In this document: positions 1 to 64,000 of the stretch, in pieces
Numbering within the stretch: position 1 is the stretch's first letter
How the letters are laid out: each line of letters begins with the position of its first letter
Assembly: GCF_001194135.2 (NCBI RefSeq)
Contig: NC_068987.1
Location: 4,601,743 to 4,665,742, forward strand
Source of the DNA: Octopus bimaculoides
Lineage: Eukaryota
Direction: 5' to 3'
Length of the DNA: 64,000 bases
Program-made: the position numbers and the translations under genes
The notes under the pieces: model-generated
The model's database searches: none
Seen by the model: only the letters and a program-made list of their open reading frames with translations
Told to the model about the DNA's origin: nothing

Positions 1-129
1 AGAAAATAAAAATTAGATAGCAATACAAATTCCATTGTAGTTATTAAAGAGAATTAATAAATTCTCCCTGTAAATGGGAGGAAAAAACAAAAAGGAAAAA
101 AGACATTGAATGAAAATGCAAAAACTTAC

Positions 130-980
130 TCTCTTTCCACTTTGCAAATGAATAACACAATGAGCAGATGATACAGTTTGGCCTTTGACCTCATCACCAC
201 TATCATCATCATCATCATTGATTTGGTGTTGGTTAGTAGAAGGTACAAATGATGTATATGAGAGATTTTGATCTTTAACAGCATGCGGGTTAGTAAGTGA
301 AGAACTTCTGGTTTCCAATAGATGTCCATTATGATATGATTGATGAGGAATAATCAGTTCGTTATTTTCTTTAGATTTAGGTATTATTTTACAAGTGGAT
401 GTTCCGTCTTTTAATCGAGTATTTTCTGGTGTCTGTAAAAAAACTTGTGCAACAGCTGTTTCGTTAATTATGTCTTTTCTTAAATTTTGGCCTGATACAC
501 CTGTTACATCTTTCGAAGGTGGTTTGTAAATCTTCTGAGCTAATGCAGATGATATGCTTTCTCTAGCAGTTTGTTTGAGATCAACTTCAGGAGGCCATCT
601 CCCTCGCACATCCGTTTTGTAATCTAGTCGCTGCGTAATGGACCCGTTTCCATTTACACCTGATGACCAACTTGTCAATTTTTCTGGACGCTTTGCCATA
701 GAAATCTGTGCAGTTTGAGCATGAGGCCATCTTTTGACAACACTTTTCTGGCTAACAAGAACAGCTGGCTTTGTTTCAGGTTCACAATGTGGGGAAGAAT
801 CAGTTTCAGAATCGTAGCGTTTGGAAATATCATGTATCTTGGTAGCTTTTTCTGGTGGCCATTTATTGCTAACTTTGACTGCCTTTTCTCTTACTCTCAG
901 ACCAGAATTATTGTTGTTATTATTCTTTGTGGTTATATCGTTGTTGTTGTTGTTATAATAACGATTATTATCACTATTAA

Positions 981-1014
<34 letters not shown>

Positions 1015-1218
1015 GGACAAATTTTTATTTTTAGAATTAGTAAGATCTTCGAGAATGGAAGTGTTTTTAACTCCACTTTCAGTTGACAGTTTATTGTGGT
1101 AGGATTGGATCTTAGTTTTGCTATTGTTTAAGGAACCTTCTAGTTTAGATTTATAGTCTTTTATTGAAACACTGTTAATTAGGGTTCGTGATGGCGCTTT
1201 AAAGGAAGAAATTAAACC
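130..1218 (-). CDS. Coding exon 10 of 10 found (363 codons, phase 0/0), low-complexity N/S/K-rich; gene continues beyond the left edge
   Basis: Acceptor tttacttttcccag|GGT at 1218 and donor AGA|GTAAGT at 130. I translated the frame from 1218 (GLISSFKAPSRT...) without a stop into the supplied ORF 13..1020, ending LQSGKR. Length 1089 nt is divisible by 3. Confidence 0.8.
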
Positions 1219-1523
1219 CTGGGAAAAGTAAATTAAGAATACAATATTACAATAATAATAATATTGGACTTTTAAAAAATACTGGCAGATAGAAAGAGTA
1301 TCGTCTAAAATACTGAAATAAATTAAACTGGGATGAAATCAAGGACACAATCTAAATCTTTAACATAGTGACAGTAGTTGAAGTGTTATGTTCTAAACAA
1401 CCATAACTATGGAGTTGAAATCTTTAACCTAATAAATGAATGTTGGGAAGATCTGTAAATTTAGGCATCAAAATAAGAATATTCATAAAGCATGGAATTG
1501 ACAGACTTTTCTAGTAATAATAA

Positions 1524-1731
1524 TTGTTTCAAATTTTGGCACAAGGCTAGCAATTTTGAGGGGAGGGGTAAGTCAATTGCATTGACTCCAGTACTTGACT
1601 GTTCTTTATTTTATTGATCCCCAAAAGGTTGAAAGGCAAAGTTGACCACAGCAGTATTTGAACTCAGAACATACAGAGTCAGAAGAAATGCTGCTAAGTA
1701 TTTTGTCCAACATGCAAACAACTCTGCTAGC
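1524..1731 (-). mobile_element. SINE family A copy
   Basis: Shares gaaaggcaaagt(t/c)gacc..tttgaactcagaac..ctaag with the other copies; boundaries approximate. Confidence 0.85.
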
Positions 1732-2560
1732 AATAATAAAGATTCAGCAGGATTCAAAATTTGAAGAAAGATTCCTACCAAACTTTGCAAAGACTCATTG
1801 ACAACACTCCAAGAACCAGTAGTCTTTTCCTGATGCTCAGCACCTTATTCAAAGATGCAGCTAATTTCAATTTGCAGAAAATTCAACAGAAATTAACTTA
1901 ATAACTATTGAAAATTTTCCATGGCTATAAATACGGAAAATTTCTTATTTCACTATGTACAATAATCCATTGAGCTAGTTGGCATTATCTTTGATTTAAG
2001 CTGCCATTATGTGAATAATAGCTAAATCTCATCTATACCTTGAAAAGTACAGATACTGAATAGATTAACATCCTTCAAGTACTGGTAATGTTGTTAGCTC
2101 TTAACTGCTGGAAACATCAACTAAATCAAGATAAGGGATTAGCTCAAAATGCAATCCAACTCTTACAGAAGCAGTGTATCCAAGCGTTTATAATAACAAC
2201 ATGCAGTGAACTACCACTTTATCTACTTCAACATGGTATCTCTGATAACAAATATTTTGTAGTGGAGTTGATATAATCAACTGGACCAATTCCAGTGTGA
2301 TATTGGCATGAAACTACAAGAAATCTTCTATGTATTCACTTGACTTGTTTAATCTAACAGCTAAACCTAGGTAAAAAAAAAAAAAATCTTTTCATCTCTA
2401 GAATGGAAACCATATTTAGTCAAGACCTTGCTAAATGTGACACTCACATAAATTCACATTTTACTAACTAGAAATGTGAAGAACAAAGTCAACCCAGAAA
2501 GCACCAAACCAAAGAAATATTATAAAACACCTAGTTTTGTCATTTCGGGGCACATCTCTA

Positions 2561-2768
2561 AAACTATAGGTACAAGGCCAGCAGCTTTGAGGAGAGGGAA
2601 AGTCGATTATACTGACTTCTCTGCTCAACTGGTGCTTATTTTATCAACCCTGGAAGAATGAAAGGCAAAGTCAACCATAGCAGAATCTGAACACAGAACA
2701 TAAGGCAAGAAGAAATGCTGCTAAGCATTTTGTCTGGCACACTAATGATTCTGCATGTTCATTGCCTT
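2561..2768 (-). mobile_element. SINE family A copy
   Basis: Same diagnostic motifs; boundaries approximate. Confidence 0.85.
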
Positions 2769-2947
2769 TTTTGCATTATTCTAAATCGATAAATCTTTAA
2801 CAGTACAAATAAAATCAATAAAAAAATTAAAAGCTTCTCAAATTTCTTGAAATTTAAAAAAAAGTAACTCTACTCAATTCTGAAGGATTTGTTATTTTAT
2901 TTTCTTAACAATGAATAAAATCGAACAAATGCCTCAAGGATGCTTAC

Positions 2948-3013
2948 GTTTTCTTGAAGATTTATATTTCTTTTAGCAAATTCTTTTGGTTCTTGTTTAC
3001 TCACAGCTTCAAA
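2948..3013 (-). CDS. Coding exon 9 (22 codons, FEAVSKQEPKEFAKRNINLQEN, phase 0/0)
   Basis: Acceptor tttttccccatacag|TTT, donor AAC|GTAAGC, open frame, phase matches both neighbours. Confidence 0.65.
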
Positions 3014-3829
3014 CTGTATGGGGAAAAATGTTTGGTTCTTAAGACAAGACAGAAAGTAAGTGAGATCTACTTTTGCTTTAAATGTTCAATATCTAACATC
3101 TTGATACAGTTAGTAATTTAATAGGGTGAAGAAAACTATTTCTAAAAAAGCAAGAGACAAAAAAACTAAATAATGTTTGCTTTCCATTTTTTTTACATCC
3201 ATTTTTTGTGCTCTCTGCCTTTTTCATTTTTCTTTTACTTGGTTTATTTAGAAACTTGTACATAGATTGTTGCAAAAAATATCTTTCAAGCTGAATGCCT
3301 TTCCTGCTACTAACCACCCAACCATGAACTGAAGTCTATTTTACCAGTGCGGATGGATGAGGTAAGTAATACAATCTACCTTGAATAACACAAATGACTA
3401 GTCCAAGGATTGAACTCAGTAACACTGAAGCAGTTACGCTAGAGGAAATTCTAACGGTAAGAGTTACACATTGAATACATGAATAAACACAATACTAATG
3501 AAGCATATGCATGAGTGAGGTATATGTGTGTATTATAGTTTTCCCTTCATTACATTATGATATAGATAAGAAAAGGAAAACAGTGTTAGATTACAGAGTG
3601 AAAGAGATAGGTGGAGCCAATAGCTAGGATAGAGCAGGATGAAAATAGCAAGTTCTGTAAACATTCTGTAAGTTACTCAGATAGATTTAACAGCAGGGTA
3701 TCATTTGCCAGCCAAAAATAGCCGGACAATAAATGAGTCGAAATATTTTAGCTGAAAATACCATTACATAATTTTATCATGATATCTCTTAACACAATCA
3801 CTTGAAAACTAATCATTTGTTTCCTTTCT

Positions 3830-3865
<36 letters not shown>

Positions 3866-4957
3866 TATATATACATCATCATCAATATTTGTTTTTGTTT
3901 ATTTGATCTAAACATAAGGAAAATAGTTTTGATTTTATTCCTTTTTAACTGTTTCTTAGAAATTTTAGAAATTAACTTGGAAGATGCCAAAAATGAACAC
4001 TATCGTACAAACACACACAGATGTATATTTATTATATTCATTATATGTATTGTGTGTATATGTTTGAGTGTGTGTGCACACACAAAACACAGCATGTGTT
4101 TGAAATCTAAAACTAATTTAAAGTAATCAAGCTACGGATGTTTTAAAGCGTTTACATTGAAACTTTCCATGCATATATTTACATCTGTTTAAAGTTTCAC
4201 AGTGAGGGTTTAAAAATAACTGTGGTTTAACTAATTCAAGTTTATTTTAGATATAGGTGTGTATATGTGCAAATACACATATACACATATATTCATGTCT
4301 ATACAAATATACATGAATCTGAGATAACTTTAAAGCTAATTTTCTAGATTTTTATGTGTATATCAGATAATTGTACATGAACTGTTGGAGGAAATATTTA
4401 AATATTTTTTTTATATCTGGATGATAACCCATTTTCTAGTGCTAACAATTAAACTTTAAACTGATTTGTCTGAGACAAGAACAATTCCATAACAGTTGGT
4501 TAAAGTTTTCCTTTCCAAAAAGATTAAATTTGGACATTTATTGTTCTTACTTTCTTTTGTATATCCTTCAAGTTTGAACCTCTGTTAGGAATAAGATTCT
4601 TCTCAGGAGTGCCATTCCTTTTATTTGTCTAAAATTAAATTTTGGTCATTTATCATCAGGCATATATAGAAAACTGTTCTTAACAATAGTAAGAATATTG
4701 ATATTAGAGATAATAATGTTGATATCGAATAGTAATTTTTATTGATTACAATGTCATTATAATATAACTAACATAGCCAAGAAGTTTGAGAATGGATACA
4801 GTCAGGTACATCTCCCTCCAATATTCAGCTGGTTATTATTTTTCTGACCCCATGAGGTTAAAAAGTAAAGCTGAACCTCAAAACATATGGATTCAGATTG
4901 TAGAGGGTCGTGTAACTAAACAACATGATGAGGCATTTTGTCATAATAATAATAATG

Positions 4958-5005
<48 letters not shown>

Positions 5006-5018
5006 GTAATAATAATTA

Positions 5019-5203
5019 TGGTTCCAAATTTTGACACAGGGCCAGCAGTTTTTGAGGGGAGGGGTAAGTCTATTATATTAACCCCATACTTGACGAAAGG
5101 TGAAGTTGACCTCGGTGGAAGCAGAGATCAGAATGTAAAAACCATCATAAATTGCTACTAAGCAACTTGTCTGGTATGCTAATGAGTCTACCAGCTCACC
5201 GCC

Positions 5204-5265
<62 letters not shown>

Positions 5266-5478
5266 CCTTTCTACTCTAGGCACAAGGCCTGAAATTTGGG
5301 GGAGGAGGATAGTCGATTACATTGACCCCAGTGTTTCACTGGTACTTAATTTAATGACCCTGAAAGGATCAAAGGCAAAGTTGGCCTCAGCAGCATTTGA
5401 ACTCAGAACATAGCGGCAGACAAAATACCACTAAGCATTTCGCCCAGCCTGCTAACAATTCTGCTAGATCAATGCCCT
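5019..5478 (-). mobile_element. Two tandem SINE family A copies (about 5019-5205 and 5266-5478) embedded in (AAT)n
   Basis: Two same-orientation copies, each flanked by AAT microsatellite. Confidence 0.85.
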
Positions 5479-5481
5479 AAC

Positions 5482-5537
<56 letters not shown>

Positions 5538-5868
5538 TAAGTGATTTCTACTTTTGGCAGGAGACCACAAATTCTGTACAGTGGGTACAATCAATTAAAT
5601 TAACCCAGGTACATATTTTATCAATTTTGAAAGATTAAAAAACAAGGCAAACCTTGTTGGGAGGTGAAGGGATGTAGCTAAATACTAAATGACATTTCAT
5701 CTAACATTCCACTAATTCTGGCAATTTATCATCCAAGATGTGAATGCCCACATTTCTTACAAAAATATTTCAATTGATTGATAGCATTGAAATTTGTTAA
5801 AAAAAATTTGGAATAATTATTTGAGTTGCTAGTTTTAGAGAGAATTCCATAGACTAAGTTGTTCCTAC

Positions 5869-5973
5869 CTGGTAATCTGGTTGTTTTGGATCTTTCAACC
5901 ATGGAACCGGTTCCAAATGATTGGTATGAACACTAAGAAAACTAAATTTACCAGAGTCAGGTGAAGTGGATTC
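5869..5973 (-). CDS. Coding exon 8 (35 codons, ESTSPDSGKFSFLSVHTNHLEPVPWLKDPKQPDYQ, phase 0/0)
   Basis: Acceptor tatctcttctttag|GAA, donor CAG|GTAGGA, 105 nt with no stop, phase-compatible. Confidence 0.65.
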
Positions 5974-6358
5974 CTAAAGAAGAGATATTCAACTCTTTTA
6001 ATCAGGTTGATTAAAGAATTTCGCTTGGATGGTGATACTCACCTGCTAGAACTAATGTAATCAATGCAGTCCATAATTAAGAAAACAAATTAGAATAATT
6101 AATTAAATACTACAAAACGTTTCAGTCATTGTACTGTGCAGCCATACTGGAGCACTGCCTTGTAGAGCGAGATGGATAAAACAACTCCAGTACACATTTT
6201 AAGTTGTACTTATTGTATTGATTTTCTTTTGGTGAATCATGAAGCTACTGAGATGCAAACAAACCAACAGTGGTTTGTCAAGGAGTGGGGTAGGGGTGAG
6301 GCAAACAGAAATGAACACATATATACACACATGTATGTATATGTCTATGTATGTGTGC

Positions 6359-6397
<39 letters not shown>

Positions 6398-6833
6398 NNN
6401 NNNNNNNNNNNNNNNNNNNNNNNNNNNNNNNNNNNNNNNNNNNNNNNNNNNNNNNNNNNNNNNNNNNNNNNNNNNNNNNNNNNNNNNNNNNNNNNNNNNN
6501 NNNNNNNNNNNNNNNNNNNNNNNNNNNNNNNNNNNNNNNNNNNNNNNNNNNNNNNNNNNNNNNNNNNNNNNNNNNNNNNNNNNNNNNNNNNNNNNNNNNN
6601 NNNNNNNNNNNNNNNNNNNNNNNNNNNNNNNNTATATATACATCTACAGTTTCTGTCTGCCAAATTCATTCACAAAGCAGTGTTTCGTCCTAGACCAAAG
6701 TAGAAGACACTTACTCAAAGTGCTGCACAGTAGGACTGAACCCCAAATCTTGTGATTGCAAAGTGAATTTCTAAACCACACAGCTATCCTTGCACTTTTA
6801 TTTTTATCTCATTTTATTTATTTATTTTAATCA

Positions 6834-7230
6834 ATAGAGGCTAACGAGAGTAAAATGAGGAAACATACTAAGCTGGTGGAATTATGTCAAAGTAACAAGT
6901 GTCAAGTGATCCCATCACAAGAGGATGCAGAAGGTTTGTCAGCCAATCCTTCAGCAGAACTCACAACATACTTGACATCACAGGGGCCAATAGGCTGAAG
7001 GTTATCTGGTTGACTGTAGGGGCAACAATGGTTGCCTCAAGATAACTGTGGGTCAGAAGGCAAAAGTCCTGGAATGAGCAATGCTACCAGGGATGGTGTC
7101 AACTGGACACAAGATGGGGCTGGGTTACCTGGATGATGGTGTCTGATGTTGAAGGGACCCAAACACCTGATAACCTCAGGAAACATCACTGATGATGTAT
7201 CCAGGAGCATCAGAGGGAGATGTGTAGAAA
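6834..7230 (+). mobile_element. Decayed 3' end of an RLE-type non-LTR retrotransposon (HERO/NeSL-like)
   Basis: Translates, with a frameshift and a stop, to EANESKMRKHTKLVELCQ..PITRGCRRFVSQS..ILDITGANR..ASR*LWVRR. This matches the recalled HERO C-terminus (ERK..KY..L, P.EVGCRGF, LWIKR); it is followed by a 3' UTR shared with the copy at 46.5 kb. Confidence 0.7.
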
Positions 7231-7893
7231 AACTTGATGTACATTTTAAATATGTGTACGTCCATGTAGGATTATGACATATGAGCCCAGTTGGACATGA
7301 AACTCTAGGCCTTTGAGTCACTCACATTTCATTTCTAGCAAATTAGAGATGATACAATACTCCACGTAATATGCATTTAATTTACTTTTTTCAAATTATA
7401 AAACTAATCATGTCTTTTGACATTGCTGGGTTTCATAGTAGAATACTTCCCTATCTTTGGAATCTCTAGTACACAACTCAGTGTTGAGTCTCTTCATGGC
7501 TTTTAATATGACTATGACACATTCAAGTAGAGAGAAGAAGAGATACATTAAAAGGACAAGCTGAGTTTGCAAATTATGCCAGTAAAGAGAGAAGTTTATT
7601 TAGAGATAAGCGTACCAGTGTCGGTTGAAAGAATTTTGTACAAAATGGACAAACTATTAAGAACGAGTGATAATGTTTAGGTTACGGTATAAATGTAGAA
7701 TTTCATTCTATGCAATGTTCTTCATGATAACATTCTAACATCAATGTAAACACTATCCACTTTATTTTAAATTCTTAATCAACTTCTACTTTTCATTGGG
7801 ATTAAAGAAATGGAATTTGATAATCTGTTGGAAAAAAATAGTTACACAGCTTCATATTGGTTTGATGGCCTTTTTACTTATATTTAAAATTGT

Positions 7894-7944
<51 letters not shown>

Positions 7945-8312
7945 TTGTCTAGTTTACTTTGGCAAAACTGAGGAGAATCTTCATAACCTCGTAATCAAAT
8001 CTTATTCCAAATCATTGAAATTACTGGAAGAACACCAGATTCCATATTGGTGAAATCTAAACTATTTTAGCACCCCTTTAAGAATGAAAAATAATGTCAG
8101 CTTCTCCAAGTTCTGAATTGAAAGACATGAGACTCTAATGTAAATAGTTCCTTCAAAATAAATGTTCCTTCTATATAATAACAGAACCTGTTTAGCAAAT
8201 ACATTCAACTAAATATATCAAAAAAACATCTAAGTATTTGGAACTCAAGTTAGAATGAAGGCAAATATTGTTGCAATAATGAAAAGAAATTTATATTTTT
8301 TAATTTGCTCAC

Positions 8313-8726
8313 CCTTGTTTCAGTTAGGTTTGAAGATTTATAAGTATAATCATCGTTGGCAACCTTTGGGTACATATTATTCAGTATTGTTGCTGAAAGT
8401 TGCCCAGGATCTGCCAGAAGATTTGCAGTACTTACTCGTATTTCAGCACAAGATTCAAAGGTGTCTTTTACAGGAGAGCAAAAAGAGTTATAAGAATTTC
8501 CATTGTGGTTTTGAAGTTCCAATGACGTGTCGGATTTCTCTGGTCCTTCTTCGAAGTCGCTATCACAATCATCCTCCTCCTCATCGTCATCATCTTTTTC
8601 ATCATCCCCATCGTCCTCATTATTACAGCCATATGTGATGTCTCTTTTAATGTTATAATGATATGAAACGGGGTCACAACCGTTTGATGTCTCCTTGGTA
8701 ACCAGTTGTTTGTAACTTGCATTAAT
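8313..8726 (-). CDS. Coding exon 7 (138 codons, INASYKQLV...acidic D/E tract...NLTETR, phase 0/0)
   Basis: Acceptor ttgcatgttaacag|ATT, donor AGG|GTGAGC, 414 nt open frame that includes supplied ORF 8250..8522. Confidence 0.75.
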
Positions 8727-8959
8727 CTGTTAACATGCAATAAATAAACATGCAAGAAATAACATGCTATGATAACAAACAGACAAACAAAAGCAAAACA
8801 AAGCAGAAATCAATCAACAAAAAACACAACAAACATGGATTAACATGAAGATTAATCCATCTCATGCAGGATTAACAAAAGAAAAAGATGAAAACGTCTA
8901 TAAAAGTGAAGAAAGCTGTAAGAGGGATTAGATCCTCTTTAAACTAAACCTATTCTTTT

Positions 8960-9346
8960 TTCTGTTATTCTTTCCTCCGTTTCAGTCATTTGACTGTGGC
9001 CATGCTGGAGCACCACCTTTAGTCAATCAAATCGACCCGAGGACTTATTCTTTGTAAGCCTAGTACTTATTCTATCATTCTCTTTTGCCAAACTGGTAGG
9101 TTACAGGGACGTAAACACACCAGCATTGGTTGTCAAGTGATGTTAAGAGGACAAACACAGATACACATACATATATATATACGATGGGCTTCTTTCAGTT
9201 TCCTGTACATCAAATCCACTCAGAAGGCTTTGGTCAGCCCTAGGCTACAGTAGAAGCCACTTGCCCAAGGTGCCACGCAGTGGGACTGAACCCAGAACCA
9301 TGTGGTTGGTAAGTAAGCCACTTACCACACAGCCACTCCTGCACCT
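8960..9346 (-). mobile_element. SINE family B, near full length
   Basis: tRNA-like head at the right end (ggagtggctgtgtggtaag..ggttcagtcccac); body shared with 34625-35245, 61795-62186, 6644-6795 and 30020-30183. Confidence 0.88.
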
Positions 9347-9522
9347 AAGATGGATTAGATTATCTTTAAACTAAACCTAAGAGATAAAGATAATATATCA
9401 CAATTTAATTTTTGATGATTGTGTATTATCACATTATTTGGTGGACATTGACGAGAGCTGCCACCAAATTACAAAGTAAATTAGAGGCTAGAAACTTAAT
9501 ATGGTAAGCACGACAGCTCTAA

Positions 9523-9737
9523 CCCTTTCGTTACCGACTTGGCTGAAACTGGCTCTGTAGTACAAATGTCTTGTTTTCATAAGTTCTGAATTAAAATCTT
9601 CCACCAAACCTTAGTCACAATTTATGTTTCTAACACTAGCTTAATGATAACTATGTTATTTTATTAAATTCTCTTTTATATCTAAAATAATTGAGAGAAA
9701 CACAGAGCATCTCTAAATAAATACAGTAACGAAAGGG
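9523..9737. mobile_element. piggyBac-type MITE
   Basis: TIRs CCCTTTCGTTAC / GTAACGAAAGGG with degenerate TTAA flanks (CTAA, TTGA). Confidence 0.75.
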
Positions 9738-10589
9738 TTGATGAGTCAAGGCCAAAGCTGTATATAGAAGAGATAAACAATGTTGAACATTGCTTGAATC
9801 AACCAAAGACAAGGGCAACAACTCAGTACCAAAAAAAAATTTTGGAAACGGGTTGATGCACCAGAGAGAATGGGGGGGGGGGGAGGCCCAATTTATTGAA
9901 ACTGGAAATAGGCACTGGGGGTGCTAGAAAGAGCAGTCAGATATTTGGCAGACATAGTAACAACTCTGCTTCGAAACTGACACAAAGTCAAATCTTAGGT
10001 ATACATCTAGTTTAAAAAATAGATTTACTATCACATATCCAATAGCTTCAGTTTGTTATTTATAAATATTTTATTAACCACAAGAGGCTTGAGCTAAAAT
10101 GCAAAGCTGCTCTCAGACAGATGCAGAATTTGGATTTAAGAGCTGTCAAGTACAAGACTACATATCATAAAGTTTTATGATATATTAAACTTTATGACAT
10201 ATTTCATACTCTAGATATATCATAGACTTTATGATACATATAAAAGTCTGCTCCTCTTCAAATTATTAATATTAGATACCAAACATTTACTGCTGCACAA
10301 AATTTCACCATAAATATATATTAAACACATAAGCGTGTGTATAGAATATAAAAAAAAACATTTCATGTTATGTTATTTAATAACAAGAGATGTTGGGTGA
10401 AATAAAGTAAAAGAATATATATATTTCCAGAAAACAGGCAGATATTTTATAGTATCATAATTACAATACGGTGCTTTATTTCACATATGTTTCTATTAGA
10501 GATATTTGAGGGTGATAATTATGATATATGCTCAACACCAGATTCTCATCAAGTTTTCCCTTACACAATTATACTGTTCTTGCCTAGAT

Positions 10590-10602
10590 ATATATGCACA
10601 CA

Positions 10603-10654
<52 letters not shown>

Positions 10655-10769
10655 CACACATATATATACATATATATATATATGTATGCATATGTATGTA
10701 TACATATATATGTATATATAAATACATATATATATACATATATATATATCTACATACATATCTATATAC

Positions 10770-10803
<34 letters not shown>

Positions 10804-10855
10804 ATATATATACATATATATGTATATGTATGCATATATTTGTGTATGTATGTAG
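10590..10855. repeat. Compound (CA)n/(TA)n microsatellite, one of many
   Basis: Direct reading. Confidence 0.95.
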
Positions 10856-11457
10856 GTACTTAATAATATATGTGACTGCACACATACAGAGTGTTGCTTC
10901 TTTGATGAGGCTAGAAGGGAAGTAGACAAATAAGGTGCTAACGACTAGTTTTTATCACAGTCAGGTGGTGCTAGCTCTCTTCTATATCAGTGTATTAATA
11001 AATCCAATCAAGATTGCACAAGCAGAAGGTAAAACATACCTGACATTTAATATTTGTTATACCTGTGTAGAAGAACGCTTGAAATGTGGCAAAGATTATT
11101 ATTATCATCACTATCTCTTTTATTACTGAGACATATATATATATATATATTTATATATATTCTTTATTTCTGGATTAACAAGGTTACCAATGGTTTCATG
11201 TCAAGAAGAATTTCTTGACAATTATCTAGCCTGCCCCTTGCGAAAGTTGGTGCTTGTCTCCCACAAATAAAGATTTTCCAATACGGTGTTGATCAGTCAT
11301 TCTCATTGTTTAATATTTTAACATGTATATATATTTGTTTGTTTGATTTTTTTTAATGATAAGTTGTAATAAAAGCAATTTAACATTAAACTGGAGAATT
11401 ACACAATATATATACATATATATATATTTTTTTTTTTTGTATTTTTAGTATTTTTAC

Positions 11458-11546
11458 AAGAGGGGTGATAGTGACTTCGAAATTTTAGCCTGCTAGCCTA
11501 CATCAGACTGTCAGGCAGAAACTTCGAAGTCATTGTTGCTATTCTT
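11458..11546 (+). ncRNA. pri-miRNA-like hairpin (candidate microRNA)
   Basis: Bulge-free 35-position stem (11458-11492 with 11512-11546): 25 Watson-Crick pairs, 7 G.U, 3 mismatches, 19-nt loop. No expression data. Confidence 0.5.
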
Positions 11547-11560
11547 TATGTAAAAGTATA

Positions 11561-11611
<51 letters not shown>

Positions 11612-13599
11612 AAGCATACACATACGCTATTTCATTTCTATGGTTGTTCTTCAGTGCTTTGGTCTAGCGTTCTCTTCGGTACTTTCATTGAGATGAAGAA
11701 CATGAGAACAGTTCTAAAATGTTTACAAGACAATGTGTGTGTGTGACAAGATCCCTTTTTAATTTAATGTCAATGATAAAATCTGATTTCCTAATTAAAA
11801 TACCGAAATATTGGCATATGTAGAATGGGAAAATTACTATTGGTGCCATTTTCATCGTGACCAATATGTAGCACTAACCTTAATTTGGACACAAAGTCCT
11901 TTACACTTTAGCATTTAAACTAGTCTGACCCAGGCCAAAATTCTGTCTTATGCTTAAATTGGCTAGATCCAGCCTCTCACACCTACTCTACAATGTTATT
12001 CTAAAAATATACAATCATGTCATTGAAGAAATAAGCTTCACATTTGACAGACTAATCAGAATGATCAAAAGTTAAAGTACAAGCTGCAGCAATGGACGCA
12101 ATAGATAAGAAATTGCACAGTTTGAACCTTTCTTAGGGACCATGCTGTTATCCCATCAAAAAACATAGTTGTTATTTAACCCCAAGTGAGGTCTGATTGA
12201 GCAGAGTTATGATTAAAAACATTCCAAACATGACAATTCCATCTATTTAGCATGATGGAATGTGTCCTAACTTTCTTAAGATTGTAAGAGGTGCAATTTG
12301 GTGGAATTTAGCTGCTATTTCTAGAAGCTCAAGCATTTGCATAGAGGCACCCACATTGTTTAAAGCATGGATGTTGCTGTTCATTTTATTCTTTTGTCTC
12401 AAGAAGGCAGTCCTGATAAAGCAGAGCTTCAGTCAAGGGCTTTCCAGATGTAACCATTTTGAATTTTTTTTTTTTTTAGACATAGTCTCCCTATAGATAT
12501 ACTACAACTCAGACAACACTAATTTCTGTTTCTTTCTTTCTTTTAAGGCAGTAAGATGTAATTCAAGTATTTGGATAGAAATGTTGTCTGCTATTTCTAG
12601 CAAGCCAAGTAACCATAAAGAGGATATCCATTGACTTGAGATATATAGATGCATAAAAACAAGGTTTTGAGAAAATAAAAAATAACTAAATATTGGAAAT
12701 GATATCAGTTTTTTGGTTCAAGAATTGGACAGTTTTTTAACTAATGCCAAAATAAGGGATATTGTGACAGAAAAATAAAATGGTAGACAGACTAATCAAT
12801 GTTAACGAGAAGATAATCTACGTTTATGAAAACTTAAAATTTGAGATGAAATATTTAAAATATAATGAAGTAGAAAAAGAAAAATGTTGCAAGAGGGTGA
12901 GACAAACCCATAGCTTTTTATTGTAAATGCTTTTGTTTTAACTCTAAGATTTTGAATTTCTTTACCACAAACAAGTGTTCTTCAAATAAATCATACACAA
13001 AAAAAAAAAATCCAAAAACACAAATGTACAAAGAACTAAATAACATTCAAATATTGTTTTAGACATCATCGGCAAAGTGGAATTGTATAAAGACACAAAC
13101 ATGATTTTGTGGCCTTTTTTTTTTTTTTTAATACCTCGTTGTCAAAGATGTAGCTTTAAAGAATGATGTTTTGAAAACATATAATTTATTTATTTATGTT
13201 ACAAAAATAAAACTAAACTAATTTTCCTTTTTTTTTTTTTTTTGAAGACCAAATTGTTGTCTTTATTTTATAAAATAAATATAAAATTAATTTGAGATAT
13301 GTTTCTAAATTTTTAGATTAGAAAACATATTCATAAAAAGAATAGTTTTAATATATTAAAAATGCTAAATAAAAAGAGAAATAACAATATATTACACACA
13401 CACACACATTTATAGATACACATACATACATATAAACTATTTATTTAGCATGTTTGTTAACATATTAAAACATTTTATTTATTTAAATATTCAAATGAGC
13501 AAAAGTAAAAATATATTGATAAATATAAATAGATTCAAATTAATCAAAATCGAAAGTTAAGTAATTGTATTTAAGGAGAATATTACTAAAACAATTTGT

Positions 13600-14500
13600 A
13601 GTTGTTGGTATTCTTTAAGCTAGCTCCTCAAACAAGCCAAAAAAAAAAAAAAAAGCTTGGATGTCACCATGCAATTAAACAATCCCTTACTTACCTCAAT
13701 GCAGTTAAATCCATACAAAAATTGATCCAAGGTACAATTATGTAGTTGAACCAACAAAAGGATATACTTACAGACATGGTTTAAGTGAATTGAGAAGAAA
13801 AAATCAGAAGACAGGTAACCCCTCTTAACTACTTTCTGTTGCAAAAAACACTCCACTGAGCTAGCTACAATCGGTACAGGGTCTTAAATAGCTGCTTGGC
13901 TATGGTATGGTCTTAGGTCTCAGAATGTTTCTTTCAAGATTATTATAGATTGGCACCGTACCAAAATGTTGTTCTATATCGAAAAAAAAAAGTATCAGTG
14001 GCAGGTATTACTGTAAGAGGATCACATGACATGATACCCCATTCGGCATCAGAAAAGGTAGTAACTCCACATGTAATGCACACCGGTTGAGGTAACAAGC
14101 AAATAGTTACAACTGACAAACAGTAGTAGAGAACCGATAGCAGAGAGCTATCGGTACTATGCAACAACAATTCAGCCAGCCAGGCCAAATGGAAAACATC
14201 AGAACCATTCTCTGCCCAACATCTTTTTCTTTCCTAATTACCATTGCCACCATCACTATATAAGTTTTCTCTTTTATTTTTATTTCCTGTAAATTGTATT
14301 TATTTTATTATTTATTATTATTTTTTTTTTTTGTTTCTTTCAGATGCTGTGTGAGAAACCAAAGCATAAGAGAGAAACGAAAATACAGAGGGAGAGAAGA
14401 GAGAAAGAAAGAAAGTGAGAGAGAAAGAGAGGTGGGAGAGGGGGGGCTTGGGAGTTGCTAGCTATCTATATCAGACCAGAAATACCCCAGCTATGTAATA
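13600..14500 (-). promoter_or_regulatory. Candidate internal promoter / alternative first exon
   Basis: Unique, repeat-free sequence with a GA-rich tract at about 14360-14450, donor aaccATGTCT|GTAAGT at 13772 and a second donor ATTGAG|GTAAGT at 13695. Confidence 0.3.
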
Positions 14501-15410
14501 TGAGAAACATTCCTACCCTGGTGTTCTTTTAAACATTTATGTCTACCCTTATCACAAACCAACTCCATCATCATCATCATCACTATGGCTGTCACCAGAG
14601 CATTGTTATCCCTATCACTTCCCCACCACCACCCCTCCTGTCAAATAGATTGTTCTAGTAATAACAATTAACTAACAAGGTTAATAATGCTTTCATATGG
14701 TTTTTAAAAACTACAATATTATACATTCAAGTGGAAATATAAATAGAAGCTGTAACATTTCTTAAAAGAAGGTCAATAATCCTATTAGAAAGAAATGCTT
14801 TTAACCTGTGTTTCATTGTGCACTTTGCATGTACACGTAGCAACAGGCAAAGCTGGATTGGATGACAGTGAACCAGTGATGGGGTTACAAATGGTGATGA
14901 AAGGACTGACAAACTGACTGATTGATCAAATGATCAACTAATCACGCTTATGGTTTGATTAGTTATTTAATTAACTAACAATAAGATGCAACAAATTATA
15001 ATCAGTGCGTGTGTTTTTATTGGCAAAATGATCCTCCCAAGATACAACAATATATATATATATGATTATACCCTTTGTACTTCAGTATCTGCTTTGGTAT
15101 GGTTTCTGCAGCTAGATGCCCTTCCTAATGCCAACCACTTTATTGAATGTACTAGGTGCTTTGTTCATACCACCAGCGCTAGTGGGGGGCCACCATACCA
15201 TTTGCAAGACTATGAACTACTCTAAGTAACCATATCAACATGTGGTCAGAATGTTCTAGTAGATCTGTGCATGTTTCTAGAACATGAGGATCACTCTACA
15301 CACTACCAATAAGCAGTGTCATTGAGTACTTTCCCAAGGGTCTCATGGGTTTAGGGACCTCAATTCTGATCTATGTATGTTGTGGTTTGTTGTCAATAAG
15401 TAAATATCAT

Positions 15411-15566
15411 AAGGGCCGGTGTACCAATTTGCCTGGGGGCCTCATAGATCTAAGGGCCCTCATAGGTCTGGCGGCACAATTCCTATTTATGTATTACTGT
15501 CAGTAAATATAGGGCCCAAGATATTGATTTGCCCAGGGGCTTTATAATACTGCTAAGACAGCCCTA
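15411..15566. mobile_element. Decayed hAT-like MITE
   Basis: Termini AAGGGCCGGT / GACAGCCCTA with internal GGGGC/GGGCCC subterminal motifs; no clear TSD. Confidence 0.5.
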
Positions 15567-17590
15567 GTAATAGACCCCTTCTGGTGTTACTAGAACTGGT
15601 AGAACTAAAGAAGTAATTGAATATAGTCTTTGGGAACGAAACCTAAACTAATTCAACAATTATTTCTTTAAATTTCAGTGTGAAGCTATCTCAATGTTTA
15701 GGACAAAAATTCCTGTCTTGTTTTTAAAATGAGACAGGAATTTAGAAACTAGGAAATCTAGAACTACGTGATTAAAGAAAGCAATATCTGAAATCTAAAA
15801 AAATAATAGAAAATATATTTGAAATGAAACAAAAATTAGTTTGTACCTTTGTGTTTTTTTTTAATACAATGTCTTCACTGAAATAAATGTAAGTATTTAT
15901 GATAACCATGGCAGAATTTGAAAATATTTAAAAGTCAGGCTGGATTGATAGCATTGAAAGTGATTTTATTACAATACAAAATAAAAATNNNNNNNNNNNN
16001 NNNNNNNNNNNNNNNNNNNNNNNNNNNNNNNNNNNNNNNNNNNNNNNNNNNNNNNNNNNNNNNNNNNNNNNNNNNNNNNNNNNNNNNNNNNNNNNNNNNN
16101 NNNNNNNNNNNNNNNNNNNNNNNNNNNNNNNNNNNNNNNNNNNNNNNNNNNNNNNNNNNNNNNNNNNNNNNNNNNNNNNNNNNNNNNNNNNNNNNNNNNN
16201 NNNNNNNNNNNNNNNNNNNNNNNNNNNNNNNNNNNNNNNNNNNNNNNNNNNNNNNNNNNNNNNNNNNNNNNNNNNNNNNNNNNNNNNNNNNNNNNNNNNN
16301 NNNNNNNNNNNNNNNNNNNNNNNNNNNNNNNNNNNNNNNNNNNNNNNNNNNNNNNNNNNNNNNNNNNNNNNNNNNNNNNNAGGAAAATAAAAATAAGAAA
16401 TAAGTGGAAATTTTATCGGTGAGTGTGTTAAATTTTAAGGCACAATAAGAAAATGACTCTCCCCAGACACAACAGAATATGCTTCAACACACGAAATCAC
16501 ATAAAAAATCTTGCAAACCAAATCCAAAAACGAAATATATATATGTATATATATATATATATATGTGAGAACTAAGTTGTGTGCAGCTAACAAAAATGGT
16601 TATTTGGACCAAGTTATTTAATTGTCCACAAACTGAAATCTTTATTGGCCTAACAGAATCATTTAAAGATTATGACCTACATACGGATAGAAAAACAGCT
16701 CACATCATCTAGAGAATAGAACTATGAAGCAAATGAAACAAGGCTCAGTTCCATGAATTCCAACAAAGACTGAATTTTTTGTTTTTTTTTGTTTCTTGTT
16801 TCCTCACTTTTCCATTATTATGCTACGCACGATTAAAAAAAAAAAACAAGCAGATGTTACTAACATCTTCCAACCTAATTATATCCTCAACAACACAGAG
16901 AGCATATGCTGTGTTTATGGAACTGACACAGAACACATAAAATTAGACCATATTTTTGAGATGCTGGTGGAATCTCTTGAGCTAGATGCACATAGTATAC
17001 TTTATTTATGCAAGCTGGCAATGCACCAGACAGAATTATAGAATAACACAAGATGCCCCAATGCATCATGGAAGTATGTTCACAGTTCTTCTATGAAATC
17101 TCGGGTTTCAGTCAACTGGCAGCCAAAGATGTCAGTTGTTTCAACAATATTAGAGGCTCGAAGCTGTATGCAGCAATGAGAACCGAACATACATACCCTA
17201 TATAACTAAGCTTCTACCTTTTATTTGTTTCAGTCACTGGACTGCGGCCATGCTTCAGCACTGCCTTGGAGGGTTTCAAACAAACAGATGAACCCCCAAT
17301 ACAAGTATTTTTTGAAGTCTAGGATTTATTCTACTTATTTTTTGCTGAACCGCAAGCTGAAGGGGTAATGATCAAAACACACACACACACACACACACAC
17401 ACGGACATATATTTAATGATGGCTTAGCAGGTCAAAACTTCAAAGTTACTGTCAATAATATTCTTGTTAAAGAATAATAAATTTGTGCTCCATCAAATGC
17501 ACATCAGTTTGATGTAAAATTGTTTTTATTATAACATAAAAGCAAACATTAATATATCTATCTATCTATCTATATCTATTTATCTATCTA

Positions 17591-17680
<90 letters not shown>

Positions 17681-18531
17681 TATATATTGTTACTATTATG
17701 TTGAACTGTCGTATGTCAAATGTCACCAAATGCATTTTTTCCAATATTTATTTTTGCTTGCCATAACTGGTTCTTTTGGTCAAACTATCGTATCTACAGC
17801 TGCTTCAGATGCCAAGATATCAAGATTTTGTCAAAGTGTAGTACAACGGTTTTGCTATGGACTGGTGAAACTATTTTTTTGCATTTTCTGAAAAGACGTT
17901 TTGAACTTACGACGCTTTTGCGTTATAGCAACAATATATGTGATGGCTTTGTTGAGAAGAACTAATAAGACCAAAACATGTCCATAATTTTCAATAGTTA
18001 GTTTTAAAGACAAGACTCAGTCCAACATTGGTATGGATCCTGGGTTTAAAACTAACTGATAAAACTAATGTATATATCTATCTTTATTTTCTGAAAATTT
18101 CAATTGGCTGTTATTATTAGAATTATCTCCCTTAGTTGCTTCTTTATATATATATATATTTTAAACACTATGTTGATTTTGTCAAATAAACTCACAGTTA
18201 AAGTTTCTGAATACAACATGTGTTAAATATGTAACACCCTAACATGAATATGAGATGTGTCTCTGCCAACAGCTATAGGCAACAGTGGTAGTGGTTGTGG
18301 TGGTGGTGGTGATGATGTTGGAGATGATGGTGGTGGTGATGATGGTGGGAGTGATGATCATGATCATGATGATGATGATGATGACGATGATGATGGTGGT
18401 GGTGGTGATGATGATGGTGGTGGTTGTGGTGGTGGTGGATGCAGCAGAACCAGCCAAGTTAGTGATAAGGCAAATGAGAGTAAGAAAGAAAAAAAAAATA
18501 AATAAATAAATAAAATAATAATAATAATAAT

Positions 18532-18568
<37 letters not shown>

Positions 18569-19630
18569 GTCTGATGATGTATTATCATCAGAAATGAAAG
18601 AAAAACTATTTTAAAGAATGTCACATTAATGAGAGCATATAAAGTGGAACAATACCATTGAAACTAGCAGAAAGAACATTGTGTACGCATATATGTATGT
18701 ATGTATGTATGTATGTGTGCATGTGTGTGTATGTATGGATGTTTGTATATGCACACAAGTACAAATGGCAGTGATGAAAAATAAAGGTAACCTGACTGTT
18801 AATGATTACCTCAGGTAGCAACAGAAGACCTGTTGTGTTTTTGTATTTTTTGTATTTTCATGTTGCCAAACATTTGACACGCTCCCAGAAAGCAGTTAAG
18901 AGTGAACCATGTCAAATGATTCTATCTTAAAACTGATTTATACTCGTCATACAAACATACATTCATTGCATACACACATATATTATACACACACATGTAT
19001 ATTGTACATACGCACAACCAATTGCTACGTGACCCACACCCAGGTAACATCTGATGCCTTATTTATAGTTTTTTGGTACTAGATGTGGAACCTTCACCAC
19101 CAGCATCACCACCACCACCACCACCACCAACACCACCACCACCACCAGCATCACTACACAAATAGATGGCATAGCTGCAAGAGCTGACATGAAACAGTGT
19201 ATGAAGAGTTTGGAAATTTGAGAACCGATATAATGATGTCTTCTTGAGAAACAAAACAAAACAAAAAAAAAAGACAGGTAGTGGTGATAATGATGATGTT
19301 GATGATGATGATGAAGTGAAGAATGCAGAAGAGGAGGATTTCGAAGAGGTGCAGGATGAGAATAGTAAAAGAGGGTTTATAAAGCTTAAGACACTTAATT
19401 AAGTTGTATAACGAATGAAGTGTAATTATTAGGAAACACGATTTGTTTTGTTATCAGTTGCTTATATTTCTTCTGTTATCTCAACACTATCAGAAAATGA
19501 GAGAAAAGATACTTTTACCAGTCACTAATCATGTATATATTATGTGAGTAATGTTGTAGTAGTAGTAGTAGCTGTAGTAGTAACAGTAATAATAACAGTG
19601 ATGATGATAATAATAATAATACCAACAAAA

Positions 19631-19663
<33 letters not shown>

Positions 19664-20852
19664 GTTAGCTGGCACATTTCACTGAAGTCAACTTTGCCTC
19701 TCACCCTTTAAGGGTTAGTAAAATAAGTATTATTTGAGCACTGGGGTCAACGCAGTCAACAAGCCCTCACCCCTAAAATTCCAGGTTTTGTGCCTATAGT
19801 AAAAAGAATTATCATTATTATCATTGTTATCATTATTATTATTATTATTACTATCTTTATTATTATTGTTATTATGCGGTGCGTAAAAATATGAGAATTA
19901 TTGAAACATCTCTTTACATGTTTGTTTCTTCGACAGCCTTGGAAAGCTAAAAGTTTCTATTAATATATTAATATCTGTAGAACCTGCTGCCACTCCACTG
20001 CTGTATTACCGTACTACTAACTAAATAACTTATCTCACCATCGTGATTAGTAACAATAATAGAATTTAGATAACATCATCCCACATACCTCAATACACAA
20101 TTTACACCACATTTCATGCTCATATTAAATAGTTTTGCATAGATTTTCCAGATCAGCCTAGCCTTTGTTTTTTTCTCTTTCACCGTTTGAAGAACATTTG
20201 TATAAAATATGTATTTTATCTATTCCAAGAAAGAAAATAAAACCCAGCCAAACAAGCTGCTTCTTAAACTGCTCATTGTAGCCCATCTCTTAATCTCAAT
20301 TACATCGAAGCCTTAGTTTTGAGTCCCAAATCTCAAAGAGCACTGATGGCATGACAGACACATTGATATCGGAGCAAAATTAGCTCCAGGAAGGCCCAAT
20401 TTTGCATATAGAATCTGATGGCATAACATAGAAGACAAATGATCATATTAGACACATTTCAATTTCAGCAGCACATGTTCAGGAAAAAGTGAACATCAGA
20501 AACAAAATTAGCTTATAGGAGGCCCAACTTTGCATAAAGAACTCAGGGTGATTTTTTGAGATTTTTTTGGGGGAAAAATGGGTGCCATCAAATACAGTAT
20601 CTGCAAAATGACAAATGGATAAGCTAGTTTAATACTAGTTTAACAATTTGTCTATCTCAACTAGCGCTGTACCAACTATTTTCTCATGGAATACTGATCA
20701 GCATTAATAATCTTCCAGAATTTATTCTAGATTCCTGTATTCCATTCCAAGTTCAACTCCTACTGATGCCATGTATGACTTTTATTCTACCAGGAATAAA
20801 TTGGTGAAACCGTTAGAGCATTGGATGAGGTGCCTTGCTGCAGTTGCTCTAG

Positions 20853-21086
20853 TTTGTCCTCATCTTGTTTGTTGTTAACACGTTTTGGCTGGTATACCTT
20901 CCAGCCTTCATCAGGTGTCTTGGGGAAATTTCGAACCTGGGCTCTCATTCCTTAGGTATTTTTCGATGTTATTATTATTATTATTATTATTCAGGTCACT
21001 GCCTGGAATCAAACTCAGAATCTTGGGGTTTGTAGCCCGTGCTCTTAACCACTACACCATATGCCCGTCAAATGTAAATAATGTAA
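20853..21086 (-). mobile_element. tRNA-headed SINE with a hammerhead-bearing Penelope-like tail, copy 1 (5' part inverted relative to the terminal 22 nt)
   Basis: Head 21067-20992 with A box TGGTGTAGTGG and B box GAGTTTGATTCC, (AAT)n linker, hammerhead with GAAA changed to AAAA; body shared with the copies at 34.7 and 40.5 kb. Confidence 0.75.
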
Positions 21087-21552
21087 CTAAATTAGGTTTG
21101 TATTATGCCCCAAGAGGGATGAAAATCAGAGTTAGCACCAATGAGATTTGACATAGGGGTTTTTATCTTTCAAAATAGATTTGCCTGAAATCTAGGAGAA
21201 TGTTCAGTGCTTCAATAACCGAGAGTTAGGTGCAAAGTAATGGAAACCAGTTTGTGATATGATTTACTGCAGCTGAGTGAAGCAATTACTAGAGGAAACC
21301 TAAGTAAGCAGATTCTTACAAGAACCCTACAGTGGCAGTGCGATAGAGAGAGAGAGAGAGAGAGAGAGAGTGGAGAGAGAGGTGAGAGAAAGAAGCTAAA
21401 GACATCAGGTAAGCATTGAGCAACAATATAGAAAATAACTGTAATTGATATATTTCAAGGGGGGGGGGGAATATGTTTATTTTGGTTCACAAAAAAAAGA
21501 AAAAAATGAGAGAGAGAAAGAAAAAAAGAACAGAAAGNNNNNNNNNNATATG

Positions 21553-21593
<41 letters not shown>

Positions 21594-22571
21594 ATATGTG
21601 TGTGTGTGTGTGTGTGTATATGTATATGTGTGTGTGTGTGTGTGTATGTGTGACCAAAATGCTCATTAAAGTATTCTTAGGTGTTTTGCTACTTAAAGAT
21701 GAAAGCTAGTCAAACGTATAAAAGAATTATGGGAGTGATGATGAAGATGAGGATATAAGGGATAACGATAGGGATGATGATGATGATGATGATGACAGTA
21801 ATAAATAAGGATGATGGTGGTGGTGGTAGTAGTGGTGGTGGTGGTGATAAGCATGACAACACTACCAATACATAAAATTTGTTACGTATCTTCTTAATCT
21901 TGAATCATGCAACACAAGGCCAGAGTTCTGAAAATGTTACTCCAGAAATGCTATTTCGCTGCAAATATGCAGGGATGCAAATGGCAATTTATGCGCGGCA
22001 ATGCTCGTTTTCCCCTTAAACTTTTGACCTTCCAAGTTTGGGTAAAGTATGCAACTATTATTAAAACTAATATTTGGCAACTATGCTGAACTGCTGCCGG
22101 CTACTAGCATAGAAGTTACCTTTTTTTTTTTATTTATTTGTGTTGGTTTTGTTCTGTTTTTTTTTTCTTTTGGTTTTTGTTCTTTATTTCTTCTATAGTT
22201 TTATCCCCTTCCATCTAACCCATGAAATGTTATTCTGCTTAGAAAGTCTCGGAAGAGATACAAAATGGCAACATTTTTAAGACTGGAAGGAAGGAAGGAA
22301 GGAAGTGAAAGAGGAAGTGGGCAGGAAAGGTGAATCTGTTTGACCCTCCTGCCTGTCTGTTGTCTGTCTGGAGAAGGCAATTACTGAAGCGAAATCACAG
22401 GCAAAATATATATATATAAGAAATGTGAGTTTCTGACAGCTTTGCCAAGGTGAAGGTGAACAGCACGCCAATTAAAATGGCTAAATCATATTGGAGATGT
22501 TTGAGAAGATGGAAGTAGAGCTGTCTATAACATTGCCTAACAGACAAATGCGTGATACATATATATTTCAT

Positions 22572-22609
<38 letters not shown>

Positions 22610-23699
22610 TATGAACAGTAGTAACACTACTCAGAGTTTAATAATCTGGCAGTTATTCTATAAAGAGGATTAAGACATTTACAATATTGATATTTCATTC
22701 CTTCTTGATTAAAATAGTTTGTAGCCATTGTACTAATGTTGTTGTTGTTATTGAGTTCCAAGCCATCAGATTCAACAGATCTTTGCTCAAAAGCTTCCCA
22801 GGTGTGGTTATCATATCTTTATTTCTGTCACAGTGCAACTTGGACTACATCATTCAATGTCGCCTACCCTTTTTTTTAAAGACGGTAGAATGTGATTATT
22901 GAGAGACATTTGGCAGTTATTTCTAGCAAAATCAGTGACCACATAAAGCACCCTTGTGGTGCCTGAATAACTCAGTCAGTAGAACAACAGCTCAGCCATC
23001 ATCATACTACACACACACACAAAATGGGCTTCAGTACAGTTTCCATCAATCAAATTCACTCACGAGGCAATGTTCTGTTCAGGGCTATTTGTAGAAGACG
23101 TTTGCCCGAGGTACCATGTGGTTCCAAAGCAAGCTTCATCTGCTAATCTTTCATGTTTAACATGTACAATACATTAATCTACTTAGCGATTTTCTCATAT
23201 CCCTACTTTCACAAGAATGGTGAGAAGGTTTAACGCCTGTTTTCCAAGCTGTCATGGGTTGGATGGTTTGACAGGGGCTAGCCAGCTGGAGAGCTGCACC
23301 AGGCTCCAATTGTCTTGGTTTCGACAGCTGGATGCCCTTCCTAATGCCAACCACTTTACAGAGAGTCCTGGGTGCTATTTTACGTGGCACCATCACAAGT
23401 GCTTTGCATATTAAACCAGAAGCACATACTTTATCATGTTTATATGGATTAATTCATGTTGGCAACAACTACATTTAAGCAAATTAGGGCCGATAACATT
23501 AAGCAGAGGATATAAGAGTATCAGGGAACTTTTGATTCTAAGCAGAAAATTTTAAAGATAACCATTTGCAAAAGAGAAAACCATACCGAAAGCAACAGAG
23601 AACAGGAATGGAAAGAACGAGAGAAACAGAGAGAGATAGAGAGAGACAGAGAGAGAAAAGGAAGAAAGTAGCTCAACTTTTGAATTCCCAATTACTTAC

Positions 23700-23879
23700 C
23701 CTTTTGCGTCTTTCTTCTGCTTCTCGTTTCTTGCGTTCTTCTTCCTCTTTCTTCTGCTGTTCGTCTTCTGCCTGTCGTCTTACAGCTTCTTCGGCAGCAC
23801 GTTTTTCTTCTTTGATCTTTCTTTGAGCCTCTTCTGCTTCTCGGCGTTCCCTTTCCTCAGCTTCCTTCTTTCGGCGTTC
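23700..23879 (-). CDS. Coding exon 6 (60 codons), ER/K-rich charged single-alpha-helix-type segment (ERRKKEAEERERREAEE...EAEERRKR)
   Basis: Acceptor gattgcatttag|GAA, donor AGG|GTAAGT, 180 nt, strong E/R/K periodicity. Confidence 0.92.
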
Positions 23880-24460
23880 CTAAATGCAATCGACCAGTTT
23901 TTGAACGATGAATAAAGCAGAAACNNNNNNNNNNNNNNNNNNNNNNNNNNNNNNNNNNNNNNNNNNNNNNNNNNNNNNNNNNNNNNNNNNNNNNNNNNNN
24001 NNNNNNNNNNNNNNNNNNNNNNNNNNNNNNNNNNNNNNNNNNNNNNNNNNNNNNNNNNNNNNNNNNNNNNNNNNNNNNNNNNNNNNNNNNNNNNNNNNNN
24101 NNNNNNNNNNNNNNNNNNNNNNNNNNNNNNNNNNNNNNNNNNNNNNTAATACAATGCATTGTATATTTATCCTAAATGCATTCAGGGAGATTCAAATGTG
24201 AATATACTATTAATTTCTATTTTATGGCAACTTTATTTTCATGACACACTCATTAGTGCAAGGGACTCTAAGACAGCTGCTGTTTCAATGTTGTTTAGTC
24301 TCATCAGTGACAGACACGTTGTCGTGCAATTACTGTTAATACCTTGTTCAGAGATTTAACATTGCTTGTTTTCACTTTTTCGAGATCAGTGAACATCTCA
24401 CTGGAAAAAGTATATACGTATTTGCATCGGGACATCTTTCGCATCAAAGATCGTGATTGT

Positions 24461-24505
24461 CGTATGCTGATGACGGGTAAATACCCAGAAACTCGAGTCT
24501 GTGCG
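24461..24505 (+). ncRNA. Type I hammerhead ribozyme motif
   Basis: CGTATG-CTGATGA-C-GGGT/aaat/ACCC-A-GAAA-CTCGAG-TC|TGTGCG: helix I 6 bp including 3 G.U, ACTCGAGT palindrome, GUC triplet. Confidence 0.75.
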
Positions 24506-25960
24506 TATCACAGATCAAGATGGGAAGGATGACTTCCCTTTGCAAATACAGACAGGACACAGATGTGTGTCAATAGCCAGCTGGAGGAGATGTTCTCCTG
24601 GGGCTAAAAGCAACAGTAACATTGTTAGGGTTTAGCCGCATTTAAGTGGCAAATATACTTCACGTTATTAATATGTACTAATTTTATCTTCATTATTATT
24701 TTAAACTTAAACTTCGTTCAACTTGTATTTAAAACANNNNNNNNNNNNNNNNNNNNNNNNNNNNNNNNNNNNNNNNNNNNNNNNNNNNNNNNNNNNNNNN
24801 NNNNNNNNNNNNNNNNNNNNNNNNNNNNNNNNNNNNNNNNNNNNNNNNNNNNNNNNNNNNNNNNNNNNNNNNNNNNNNNNNNNNNNNNNNNNNNNNNNNN
24901 NNNNNNNNNNNNNNNNNNNNNNNNNNNNNNNNNNNNNNNNNNNNNNNNNNNNNNNNNNNNNNNNNNNNNNNNNNNNNNNNNNNNNNNNNNNNNNNNNNNN
25001 NNNNNNNNNNNNNNNNNNNNNNNNNNNNNNNNNNNNNNNNNNNNNNNNNNNNNNNNNNNNNNNNNNNNNNNNNNNNNNNNNNNNNNNNNNNNNNNNNNNN
25101 NNNNNNNNNNNNNNNNNNNNNNNNNNNNNNNNNNNNNNNNNNNNNNNNNNNNNNNNNNNNNNNNNNNNNNNNNNNNNNNNNNNNNNNNNNNNNNNNNNNN
25201 NNNNNNNNNNNNNNNNNNNNNNNNNNNNNNNNNTTATCTGCCAACAGCTGTTCCCTCTTCAAACAATCTCTAATACTAAGATAATATTTGTGAAAACCTT
25301 GAACAGGAATGCTTTGTTGATGGGTTTCCCCCCTGCTGTTATAATATCTGCTCCGTTATCTATGCCTTCGTTGTTTTATCATTAATATCATTTTTTTTTT
25401 TCCTTTCCACTCCATTTTCTCAAAATACTAGAAATAACCAAATGTACCAAGTTTCACCCTAATATAACGAACCCATTATTTATATATTACCAAGAAGCTA
25501 TTTTGGTGTATTGAAAGCTACAGGAACCTGGAATCTTCTGGGTAAAACTAGCTAAAACTGGTGTAAACTGGTGTGAAATTAGTTAATCAAGGTAAAGGTA
25601 GTTAAACCATGGTAAAATTAGCCAATCTGGTTTAAACTGGCATGGAACCAGTTGATCGTAATGAAATATAAGTCAGCATTATTATCGCTGCCATCACCGT
25701 CATCATCGTCATTTAATGTCCATTTTGCATGTTGGTATGGGTTGGACAGTTTGATAGGAGCTGGTAAGGCCAAGGGTTGCATCAGGCTTCATTGTATGTT
25801 TTGCCATGGTTTTTTTATGACTGGATGCCCTTCCTAATGCCAACCACTTTACAGAGGGTACTGGGAGCTTTTTATGTGACACCAGCATTTGAAGTACTTG
25901 AATGATACTTCAATTTTTTTCAAACCACAAAAGAATGAAAGGCAAAAACAACAACATTAC

Positions 25961-25995
<35 letters not shown>

Positions 25996-25999
25996 AAAC

Positions 26000-26071
26000 C
26001 TCATTTTCTTGTCGCCTCTTTTCTTCTTCAGCAGCAGCAGCTTCGGCTGCAGCAGCAGCAGCAGCAGCGTC
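26000..26071 (-). CDS. Coding exon 5 (24 codons, DAAAAAAAAEAAAAEEEKRRQENE)
   Basis: Acceptor ctcatcttttgcag|GAC, donor GAG|GTTTGT, phase 0/0. Confidence 0.82.
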
Positions 26072-27273
26072 CTGCAAAAGATGAGAGCAACAGAGTTTTA
26101 GCTTATGATAAACATGATGGCAAACCTTAGAACGGAAAATGACAGAAAATAAATACAGGGAAATAATTGTTAAAATCATCAACAGATCTTTTATTGGTTA
26201 TTCGTTCATCTGAACTTATACAAGTGGCTGAGAATTCTACAGACTCTTGTACTTGTAACGTGATCCTCAAGCAGAATCATCATGCTACAGCATGTAACAA
26301 AACTGGTCCCTTCAATTACAGGCACAGTTTCTCCAGTGAGTAGCTGCACTGTTTCTATCTACCAATGAATTTACTCGTAAAAAGTTTAAGTTAACAAGAG
26401 GTTGTAGTGGAATACATTTGCGAAAAGGGCTGTGAAATAGGATCAAATGAGAGCCCTTGCACTTGTGAAGTAAAAACCTTCACCGTTTCACCAAATGTGT
26501 ATTCAGTTTTTGCATACATGCACATATACATACATATATACATGCAAGCAAAAAAGTGCACATATGCAAGAAAACCAAAGTCTCATAGATACAGTATGAA
26601 GATATACTGAAGACCATATGCAACCAGACAAACTGACACAGCTATAGACATAAATATAATTACTCACAAAATCATAGAATTATGTGAAGTTATAATTCAT
26701 GGCCCCTTTATTTACATATTGATTTATTTATTTGTCTCTTCAAGAAACCAAATTTAAAACCAAGTCTCAGATAACTAACTCTTGTAGCTTGTAAAAATCA
26801 AAAAATAATTCCTGCCAGTATGTCTGTGTGTGTCTGTGTGTGTCTGTGTGTCTGTATGTCTGTGTATGTCTGTGTGTGTGTATATGTGAGCATGCATGTG
26901 TGTGTTAGTGTTTTACCATTGTTACGTAGATAAAGTGCATTAATCCAAATGCACAGTGTCTTGTATCTGCACTGTCTGTAATTTTGGTAGACAATGGACA
27001 AAAGAGACATTATTGACAGACTGTCAGAGAGAAAAATATGGAGATTATCAAAAAAATAACACAGAAGCTAATAAACTGGAAAAGCTAAAGAAAAGGAAAA
27101 AAAAAACAAATCTTGGACTATTTTGCTTTACCAACAACCATATACATATACATATATATATGTGTGTATATATATATGTATATATATATACATCTTGGTC
27201 TATCTTGTCTTAGCAAAAACTATATATATACATATATATACACATATATTCCTTGGACTACTTTTGTCTTAAC

Positions 27274-27306
<33 letters not shown>

Positions 27307-28050
27307 TNNNNNNNNNNNNNNNNNNNNNNNNNNNNNNNNNNNNNNNNNNNNNNNNNNNNNNNNNNNNNNNNNNNNNNNNNNNNNNNNNNNNNNNNNNNNN
27401 NNNNNNNNNNNNNNNNNNNNNNNNNNNNNNNNNNNNNNNNNNNNNNNNNNNNNNNNNNNNNNNNNNNNNNNNNNNNNNNNNNNNNNNNNNNNNNNNNNNN
27501 NNNNNNNNNNNNNNNNNNNNNNNNNNNNNNNNNNNNNNNNNNNNNNNNNNNNNNNNNNNNNNNNNNNNNNNNNNNNNNNNNNNNNNNNNNNNNNNNNNNN
27601 NNNNNNNNNNNNNNNNNNNNNNNNNNNNNNNNNNNNNNNNNNNNNNNNNNNNNNNNNNNNNNNNNNNNNNNNNNNNNNNNNNNNNNNNNNNNNNNNNNNN
27701 NNNNNNNNNNNNNNNNNNNNNNNNNNNNNNNNNNNNNNNNNNNNNNNNNNNNNNNNNNNNNNNNNNNNNNNNNNNNNNNNNNNNNNNNNNNNNNNNNNNN
27801 NNNNNNNNNNNNNNNNNNNNNNNNNNNNNNNNNNNNNNNNNNNNNNNNNNNNNNNNNNNNNNNNNNNNNNNNNNNNNNNNNNNNNNNNNNNNNNNNNNNN
27901 NNNNNNNNNNNNNNNNNNNNNNNNNNNNNNNNNNNNNNNNNNNNNNNNNNNNNNNNNNNNNNNNNNNNNNNNNNNNNNNNNNNNNNNNNNNNNNNNNNNN
28001 NNNNNNNNNNNNNNNNNNNNNNNNNNNNNNNNNNNNNNNNNNNNNNNNNN

Positions 28051-28091
<41 letters not shown>

Positions 28092-30674
28092 AATTTGCAT
28101 GTAAATGAGAAAAGAGGAGGATATAAAACTAATACTGAGGTTCATGCAGAAAGGAAAAATGAAAGTGCAAAAAGGAAAGGGTAATATATATACAAAAGAA
28201 TAAGGGATAAGGTGAGAGAGAAAAGGGGGGGGAGGTAAAGGGAGATGGGGAAAATAAGGAGTCACACCTGGAAGAAAAGAAAAATAATTGTGTGGCAGAA
28301 TTTAAAAAAACCATGTGAATATTAAGTAGATGCTGGTGCGATCAGAGATCAAACCTGGAAGAAGAGTAGGACAAAAGAGGAAAATTCTAGGAATAGTTTG
28401 ACTGTGAACCTCCACACACAGACACACAAAGGGAATTAGTAAAATATTGGTTGACTTATGGCCCCTAGATTTGACCAGGTAACAGCTAGTCCACTTTCTA
28501 AATTCTATTTAAAAACAGAGCAGCAAATGGCCCTTAATTTTAATGGGATGTAGCTGCTAGTCTTAGCTGTTAAACTAACTAGCCTTAGTTGGTTTGTTTT
28601 ATGTCTTTTTGACCCCTAAATTTTTTAGGGTTAGCAAGCTAGGTCTAGTAAGCTACAGGACTGTCTAATATTAAATTGGCCAGCACAGAAAGACCCCTAA
28701 AATCTTTTAAGGACAGCAAGCTAGATCTAGTAAGTAATCTAATCTACAAGTCCATCTCTGAAGGGGGTCAATGTCCCATCAGGCAATAAAATAATTTTGT
28801 AGATGTGTCAGCCCCTGTGACACCAGACTTGCCTGGGACCAACCACAAATGCGAACAGTAAAACTCTCACACAAAAACACAAGCTTTATTGAGTCAGACG
28901 TTGTGACTCTCCAGCACAGAAATGTGTTACACTTGGAGCAAATGTTCTGCTGCTGAAAGTAACGAGAAAGAATCTACAATAAAACTGTTGCAACTTCCAG
29001 ATATCTCTCCAACCCATTCTCAAGTTTCTTCAGTCTTTCTTAAGGATTATTTTCTTTCTCGGTTATTTGCTCCAAAATAATAAACATAACTGGTTTAAGT
29101 CACCACAGAAAATTATCCAGCTGAATGGCTCTCAGTAAAATTTGTGCAAAGAGAAAGCTTCTATGCAAGACTCTCAATAAGGGGTTAACAAAACGAAATT
29201 ATTCTTATAGAACAAGTTTCAGTAGAATCACTTGTCTTGTTAGATTCTTTTCAACTGGCTACTTTTTCCACTGAACATAAATATTTGCCATTTGAGCCTT
29301 GGAATTATCAAAATAGTTGTTTCAGAACAACACTATTTGTTCTATTCTTAATTTGCTCAAGTGTAAGAAATGCCTGGCCAAATAACGGTTTAGTGATCTG
29401 TCGAAAGAAAAGAATATAAAAAGAAAAAAAAAGGAAGAAAAAAGAAATTCACAATGAACATTTTCAGTCAATGGTTTTTAGCCTTTAGTTATGGCATCAC
29501 ATTTTCTGCAATATTAATGAACTTCTGACCAGGTAATCATGAACCAAGTTTTCATGCAATGACTGTGGTGAAATGCTACTGGGGAAAACTACAGTTTACT
29601 GAAAGAAGTCCAGCTCTGCCTGTCTGGCAATGAGGAGGATCTGACACCAAATTCACTGCTTAATGATTAAGGATAAAATAACTGACCAGTTGTTGATACC
29701 ACTGACCCCCCCCCCTGTAGTGTGAATGCTTAAATTTACACTAAAAAAAAAAAAACTCTGCCAATATGGAAAAAATATCATCATAGCTTAACATCCACTT
29801 TTCCATGCTTGCATGGGTTAGATGAAATTTGGAGAGTTGGATTTTCTACAGCTGGATGTCTTTACTGTCACCAATGCCCACCTGTTTCCAAGCAACATAA
29901 TATTCCTCCATGACCAGACATGTTTTCATGGAAGATTGGAAACAAAAGATGCTGCTTGTATGACAGTGACTCTCATTTACAACATTCACGGAATCAAGGC
30001 AAGGAGAAACACTCACACAATGAGCTTCTTTCAGTTTCCATCAACCAAATCCACTCACAAGGCTTTTGCTGGCCTGGGGCTATAATAGAAAACTGTTGCC
30101 CATAGTCCCATGCAATGGAACTGAAACCAAGACCATGTGGTTGAAAAATAAACTCCTTAATCACACAGCCAAGCCTGCACCTATATGTAGAATCTCTTTC
30201 AGTCTTTTAGGTAGCATTCAGGATATTGTGCCAAGTGCACCAATTACCACAAGAATAATTGTCTTGGTCTTCCAGTCTTCTTAACTCTGTGGGTGAATCC
30301 TGATATTTCTTAATTTTTTTCAATTTCTTTGGTAGACTTATGATAGGAAATTACAGTGTATAATCTTACACTGTTTACTACTACTACTACTATTACTACT
30401 ACTACTACTGCTACTACTACTTATTTTTATTATTATTTATATATTATTTATTTATTTACATTTTAGGTGAAGACATGAATTTCAAATAAAAATCTTTTGC
30501 ACCCAAAATTATTATTAATTATTATTTATATTTTTATATTGTAGTTAGTAATAAAGGATGGCCATAAATGAAGCTAGACCATTGTGAAATGTTCATTGTT
30601 TGTTTGGAAGTCTATAGACCAAGTCTATACTAGGAGAAATCTCACAGCAAGTCTATTAGGAACCATAAACAAAC

Positions 30675-30719
30675 CTCTTCTTCTTTCCGTCTGCGTTCTT
30701 CAGCAGCAGCAGCACCGTC
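30675..30719 (-). CDS. Coding exon 4 (15 codons, DGAAAAEERRRKEEE)
   Basis: Acceptor ctttgattctacag|GAC, donor GAG|GTTTGT, phase 0/0; resembles exon 5. Confidence 0.82.
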
Positions 30720-32890
30720 CTGTAGAATCAAAGTAGAACAATTTTTGCCTTTTTTAATTGTTAGTCCAAAGATTACTAGTTGCATGACAGTAGTTTACTT
30801 TAAATAATGGGCTACGAGGTGGACTTATCAAAAAACTAAGTCGTCTTAAATAAAGCAATGGAGGTCTTAGACTTGGACAACTGAAAAATAAGTTACTAAC
30901 TTAAAATTTATTGTTTCTTAAGTAAAGTTACAAAACGGTTATAAATGTTCCTTATTTGCGGATTTTTGATTTTAGATTTGGCAACCAAATCCAAAAAAGA
31001 GAAGGATTATCATTATTCTTTAAGTGGAACACTTGAAAATTGCTAACCGTAATTGAATGAAAGCTGAGGTAATGTTAAAAATATCCACAAATAAAGAATT
31101 TATCAACGTGGTGTTGCATTTGCACTCTTACTGTTCACCACTAACATGTGTGTATGTGTATATACACACACATACGCACAAGCATATATATTACATAACA
31201 AAAGTAAACTACATTAACTACAAAATAAACATTATTTCTTTTAATAATGATTGATGTTAAACATGTTTAAAGTGTTAAATATAATGTTAAATTTAGTTTG
31301 TATTTTTGGTCTTTTTTTTTTTACATTCAGACTCAAAAAGCTGAAAAAGAAAGGCATTGTTTGATAAAATGCAGAAAATAATTTCTTATCACAGAAACCA
31401 ATCTCAAACTATAACCAGGTTTAAAATATCTAAATAACTATTTCAGTACTTGTATAATACTTAAATCTAAATTATTAAATTAATAATAAGAAGAAGAGAA
31501 GGTAGAATTGGCAAATTAAGGTTGATTCTATTCCAAGTCAAACATTTTCAAAGTTGGATTATGCAGATGTATGAGTAACAGTTCATGTTTTTAGCTAAAA
31601 TTTATTGTTAAAGAAAAGAATAGAAATAGGATAGAATAATAATGGCAAGTAAGAATTCTTTGTAGAATTTTAGCATACAGAACGTTGTAATCTGATAGTT
31701 GAGAGCAACACAGCAGGTGATAGATTCTATACTTGCAGAAGCTACAAATCTCAAAGAAATTTGGGATTTGGAAGCTGTTACATAAATCACCTCAATTTTC
31801 TGTAATGATTCACAACTCGTTAAGCCCGACGAATAATTTTGAACTTTTAGTTGTCTGCTGCAAGAGATCTTGTAATGAGAGCTCAACATGTTTAAGAATA
31901 CAAATATGAGCAGAAATAACTGTTTTATAAATAATTGTTTCAAAGAAACTTCTTCATATAATCTTCAGTTCCCTCAGAGTACTCTTGTTAATTAATAACT
32001 TGTCACCTGTAATCAAAGAAACCTTTTACCTTTTAGAAAGGTCTCTCTGATTACGGCTGGCAATCATGCTCCATATGCCAAGCTGTCCTCTATTTGTTTA
32101 ACACCAGGTCATTTCTGATTAAGTAAACTTATGATCAAAGGTGATCCAACCAGGAACATCCCAGCTTTCTTTTTATATCCAGGACAACATTTTATAATGT
32201 GTCTTTCCTTTTCTTTTTTAAGACTTGAGACAGTTGGGTGCTATTTCTAGCATATCAGGACATGTAAGCCCTTTCATTGGCTTGCATGTGGTCTTATCGA
32301 AGCCCATAGGAGATATACTTTGATGCAGTTTTCTGTATAGCAGACTGAGAACATGGCACTTAATCTGTTTTTGACTGTGCAGAACAATTAGCAGTGAATC
32401 TGGAAGAGACAGGCCGAGCCAGTTCTATTAATTGAGAGTAGCTTCAATTTATCTAGACTAAGAAAAGAATTTCAAGATAGAGAGGCAGTTAGTTGACCTT
32501 CAGTTATTTTTGGCATGTATGTACGTGTTTTATCAAGGTTGGAATAAAAAAGAAAATGGCTTTGGTCACTCGACTAGTCAATGTGTGGTGGAAACATGAG
32601 AGAGAAGCACCAACAATGAACTCTGAAGGAATTATCTTTAGAGAATATTTTATCAAAGGTCAAATAATTTTGGTTACATATCATATATTTGTATTGTTCT
32701 TACAACTAACAAAAGCCATGGCTCAAGATAACCACCGTACGACTGCTTTGCTGATGTGAATGGTTTAGTTTAACTGGACGATCAATTTAAGAGAGAGGAA
32801 CAAAACTATAAGTTAATTAATTAAACACTTAAATACTAATGATGTCTTACAGATTTCATATAGAATACACAAGTGAGTAAATGCACAAAA

Positions 32891-32953
<63 letters not shown>

Positions 32954-33989
32954 CTTCATCAAATGTTAATTATTAAGACTCAGGCCATGCTACTCATGGC
33001 CATGGAAATTATGTAAAATAAAATTTAAAATACTCTGTAAAAACAAAATCAAGAAATACCTGCATTCACAAAGTAATTAATTAAGAAACAAAATACTTTT
33101 GTAGATGGGGGCTAATATTATAGTAACTAATCAACAAGTTTGTCTTTAAGTATCAGAGAAATCAAGTTAGTAGAATGAATATCAAACTGGCTCAGAGAAT
33201 AGGAAATATTTATTTGTTTATTTAAGACAATGAATCAGAAATGGTAAAACAGTGGAACCAAATATTCTTACCATCTTAATGACAAAATTGTTTTACTAAA
33301 TTCTTCATTGTTTTTAAGATTAATTGAAACAAAGGCAATGGATTTCAATAGAAATATGGTAAGAAAAAGAGTAAAATCTTAAAATTAAACAAAAATCAAT
33401 GGTATTTTGTTTCCTTTGGTGCCTTATTAAGAATGATCTTAATCTAAACATTTAATCAGAAATGGAAACTATAAATGAAAACACAAAAACAATTATGCTT
33501 ACAATCTGTAAAAAAATATTATATATGTATATATAGTATATAAATATATGAAAAGGATAAACATTTGTGATGTATAAGGGAGTGTATATGCAATCAACTT
33601 TTCACTGGATGGTACTAAAATGTGGAATTATTTGTAATAATAAATCTAAATAGTATGCTGATGATACAAAGCTTTTAATGGTTTTGCACCATACAATACA
33701 ATTATTGTAGTAAATCTCATTTGTGTCTGCAGGGATCAGGGTACAAACAGCAATTCATTGAATTGTGGTATTTTTTTAAGCATGCAAAATAAAATCTTTA
33801 AAAGAGGAAAAAATAAGGATTGAAAATAAATTAAGAGAAATGTTAAATTTGGGGGAGATTTAGTTTGTGTCCATAAATACCCTCTTTTCTTTTTATTTTA
33901 TTTTTGTGGAATACCATCAAAAGAAATATTTTTTCAATAATTAATTAATTTTCAGCAATATCAGAGATAATCATTTTTCATTTGTTTGA

Positions 33990-34323
33990 CAGACATATGT
34001 TACTGGCACATAAAAATCACCATTCGAGTGTGGTCATTGTCAGTGCCACCTGACTGGCTCCTGTATTGGTGGCACATAAAAAGCACCATTCAAGCTTGTC
34101 AATGCCAATACTGCCTGACTGGCCCTCGTGTCAATGGCATGTAAAAAAAGCACCCACTACGCTCTTGGAGTGGTTGGCATGAGGAAGGGCATCCAGCTGT
34201 GGACACTTTGCCAGATCAGATTGAAGCCTAGTGCAGCCTTCTGGCTTGCCAGTCCTCAGTCAAACTGTCCAACCCATGCCAGCATGGAAAATGGACGTTA
34301 AACAATGATGATGATGATGATGA
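33990..34323 (+). mobile_element. Repeat family D (LINE-tail-like/SINE ending in (GAT)n)
   Basis: aggaagggcatccagctgt..ccaacccatgccagcatgg..gatgatgat. Reverse-orientation fragments near 15090, 23205, 25690, 29775, 38520, 41985 and 61500. Confidence 0.75.
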
Positions 34324-34720
34324 ATTCTCTTGTTAAAACCTGGTCAGAGAAGTAATGTACAGGTGAGAGACAAATACCTGTTTACTTCTATAGCAAGTCA
34401 CACCTGAATGACTCCACAACATGAATAGTGCTGATAATCCAGAGATCAAATGCTAAATCAGTTAATCCAGCAAGTAGGGCCTCACACCAGTGAAGTGGGG
34501 GGGGGACAGCTGGTGCACTGTAAAGCTATGGAAAGGAAGGCCCTAGAGAAGAGCTACTTGCTCAAATGGCTGAGTATTCCAAAGAAATATGTCCTCAAAT
34601 CACAGTTTAGATCACCATGTGTGTATGTGTTTTCTTTTATTCTTTTATTTGTTTCAGTCATTTGACTGTGGCCATGTTGGGGCACTGCCTTTAGCTGAAG
34701 AAATCGACCCCAAGTCTTAT

Positions 34721-34941
34721 ACATTATTTACATTATTTACATTTGACGGATATTTGTCTTCATCATGTTTGTTGTCAACACAACGTTTCGGCTGATATAC
34801 CCTCCAGCCTTCGTCAGGTGTCTTGGGGAAATTTCGAACCTGGGTTCTCATTCCTAACGATGTTACTATTATTATCCGTCAAATGTAAATAATGTAAATA
34901 ATGTAAATAATTCCTCATCTCTTAAATATAGAACTGTATTA
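34721..34941. mobile_element. Same SINE family, copy 2, 5'-truncated with inversion, nested in another SINE
   Basis: 12-bp TSD CCCAAGTCTTAT (34709-34720 / 34942-34953) and a perfect 32-bp inverted repeat (34721-34752 / 34873-34904). Confidence 0.85.
34777..34822 (-). ncRNA. Minimal type I hammerhead ribozyme motif within a SINE/PLE-like insertion
   Basis: GACAC-CTGACGA-A-GGCTG/gagggtatat/CAGCC-GAAA-CG-TT|GTGTT: core intact, helix III reduced to the ACGT palindrome. Confidence 0.7.
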
Positions 34942-35264
34942 CCCAAGTCTTATTTTTTGTAAGCGCAGTACTTATTCTGTCGGTCTCTTTTGCTGAACTG
35001 CTAAATTACAAGGATGTAAACACACCAACATCGGTTGTCAAGCGATTGTGGAGGAACAAGCACAGACACACAAACATATAAATATATACGATGGGCTTCG
35101 TTCAGTTTCCATCTACCACATCCACTCACAAGGCTTTGGTCGGCCTGAGGCCATAGTAGAAGACACTTGCCCAAGGTGCCATGCTGTGGGACTGAACCCG
35201 TAACCATGTGGTCGAGAAGCAAGCTCCATACCACACAGCCACTTCCATGTGTATATATAATAGT

Positions 35265-35582
35265 GAAGACACATGGCTCAGTGGGTAGGTTAATCGGCTC
35301 ACAATCATAAGATCATGAGTTCGATTCCTGGTAGTACATTGCGTCCTTGAGCAAGACACTTTATTTCACATTGCTCTAGTCCACTCAGCTGGCAAAAATG
35401 AGTTGTACATGTATTTCAAAAGGACCAGCCTTGTCACATTCTGTGTCACACTGAATCTCCCTAAGAACTATTTGAAGGGTACACATGTCTGTGGAGTGCT
35501 CAGCCACTTGCATGTTAATTCCACAAGTAGGCTGTTCTGTTGATCAAATAACTGGACCACTCAACATCATAACTGATGGATT

Positions 35583-35585
<3 letters not shown>
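35265..35585 (+). mobile_element. tRNA-derived SINE family E
   Basis: Head tggctcagtgggtagg..gagttcgattcc, body ttgagcaagacacttt..ccactcagctg; related copies at about 39240-39520 (+) and 40760-41005 (-). Confidence 0.8.
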
Positions 35586-35623
<38 letters not shown>

Positions 35624-36720
35624 TACACACACACAACGTATACATACAAATATCCAATTCTTAATATAGCCTTAGATGCTTGTAGCATCTCCAACATTTA
35701 CGGAAAATTAAGTTGATAAACAAAAATTGCATCAGAAAATTTTTTTTATATATATATATATATATCTTTAATACTTTCAGTTCCTGTAGGTCACTTTGCT
35801 AATATTAAAGGTATTTCAAAAGGAACCATCTCACTGCAAAATACAAACACACGTTTGGAAAAGAGCAAATTGGAGCTTATCAACTGCTATCATTTGCATT
35901 GCTGTTTTTAAAAACTGTAGAATCACAGAATGTCACAGAATGTCACAGCATATTTCATTGTTTTCAACATTGAAGCTAGTCTCTTTGCATTCCATGTTTT
36001 ATTCTATGATGCAGTTTTTACGAAACTATGTCGTTTATTCAGAGAATTTCCTGAACATAATGAGTCTGAATGTGTAAGAGTCTTTTCTTTATTTATTTAT
36101 TTAGCATTACCATCATCAGATATCTAAAGTCAGACAAACAAATGGAGAAAACTGCTGTTAACAATCAGGAAATATCATTACAGCTACAGAAAAATGAAAA
36201 ATATATAACCAGTGTAACAATCTTCAGAAAAACCTACATTTTGCAAACCTAGATTGCCTTGTGCAAATGTAGGTTTAAGAAAAGCAGTATTGATGGCGCA
36301 AGTTTATTGTTTTTCTTTCTTCGAAATCTTGAGTAATGTGCCAGCAGGTGTCAGGAAATAAATAAAATAAATGCAGACAAACAGTCAGACAGAAGGAAGG
36401 AAAGACGTAGAGAACACTACAGAGATATTGTTTGCAGTATTTTCGACTTTGGCAAACAATCAACTAGTTGACATTTTTTTTTCTAAAGCAAGTTGAGATA
36501 TTGAGACATTTATTATTATTATTGTTACTACTACTGTTACTACTATTATTACTACTACTACAACTAGCTGTATCTATTGTGTGCTTTCACTGTATAGCAC
36601 AACTCAAAACATCATGTTCTCTTATGTATTAAAAGGACCCTATGCAATGACTGTGCATTATGTCCTGTATGTTGTATATATGTGTAAAATATATATATAT
36701 ATCATATATATATATATATA

Positions 36721-36908
36721 AGGCGGTGAGCTGGTAGAAACGTTAGCATTCCGGGCAAAATGCTTAGCAGCATTTCATCTGTGTTTACGTTCTGAGTTCG
36801 AATTCCACCAAGGTCAACTTTGCCTTTCATCCTTTCAAGTACTGAGGTCGATCTAATTAACTGGCCCCTCCCCAAAAGTTTCGGGCCTTGTGCCTAGAGC
36901 AGAAAAGA
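36721..36908 (+). mobile_element. SINE family A copy
   Basis: Head aggcggtgagctggtagaaacgttagc; body gtcaactttgcctttcatcc. Confidence 0.88.
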
Positions 36909-37784
36909 ATATATATGTGTGTGTGTGTGTGTGTAAGTCTTGGGATCTTGATATTTATTATTATTTTGCCTGGGAGGGGCAGGCAATTTTTATTTGTCTA
37001 GTGGCTGTAGTGAACGAGGTAGTATGGTGGACCCGTTTGAAAGGACTAGACAGACACTTTCCTCTCTGGCCAAGCCCTCATCAACATTTTTCAAGTTTCA
37101 CTTGAAAAGGAAGTTGAGGGTGGAGAGGGAAGTGTTGCCTTGTAGCAAGTTTGTTGAAAGGTGAGTGAATGCTGGGAGAATGGTCAGTGTGAAAGGACCA
37201 ACTCTGAGCTTGCACCTATAAAAAGGGAATCAAAGGAGAAGGGCTCATGCTTTGTTGTTCATGCACCCATGGCTTTTGTGGGTTTTCCACAAGGACCTTA
37301 AAGCGCCTAATAACAGTATACTAACTCTTGTTCAGACAGACACACGCATTGAAGAAGTAGCTGTTGGTCATTAACTGGAGGTAGATGTTGAGTGCACATG
37401 CATTTAGAAGGTGTGCATTGCATATGCACACATTAATTTTAGAATTTGGGTATTGGACACAAACAGATTTAGGAAACAGGTTTTGGGTATAAACATATTC
37501 AGGAACTGGGTGTTGAACACACACATATTCAGGAGGAAAGGTGGATGTTTGGGAAACTTAATCATAAAAGGGTGGAAACTTAATCATAAAAATGGTATCA
37601 ATAATAATAATAACAATAATAAACTGAAATGATAAACAAAAACTGAAATAAGGAAGGAAAAAGTAAGAGAAAAAAAAAGAGAAGAAAATTAAAATTGAAA
37701 GAAAATTATTTTGAGAAGTCTGTATTTTGAAAGAGTTTCAGAGAAAAAGTTAAAATAACCATCAATGGCAACAGTTTGTTGGAG

Positions 37785-38214
37785 AAGCACTGGATTAACC
37801 CATTAAGCAAAATAAGAATGTGCTTAGGGCATCAAGGGAAGGAGTGGGGCACCACAGAAATGGTAAATGGTCTACGGCACAAAAGAAATCACTTTAAACT
37901 TGCTAAAATAATATTCGGGATGCCTTTATCTCAACTAAGTATAGATGCAGATGTGTTACCTAAGATTAATTTTGAGGATCTGATCAAAGATTTTGCAATT
38001 CAAAAAAGTAGGAGGAAACTTTTCGAATATAAATAAAGTGGAAGTATACAAAAATAAACATTATTTTCCCTTTTACTGTTTTGTTTCATTTTGACAAAAA
38101 TAAAAATTTATTTTATGGTTTGTTATTGTTTATATTTTAAATTACATAATTTTTTATGGGGGTACCAAGATGTTTTAAGTGCTTAGGGCCTCGATGGGTC
38201 CTAATCTGGCCCTG
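37785..38214 (+). mobile_element. Internally deleted hAT element retaining the transposase C-terminus
   Basis: LSQLSIDADVLPKINFEDLIKDFAIQKSRRKLF resembles the ZMYM1/THAP12-like hAT dimerisation-region end; 3' TIR TAATCTGGCCCTG; degenerate 5' TIR. Confidence 0.7.
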
Positions 38215-40496
38215 AATGGTAGAGATTTTCTTCAACTAAGAAATACAGAAATTTTGAAGAAAACAAAACTAATAGCATCAAATTTGAGGGCTGTGGGCCT
38301 ATGTTCTTTAAAAATTCCCAATGGCAAGATAATTCAGAGGTCATATGTGTTGTAAATCAGTTTATTAAAGATAGCTAAATAGATGAAAATAAGGTGATTA
38401 TGCAATTAAAAGGTCTGATTAGGTGTTTTATGATAGAGTTGATTTTGATGCTTAATATAGACCAGCCTTGCTAAAGCAGCTTATTATCATCATCATCATC
38501 ATCATAATCATTATCACTATCATCACCATTTTAACATCCATTTTGCCATTCCTGCATTGATCAGATGCGATTTGTTGAGATCAGTATACTGCAGCTGGAT
38601 GCTCTTCCTCTTGCCAAACCTAACCTGTTTCCAAGTAAGGTAATATTGGATATTAAAATGATGATGATAATGATGATGATGATGATGATGAAATAAATAG
38701 TTTTTAGCAAGATTTCAGAAAGAGGTGCTGTAATAACATATTTTGAAAATATATGTAAGGATGTGAATTGCTAAAATGGTTGGAATTGGTAACACCAAGA
38801 AACATATCTACCATCGATGGTTATTTTGTAGGAAAAATTCTTAACTAACAAAATAATGTAAAAAAAAAAAGCAGCAAAAAGTAAAGAAAAGAAAAAGTAA
38901 AATAGGAAATAGAAAATTCTTAAAAAAAAAAGTGGAATTGTAGATATTGTGATTGAAGATGAAGAAATTGTGCCAAAGTATGTGAATCACACCCACACTA
39001 GAAATGGTCAAGTCAATACAGAATAACAGTATCAGAAGCTAACCAAATTATGGAATCACTTAGTGATGAGAATATGGCTTATTGAGATAAATATATTAAA
39101 ATATGTACAAGTATCTTCACATATTTTGATATATTTAGTATTATTGATAATTTTGATAATAGTTATTTATTAATATTTTAAAAGGAATCCCCTACATAGG
39201 AAACTCAATTATAATAGTCATTATATGGAATAATATGCCATGGTACACAGCCCGGTGTTTAGGGTGTTGCACTCACAATCACCAGATCATGGGTTTAATT
39301 CTCAGGCTGGATGGTACATTGTGGTTCTTGAGCAAGACACTTCATTTCACATTATTCCAGTCCATTCAGCTGTAAATGTGTAACCCTGTATGGACTAGCA
39401 TCCTATCCAGGGGGAATGTTGGACAGTGGAGTGGTATCATTTGAAAGCTAAAACAATGCAAAGCGCACTGTGACCAGCAATGTAACAATATCCGATGGCT
39501 TGATATGAAATAATATTCTTTATATACTATATAGTTATCATATAGGATATTATATTTATTCATTTAATAATGGCAGATTAGTCTTAATTTGGTAATTTTT
39601 TATGTCTTCTAGAACCACATGCCGTATAATGGCATCATTGTGTGTTTAACCAAATCTGATCTTTATTCTTCAGTTTATTTAGCTCCATGGAAGTAGAATG
39701 GAAGTATCAGATCTTGGAATCTATCTGCAATAGATCCACTTCAGAATTCAGAGTTTGGCCCCCTTATGGGGTCAATAAATTAAGTACCAGTTGAGCACTG
39801 GGGCCGATGTAATCAACTTACTCCCTCCTTCAAAATTGCTGGCTCTGTGCCAAAATTTGAAACCAATATTTGTTTAATTTAGAGAGTGGCAATCAAGTTG
39901 ACCATCCTTGGTTTGGAAAAATCCATGATCCATAATGGTTTTGGAACCAAAGGTTCCGGTAAATCAATGTTATGCCTGTGGGTTTATCTACTTTGAGTTC
40001 CATCACTAAAAAACTAATTACATTTTTTTAATTTACATCAGAATATGTGGGTTGCCCTTACAAAAATATCTCTGTTTGGCTATTCTTTACTGTGTCTACG
40101 GAACCATTTAATAGAATTTATGATGGGTTTGGTTCTATTTAAATGTTAAACGAAAGAGTAACAGGTTTGATTCCATTGACTGCAGGAACTGTTTTGACTC
40201 AACCATTAGAATAAAGAACAATAGACAAACCTCTTGGCTGGTGTCTTCAGCAGGGGCCTTAAGTAACATAAAGGTAAATCAAAAAAGAAACAGATAAATA
40301 TACAACAATATATGACAACAATAACAACAATAACAACAGTCAATAAAAAAATAAAGCAACAATAACAGAAAAACTACCAATTTTTACTTCCTTTTTTTCC
40401 TCCTGATTTTAATTAGTTTAATACTACCCCTCACTCATCCATCCCTGCAAACACACATTCACATATTCAGGGACGATTATGACAAGGGTTCTAGTT

Positions 40497-40672
40497 TAGT
40501 TCTATATTTAAGAGATGAAGAATTATGTACATTATTTACATTATTTACATTTGACGGATATTTGTCCTCATCTTGTTTGTTGTTAATGTTTCGGCTGATA
40601 TACCCTCCAGCCTTCATCAGGTGTCTTGGGGAAATTTCCAACCTGGGTTCTCATTCCTAAGGTATTTTTCGA

Positions 40673-40738
<66 letters not shown>

Positions 40739-40752
40739 TATTATTATTATTA
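40497..40752 (-). mobile_element. Same SINE family, copy 3, truncated in the (AAT)n linker
   Basis: Near-identical body, hammerhead helix I/III damaged, possible 8-bp TSD TTCTAGTT (40489-40496 / 40753-40760). Confidence 0.8.
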
Positions 40753-42771
40753 TTCTAGTTGATTCGATTAAGAGAACAGCCAGCTCATGAAATTAATGTG
40801 CAAGTGGCTGAGTACTTCTCAGGGAGATTCAGCCTGACACAGAATGTGATAAAGCTGCTCCTTTGTATTCCAGGTACAACTCATATCAACCAGCTGAGTG
40901 GACTGGGGCAATGTGGAATAAAGTGTCTTGCTTAAGGACTCAATGTACCACTGAAAATCAAACTCTCACCCTTACAGTTCTGAATTAAATACCCTAACCA
41001 TTAAGCCATAGGCCACATCCCTTCACATTACAAGTAAAATCCTCAAATGCTATGAAACCAAGCAATATTATTTGCTTTTTATTTGTTCACTGATGAATAA
41101 ATGTATAATGGGAGGAACATCAAAATTAATGTTTATTTAGATTCTACTAAACTGTTACATGATTTTCTTACCAGTGCACCGTGCGTCTGTCGAGTGGGCA
41201 GAATATTGTTTACAAAGTAAGTCTTGCGCCGACAGATAAATAGAAAGATACACAGAATAACTACGATTTTTAAAACGAACGAAGATAAACAGCGGGTGTT
41301 ATCTATGGCCTCCAGGAGACGGGTTAAAATTAGAGAAAGCTGATCTTCTCTTTGGTGAGATGTTTGAGGGTGAAGGAAAATTTACTTGTAAACATAATGA
41401 CCAAACGAAGACGATATTGAACGAGCAGTTCGTAGTTTATGAGTTCATTCTCACATTAGGCAGCTTATTGGAATAAACTCTTGGCAGCCTTCTTAATAAC
41501 TTACATCTCAGTACATCTAACATCTAACTGTTGGGAAATAAGTATTAGATCTTAAAGGAATGCTACTTGTGTTAGTTTGGTGTTTCAATTAAGTCTACTC
41601 AGACAGGGACACACACACAGATGTATTAAACATTATTACTGAAGAGTTTGGTGTCTTCTTTGTATACACAATAACCATGAAGTGCTATTTGTGCTGAAGT
41701 GTAAACTCTTATGTTCACACAAACAGACAGTTACATGTGTGAAGGGTTCAAGTAGAAATGGTGTTTTGATTAGCAGTTCACAAGTTGCAGAGTTTATGTT
41801 TCTCACAAGTGTTTTGCTGTGTCTGTGGTCAGAGCACTTAGCTCTAAAGTCTCATCAGTTCATTGGGGTGTAAGGGAAATTAGTATAAAATATCCCGGGC
41901 AGAAATAAACTCTTAAACTCATATCCTATTCAAATGGAGAAGATTTAACTTTCAACAGCAGCAGCAGCATCACCACCACCACCACCACGTCAGTTTGCCA
42001 TACTGGCATGGGTTGGACGGTTTAATTGGGGACTGGCAAGCCAGGAGGCCTCACCAGGCTCCAATCTGATCTGGCAATGTTTCTACAGCTGGATACCCTC
42101 CCTAATGCCAACCACTCTCAGAGAGACACATTTCCTTAACTGAACTAATAGTTCTCTGAACTTGCAATTCTTTCCTGCAACATTCTAACCACATGTCCAA
42201 AGCACTGTAGCTGTGACCTCTCAATGTGGAGACGTAACCATAACAACACCATTGCCATAACTGAATATCTGCTGGCAAGCCTAAACAATTTCAGAAAGAA
42301 TTACTTGTGCAAGAATGACAAAAAAACAACAACAACAAGTACCAAACCAATGTTGATAAAGAGAGGAATAAAGCATATGTTTGCAAAAATGAAAGGAATA
42401 TCATCTGAGACAAACAGACGTATCAAGCTGCTTACTGAATGCCATGACTGAACAAATGGGGAACAACAATAAACAGAATGGCATGTAATGGGGTTGGACT
42501 TACATACATCCACACATTTAGACTGGTTTACCACCAGTGGGATGGATGAGTGAATAAATATATAGACAGAGAAACAAAGAAAAATATATAAAATATATTA
42601 ACAAACACATATATAAACAGGATGGATATTTGAACAAGCAGTTAAAGACAATTAATCCATAAGACACACAGACATGTTCTCGCATACAGAAGACAAACAA
42701 CAATCTTGACCGAGGAATATTCAACCACAAGAACGTATTCTAACAATGCCATAGTATTAATCTGATATATG

Positions 42772-42825
<54 letters not shown>

Positions 42826-45800
42826 CAGGTATATCAACAAAAGTAATTAAGGTACAAAAATAATGAAGTAATTACACTAAAGTTTGCTGAAACAAAAAAA
42901 TAGATTTCATATTAGTGAAGAACCTGGAAAAAAAAAATTATAGATTAATTATTGCAACATTGTGATTTGACAGAAATACAAGAAATAGAGATGAAAATAG
43001 TAATAATGAAAGAAGTTTTAAGATTAAGTTAACCAAAATTGGAAGTCTTGCCAGTTCATTGGGTTTTGTTTTGTTTTTTTTTTTCATGATGGAGTCAACA
43101 GCAGAGATAGAAATAGAAAAAAAGGAATAGTAAAAATGAAATAGGAAAATAACAAACAAGACTACAGAATGCAGAGAAATAAAAGAAAGAAAAAACACAA
43201 GAAGTGTATTTTTAAGAGTAATTCTATCAACAAAGACAATGGTAACATAAAAGAAAGGTTTTTCAGTTGTTTTCTTAATTTTTGATACGAAATTTATAAA
43301 GCTTTTTAAAACTATAGATTATAAATTAAATTAAGCTAAACTCAGAGTTTAAATTCCTACATTTACTCATTTATGAGTTGCACTTGTCTATAAGTTGCAT
43401 CCCTAATTTAGCGTTAAATTTTAGTACAAATTTTTTTTCCCTTCATAGTTTTAGCTTTGCCCTGGACATAGGGTGCTCTGGGGTTTGTTTTTTTTAAAAT
43501 TAAATTCAAGCATAGTGAGACTTATACACAAATAAGTACAATATATATCCTTATATATTTGTGAATGTATATATGTATATGTATGCACGGGCTCTGAAGA
43601 TGATAGTATTTGTTAAGGTCATTTAATTTGTTTCAATCGATCAGTCAACCAATTGAGTAAATGGAATTATGAATGCACCTAAAATGCATATCAGAAACAG
43701 CTGTAAGTCTACAATGCACAAATAAACAAATAAATATCTAAAGCCCATTATTTACATCTTTTCTTGTGTGTATGTATATATGTGTATATATATATATATA
43801 TATATACATATACACTCACACACTGTATTTATTTATATATAAGTCACACTCTTAATTTAGTGTTAAATCTTATTACAAATTTTTCCCTTTTGTAGTTTTA
43901 GTATCACCCTACATATAAGTCACACCCCAGTTTATCTAAAAACTGAAACCGTATCACAAATTCTGATTGCATTTCAGTTGCAGTACTTAACACATCGAAA
44001 TAAAATATAATAAAGATAACATTCACGGAAGTGGTTAAGTTTTGCTTTGTTTGTGACAACGTTTACTGTTGTTATTTTTTGCCATTCTTTATAGTTGTGC
44101 AACTCAGTGATCATTTATAAAAAAACTTATATCATCCCTAATTATTCTAAGGTTTTGCCAAAACAGATTACGCATTACTAGGGAGGTTTAATAATAGCGA
44201 AACATGGTCAAAGTTATCACCATACAATTAAAGACTAAACTCAGTCCTCACCACATTCTGTTTAATTTTAATTAATTTAAATCATGAGGTTATCTCCCCT
44301 GACTTTCATGCCTTGGATAAGTCATTTGCATATTTTTTTGTTTTCCCCTTCATCACTAGGTGTGTAATTTTAATTAATTAAAACTATTTGGTTTATTACA
44401 TCAAGTATGTTAGCACTCACTTTACTATTAATATTTCATGCAGCAGGCATCTCTAGGTATCCCCCCCCCCACCATTCTTCTATCTATCAACCTTTCTCCT
44501 GAAGACATTTTAGGTTAGTTATTGCTTTATTTATTTATTTACTATGTAAAATCATTTGGTGAAAAAGACAGGGTGAAGACAATATGGAAAAGAAAAAGGT
44601 AAGGAAAATAGAGAACGATGCAATAGAGCTTATTTGTAAGTGGATAAGTTAATCTAGTTTATAAGGAAGTAAGTCTATCTAATTTAGATATAAAGTGTAG
44701 TTAGTACCACTTGTTTCCATGGTTATGGTCAGAAAACTATCGACAAACAAAGGGGGTTAGCAGTTGACTCTGATAGAAGATGTAAGTTTATATCTCTTCA
44801 GAAGAATGAAAAGTAGCCGCAAGTATCTAATGTACAGATTGAAATGCTTGGATTTATTTTTTTTCAACAGGTAAATCTTAATGCTATTACTTAAAATAAT
44901 ATACGATGATAATAACCTTAATTAAAATCTATCTTAAAGTTTCCAGCTCTGTCAAACACTAACAACTTTCTCACTGAAATGAATGATTATTTCAATACAA
45001 ATTGCTATATATTTTGTTTTTCACGTTAATTCTTCCCTTAAATATATAACCGGAAAATTATTGTTTAGATAAATAACTTAAAATTAATCTAGTCCTTAAA
45101 AAAAAAAAAATAAATAAAATCAGTTTCCTCTTCTTTGCATGGCTTCTCCATTTCCTAAGGTACTGGTACCTAGTTAGTTGCCTTACCATTTCCTCCAGTT
45201 CTCCTTCTTTTCAGTAGTTTATCATATTAATAGATAATATGATAAATTAATAAATAAAATCCATATAAAGCAAAATTTAATGCCATAATAGTGATTTCAA
45301 GCTTTTTTTTTAAATTCTGTATATGAAGCATTTTACCCCTGTACAGGAAGCTGTTATATTAAGCAAGACATCTATATAGACCAAAATACAGACAAGTTAC
45401 ATATGTTACACTGACAATTCTACAACAATGTTTATTTACAAACAGCAGCCCTTGCTTGAAATAGCTTTAGAAAATGGCATCAGTTAAGAGCCTAAGTGCA
45501 GATTTACATTGCATCAAAATTATAAAACCACTGACGTGAATATAAAGTAGCAGTTGTTATGATTATTTTCTCTTTTTCTTTACAAAAAAGCAGTTCTTCA
45601 ATGGCATATGTAAATAGCCGAATCTGGCTATAAAAGCTACAAAGAAACCCATAAGCAAATTTTGATAAGACACACCCAATACATTAGCCATGATGATAAG
45701 TGTCAGCTATTCATTACACATTATAAGCTTTACGATCATCGTTATAGTGTTAGATATCAAATACTTATAAATAGAAGCACAACCTTTCGACCACTGTTGG

Positions 45801-45953
45801 ATCTCCTTTGTATCTGGAAGCCCTGAAAAATTATGCCTTTTCATGTAATGAACTATTCTAGATGCTTTTGTGCTAAAAAAACAAAAAAATATAAGAACAG
45901 AGCTTGTTGTCAACTAAATAAACACTGACAATAAGAGTTCTCTTACCCACTGC

Positions 45954-45984
<31 letters not shown>

Positions 45985-46001
45985 CAGATACATACATATA
46001 C

Positions 46002-46035
<34 letters not shown>

Positions 46036-46456
46036 NNNNNNNNNNNNNNNNNNNNNNNNNNNNNNNNNNNNNNNNNNNNNNNNNNNNNNNNNNNNNNNNN
46101 NNNNNNNNNNNNNNNNNNNNNNNNNNNNNNNNNNNNNNNNNNNNNNNNNNNNNNNNNNNNNNNNNNNNNNNNNNNNNNNNNNNNNNNNNNNNNNNNNNNN
46201 NNNNNNNNNNNNNNNNNNNNNNNNNNNNNNNNNNNNNNNNNNNNNNNNNNNNNNNNNNNNNNNNNNNNNNNNNNNNNNNNNNNNNNNNNNNNNNNNNNNN
46301 NNNNNNNNNNNNNNNNNNNNNNNNNNNNNNNNNNNNNNNNNNNNNNNNNNNNNNNNNNNNNNNNNNNNNNNNNNNNNNNNNNNNNNNNNNNNNNNNNNNN
46401 NNNNNNNNNNNNNNNNNNNNNNNNNNNNNNNNNNNNNNNNNNNNNNNNNNNNNNNN

Positions 46457-46502
<46 letters not shown>

Positions 46503-46526
46503 CAGACACACACATACATAGATAGT

Positions 46527-46805
46527 CTAAGACACACCTCACTGATGCTTTGGAATACATCTTCAAAGATGTTTCTAGAGTCTTAGAAGATTTCAGGTCT
46601 TTTAACATCAAACCCCTTCACTCAGTCGGCTCAGCTGGGATTAATCAAATCCCAACTTGCATCCCAATAGCTGGAAACTACCAGCCTGTTCTCTTTATCC
46701 AAATCCATCCGAGTGGAATCGAATTTATGGTGCTTTTCTTTGCTGCGCCAGTAACTCCAAGCCCAGTCAGTGTTTTATGGCATAAACGAATCTGCATTTC
46801 CTTAG
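46527..46805 (-). mobile_element. Decayed 3' end of a HERO/NeSL-like non-LTR retrotransposon
   Basis: Minus-strand frame LCHKTLTGLGVTGAAKKSTI..WIWIKRTGW*, then a UTR aligning to 7140-7230 (tgatgtt..aagac/ggacc..aaacatc..gatgtat..gcatcag). Confidence 0.7.
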
Positions 46806-47835
46806 ACCAAACTAATAAATGTTTACCATTTCTATCATTCGCTCTTCATAAATATACACACCACTAAATTCAGTAGTTATTTAAGCAATGTGGTCATGGA
46901 TATTTAATAGGTTGGATGTGGCACTGAAGAAACAGCAATAACTCCTGAAATGTGCATATACACGCATTACCTATTTTTCTATCTTTGATCACATTGTTTA
47001 CATAGACATATTCCAACACCAAACGTCATAACTTTCAGTGTTGGCTATAACTGTGATAGAAAATCTGTAGAGATAACATTAAGAAGTGATTGAATAGCAC
47101 TGCTAACACAAGAAGGACAAAGTATTGACTTATAAGACTTTAATATGCTTGGGAGTATATCATCATTGCATAATGAAATATGGTCTCCCTACCAACAATA
47201 TATATACATATGTATGTATATATATACATACATATATATCTATATATCTATATATATATATATATATATATNNNNNNNNNNNNNNNNNNNNNNNNNNNNN
47301 NNNNNNNNNNNNNNNNNNNNNNNNNNNNNNNNNNNNNNNNNNNNNNNNNNNNNNNNNNNNNNNNNNNNNNNNNNNNNNNNNNNNNNNNNNNNNNNNNNNN
47401 NNNNNNNNNNNNNNNNNNNNNNNNNNNNNNNNNNNNNNNNNNNNNNNNNNNNNNNNNNNNNNNNNNNNNNNNNNNNNNNNNNNNNNNNNNNNNNNNNNNN
47501 NNNNNNNNNNNNNNNNNNNNNNNNNNNNNNNNNNNNNNNNNNNNNNNNNNNNNNNNNNNNNNNNNNNNNNNNNNNNNNNNNNNNNNNNNNNNNNNNNNNN
47601 NNNNNNNNNNNNNNNNNNNNNNNNNNNNNNNNNNNNNNNNNNNNNNNNNNNNNNNNNNNNNNNNNNNNNNNNNNNNNNNNNNNNNNNNNNNNNNNNNNNN
47701 NNNNNNNNNNNNNNNNNNNNNNNNNNNNNNNNNNNNNNNNNNNNNNNNNNNNNNNNNNNNNNNNNNNNNNNNNNNNNNNNNNNNNNNNNNNNNNNNNNNN
47801 NNNNNNNNNNNNNNNNNNNNNNNNNNNNNNNNNNN

Positions 47836-47877
<42 letters not shown>

Positions 47878-47887
47878 TGTGTGTGTT

Positions 47888-47920
<33 letters not shown>

Positions 47921-48147
47921 GTGTTTTGCTCATGTGTGTGTGTGTATCATTGTGCTTGTTCCTCACCACCACTTGACAACTTGTATTGGTATACTTACAT
48001 CACCATAACTTAGTGGTTCAGCAAAAGAGATCAACAGAATAAATACCAGACTTTAACAAATAAGTAATGAGAGAGAAGGGCTTAGAAAAATTTTCTAGCT
48101 TATATGCTGAGAAATAGATGGTAAATCGTTTCACCACTCTTTGACTT

Positions 48148-48240
48148 ATATATTGGACTTATATATATTATTATGTGAACAATATGTAAATTATATATTG
48201 GACTTATATATATTATTATGTGAACAATATGTCAATTATA
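48148..48240. repeat. 46-bp direct tandem duplication
   Basis: TATTGGACTTATATATATTATTATGTGAACAATATGT(A/C)AATTATA occurs twice. Confidence 0.9.
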
Positions 48241-48532
48241 ATTGTTATATTGCTCTAATTCAGTTCTGTTCTGACTAGGTATTGAGCTGAGTTTGATGAC
48301 TTTGCCTTGTTTAGTAAATATATTTGTATTTTGTTAAGTTGCACAAATAATAGTTCTTCTAATTTGCATACTGCTTTGTCTTGCACGTGGATTTTTTGGT
48401 TCTGCTTTAATCAGCGTGTATTTTAGAATATATATTGCTCGCGTGTTCACTCCATTATTTGTTAGTTGGCTGGTATTCAAATAATGTAATAATTCTGTAT
48501 TAAAACATAACAATAGTATATATGTATTATAG

Positions 48533-48840
48533 TGGAGGCGCAATGGCCCAGTGGTTAGGGCAGCGGACTCGCGGTCGGAGGATCGTGGTTTCGATTCCCA
48601 GACCGGGCGTTGTGTGTGTTTATTGAGCGAAAACACCTAAAGCTTCACAAGGCTCTGGCAGGGGATGGTGGTGACCCCTGTTGTACTCTTTCGCCCCAAC
48701 TTTCTCTCACTCTTTCTCCCTGTTTCTTGAGTAACACTGCGATGGACTGGTATCCCATCCAGCTGGGGGGGAACACATACGTCATAGAAACCGGGAAACC
48801 GGGCCCATGAGCCTGGCTAGGCTTTGAAAGGGTGACGTTT
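48533..48840 (+). mobile_element. Young tRNA-derived SINE with a V-SINE-like central motif
   Basis: A box TGGCCCAGTGG, B box GGTTTCGATTCC, CpGs retained, motif CTGCGATGGACTGGTATCCCATCCAG, perfect 14-bp TSD TATATGTATTATAG (48519-48532 / 48841-48854). Confidence 0.9.
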
Positions 48841-48998
48841 TATATGTATTATAGCCAAAGTGAGCAGTCCAATTGATATTTGGTTGAACTACAATGAGAG
48901 AGCAATATTACATCACATGCAGCATGGATAAATGAGACAGCAATGAATTATTATTAGCACATACATTACAAGGGTTAAAGTCAAACCACACTATTTAC

Positions 48999-49043
48999 CT
49001 CCCTATCATCACCACCGCGTCTTCTGCGGGAACGTCTGGTATC
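48999..49043 (-). CDS. Coding exon 3 (15 codons, DTRRSRRRRGGDDRE)
   Basis: Acceptor tgtgctgttttcag|GAT, donor GAG|GTAAAT, phase 0/0; CpG retained in Arg codons. Confidence 0.85.
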
Positions 49044-50019
49044 CTGAAAACAGCACACAAACGCAATTGTGCAGATTTTGTTAACAACATACCATATTAT
49101 GATTTTTGATCATTTGTTTATGAATAATTAATGAAATATTTTTTGTAAAATAACCAAACAACACAAGAAAGAAGATTTATTGGAAAATTCATTTGTTAGA
49201 AATCAAGATGGAGGAGAAATTCATCCCTCTGGATTATTAGTATTGAATGCTGGGAGTTTTGAAAAACATTGTTTTGTCAAATATATATTATTGAATAAGA
49301 TTTAACATTTTAATAATTTGTTATTAACAGCAAAGGGTTTTTCCTTAAATATCTAAATTAATTCCAGAAAATATCTAAGAAAATTTCGTTTTTGTATTTG
49401 GTCTGCAAGTGCAAGATTCTTGATGTGAACACAGGTATTGAAACATATTTTGCTGTATGTTGGGAGGGTCACATGTGAATAATAAACACATGCTCTGGTT
49501 CTATTGCACTTTATTTGTCAATTGTCAATTGTTTAACCATTTAACCAATTAAGTAATTGACTGTTTAATTAATTTGATTACTCATTCAGTCAATCAAATA
49601 ATTAGGTTTGTAAACTCTTTTTGTCACCATTTGCAACCTCATAAATGACATGCCATCTCTATTGCAGGTCTACTTCAGAAGTCTGCTTAAGAAAACGATC
49701 AAAATGAAGCTTTTGCTTTCTGTGTATTTCAGTTTTACTATTTAAAACCTATTTTCTAAGATTCAGTCCAGTAGGATATGTCTTTGTCAGATAAAATATA
49801 CTTTACAGTGTCAAAGACACATATTAAGCCATTCAGAAACACACGGAAAAAACTATTAGTTTCACTTAAACATTTATTATTTGGTGAGAAAATGTTCCTC
49901 ACACCAGCTGCAACCTGGTCACTGACACAGTTCTCTAGCAGCAATTTCAGTTGGTCATCACCCCTACTCTTTATTCTGTGACACTTGCCTGCATAATTTG
50001 TGTTCACATGTAACTACTA

Positions 50020-50280
50020 CTGCTACTACTAATACCACATGTTCTACAAGTAGTAGCACCTGTAACCCTAGTACCACATGTCCTAAAAGCAGTAGCACTA
50101 GTACCACATGTTCCATGCTTGTACCACATGTCCTTAAAGCAGAAGTACTAGTACCACATTTCATAAAAGTCACAGCAGAAACAGTACATGTTCCAGAAAT
50201 AGCAGTAAAAGCAGCTGTTGTAAAGCTAGTACCAAATGTCAGGGGAGCAGTACTGGTCCCTCATGTCTGATTAGTGGCAA
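50020..50280. repeat. Degenerate minisatellite of about 30 bp with core CTAGTACCACATGT
   Basis: GTACCACAT recurs about 5 times, with further diverged units. Confidence 0.7.
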
Positions 50281-51735
50281 TACCAGTAATACTAGGTAAC
50301 TGGAGTAACAATAGTAGCAATAGTAATGAAACAACTAGTTTTTAAAATTTTGTATTAAACTTATAAGTCTGGTCTACACAAGTGAGGCAATATTTATTTA
50401 AAATAGCCACCTGTGTATCATACTTAAGGGTATATACACTGGTGATAGGCCAGAAATGGATCCAAAATGCCAAAACGCATCTGGTGTTCTCGCTGACCAC
50501 TGAGGAGACAAATTTTCGTCTCCCCCTGATATTTTGTGTTTTTTTTTTAACACAGTATGTCCACAAGAGTTGTTACCTCAGGACAAATAGCACAGAAACT
50601 GGCCTGTCAACAATATATATACATTAAGTATGACACATAGATGGATACTTTGAAGTAATATTGACCATTTTAATAAAAAGAAACTTAAAATAAAAAAATT
50701 GTCAAGGAATTTCATGCAAAAAAAAGTAATATTAAATGATCATGGTTGCTTTTGACTACATTTTCAATACAAAGATATCTCAAGTATTGATTGAAAATCT
50801 AGAGAAAAATCATGGAATTTCAAAGAATTTCAAAGAAAATTTCCAAGGAGACTTCTTTTCTCTAACATTGTACATACACAGTCACTAAAATATAGACAGA
50901 AATGTTGTGTATATTATAGTTTATAGAGTGTAACTAGATATATGAAATAAAGCTGCTTCCTGAATTATACAGACTCACAGAATTGGTTTCCTGGTTTCTG
51001 TGTGAGTATTCCTGAGAAGCGCCTGGTGTACATGTCATCAAAGAGCTTTTGAAGCATTTTTCTTCATGACCCAGGCTTTGGTTGCATACTTAAGAATGTT
51101 CTCTACACGAATGTTCTCTACATGAGCCCTGAATTTTGAACAGTTTAAAGGTGTAATAAATTGGTTTGCCATAAAGAATTGGGAAAATTAAATACTTCAA
51201 TAGGGTTTCTGTGGATCTTACTTTTTACGATACATGAACTAAGTAATAGATAGATATGTCTAATGGTGTGTGCATGACAAATTCTCTACTAATCAAATTT
51301 ATTATCAGAGAGATTTGTGCTTTCTTAGGGTACAACTTTACATCAAGCTGACATGAGAAATTTATAATGGTAGATACATTCAGATATCTTTTACTTCTCA
51401 AATATTTTCTAATGTGATACTAATATCAGGGTACCTAAAGAATACTTTGACTTTAAAGTCTCAAAAGAATGTTTGTTCTGCACAAAGAAATAGTTTATTA
51501 GATCAAAGTATGACTAGTGACCAAATGCGTATGTACAAAAAGTAAAGACTCAAATAAAAAATGGAAATTTTCAGAACAATAAAAAGAAACATATTGTTCT
51601 TGATAAGATCGTTGATGCAGAACAAGTTAATAAATCAGTCAAGAAAAAAAACCCACTCCTAAGTTATTTTTTAATAAATGATAAATTTAAAATAAGATCA
51701 AATTATGTTTAACAGTTTTCATGCAGGAAATGCAG

Positions 51736-52039
51736 GCTCAAGATGAACCAAGTTTACCAGATGTTCAACAACAGCTCAAGTTGAGCCAAATTTACCAGAT
51801 GTTCAGTGAAGGCTCAAGTTGAACCAAATTCACCAGATGTTCAGCGAAGGCTCAAGTTGAACCAAATTTACCAGATGTCCAGTGACAGCTCAAGTTGAGC
51901 CAAATTTACCAGATGTTTAGTGAAGGCTCAAGTTGAGCCAAATTTACCAAATGTTTAGTGTTAGCTCAAATTGAGCCGAATTTACCAGATGTTCAATGAC
52001 AGCTCAAGCTGAGCTAAATTTACCAGATATTCAGAGACA
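51736..52039. repeat. Minisatellite, 8 x 38 bp (GCTCAAGTTGAGCCAAATTTACCAGATGTTCAGTGAAG)
   Basis: Eight units counted directly; 8 x 38 = 304 bp fits the coordinates exactly. Confidence 0.95.
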
Positions 52040-52060
52040 AACAAAAAACACTGGCTTTAC

Positions 52061-52151
52061 CTCTTGAGGTTCTGGAGCAGATTCCTCTTCCGTTTGGCGT
52101 CTCCTTGAGCGGCGAGATGTTGTGTCTTCTTCAACTGCTTCTGAAGTTGCC
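52061..52151 (-). CDS. Coding exon 2 (ATSEAVEEDTTSRRSRRRQTEEESAPEPQE, phase 2/0)
   Basis: Long pyrimidine tract ending ttatcaag|G, donor GAG|GTAAAG; part of supplied ORF 52031..52273. Confidence 0.85.
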
Positions 52152-52280
52152 CTTGATAAGGTAAAAAGAGAAGGAAATAAAGTAAATAGACAAACAAGGC
52201 ACCAGAATTCTTCAACAGCCATTCTAAAAGCAAAATATGATATCAGTTGAGTATGCATCACAAAAAACAACATATTTTAC

Positions 52281-52319
<39 letters not shown>

Positions 52320-52809
52320 AATGGTAATTGAAATTTTATGTAATTGATAATGTAATATTAATTGTGCTGCTTTTGTAAGCAATGTGAGTCAAAAGAATAA
52401 ATTGTAATAGTGCTTCTTCTATCAACATGATTTTAAATGACAAAATCTGCTGACAGAGAAAGCATGCAAAACAATTACATTCTCTCAACTGATATTGTTC
52501 AATATGTTTTTTACCAAGTAATATTTCTATTTATATCTATTATATAAATGTATTATGCATACATAAAGATATACATACATGCGTATCCATGTACATACAT
52601 ATATACAAATTTAGGTGTTATGTGACTGACTAGAATATTTTTTTTTTAATTAATTAATTGACAATATTTAAGTAATAAACTGAATTAATGTTTATTAATT
52701 GAAATTATTAATTATATTTACTGTTTAAGTTATCATCAAATATGTTTATTAACATCATTAATAAATCTTCTCGTTATCATTAACTCAACACTTAATCTTG
52801 TTTTAATAA

Positions 52810-52810
52810 A

Positions 52811-52869
<59 letters not shown>

Positions 52870-52983
52870 CATTTTATTATTATCATTTATATTATTATTA
52901 TTATATTATTATCATTTATATTATTTTATCATTTTATCATTATTATCGTCAAGAATTTATAATTATTATTATCACCATTATTA

Positions 52984-53017
<34 letters not shown>

Positions 53018-53040
53018 GATTATCATCATCATCATTATCA
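52810..53040. repeat. (ATT)n/(ATC)n microsatellite
   Basis: Direct reading. Confidence 0.95.
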
Positions 53041-53282
53041 AGCGGAAGATCAAACGCTGTTGACATTCTGGGCCTAGTACCATTCTTTTTCTAATTACGC
53101 AGGTTTGTTGTTCATTTACAAGACTACAATGGAAGCAAGTTTTCCTTTTAAGAAGCTTTTTGGAGTAGTTATGGTTTATATTAGTAAAGGTATGACGGAG
53201 GAATAATTTTAGCAGAAAAGTAGGTTAAACATTATTTGTTATGCAATAAGCTTTATAATGAAGAACTAATTTTATATGTTGA

Positions 53283-53358
<76 letters not shown>

Positions 53359-56300
53359 TTCTCTTTATCACAGGTTTTGTTGAAGCTCTTGGAGTCTTGC
53401 ATGCATAGCGGGCTTACCACCTGCAGCCTCTGGTACCATGCTATCTGTTCTTTTCACCTATCTGATATTTTACTGATTATTCTGGTTCTTATTTCATTGT
53501 TACCACAGGAATGAAAGGTTTAGTTGACGCTAGAAGAATTTTAAATCAGAAAGTAAAGACCTTAATGAAAACCTAAGAACCCGTGTAAAAGAAGCTAAAT
53601 TGATACCAATTCCTGACTTGTCATTGAACTGAACCCAGGTCTGGTTTAGCATTTGTGGATGTTAGATCTAGGAAAGTCTACTTTGTTTTAATAATATCAA
53701 AATGGCATTTGGTTCTGTTTAAGACTATTTATGATAAAGTCATAGAATACCAAATGAAAACACTTTAATATGGAAAAAATATAACATTTCTTGAAATTTG
53801 GAAAGAAGTATCTGAGTTTTTAACAAGAAGTAAAATTCTGAGAAATTATTTTATGAAATTGAAACATTATCTAAGAATAAAAACCTTTGGAAACAATTTA
53901 AGATATATTTGCTTGTATTTCTTTGTTATTTTAAATATGCAAATAGATCTATGTATCAATAAGACCTAAATTAAATATAATTTTAACTAGTTTTAATTTC
54001 AATTTTAGTTAGTTTTAAAGTCAAGCTTAGCTAGTTTTAATGTCAATTTTTAGTTTTAAATGTTAATTTTAACTAGTTTTAATTATGTATATTTTTTTTT
54101 ATAGCATTCTTTCTTAATTAACACTTTTTCTAAAGTATGAATCATAATATTTATGAGTTTTGAATTCGAGAGAACCAGATTTCAATAGAATTCATGTGAT
54201 TTTAATGATACTTGCAAATAACTTATCTGTTTAATGCTTTTTTTAAAAAAAGATATCTTTAAAAAATTCTCTTTTAAAGATGTTTAAAAAAGTGATTTTT
54301 TTTTAAAGTTGTTTTTTTTTTTTCATTGTCTCCCAATAATGTAAGTGTTCTGGTTATTCAAACCATGATAATGTCTTTCAGCTGATAACCAAATATGACA
54401 GGATTCAAATGCTGCTTTGGAATGATATAAACAGAAATTGCAATAAATTCTTGCTGCCAAGAAACAAGTAGTAAGAGATATGTCTGAGGCAACTGGAAGT
54501 CATAATTAAAATTGACATGCTTCATTATCAAGTTGAAACAAAATGCTTGGAGATTAAGTGAAAAATTTTTCAGTAATGCATTGCCAATATATTTGTGGTA
54601 TCAAAACATGCAATCAGTGCAAGAATCGTCAGTTTAATTTCTAGTCCTAATAACAATTCCAAAGAAATCAATAAAATTTATATTAGTAGAATTTAATGCT
54701 TGGCTAGAATCGTTTGCAAGTAAAAGGAATTTTGTTTTGAATTAGTTAGAATGAGAGAAGTGATGTTCTTTGCCAATTTTAGGGAAGGGATATTTTGTTA
54801 TTTATAGTTGGAAAGAAATCAAACACTGATAGTGTGATCTAGACGGATTCACTTCTAGAAAAGAAGAATTTGGAAAAGAACATGGTCTTGGGAATATGAA
54901 ATGAAACATGGTAAGAGTAAAGAAAAATGGAGATGGTAGGTACAATAAGTGTGTTTGATTAGTGGTAATATAGAATTGGTAAGGCTGTTCTGATATGACA
55001 GGCAGAAAATTGCAGATGAGGGATAGTGCCGTCTGAATGTCTGTCAGTTTAATATGGAAGGAATTTAATACAATTCAACAGTTCTTTCGTTCCAAGTCTT
55101 AAGACACACACACACACCCAACATGTGAAGGATTGTAAGACTACCAAATCTGTAGTTAGCTAGGTTCTACCTAAAACTGAAAACTTGCCTTAAAAAAGTA
55201 AATTTAAACAGTGATATTATTGCCGCTCCTAATCATTTTCAGTCTAAATATACCAGAATTCGTAATATGTGAATCCTTCCTAATTTCATGAAGACAAATT
55301 AGGTTCAATTGATATTTTCTTTGATTTATGGTGACTTGCAAATGGCATGTTTATGCAAACGCTGCCAATCAAAAGCTAAAAATACTAAATACAAGGAGAT
55401 TTCAGGGGGTCATCAGGAGAGAATGCACACCATTTTGGGGTCTTCCTCTCAATGGCTTTGCAGCACATCACCACCACCCTCACTAATGTGATGCCCCATT
55501 TAGTGGATCAACTAACTTGTAGGTTTCAGGAATCATCAGGAGAGAGTGTGCACCATTTTGGGGCCTTCCTATCAAAGACTTTACACCACAATAACTCCAC
55601 CTCCCCACTCATTCATTTATGTGATACCTGAACTACTGGACTGATTGAATAGCTGCACCAACCCTACATAGTCATCCTACTCAAAATACAAAGCCATGAT
55701 TCCCCGAAATGAATGCCAGTTCCCAAAATAGCCTCCAGGAGATGGTGAGTATAAGTGGAAGAAAGAGTTACTAGAAGTGACCAATCAAATAAGTGAAGGA
55801 AAGGGTGCATGTGAGTGAGTGAGTGAGTGAGTGAGTGAGTGAGTGAGTGAGAATGAGTGGGTGAGAGTGAGTGAGTGACTGACTGACTGAGTGAAAGAGA
55901 CGGTGTGAGTAAGAGACTAGGTAGAAGCAAGTGAGGATTGAGTGAGTGGATTATTGCAGAATGCTTCAAGAAATATTGCTCAATATTAAAAAATCAGGCA
56001 AGAAAAAAAAGAAAGGAAAAGGGATGCAATGATTGAAAAACATGCACATCAGAATTGATAATGGAATTCTTAATCTTTTGAAATATGAAACATTCTGATT
56101 GTCCACTAACAAACTAATATCTAAAACAGACACCTCACAATTGTATTACAGTATCATGTGTGTGTGCATGTGTGTGTGCATATGTGTGTATACCTTTTCA
56201 AATTCTTTTATTTTTTTTCTGATGAAGGACTAATGTCCAAAATATCAAGTTGCTTTCCCTTCTTATTAAGTATTAAATTAATATAGCTGCTTGTGTGTAG

Positions 56301-57252
56301 ATATGCATATAAGAATATGTTTTACCAAGCAAGTAGCATATCAAGGAGAGGTATTCATTGGCTGCTAAAACACCAGTAATATCCAGCTTACCCCATCAAT
56401 CAGTGTTGGCAGTTTAACATTTGACTGAATACAACAAATACCAGTAATATTTTCTCAATCTACGTCTTGCCATCACACACTAATGACTGTTATTAATCAT
56501 GGTTTTGATGATGGGAATAAAAGAATCTCTCTGATACAATTGTTTATTTGATTCTCTGAAAACAAAACTCTTGAAAAGCACCCATACCAGAAATGCTGAA
56601 GAGAAAAAATGTATCTATTCTTAGAGAATCATTTCACAAGTAAACAACTCTGCCAGTGATTTTAGCCTTCCTTCTAGTCCTTAACTTACATTGAAACCCT
56701 CCAATGTATCTATTGTAACAGAATCAAGCATGTATTTCAGTAAACAAATGTATATTTATTACATGAACTTTCCTTTTGAGATGTGTTGAGTTGTTATGAA
56801 GCTCTTTAGTCCAAAGCTTTATTCAACAACTAAAACTCAGTTACTTTTTTTATTTAACTAACTTAGATAATATGACAGTTTCCATTTTAAGTCAATTTCT
56901 AATAATTATATAATCATATTTGGAGACAAATTAGTTCAATTAACAATTACCCTATTTCTGTTCAATTATTCTTCTTCAACCTAATTTTCTACATTGTTCC
57001 TACTTTAAACACAATGAATATTTGTTTGGACAGGAATGGTTTGAATTAAAAAAATATTTACTCTGTTTTTATTATATAACAATCTGCTCCTAAGATATTT
57101 ATTAGATAGCATTGCTATGTGCAGTTGCAGCAGGATGCTGATATATAATGCACATGGCATGCAGTGATAATGCGTATCATTCGTTTCCTAGCACCAGGTT
57201 TTGTTTACTCTAGTGGAATGAAGAAATAGGAAGCTGTAGGCTTTTTTCTTGC

Positions 57253-57339
57253 CTTAACCGGGCTTCACGAGCCTCTCTTCGTTCCCGTCGTTTACGTTCA
57301 TAATCATCCTCTTCATTAAAACTGTTTACTTCCGCGGCA
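57253..57339 (-). CDS. Coding exon 1 of those found (AAEVNSFNEEDDYERKRRERREAREARLR, phase 2/2). The gene resembles the molluscan troponin I N-terminal extension, or a caldesmon-like protein; the start codon is upstream and was not found
   Basis: Acceptor tcctcactaatgcag|T. Best phase-2 donor is the non-canonical AG|GCAAGA. The product call rests on recalled similarity only (RRSRRRRGGDD, Ala tract, ER/K helix). Confidence 0.75.
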
Positions 57340-57583
57340 CTGCATTAGTGAGGAAACACACAAGTTAAAACAAAACAGCAACAAAACAACACAGAAAAAA
57401 AAACCTGAAAATATAACAAAAAAAAGTATACAAATTTGACATAGAAGATGATAAGAAAGACAAAGACAAAGAAAAAGAAAGACATAGAAAAGACAAAGAA
57501 AAGCCCAAAAAAGAAACCAGTCTACACACTAGAATTATTGAAGAATATTTCAAGGGTAGGTTTGCCCCTTAAAATGAAAATTT

Positions 57584-57632
<49 letters not shown>

Positions 57633-57688
57633 AAAAGAAAAAAAAATTAAATAAACAACAAAAAAATCATGCAGAAAACATGTTTTAA

Positions 57689-57888
57689 CCCTTTAGCATT
57701 TAAACCAGCCATATTGGGCCCAGATATTCTACCTGTTTTATGCTCAAACTGGCCAAATCCGGCCTTTCACATTTGTCCTACAATGTTATATGAATAATCA
57801 CATCATGTATGAGATAATGGATGATTAATTAAAATCAATGTGAATAAATAAGCTATAGATTTGGCAAAGTAATATGAATGCTAAAAGG
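57689..57888. mobile_element. piggyBac-type MITE
   Basis: TTAA|CCCTTTAGCATT...AATGCTAAAAGG|TTAA; a decayed relative lies at about 11903-12075. Confidence 0.85.
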
Positions 57889-58207
57889 TTAAAGTTTGTA
57901 CAAATCTTTAAAAATTTACCATTTGTAAACTACTTCAACTGGCAACAACAGAACTATGGTTCTATCAAAGATATGTTACAACTTCATCATTTTGTCGACA
58001 TGTTTTAGTCATTAGAGTGCACACATTAATCTGGAAATCTTTCCAATGTGTTAGATTAAAACCCGAGAAAACATAACGAATCACACATCAAACTGTCACA
58101 ATCTGGAACACCATTTCTGTTTTAAAATTGTTGCAACTATTTCAGGAAGAATTCTTCTGCAACCATTTTTCAATTTCAAAATACTTTAAATATTTTAAAC
58201 CATTTAA

Positions 58208-58448
58208 CTCATTCGTACTGAAATTTTTTCTAGTGAATGAAATTGCCTGAAAATTCACAGATATTTTGATCTAAATAACAACTGAAAAAAAATTTCATTG
58301 AAATCCGTTTGATACAGACTGCATGCGTGTTAAGAACATGTTTCATTCTTTGATACAGATCAAACACAAATCACAATTTGTATCAAGTATTAGTTTTATA
58401 CCCTTATAAATAAAGGGTCAGTTTAAACGGACGATCAGCATGAATGGG
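58208..58448. mobile_element. piggyBac-type MITE (different family)
   Basis: TTAA|CTCATTCGTACTGA...TCAGCATGAATGGG|TTAA. Confidence 0.75.
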
Positions 58449-59920
58449 TTAAACAAAACGACCATGAATGAAAAGAATGTTGACAATTTAATTCTTCAGT
58501 AGAGACTTTTGGTCGATTTTGTTGTTGGTATTTAACTAGCATAGAATTGTGTCCATGACTAAAACACTTAATCCCTGCTGTAAAAGGTAATAAAAAACAC
58601 AAAAAAAACATCACTGGTTGCTATTCTTGTTGGTGGCTTCACTGTGGTAAACCATGATATGATGAAGGTTCCTGAGAAATGTAGAGATGATATGAGAACA
58701 ATCTTGGTTGCAAAGTTGCAAAGTTCATGATCACTGTAAGAACATTTCCATCGTTTTTATTGGCAAGGCACTGTATTCCACATGCCTCACTCCACCTTGA
58801 TGTCAGGGTTGTGTCTCAGAACTTTGGGGAAAATTAACTGAAAGAGACTGGCATACGATCCAGGGGAAGATTTATTTTTTTCTCATCATATTCAGTGCTT
58901 CAGAAACCATAACTGGATCTGAGATGCTTGTGAAAGGATTAAGTTATAAACACAAACAACATATTTTATAAAGTTACTCAAAATAAAGAAATGAAATAAA
59001 TTAACTATTAACGATTCATTTGAAAATTAAATTACATAATCTGGAATCCGTCCCAATACATATCAATAATACTATACCTGACATATAATGAGATCAATAA
59101 AAAGGAGATCAATTGTAACTATAAATCAATAACATATAGTAATATAGATCATTAATCAATACAAAACAAAAGCTCTGTATTGCAGGAGTTGGAACTGAAT
59201 TACAAATGAGAAAGAAAAAAAAAATAGGTGAAAAATAACAAGAGATATTACCTTCAATAATTCTTTTTTTTTTTTTTTTGTATGCAAACTAAAACAAAAA
59301 GACTTAGGCTCTTTTAAGGGTCCAACACAGTATATTATAAAAAGGGTTTGAACTCATGACCTTCAAGTTAGTATTTCATCATCTTAACTTGACTTGAGAC
59401 CATAATGTTCAGGGTTTGATGGAGATGAAATCAAACTGCATGAAAATCAGGTTCTTGTTCGGGGGTCATTAGGGTCCTTTATGACATAAATGGAATGCAA
59501 AAGCAACTAATGTAATGATAATGTAAACTTAGAGGATTGAGGTGGGGAAACTTAACTCAGCTCTGCAACAATAATGATTAGATAAAATCATTTTTTTGTT
59601 TTTACAAGAGTCATGTTTAATTTAAATTTACTTCAACTATGATCAGTTTTTGCATTAAAAAGACAAAAATTTAAATTCTGACCCCAATGAAACCTGAATA
59701 CAGAAATAGTCCAACTCTTTTGTCTGGAAAGTTAAAATATTTGATGAAAATTCATAAAAATGCATGCAAAAAATGAAAACATTTAACAAATTAATTCTTA
59801 TGGCAAAACAAATTTCTAATGAAATAACATTATTTTTGTGTTTTAACTAATTTGGGAAATACTTAAAAATTTGAAGTAATTTAGTCAAAAGTAATTGTTC
59901 TCAATAGCTATCCACTAAAA

Positions 59921-60274
59921 CAATGGTTCTCAACCAGGGTCCATATACGACCCTTAAGGGTCCATATATGACCCTTAAGGGGTCATTGTTAAAAATTTAT
60001 CTCCAAGAAATTGGTTATACTTCTTGGCTATGCTGGAGTACTACCTTGAAGTTCAGGAGTTCTCAACCAGGACCCATATAACCCTCAGGGGTCAATATAA
60101 GTTTTCATTGTTAAACCTCATGTGCAATAAACTAGTTATACTTCTACGATATAAAAAAAATATAAAAATTTTTTTTTACACAATTCCTAATAACATCTAA
60201 TTATAATTTTTAACGTGGGTGTGTCCTTTGGAGTTAAGTAGGAATCAATGCGCAAAAATGGTTGAGAATTTCTG
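59921..60274. mobile_element. Charlie/hAT-like MITE with a duplicated left end
   Basis: Two left TIRs (CAATGGTTCTCAACC at 59921, CAGGAGTTCTCAACC at 60054) and one right TIR (GGTTGAGAATTTCTG ending 60274). Confidence 0.65.
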
Positions 60275-60456
60275 GAGTTTAGTTGAACAGGCAGTCCAGC
60301 AAAAACGATTGAAAGAGTGAATACTAAACTTAAAAGTAAGTGGGGGGGGGGGGTGATCTGTTTGACTAAAACCCTTTAAGGCATTGCACTAGTATAGTCA
60401 CAGTTCACTGATTTAAATGAGTACAAGGCATCAGTCTGACATTAAATTCTTTAAAC

Positions 60457-60906
60457 CAGCGCTTCTTAAACTATGGGTCGCAACCCCATTTGGGGTCATG
60501 AAGTGAAATGCTGGGGTCGCAAAATGCTGAGGTTGCGAAAATTAAATTCAAACACTTGAATTTCAGCTTATATGTCATTTATGTCTCTATTGCCCACAAA
60601 GGGCTAAACATAGAGGGGACAAACAAGGACAGAGGGATTAAGTCGATTACATCGACCCCAGTGCATAACTGGTACTTATTTAATCGACCCCAAAAGGATG
60701 AAAGGCAAAGTCAACCTCGGCGGAATTTGAACGCAGAACATAACGAAATACCGCCAAGCATTTTGCCCGGTGGGCCAACGTTTCTGCCAGCTCACCGCCT
60801 TTTCAGCTTATATGTTATTTCCCAAACACATATTTAATACCTGGGGTCAGGAAAAATCTCTTAATGAAAAATGGGGTCATGAATGAAAGACGTTTAAGAA
60901 GCACTG
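60457..60906. mobile_element. hAT-type MITE containing a nested SINE
   Basis: TIRs CAGCGCTTCTTAAAC / GTTTAAGAAGCACTG (14/15), 8-bp flanks CTTTAAAC / CTGAAAAC (6/8). Confidence 0.85.
60581..60800 (-). mobile_element. tRNA-derived SINE (family A) nested in the MITE
   Basis: 20-bp TSD TTTCAGCTTATATGT(C/T)ATTT at 60561-60580 / 60801-60820; body shared with several other copies. Confidence 0.9.
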
Positions 60907-61309
60907 CTGAAAACCATCAAAAAGTCACAGATTTTCTGAGAATGCTTACAGCTTTTTGAGATTGGCTTTGTTTTTAGGTGATAAAATGGATTAAAAGGAA
61001 ATTAGAGAAAATGGTTGATGAAAACATTACATTCACATACAGCCTGCTTAACCGATCCTCTTTCAGTTGACGTTTCTGTGCCGTTTTGATTTGTTCGTCT
61101 CTGACAGATGAGTTAACCAAACCATTTCTGTTTGAGCTGTTCATGCAAATTTCATGCAAAAATTCATGTGAGAAAGAAAAAAAAAATAGAAAAACAAAAT
61201 AATGGAGATAAAATATAAGTTAAAATTGTTAATCAAAGAAAAATAAATGAGGTAAAAAAAAAAGACAAAAAGGAAACTTGTAAATTAACCCTTTAGCATT
61301 TAAATTGGC

Positions 61310-61394
61310 CACCATCATCATAATCATCATCATAATCATCATCATCATCAACATCATCATCATCATCATCATCATCATCATTATGATCATCACC

Positions 61395-61443
<49 letters not shown>

Positions 61444-61445
61444 CT

Positions 61446-61488
<43 letters not shown>

Positions 61489-61500
61489 CCATCACCATCA
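61310..61500. repeat. (ATC)n microsatellite
   Basis: Direct reading. Confidence 0.95.
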
Positions 61501-61794
61501 TTCGTTTTCCAAGCTGGCAAGGCTAAGAGCTTCACCGATTCCATTGTATGTTTTGGTTTCTTTGGGTAGTTGCCCTTCCTGACATCAACCACTTAACTGA
61601 GTGTAGTGGAGGGGCTTTTTCGCAAGGCCCCATCACCAGTGCTTTTCACATGGCATCAGCACTCATTACCGTTATTAGGATTCTTCTATTCTTTTACTAG
61701 TTTTACTCATTGGCCTGTGGCCATGCTGGAGCATCACCTTCTGTGATATCATGATAGGTGCTTATTTCAATCTTGGAGAGTTGCTTGATACACA

Positions 61795-62186
61795 TGTGGT
61801 TTTAGCTTTGGTTTTGTTTCAGTCTTTAGACTGTGGCCATGCTGGTGCACCACTGTAATGGCTTTAGTCAAGCAAACTGCACCGGAGTATTTATTTTCTA
61901 AGTCTGGTACTTATTCTATTGGTACCTTTTGCCAAAATGCTAAGTCACAGGGACATAAACAAACCAGCATTGGTTGTCAAGTAGTAGTGGGGCACAAACA
62001 CCAACACACATACCCACATCCACACACACATGGGATTCCACATAGTCTCCACCTACCAAATTTACTAACAAGTAACTGGTTGGCCCAGGGCTATACTAGA
62101 AAACACTTGCCCAAAGTGCCACACAGTGGGACTGAACCTAAAAACCACACGGTTGTAAAGCAAGCTTCTTAATCACACAGCCACGC
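61795..62186 (-). mobile_element. SINE family B copy
   Basis: Colinear with 8960-9346. Confidence 0.85.
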
Positions 62187-63262
62187 TTATTTAATTATTT
62201 CATAGATTTCTTCCTTTATGAAATATAAATCTTGGCAGGAGGAAACGATGCCAAGACGAAATTACTTTTAGTCTTAAACCTGAATTAATGATGCTAAATT
62301 CACTTACAAGAATGTAAAGTTGTTTATCGAAAGAACCACAAGGTATTTTATGAGATGCTCCACCGATTTTGCTATGCACATGCCATAGATAATGTTAATG
62401 GTTTCTGATACCACCCCAAGGCTAGAAATTTATGGAGGAGGATTATAAACAGTTAAATTGATTATTTTCTCTGGCTTCTATGACTATAATTTAATCTCTG
62501 TTTATATATAGACAAATATTACTATTACATGTAAATAAATATATCTCTTTATATATATATACTTATATATTTACATATATATATNNNNNNNNNNNNNNNN
62601 NNNNNNNNNNNNNNNNNNNNNNNNNNNNNNNNNNNNNNNNNNNNNNNNNNNNNNNNNNNNNNNNNNNNNNNNNNNNNNNNNNNNNNNNNNNNNNNNNNNN
62701 NNNNNNNNNNNNNNNNNNNNNNNNNNNNNNNNNNNNNNNNNNNNNNNNNNNNNNNNNNNNNNNNNNNNNNNNNNNNNNNNNNNNNNNNNNNNNNNNNNNN
62801 NNNNNNNNNNNNNNNNNNNNNNNNNNNNNNNNNNNNNNNNNNNNNNNNNNNNNNNNNNNNNNNNNNNNNNNNNNNNNNNNNNNNNNNNNNNNNNNNNNNN
62901 NNNNNNNNNNNNNNNNNNNNNNNNNNNNNNNNNNNNNNNNNNNNNNNNNNNNNNNNNNNNNNNNNNNNNNNNNNNNNNNNNNNNNNNNNNNNNNNNNNNN
63001 NNNNNNNNNNNNNNNNNNNNNNNNNNNNNNNNNNNNNNNNNNNNNNNNNNNNNNNNNNNNNNNNNNNNNNNNNNNNNNNNNNNNNNNNNNNNNNNNNNNN
63101 NNNNNNNNNNNNNNNNNNNNNNNNNNNNNNNNNNNNNNNNNNNNNNNNNNNATATCGAGGGTATGAGAGGTATTGGTGTCAAGAAGACCCAAAAGGTGTC
63201 AGGTAACGCTAAGTATTTCATATTTTCTCTGCAATACTTAATACTCAAACATTTTCTCACAC

Positions 63263-63312
63263 CGTCTCTGATGAAGGGATATATAAAATATCCCGGAAAC
63301 AGCTGTAAGACG
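63263..63312 (+). ncRNA. Type I hammerhead ribozyme motif (minimal, palindromic helix III)
   Basis: CGTCT-CTGATGA-A-GGGATAT/ataaa/ATATCCC-G-GAAA-CAGCTG-TA|AGACG: helix I 5 bp, helix II 7 bp, ACAGCTGT palindrome, GUA cleavage triplet. Confidence 0.85.
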
Positions 63313-63384
63313 TTTTCTTTACAAATGTTCTGAAAACTATTTACACCCTTAGATTTTTTATCTCATTCTGTCAATTTTACACAC

Positions 63385-63434
<50 letters not shown>

Positions 63435-63950
63435 TCACACATATATATTCATGCACGCAGTGAAGTTTATGAGTTTCAGTAAGTTTGTATGGTGTGACAA
63501 GAAGAGGAATTTGATGTTTTCAAGGTTGCAGCATTTTGGAGATGCAGTCCAATGTTAGGTCTTCAAATTCTTCATACATACATTTCTTGTGTGCTCAACC
63601 AATAAACATGGATACATGCAAAACAAAACCCATCTAATTGTTCTTTATATACATAGACAGATAGATGCACATGTATATACACAAATATATATATACATAT
63701 ACACAGGAATATGCATATATGTACTTGTATATGTGTGCATATGTATATCTCTGTATTATATATATATGTGTGCGCATGTATTTACATATACATACATGCT
63801 CATACAAGTACACACACATATATGTATAAATATATATATATACACACATGCCCATCCACATATATGTATACACACACACACACACACTCAAACAACCATC
63901 CAAATACATGTATGTGTGTATATGTATATGTATGTGTATACGTGTGTGTC

Positions 63951-63994
<44 letters not shown>

Positions 63995-64000
63995 TATACA

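What the first reader, a model, noticed from the sequence alone, without database searches (positions are those of the whole stretch)
11458..11546. Strand-asymmetric pri-miRNA-like hairpin, antisense to the host gene
Seen: a 35-position stem with no bulges (25 Watson-Crick, 7 G.U, 3 mismatches) and a 19-nt loop, in single-stranded-looking T/A-rich flanks. On the minus strand the 7 G.U pairs become mismatches, so only the plus-strand RNA folds well; a DNA foldback relic would not be expected to show this. Established: Microprocessor substrates have stems of about 35 bp cut about 11 bp from the base, and coleoid cephalopods have many lineage-specific miRNA families. Inference: 5p arm near UAGUGACUUCGAAAUUUUAGCC, 3p arm near GGCAGAAACUUCGAAGUCAUUG. 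I do not recognise either seed, and I see no basal UG or CNNC motif.
Basis: partly seen in the sequence, partly recalled or inferred. Interest (0 to 1): 0.74.

Follow-up and report, generated by a model that had tools for sequence, protein, structure and literature searches.

The report
Ordinary intronic inverted repeat, octopus troponin gene
The hairpin is real and unusual for this window, but it looks like an ordinary short inverted repeat inside a long intron of an Octopus bimaculoides troponin-domain gene, and nothing testable here shows that it is a microRNA gene.

Summary
Positions 11458-11546 form a bulge-free 35-position stem (25 Watson-Crick, 7 G.U, 3 mismatches) with a 19-nt loop. 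No shuffle folds as well. It is the only non-microsatellite stem of this quality in the window.

The window is Octopus bimaculoides. The hairpin lies in a ~15 kb intron of a troponin-domain gene on the minus strand, so the better-folding strand is antisense, as stated.

Two supporting arguments fail:
- The flanks are not single-stranded. Pairing continues for 10 more pairs, to 11448-11559, so the repeat is about 45 positions long.
- The strand asymmetry is not distinctive. The minus strand folds at -34.6 kcal/mol (z -6.4, against -6.2 for plus). A 4.8 kcal/mol strand difference occurs in 35% of 89-nt windows here. The 7:1 excess of G.U over A.C gives P = 0.07 two-sided, before allowing for selection.

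There is no Rfam match, no UG, UGU or CNNC motif, no second copy in the window, and no shared seed with the published octopus miRNA target tables.

Small-RNA reads, genome-wide copy number and conservation in other octopuses could not be tested. The most likely reading is a non-genic inverted repeat (about 0.85). A young, unannotated miRNA remains possible (about 0.06).

The parts
11458..11546 (+). The hairpin as reported: 35-position bulge-free stem with a 19-nt loop (11493-11511).
   Evidence: 25 WC, 7 G.U, 3 mismatches; MFE -39.4 kcal/mol, z -6.2.
11448..11559 (.). Full extent of the inverted repeat: about 45 paired positions per arm, with a 3-nt bulge at 11547-11549.
   Evidence: fold of 11428-11576 at -48.3 kcal/mol, paired from 11448 to 11559; a 10-pair flank extension arises in 1.4% of shuffles; the minus strand folds at -38.8, z -7.4.
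11472..11492 (.). Inner 5' arm (stem positions 15-35). This is the well-preserved DNA-level core of the repeat; it pairs with 11512-11532.
   Evidence: 18 WC, 1 G.U and 2 mismatches over 21 positions. This core also forms the stem on the minus strand.
11512..11532 (.). Inner 3' arm, partner of 11472-11492.
11458..11471 (+). Outer 5' arm (stem positions 1-14). It pairs with 11533-11546 largely through wobble: 7 WC, 6 G.U, 1 mismatch. Only 7 of 14 positions are complementary at the DNA level.
   Evidence: Changed positions are 7 of 14 in the outer part against 3 of 21 in the inner part; Fisher P = 0.053.
11408..11437 (.). (TA)n followed by a T12 run immediately upstream of the repeat.
11564..11611 (.). 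(GT)24 microsatellite immediately downstream. It gives a spurious sub-threshold Rfam mir-297 match.
   Evidence: 35.9 bits against a gathering score of 90.
8274..8729 (-). Host-gene exon downstream of the intron (INASYKQL...TETR). Contains the 16/17 match to the 5' arm at 8550-8566.
23694..23879 (-). Host-gene exon upstream of the intron (Glu/Lys/Arg-rich troponin-T-like N-terminal region).

Best explanation
This is a non-genic short inverted repeat (a foldback) in a long intron rich in microsatellites and repeats. The intron belongs to the Octopus bimaculoides troponin-domain gene.

Shown: arms of about 45 nt around a 19-nt spacer. The inner 21 positions are a well-preserved DNA-level palindrome. 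The outer part is half-decayed and stays paired on the plus strand through G.T wobble.

Inferred: it arose at the DNA level. The likely routes are a short inverted duplication, such as a replication template switch that copies a stretch in reverse complement, or the remnant of a small foldback or MITE-like insertion. It has since drifted by point substitution: 8 transition-type and 2 transversion-type differences over 35 positions.

It will fold in any transcript that contains it. The transcript known to exist is the host pre-mRNA, which carries the minus-strand version (-34.6 to -38.8 kcal/mol). It has no dedicated function and is not a miRNA gene. At most it is raw material from which one could evolve.
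For: 1. The repeat is real and exceeds chance on both strands equally. For the 89-nt hairpin, z is -6.2 (plus) and -6.35 (minus). With flanks, z is -5.6 and -7.4. That is what a DNA-level palindrome gives.
2. Pairing extends about 10 bp beyond the 35-position module, P = 0.014 by flank shuffling. The element is therefore not sized to the Microprocessor ruler and has no clean basal single-stranded junction.
3. The strand difference in energy is ordinary: 35% of 89-nt windows differ by at least 4.8 kcal/mol, sd 5.5. Other unique hairpins in the window show similar differences: 37040-37150 at -44.0/-38.7 and 23240-23360 at -42.9/-36.3.
4. There is no Rfam family at gathering score, and nothing for the hairpin in a local E-value scan.
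5. None of 12 candidate seed-match 7-mers, covering 6 registers per arm, occurs as a miRNA response element of an annotated octopus miRNA in the stored parts of Data S2/S3 of PMC9699675. The only occurrences are 'Non-seed kmer' controls. The arm sequences are absent from all held supplements and from the paper library.
6. Base rates are low. O. bimaculoides has 162 annotated miRNA genes. In primates, more than 6,000 suitable template-switch hairpins yielded at least 18 miRNA genes. Of the intragenic ones, 81 of 99 are sense to the host. Here the better strand is antisense.
7. No basal UG, apical UGU/GUG or CNNC motif is present in the expected registers (read).
Against: 1. Wobble pairs outnumber A.C mismatches on the plus strand: 7:1, binomial two-sided P = 0.07, or 9:1 if the flank extension is counted. 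Differences also concentrate in the lower stem (Fisher P = 0.053). Both patterns would fit RNA-level constraint on the plus strand.
2. It is the only non-microsatellite bulge-free stem of this quality in 60 kb. Its 35-position module and 19-nt loop match pri-miRNA dimensions.
3. The published octopus annotation deliberately left out species-specific miRNAs and is described as an underestimate.
4. No direct evidence of origin was obtained: no outgroup sequence, no target-site duplication, and no other copies.
Confidence: 0.85

Rival explanations
1. It is a young miRNA specific to the species or genus, or a weak 'background' Drosha/Dicer substrate. It would be transcribed from the plus strand, antisense to the troponin-domain gene. 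It would be cut about 11 bp above a basal junction to give products near UAGUGACUUCGAAAUUUUAGCC (5p) and CAGAAACUUCGAAGUCAUUGUU (3p).
For: The stem has 35 positions without bulges, the loop is 19 nt, and the fold is strong. It is unique in the window by the strict stem criterion. G.U pairs outnumber A.C on the plus strand 7:1 and sit mainly in the lower stem. A G-A mismatch flanked by G.U pairs lies 6 nt below the proposed 5p cut, which loosely recalls the basal mismatched-GHG position. Octopuses have gained many lineage-specific miRNAs, and the published set excludes species-specific ones. Template-switch hairpins in introns are a documented source of new miRNAs.
Against: There is no Rfam match. 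No seed is shared with annotated octopus miRNAs in the stored tables. UG, UGU/GUG and CNNC are absent. The flanks pair for 10 more bp, so the basal junction is ill-defined. The orientation is antisense to the host, so it needs its own promoter; only 13 of 99 intragenic template-switch miRNAs in human are antisense, and 10 of those lie near a transposable-element promoter. The prior is very low: hundreds of miRNA genes against what are probably thousands of comparable hairpins in a genome of about 2.7 Gb (genome size from my own knowledge).
Confidence: 0.06
2. It is a copy, or remnant, of a dispersed miniature inverted-repeat or foldback transposable element. It would be one of many copies in the genome, with the arms being the terminal inverted repeats. 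This differs from the best explanation only in origin. Functionally it is equally inert, so its probability is counted within the 0.85.
For: The whole element is essentially two arms of about 45 nt and a short spacer, a typical MITE or foldback layout. The genome is rich in repeats. Three SINE-like elements with a tRNA-like fold lie in this window. The other strong unique hairpin, at 37051-37140, overlaps a stretch similar to sequence outside the window, so hairpin-bearing repeats exist here.
Against: There is no second copy or fragment in 64 kb at up to 3 mismatches in 20 nt, or by short-word BLAST. No recognisable target-site duplication flanks either the 35- or the 45-position boundary (read). 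Two scans of metagenome contigs found no copy. Those collections are not expected to hold cephalopod DNA, so this last point is weak.
Confidence: 0.25
3. It is a hairpin-RNA or cis-antisense regulator derived from, and targeting, the host gene. In this reading the 3' arm is antisense to the alternative exon at 8550-8566, as in Drosophila hpRNAs or young plant MIR genes formed by inverted duplication of their targets.
For: The 5' arm sequence GTGATAGTGACTTCGAA matches the sense strand of the host exon at 8566-8550 (GTGATAGCGACTTCGAA) at 16 of 17 positions, 2.9 kb away. The 3' arm is therefore complementary to that mRNA segment.
Against: BLAST gives E = 0.087 within the window alone. Similarity stops abruptly on both sides: 1 of 7 and 2 of 11 matching bases in the adjoining arm positions (read). 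An inverted duplication of the exon should match along the whole arm. There is no evidence of plus-strand transcription.
Confidence: 0.02

Closest known systems
Hairpins generated by replication template-switch mutations (Monttinen, Frilander and Loytynoja 2023, PMC10710096)
   Same: A short inverted repeat in an intron, with a near-perfect core of about 20 nt. It has later point changes that include wobble pairs in the basal stem, and it is the right size for a pri-miRNA.
   Different: The origin could not be inferred here because no outgroup sequence was available. The documented miRNA-forming cases are mostly sense to their host gene (81 of 99); this one folds best on the antisense strand. 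Only about 0.3% of such hairpins became miRNA genes in primates.
Canonical animal miRNA precursors, including the lineage-specific octopus families of Zolotarov et al. 2022 (PMC9699675)
   Same: About 35 paired positions, no bulges, an apical loop longer than 10 nt, and strong thermodynamic stability.
   Different: - No family match in Rfam.
- No shared seed in the stored octopus target tables.
- No UG, UGU or CNNC motifs.
- Flanks that pair instead of being single-stranded.
- No expression or conservation evidence.
MITEs and foldback elements
   Same: The element consists almost entirely of two inverted arms and a short spacer, in an AT-rich, repeat-rich intron.
   Different: There is no target-site duplication and no other copy in the window. 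Genome-wide copy number is unknown.

Membership tests
Canonical animal miRNA gene (MirGeneDB-style criteria) | An imperfect hairpin with at least 16 complementary nucleotides between the arms and a stem of about 35 bp. | tested here: met
   32 of 35 positions are paired, with no bulges.
Canonical animal miRNA gene (MirGeneDB-style criteria) | Single-stranded basal flanks that define the junction from which Microprocessor measures about 11 bp. | tested here: not met
   The flanks pair for 10 further bp after a 3-nt bulge, so the stem runs 11448-11559. Probability by chance is 0.014.
Canonical animal miRNA gene (MirGeneDB-style criteria) | Reads of 20-26 nt from both arms, with homogeneous 5' ends and 2-nt 3' overhangs. 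| not testable with these tools
Canonical animal miRNA gene (MirGeneDB-style criteria) | Transcription of the strand that carries the hairpin. | not testable with these tools
   Only the orientation is known: the better-folding strand is antisense to the host gene.
Canonical animal miRNA gene (MirGeneDB-style criteria) | Primary-sequence processing motifs: basal UG, apical UGU/GUG, 3' CNNC. These support membership but are not obligatory. | tested here: not met
   Read. Positions -14/-13 are UA. The 5p loop junction reads CUG. There is no C in the 16 nt after the stem and no CNNC.
Known miRNA families (Rfam 15; octopus families of PMC9699675) | Sequence and structure match to a family model, or a shared seed. 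| tested here: not met
   No Rfam hit at gathering score. The best local hit on the hairpin is mir-3927 on the minus strand: 18 bits, E 0.97. None of 12 seed-match registers is listed for any annotated miRNA. The stored tables are truncated and MirGeneDB itself was not searchable.
Conserved miRNA | An orthologous hairpin in related species, with arms conserved more than the loop. | not testable with these tools
   The O. sinensis orthologous gene spans 145.5 kb and no DNA was returned for it. No other collection holds cephalopod DNA.
MITE / foldback transposable element | Terminal inverted repeats that make up most of the element. | tested here: met
MITE / foldback transposable element | A target-site duplication flanking the element. 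| tested here: not met
   No direct repeat flanks either boundary (read). TA dinucleotides next to 11458 and 11546 are uninformative in sequence this TA-rich.
MITE / foldback transposable element | Many dispersed copies in the genome. | tested here: inconclusive
   No other copy in 64 kb. This excludes only very high copy numbers. The genome could not be searched.
Template-switch-generated inverted repeat | An ancestral or outgroup sequence that lacks the repeat, with the new arm explained as a reverse-complement copy of adjacent sequence. | not testable with these tools
   No outgroup DNA is available.

The most novel reading that the evidence does not exclude
The hairpin is a young miRNA or hairpin-siRNA gene specific to Octopus bimaculoides or to the genus. 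It would be transcribed antisense within the troponin-domain gene, and its 3' arm is near-complementary (16 of 17) to an alternative exon of that same gene. That would make it an animal example of a small-RNA locus acting in cis on its own host transcript.
Probability: 0.03. Interest if true: 0.55.

Novelty: new member of a known kind. Interest (0 to 1): 0.15.

Why it matters
As it stands it matters little. Short inverted repeats of this kind are common by-products of replication errors and transposons in large, repeat-rich genomes, and only a tiny fraction become miRNA genes.

If small-RNA data showed precise processing, it would add one young antisense-intronic miRNA to the unusually large coleoid repertoire. 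It would also be a possible snapshot of de novo miRNA birth. That interest would be modest unless the complementarity to the host exon proved functional.

There is a methodological point that applies to other findings. An excess of G.U pairs on one strand, and a few kcal/mol of strand difference, do not separate RNA genes from DNA palindromes in a genome with strong local composition skews.

Tried and rejected
1. Other copies in the window: a pattern search with 3 mismatches and short-word BLAST found none.
2. Rfam at gathering score for the whole window, and at E-value threshold locally: nothing for the hairpin. The mir-297 hit is the (GT)n repeat.
3. Literature:
- The arm sequences do not occur in the full-text library or in the held supplements of PMC9699675.
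- The seed-match look-ups were negative.
- Data S1 and S4 of that paper, likely the miRNA sequences, are not held.
4. Orthologous DNA:
- Two window ORFs were not on record.
- O. sinensis isoforms P0003 and P0004 and O. bimaculoides P0002 were not on record.
- The longest O. sinensis isoform, P0015, was found, but its gene range is 145.5 kb, so no DNA was returned.
5. Two metagenome scans with hairpin patterns gave 0 hits.
6. Pfam scan of 10 stop-free segments gave nothing.
7. tRNA or SINE identity of the hairpin: ARAGORN found no tRNA in the window, and the hairpin has no similarity to the SINE-like elements.
8. Exon-derived inverted duplication: rejected as the main reading because similarity is limited to 17 nt.
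9. Pol III product: considered and rejected because the 5' arm contains TTTT and a T12 run lies just upstream.

Full report

Yes. Reading 11458-11546 and pairing position i with position 90-i gives 25 Watson-Crick pairs, 7 G.U pairs and 3 mismatches (G-A, A-C, A-A). There are no bulges and the loop is 19 nt, exactly as reported.

RNAfold finds this structure as both the MFE and the centroid, at -39.4 kcal/mol. Dinucleotide shuffles average -19.4 (z -6.2), and 0 of 200 fold as well.

A direct scan of both strands for bulge-free stems of 30 positions with at most 3 mismatches and loops of 3-40 nt found many microsatellite hairpins. It found only one locus of normal complexity, and that is this one.

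A looser scan by MFE in 90-nt windows found a handful of comparable hairpins outside microsatellites:
- 37051-37140;
- 23261-23350;
- 59941-60030;
- three SINE-like elements with a tRNA-like fold near 5390, 48530 and 60710.

**2.

The flanks are not single-stranded. Folding 11428-11576 extends the stem, after a 3-nt bulge at 11547-11549, by 10 more pairs: GUAUUUUUAC at 11448-11457 with GUAAAAGUAU at 11550-11559. The energy is -48.3 kcal/mol. Shuffling the 20-nt flanks gives an extension that long in only 1.4% of trials.

The inverted repeat is therefore about 45 positions per arm. It is not a 35-bp module bounded by single strands, and a Microprocessor basal junction is not clearly defined.

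Within the 35 positions the repeat is not uniform:
- The inner 21 positions (11472-11492 with 11512-11532) have 18 WC pairs.
- The outer 14 positions have only 7 WC pairs, plus 6 G.U pairs. Fisher P = 0.053 for the difference.

**3. Strand asymmetry**

On the minus strand the same register has 25 WC pairs, 1 G.U and 9 mismatches, so the count is right. It does not carry the weight placed on it, for four reasons:
- The minus strand still folds at -34.6 kcal/mol, z -6.35. With flanks it folds at -38.8, z -7.4, against z -5.6 for the plus strand. Relative to its own composition, the minus strand is at least as exceptional.
- Across 3,965 windows of 89 nt, the plus-minus MFE difference has sd 5.5 kcal/mol, and 35% of windows differ by at least 4.8. 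The difference tracks the G+T fraction (r = -0.62). The hairpin's residual is about 0.7 sd.
- The mismatch spectrum has 8 transition-type and 2 transversion-type differences, which is what neutral decay of a DNA palindrome produces. The only oddity is the 7:1 split between G.U and A.C, binomial two-sided P = 0.07. The split becomes 9:1 if the flank extension is counted, but that extension was itself defined by a fold that allows G.U.
- There is an ascertainment effect. A decayed palindrome whose transitions split evenly would look poor on both strands and would not have been flagged.

I take the wobble excess as weak positive evidence for RNA-level constraint. It is worth a likelihood ratio of a few, not a demonstration.

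**4. Context**

A concatenated query of stop-free segments hit four proteins. Their sequences contain the window's exons verbatim:
- Octopus bimaculoides A0A0L8H1Q7 and XP_014776500.1;
- O. sinensis isoforms carrying Pfam PF00992 (Troponin).

A tblastn search maps the exons on the minus strand at 61144-61028, 52153-52061, 23879-23694, 8729-8274, 5973-5863, 4634-4530, 3016-2948 and 1218-130.

The window is therefore O. bimaculoides. The host is a troponin-T-like gene with many alternative exons. The hairpin lies in the intron of about 15 kb between 23694 and 8729. The better-folding strand is antisense to the host.

The hairpin is sandwiched between (TA)n-T12 at 11408-11437 and (GT)24 at 11564-11611, in a region full of microsatellites. 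No sequence around it is repeated elsewhere in the window, apart from a 100-nt stretch at 11900-11999 that resembles 57685-57789.

**5. Tests against known families**

- Rfam 15 has no match at gathering score anywhere in the window. A permissive local scan gives only a chance-level hit on the hairpin: mir-3927, minus strand, 18 bits, E 0.97. The mir-297 hit is the GT repeat.
- Zolotarov et al. 2022 (PMC9699675) annotated 162 miRNA genes in 138 families in O. bimaculoides, and required a novel miRNA to be present in both octopus species.
- The arm sequences are absent from the held supplements of that paper and from the full-text library.
- I derived the seed-match 7-mers for six start registers on each arm. 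None is listed as a response element of any annotated miRNA in Data S2/S3. The only occurrences are labelled 'Non-seed kmer'.
- These tables are truncated in storage, and MirGeneDB itself could not be queried. This is therefore evidence against membership of the annotated conserved set, not proof.
- Read directly from the sequence, the basal UG, apical UGU/GUG and 3' CNNC motifs are absent in the expected registers. A G-A mismatch flanked by G.U pairs lies 6 nt below the proposed 5p cut and only loosely resembles the mismatched-GHG position.

**6. What could not be tested**

- Small-RNA reads are not available.
- Genome-wide copy number cannot be measured because no cephalopod genome is searchable.
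- Conservation failed at the last step. The longest O. sinensis isoform (XP_036360316.1) is on record, but its gene spans 145.5 kb, above the limit for returning DNA. Other isoforms and window ORFs were not on record.
- Two metagenome scans found nothing, as expected.

**7. Most likely explanation**

This is a DNA-level inverted repeat with no dedicated function. It arose either by a local inverted duplication, such as a replication template switch, or as the remnant of a small foldback or MITE-like insertion. I favour the first slightly, because there is no second copy and no target-site duplication, but this is inference.

Base rates support a non-genic reading:
- In primates, more than 6,000 suitable template-switch hairpins yielded at least 18 miRNA genes.
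- Intragenic ones are overwhelmingly sense to the host (81 of 99). Most of the few antisense ones lie near a transposon promoter.
- O. bimaculoides has a genome of about 2.7 Gb (my own knowledge). Its 162 annotated miRNA genes are a very small target compared with the number of hairpins implied by even one such stem per several hundred kilobases.

Combining a prior near 1% with the modest positive evidence (dimensions, wobble excess) and the negatives (orientation, paired flanks, no motifs, no family), I put a bona fide processed miRNA at about 6%. The non-genic reading gets about 85%. The rest goes to other roles.

**8. A coincidence worth recording**

The 5' arm (GTGATAGTGACTTCGAA, 11465-11481) matches the sense strand of the next host exon at 8566-8550 (GTGATAGCGACTTCGAA, coding ..CDSDFEE..) at 16 of 17 positions. 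The 3' arm would therefore be antisense to that mRNA.

BLAST gives E = 0.087 within the window, and the similarity ends abruptly on both sides. I treat it as chance. It does define the most novel reading that is not excluded (about 3%).

**9. Verdict**

The feature is real and was accurately described. The miRNA interpretation is unproven and a priori unlikely. It is best filed as an ordinary intronic inverted repeat. Interest is low (0.15). A single mapping of existing small-RNA libraries and a BLAST search against octopus genomes would settle it.

Noticed in passing
window 130-61144, minus strand: The host gene is a troponin-domain (PF00992) gene of Octopus bimaculoides, troponin-T-like, with many alternative exons. 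Its O. sinensis orthologue spans 145.5 kb and has at least 18 isoforms. Automatic names are misleading ('histone-lysine N-methyltransferase H3 lysine-79 specific', 'myb-like protein A', 'bromodomain-containing protein'), presumably because of the Glu/Lys/Arg-rich and Asn-rich low-complexity stretches.
   Followed up: partly
window 130-1218, minus strand: A very large exon of about 363 aa contains an Asn-rich run encoded by an AAT-type microsatellite. It is only about 84.5% identical in protein to O. sinensis, so it evolves fast for a muscle-protein gene.
   Followed up: partly
window 8550-8566 (minus) and 11465-11481 (plus): There is a 16/17 match between the hairpin's 5' arm and the coding sense strand of the next host exon, so the 3' arm is antisense to that mRNA segment. 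E = 0.087 within the window, and the similarity does not extend beyond it.
   Followed up: yes
window 37051-37140, plus strand: This is another strong hairpin of normal complexity: -42.4 to -44 kcal/mol on the plus strand and -38.7 on the minus. It adjoins or overlaps 37126-37215, which is 63% identical in translation to residues 740-769 of the old gene model A0A0L8H1Q7. Those residues do not map to the host-gene exons in this window, so the hairpin may belong to a dispersed repeat.
   Followed up: partly
window ~5390-5480 (minus), 48531-48620 (plus), 60711-60800 (minus): These are SINE-like elements with tRNA-like folds, at -36 to -43 kcal/mol on one strand only. ARAGORN calls none of them a tRNA. 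They account for several of the best-folding windows.
   Followed up: partly
window 11556-11632, plus strand: The (GT)24 microsatellite next to the hairpin gives a sub-threshold Rfam match to mir-297 (35.9 bits against a gathering score of 90, E 5.5e-05) and to SCARNA2. These are low-complexity artefacts.
   Followed up: yes
whole window: The sequence is a draft assembly: 3,651 N in several gaps, about 30% G+C, with very frequent (TA)n, (CA)n/(GT)n and AAT-type microsatellites. Many of these form perfect hairpins stronger than the finding.
   Followed up: yes
tool behaviour: A 262-aa query contained at 100% identity in A0A0L8H1Q7 / XP_014776500.1 returned no hit. A later query that included neighbouring exons found these proteins. 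A negative result from the word-indexed protein search is therefore not reliable for low-complexity eukaryotic exons.
   Followed up: no
window 11900-11999 and 57685-57789: A stretch of about 100 nt, 400 nt downstream of the hairpin, is 72% identical to a second place in the window (E 1.9e-09). It is probably an old dispersed repeat and does not include the hairpin.
   Followed up: no
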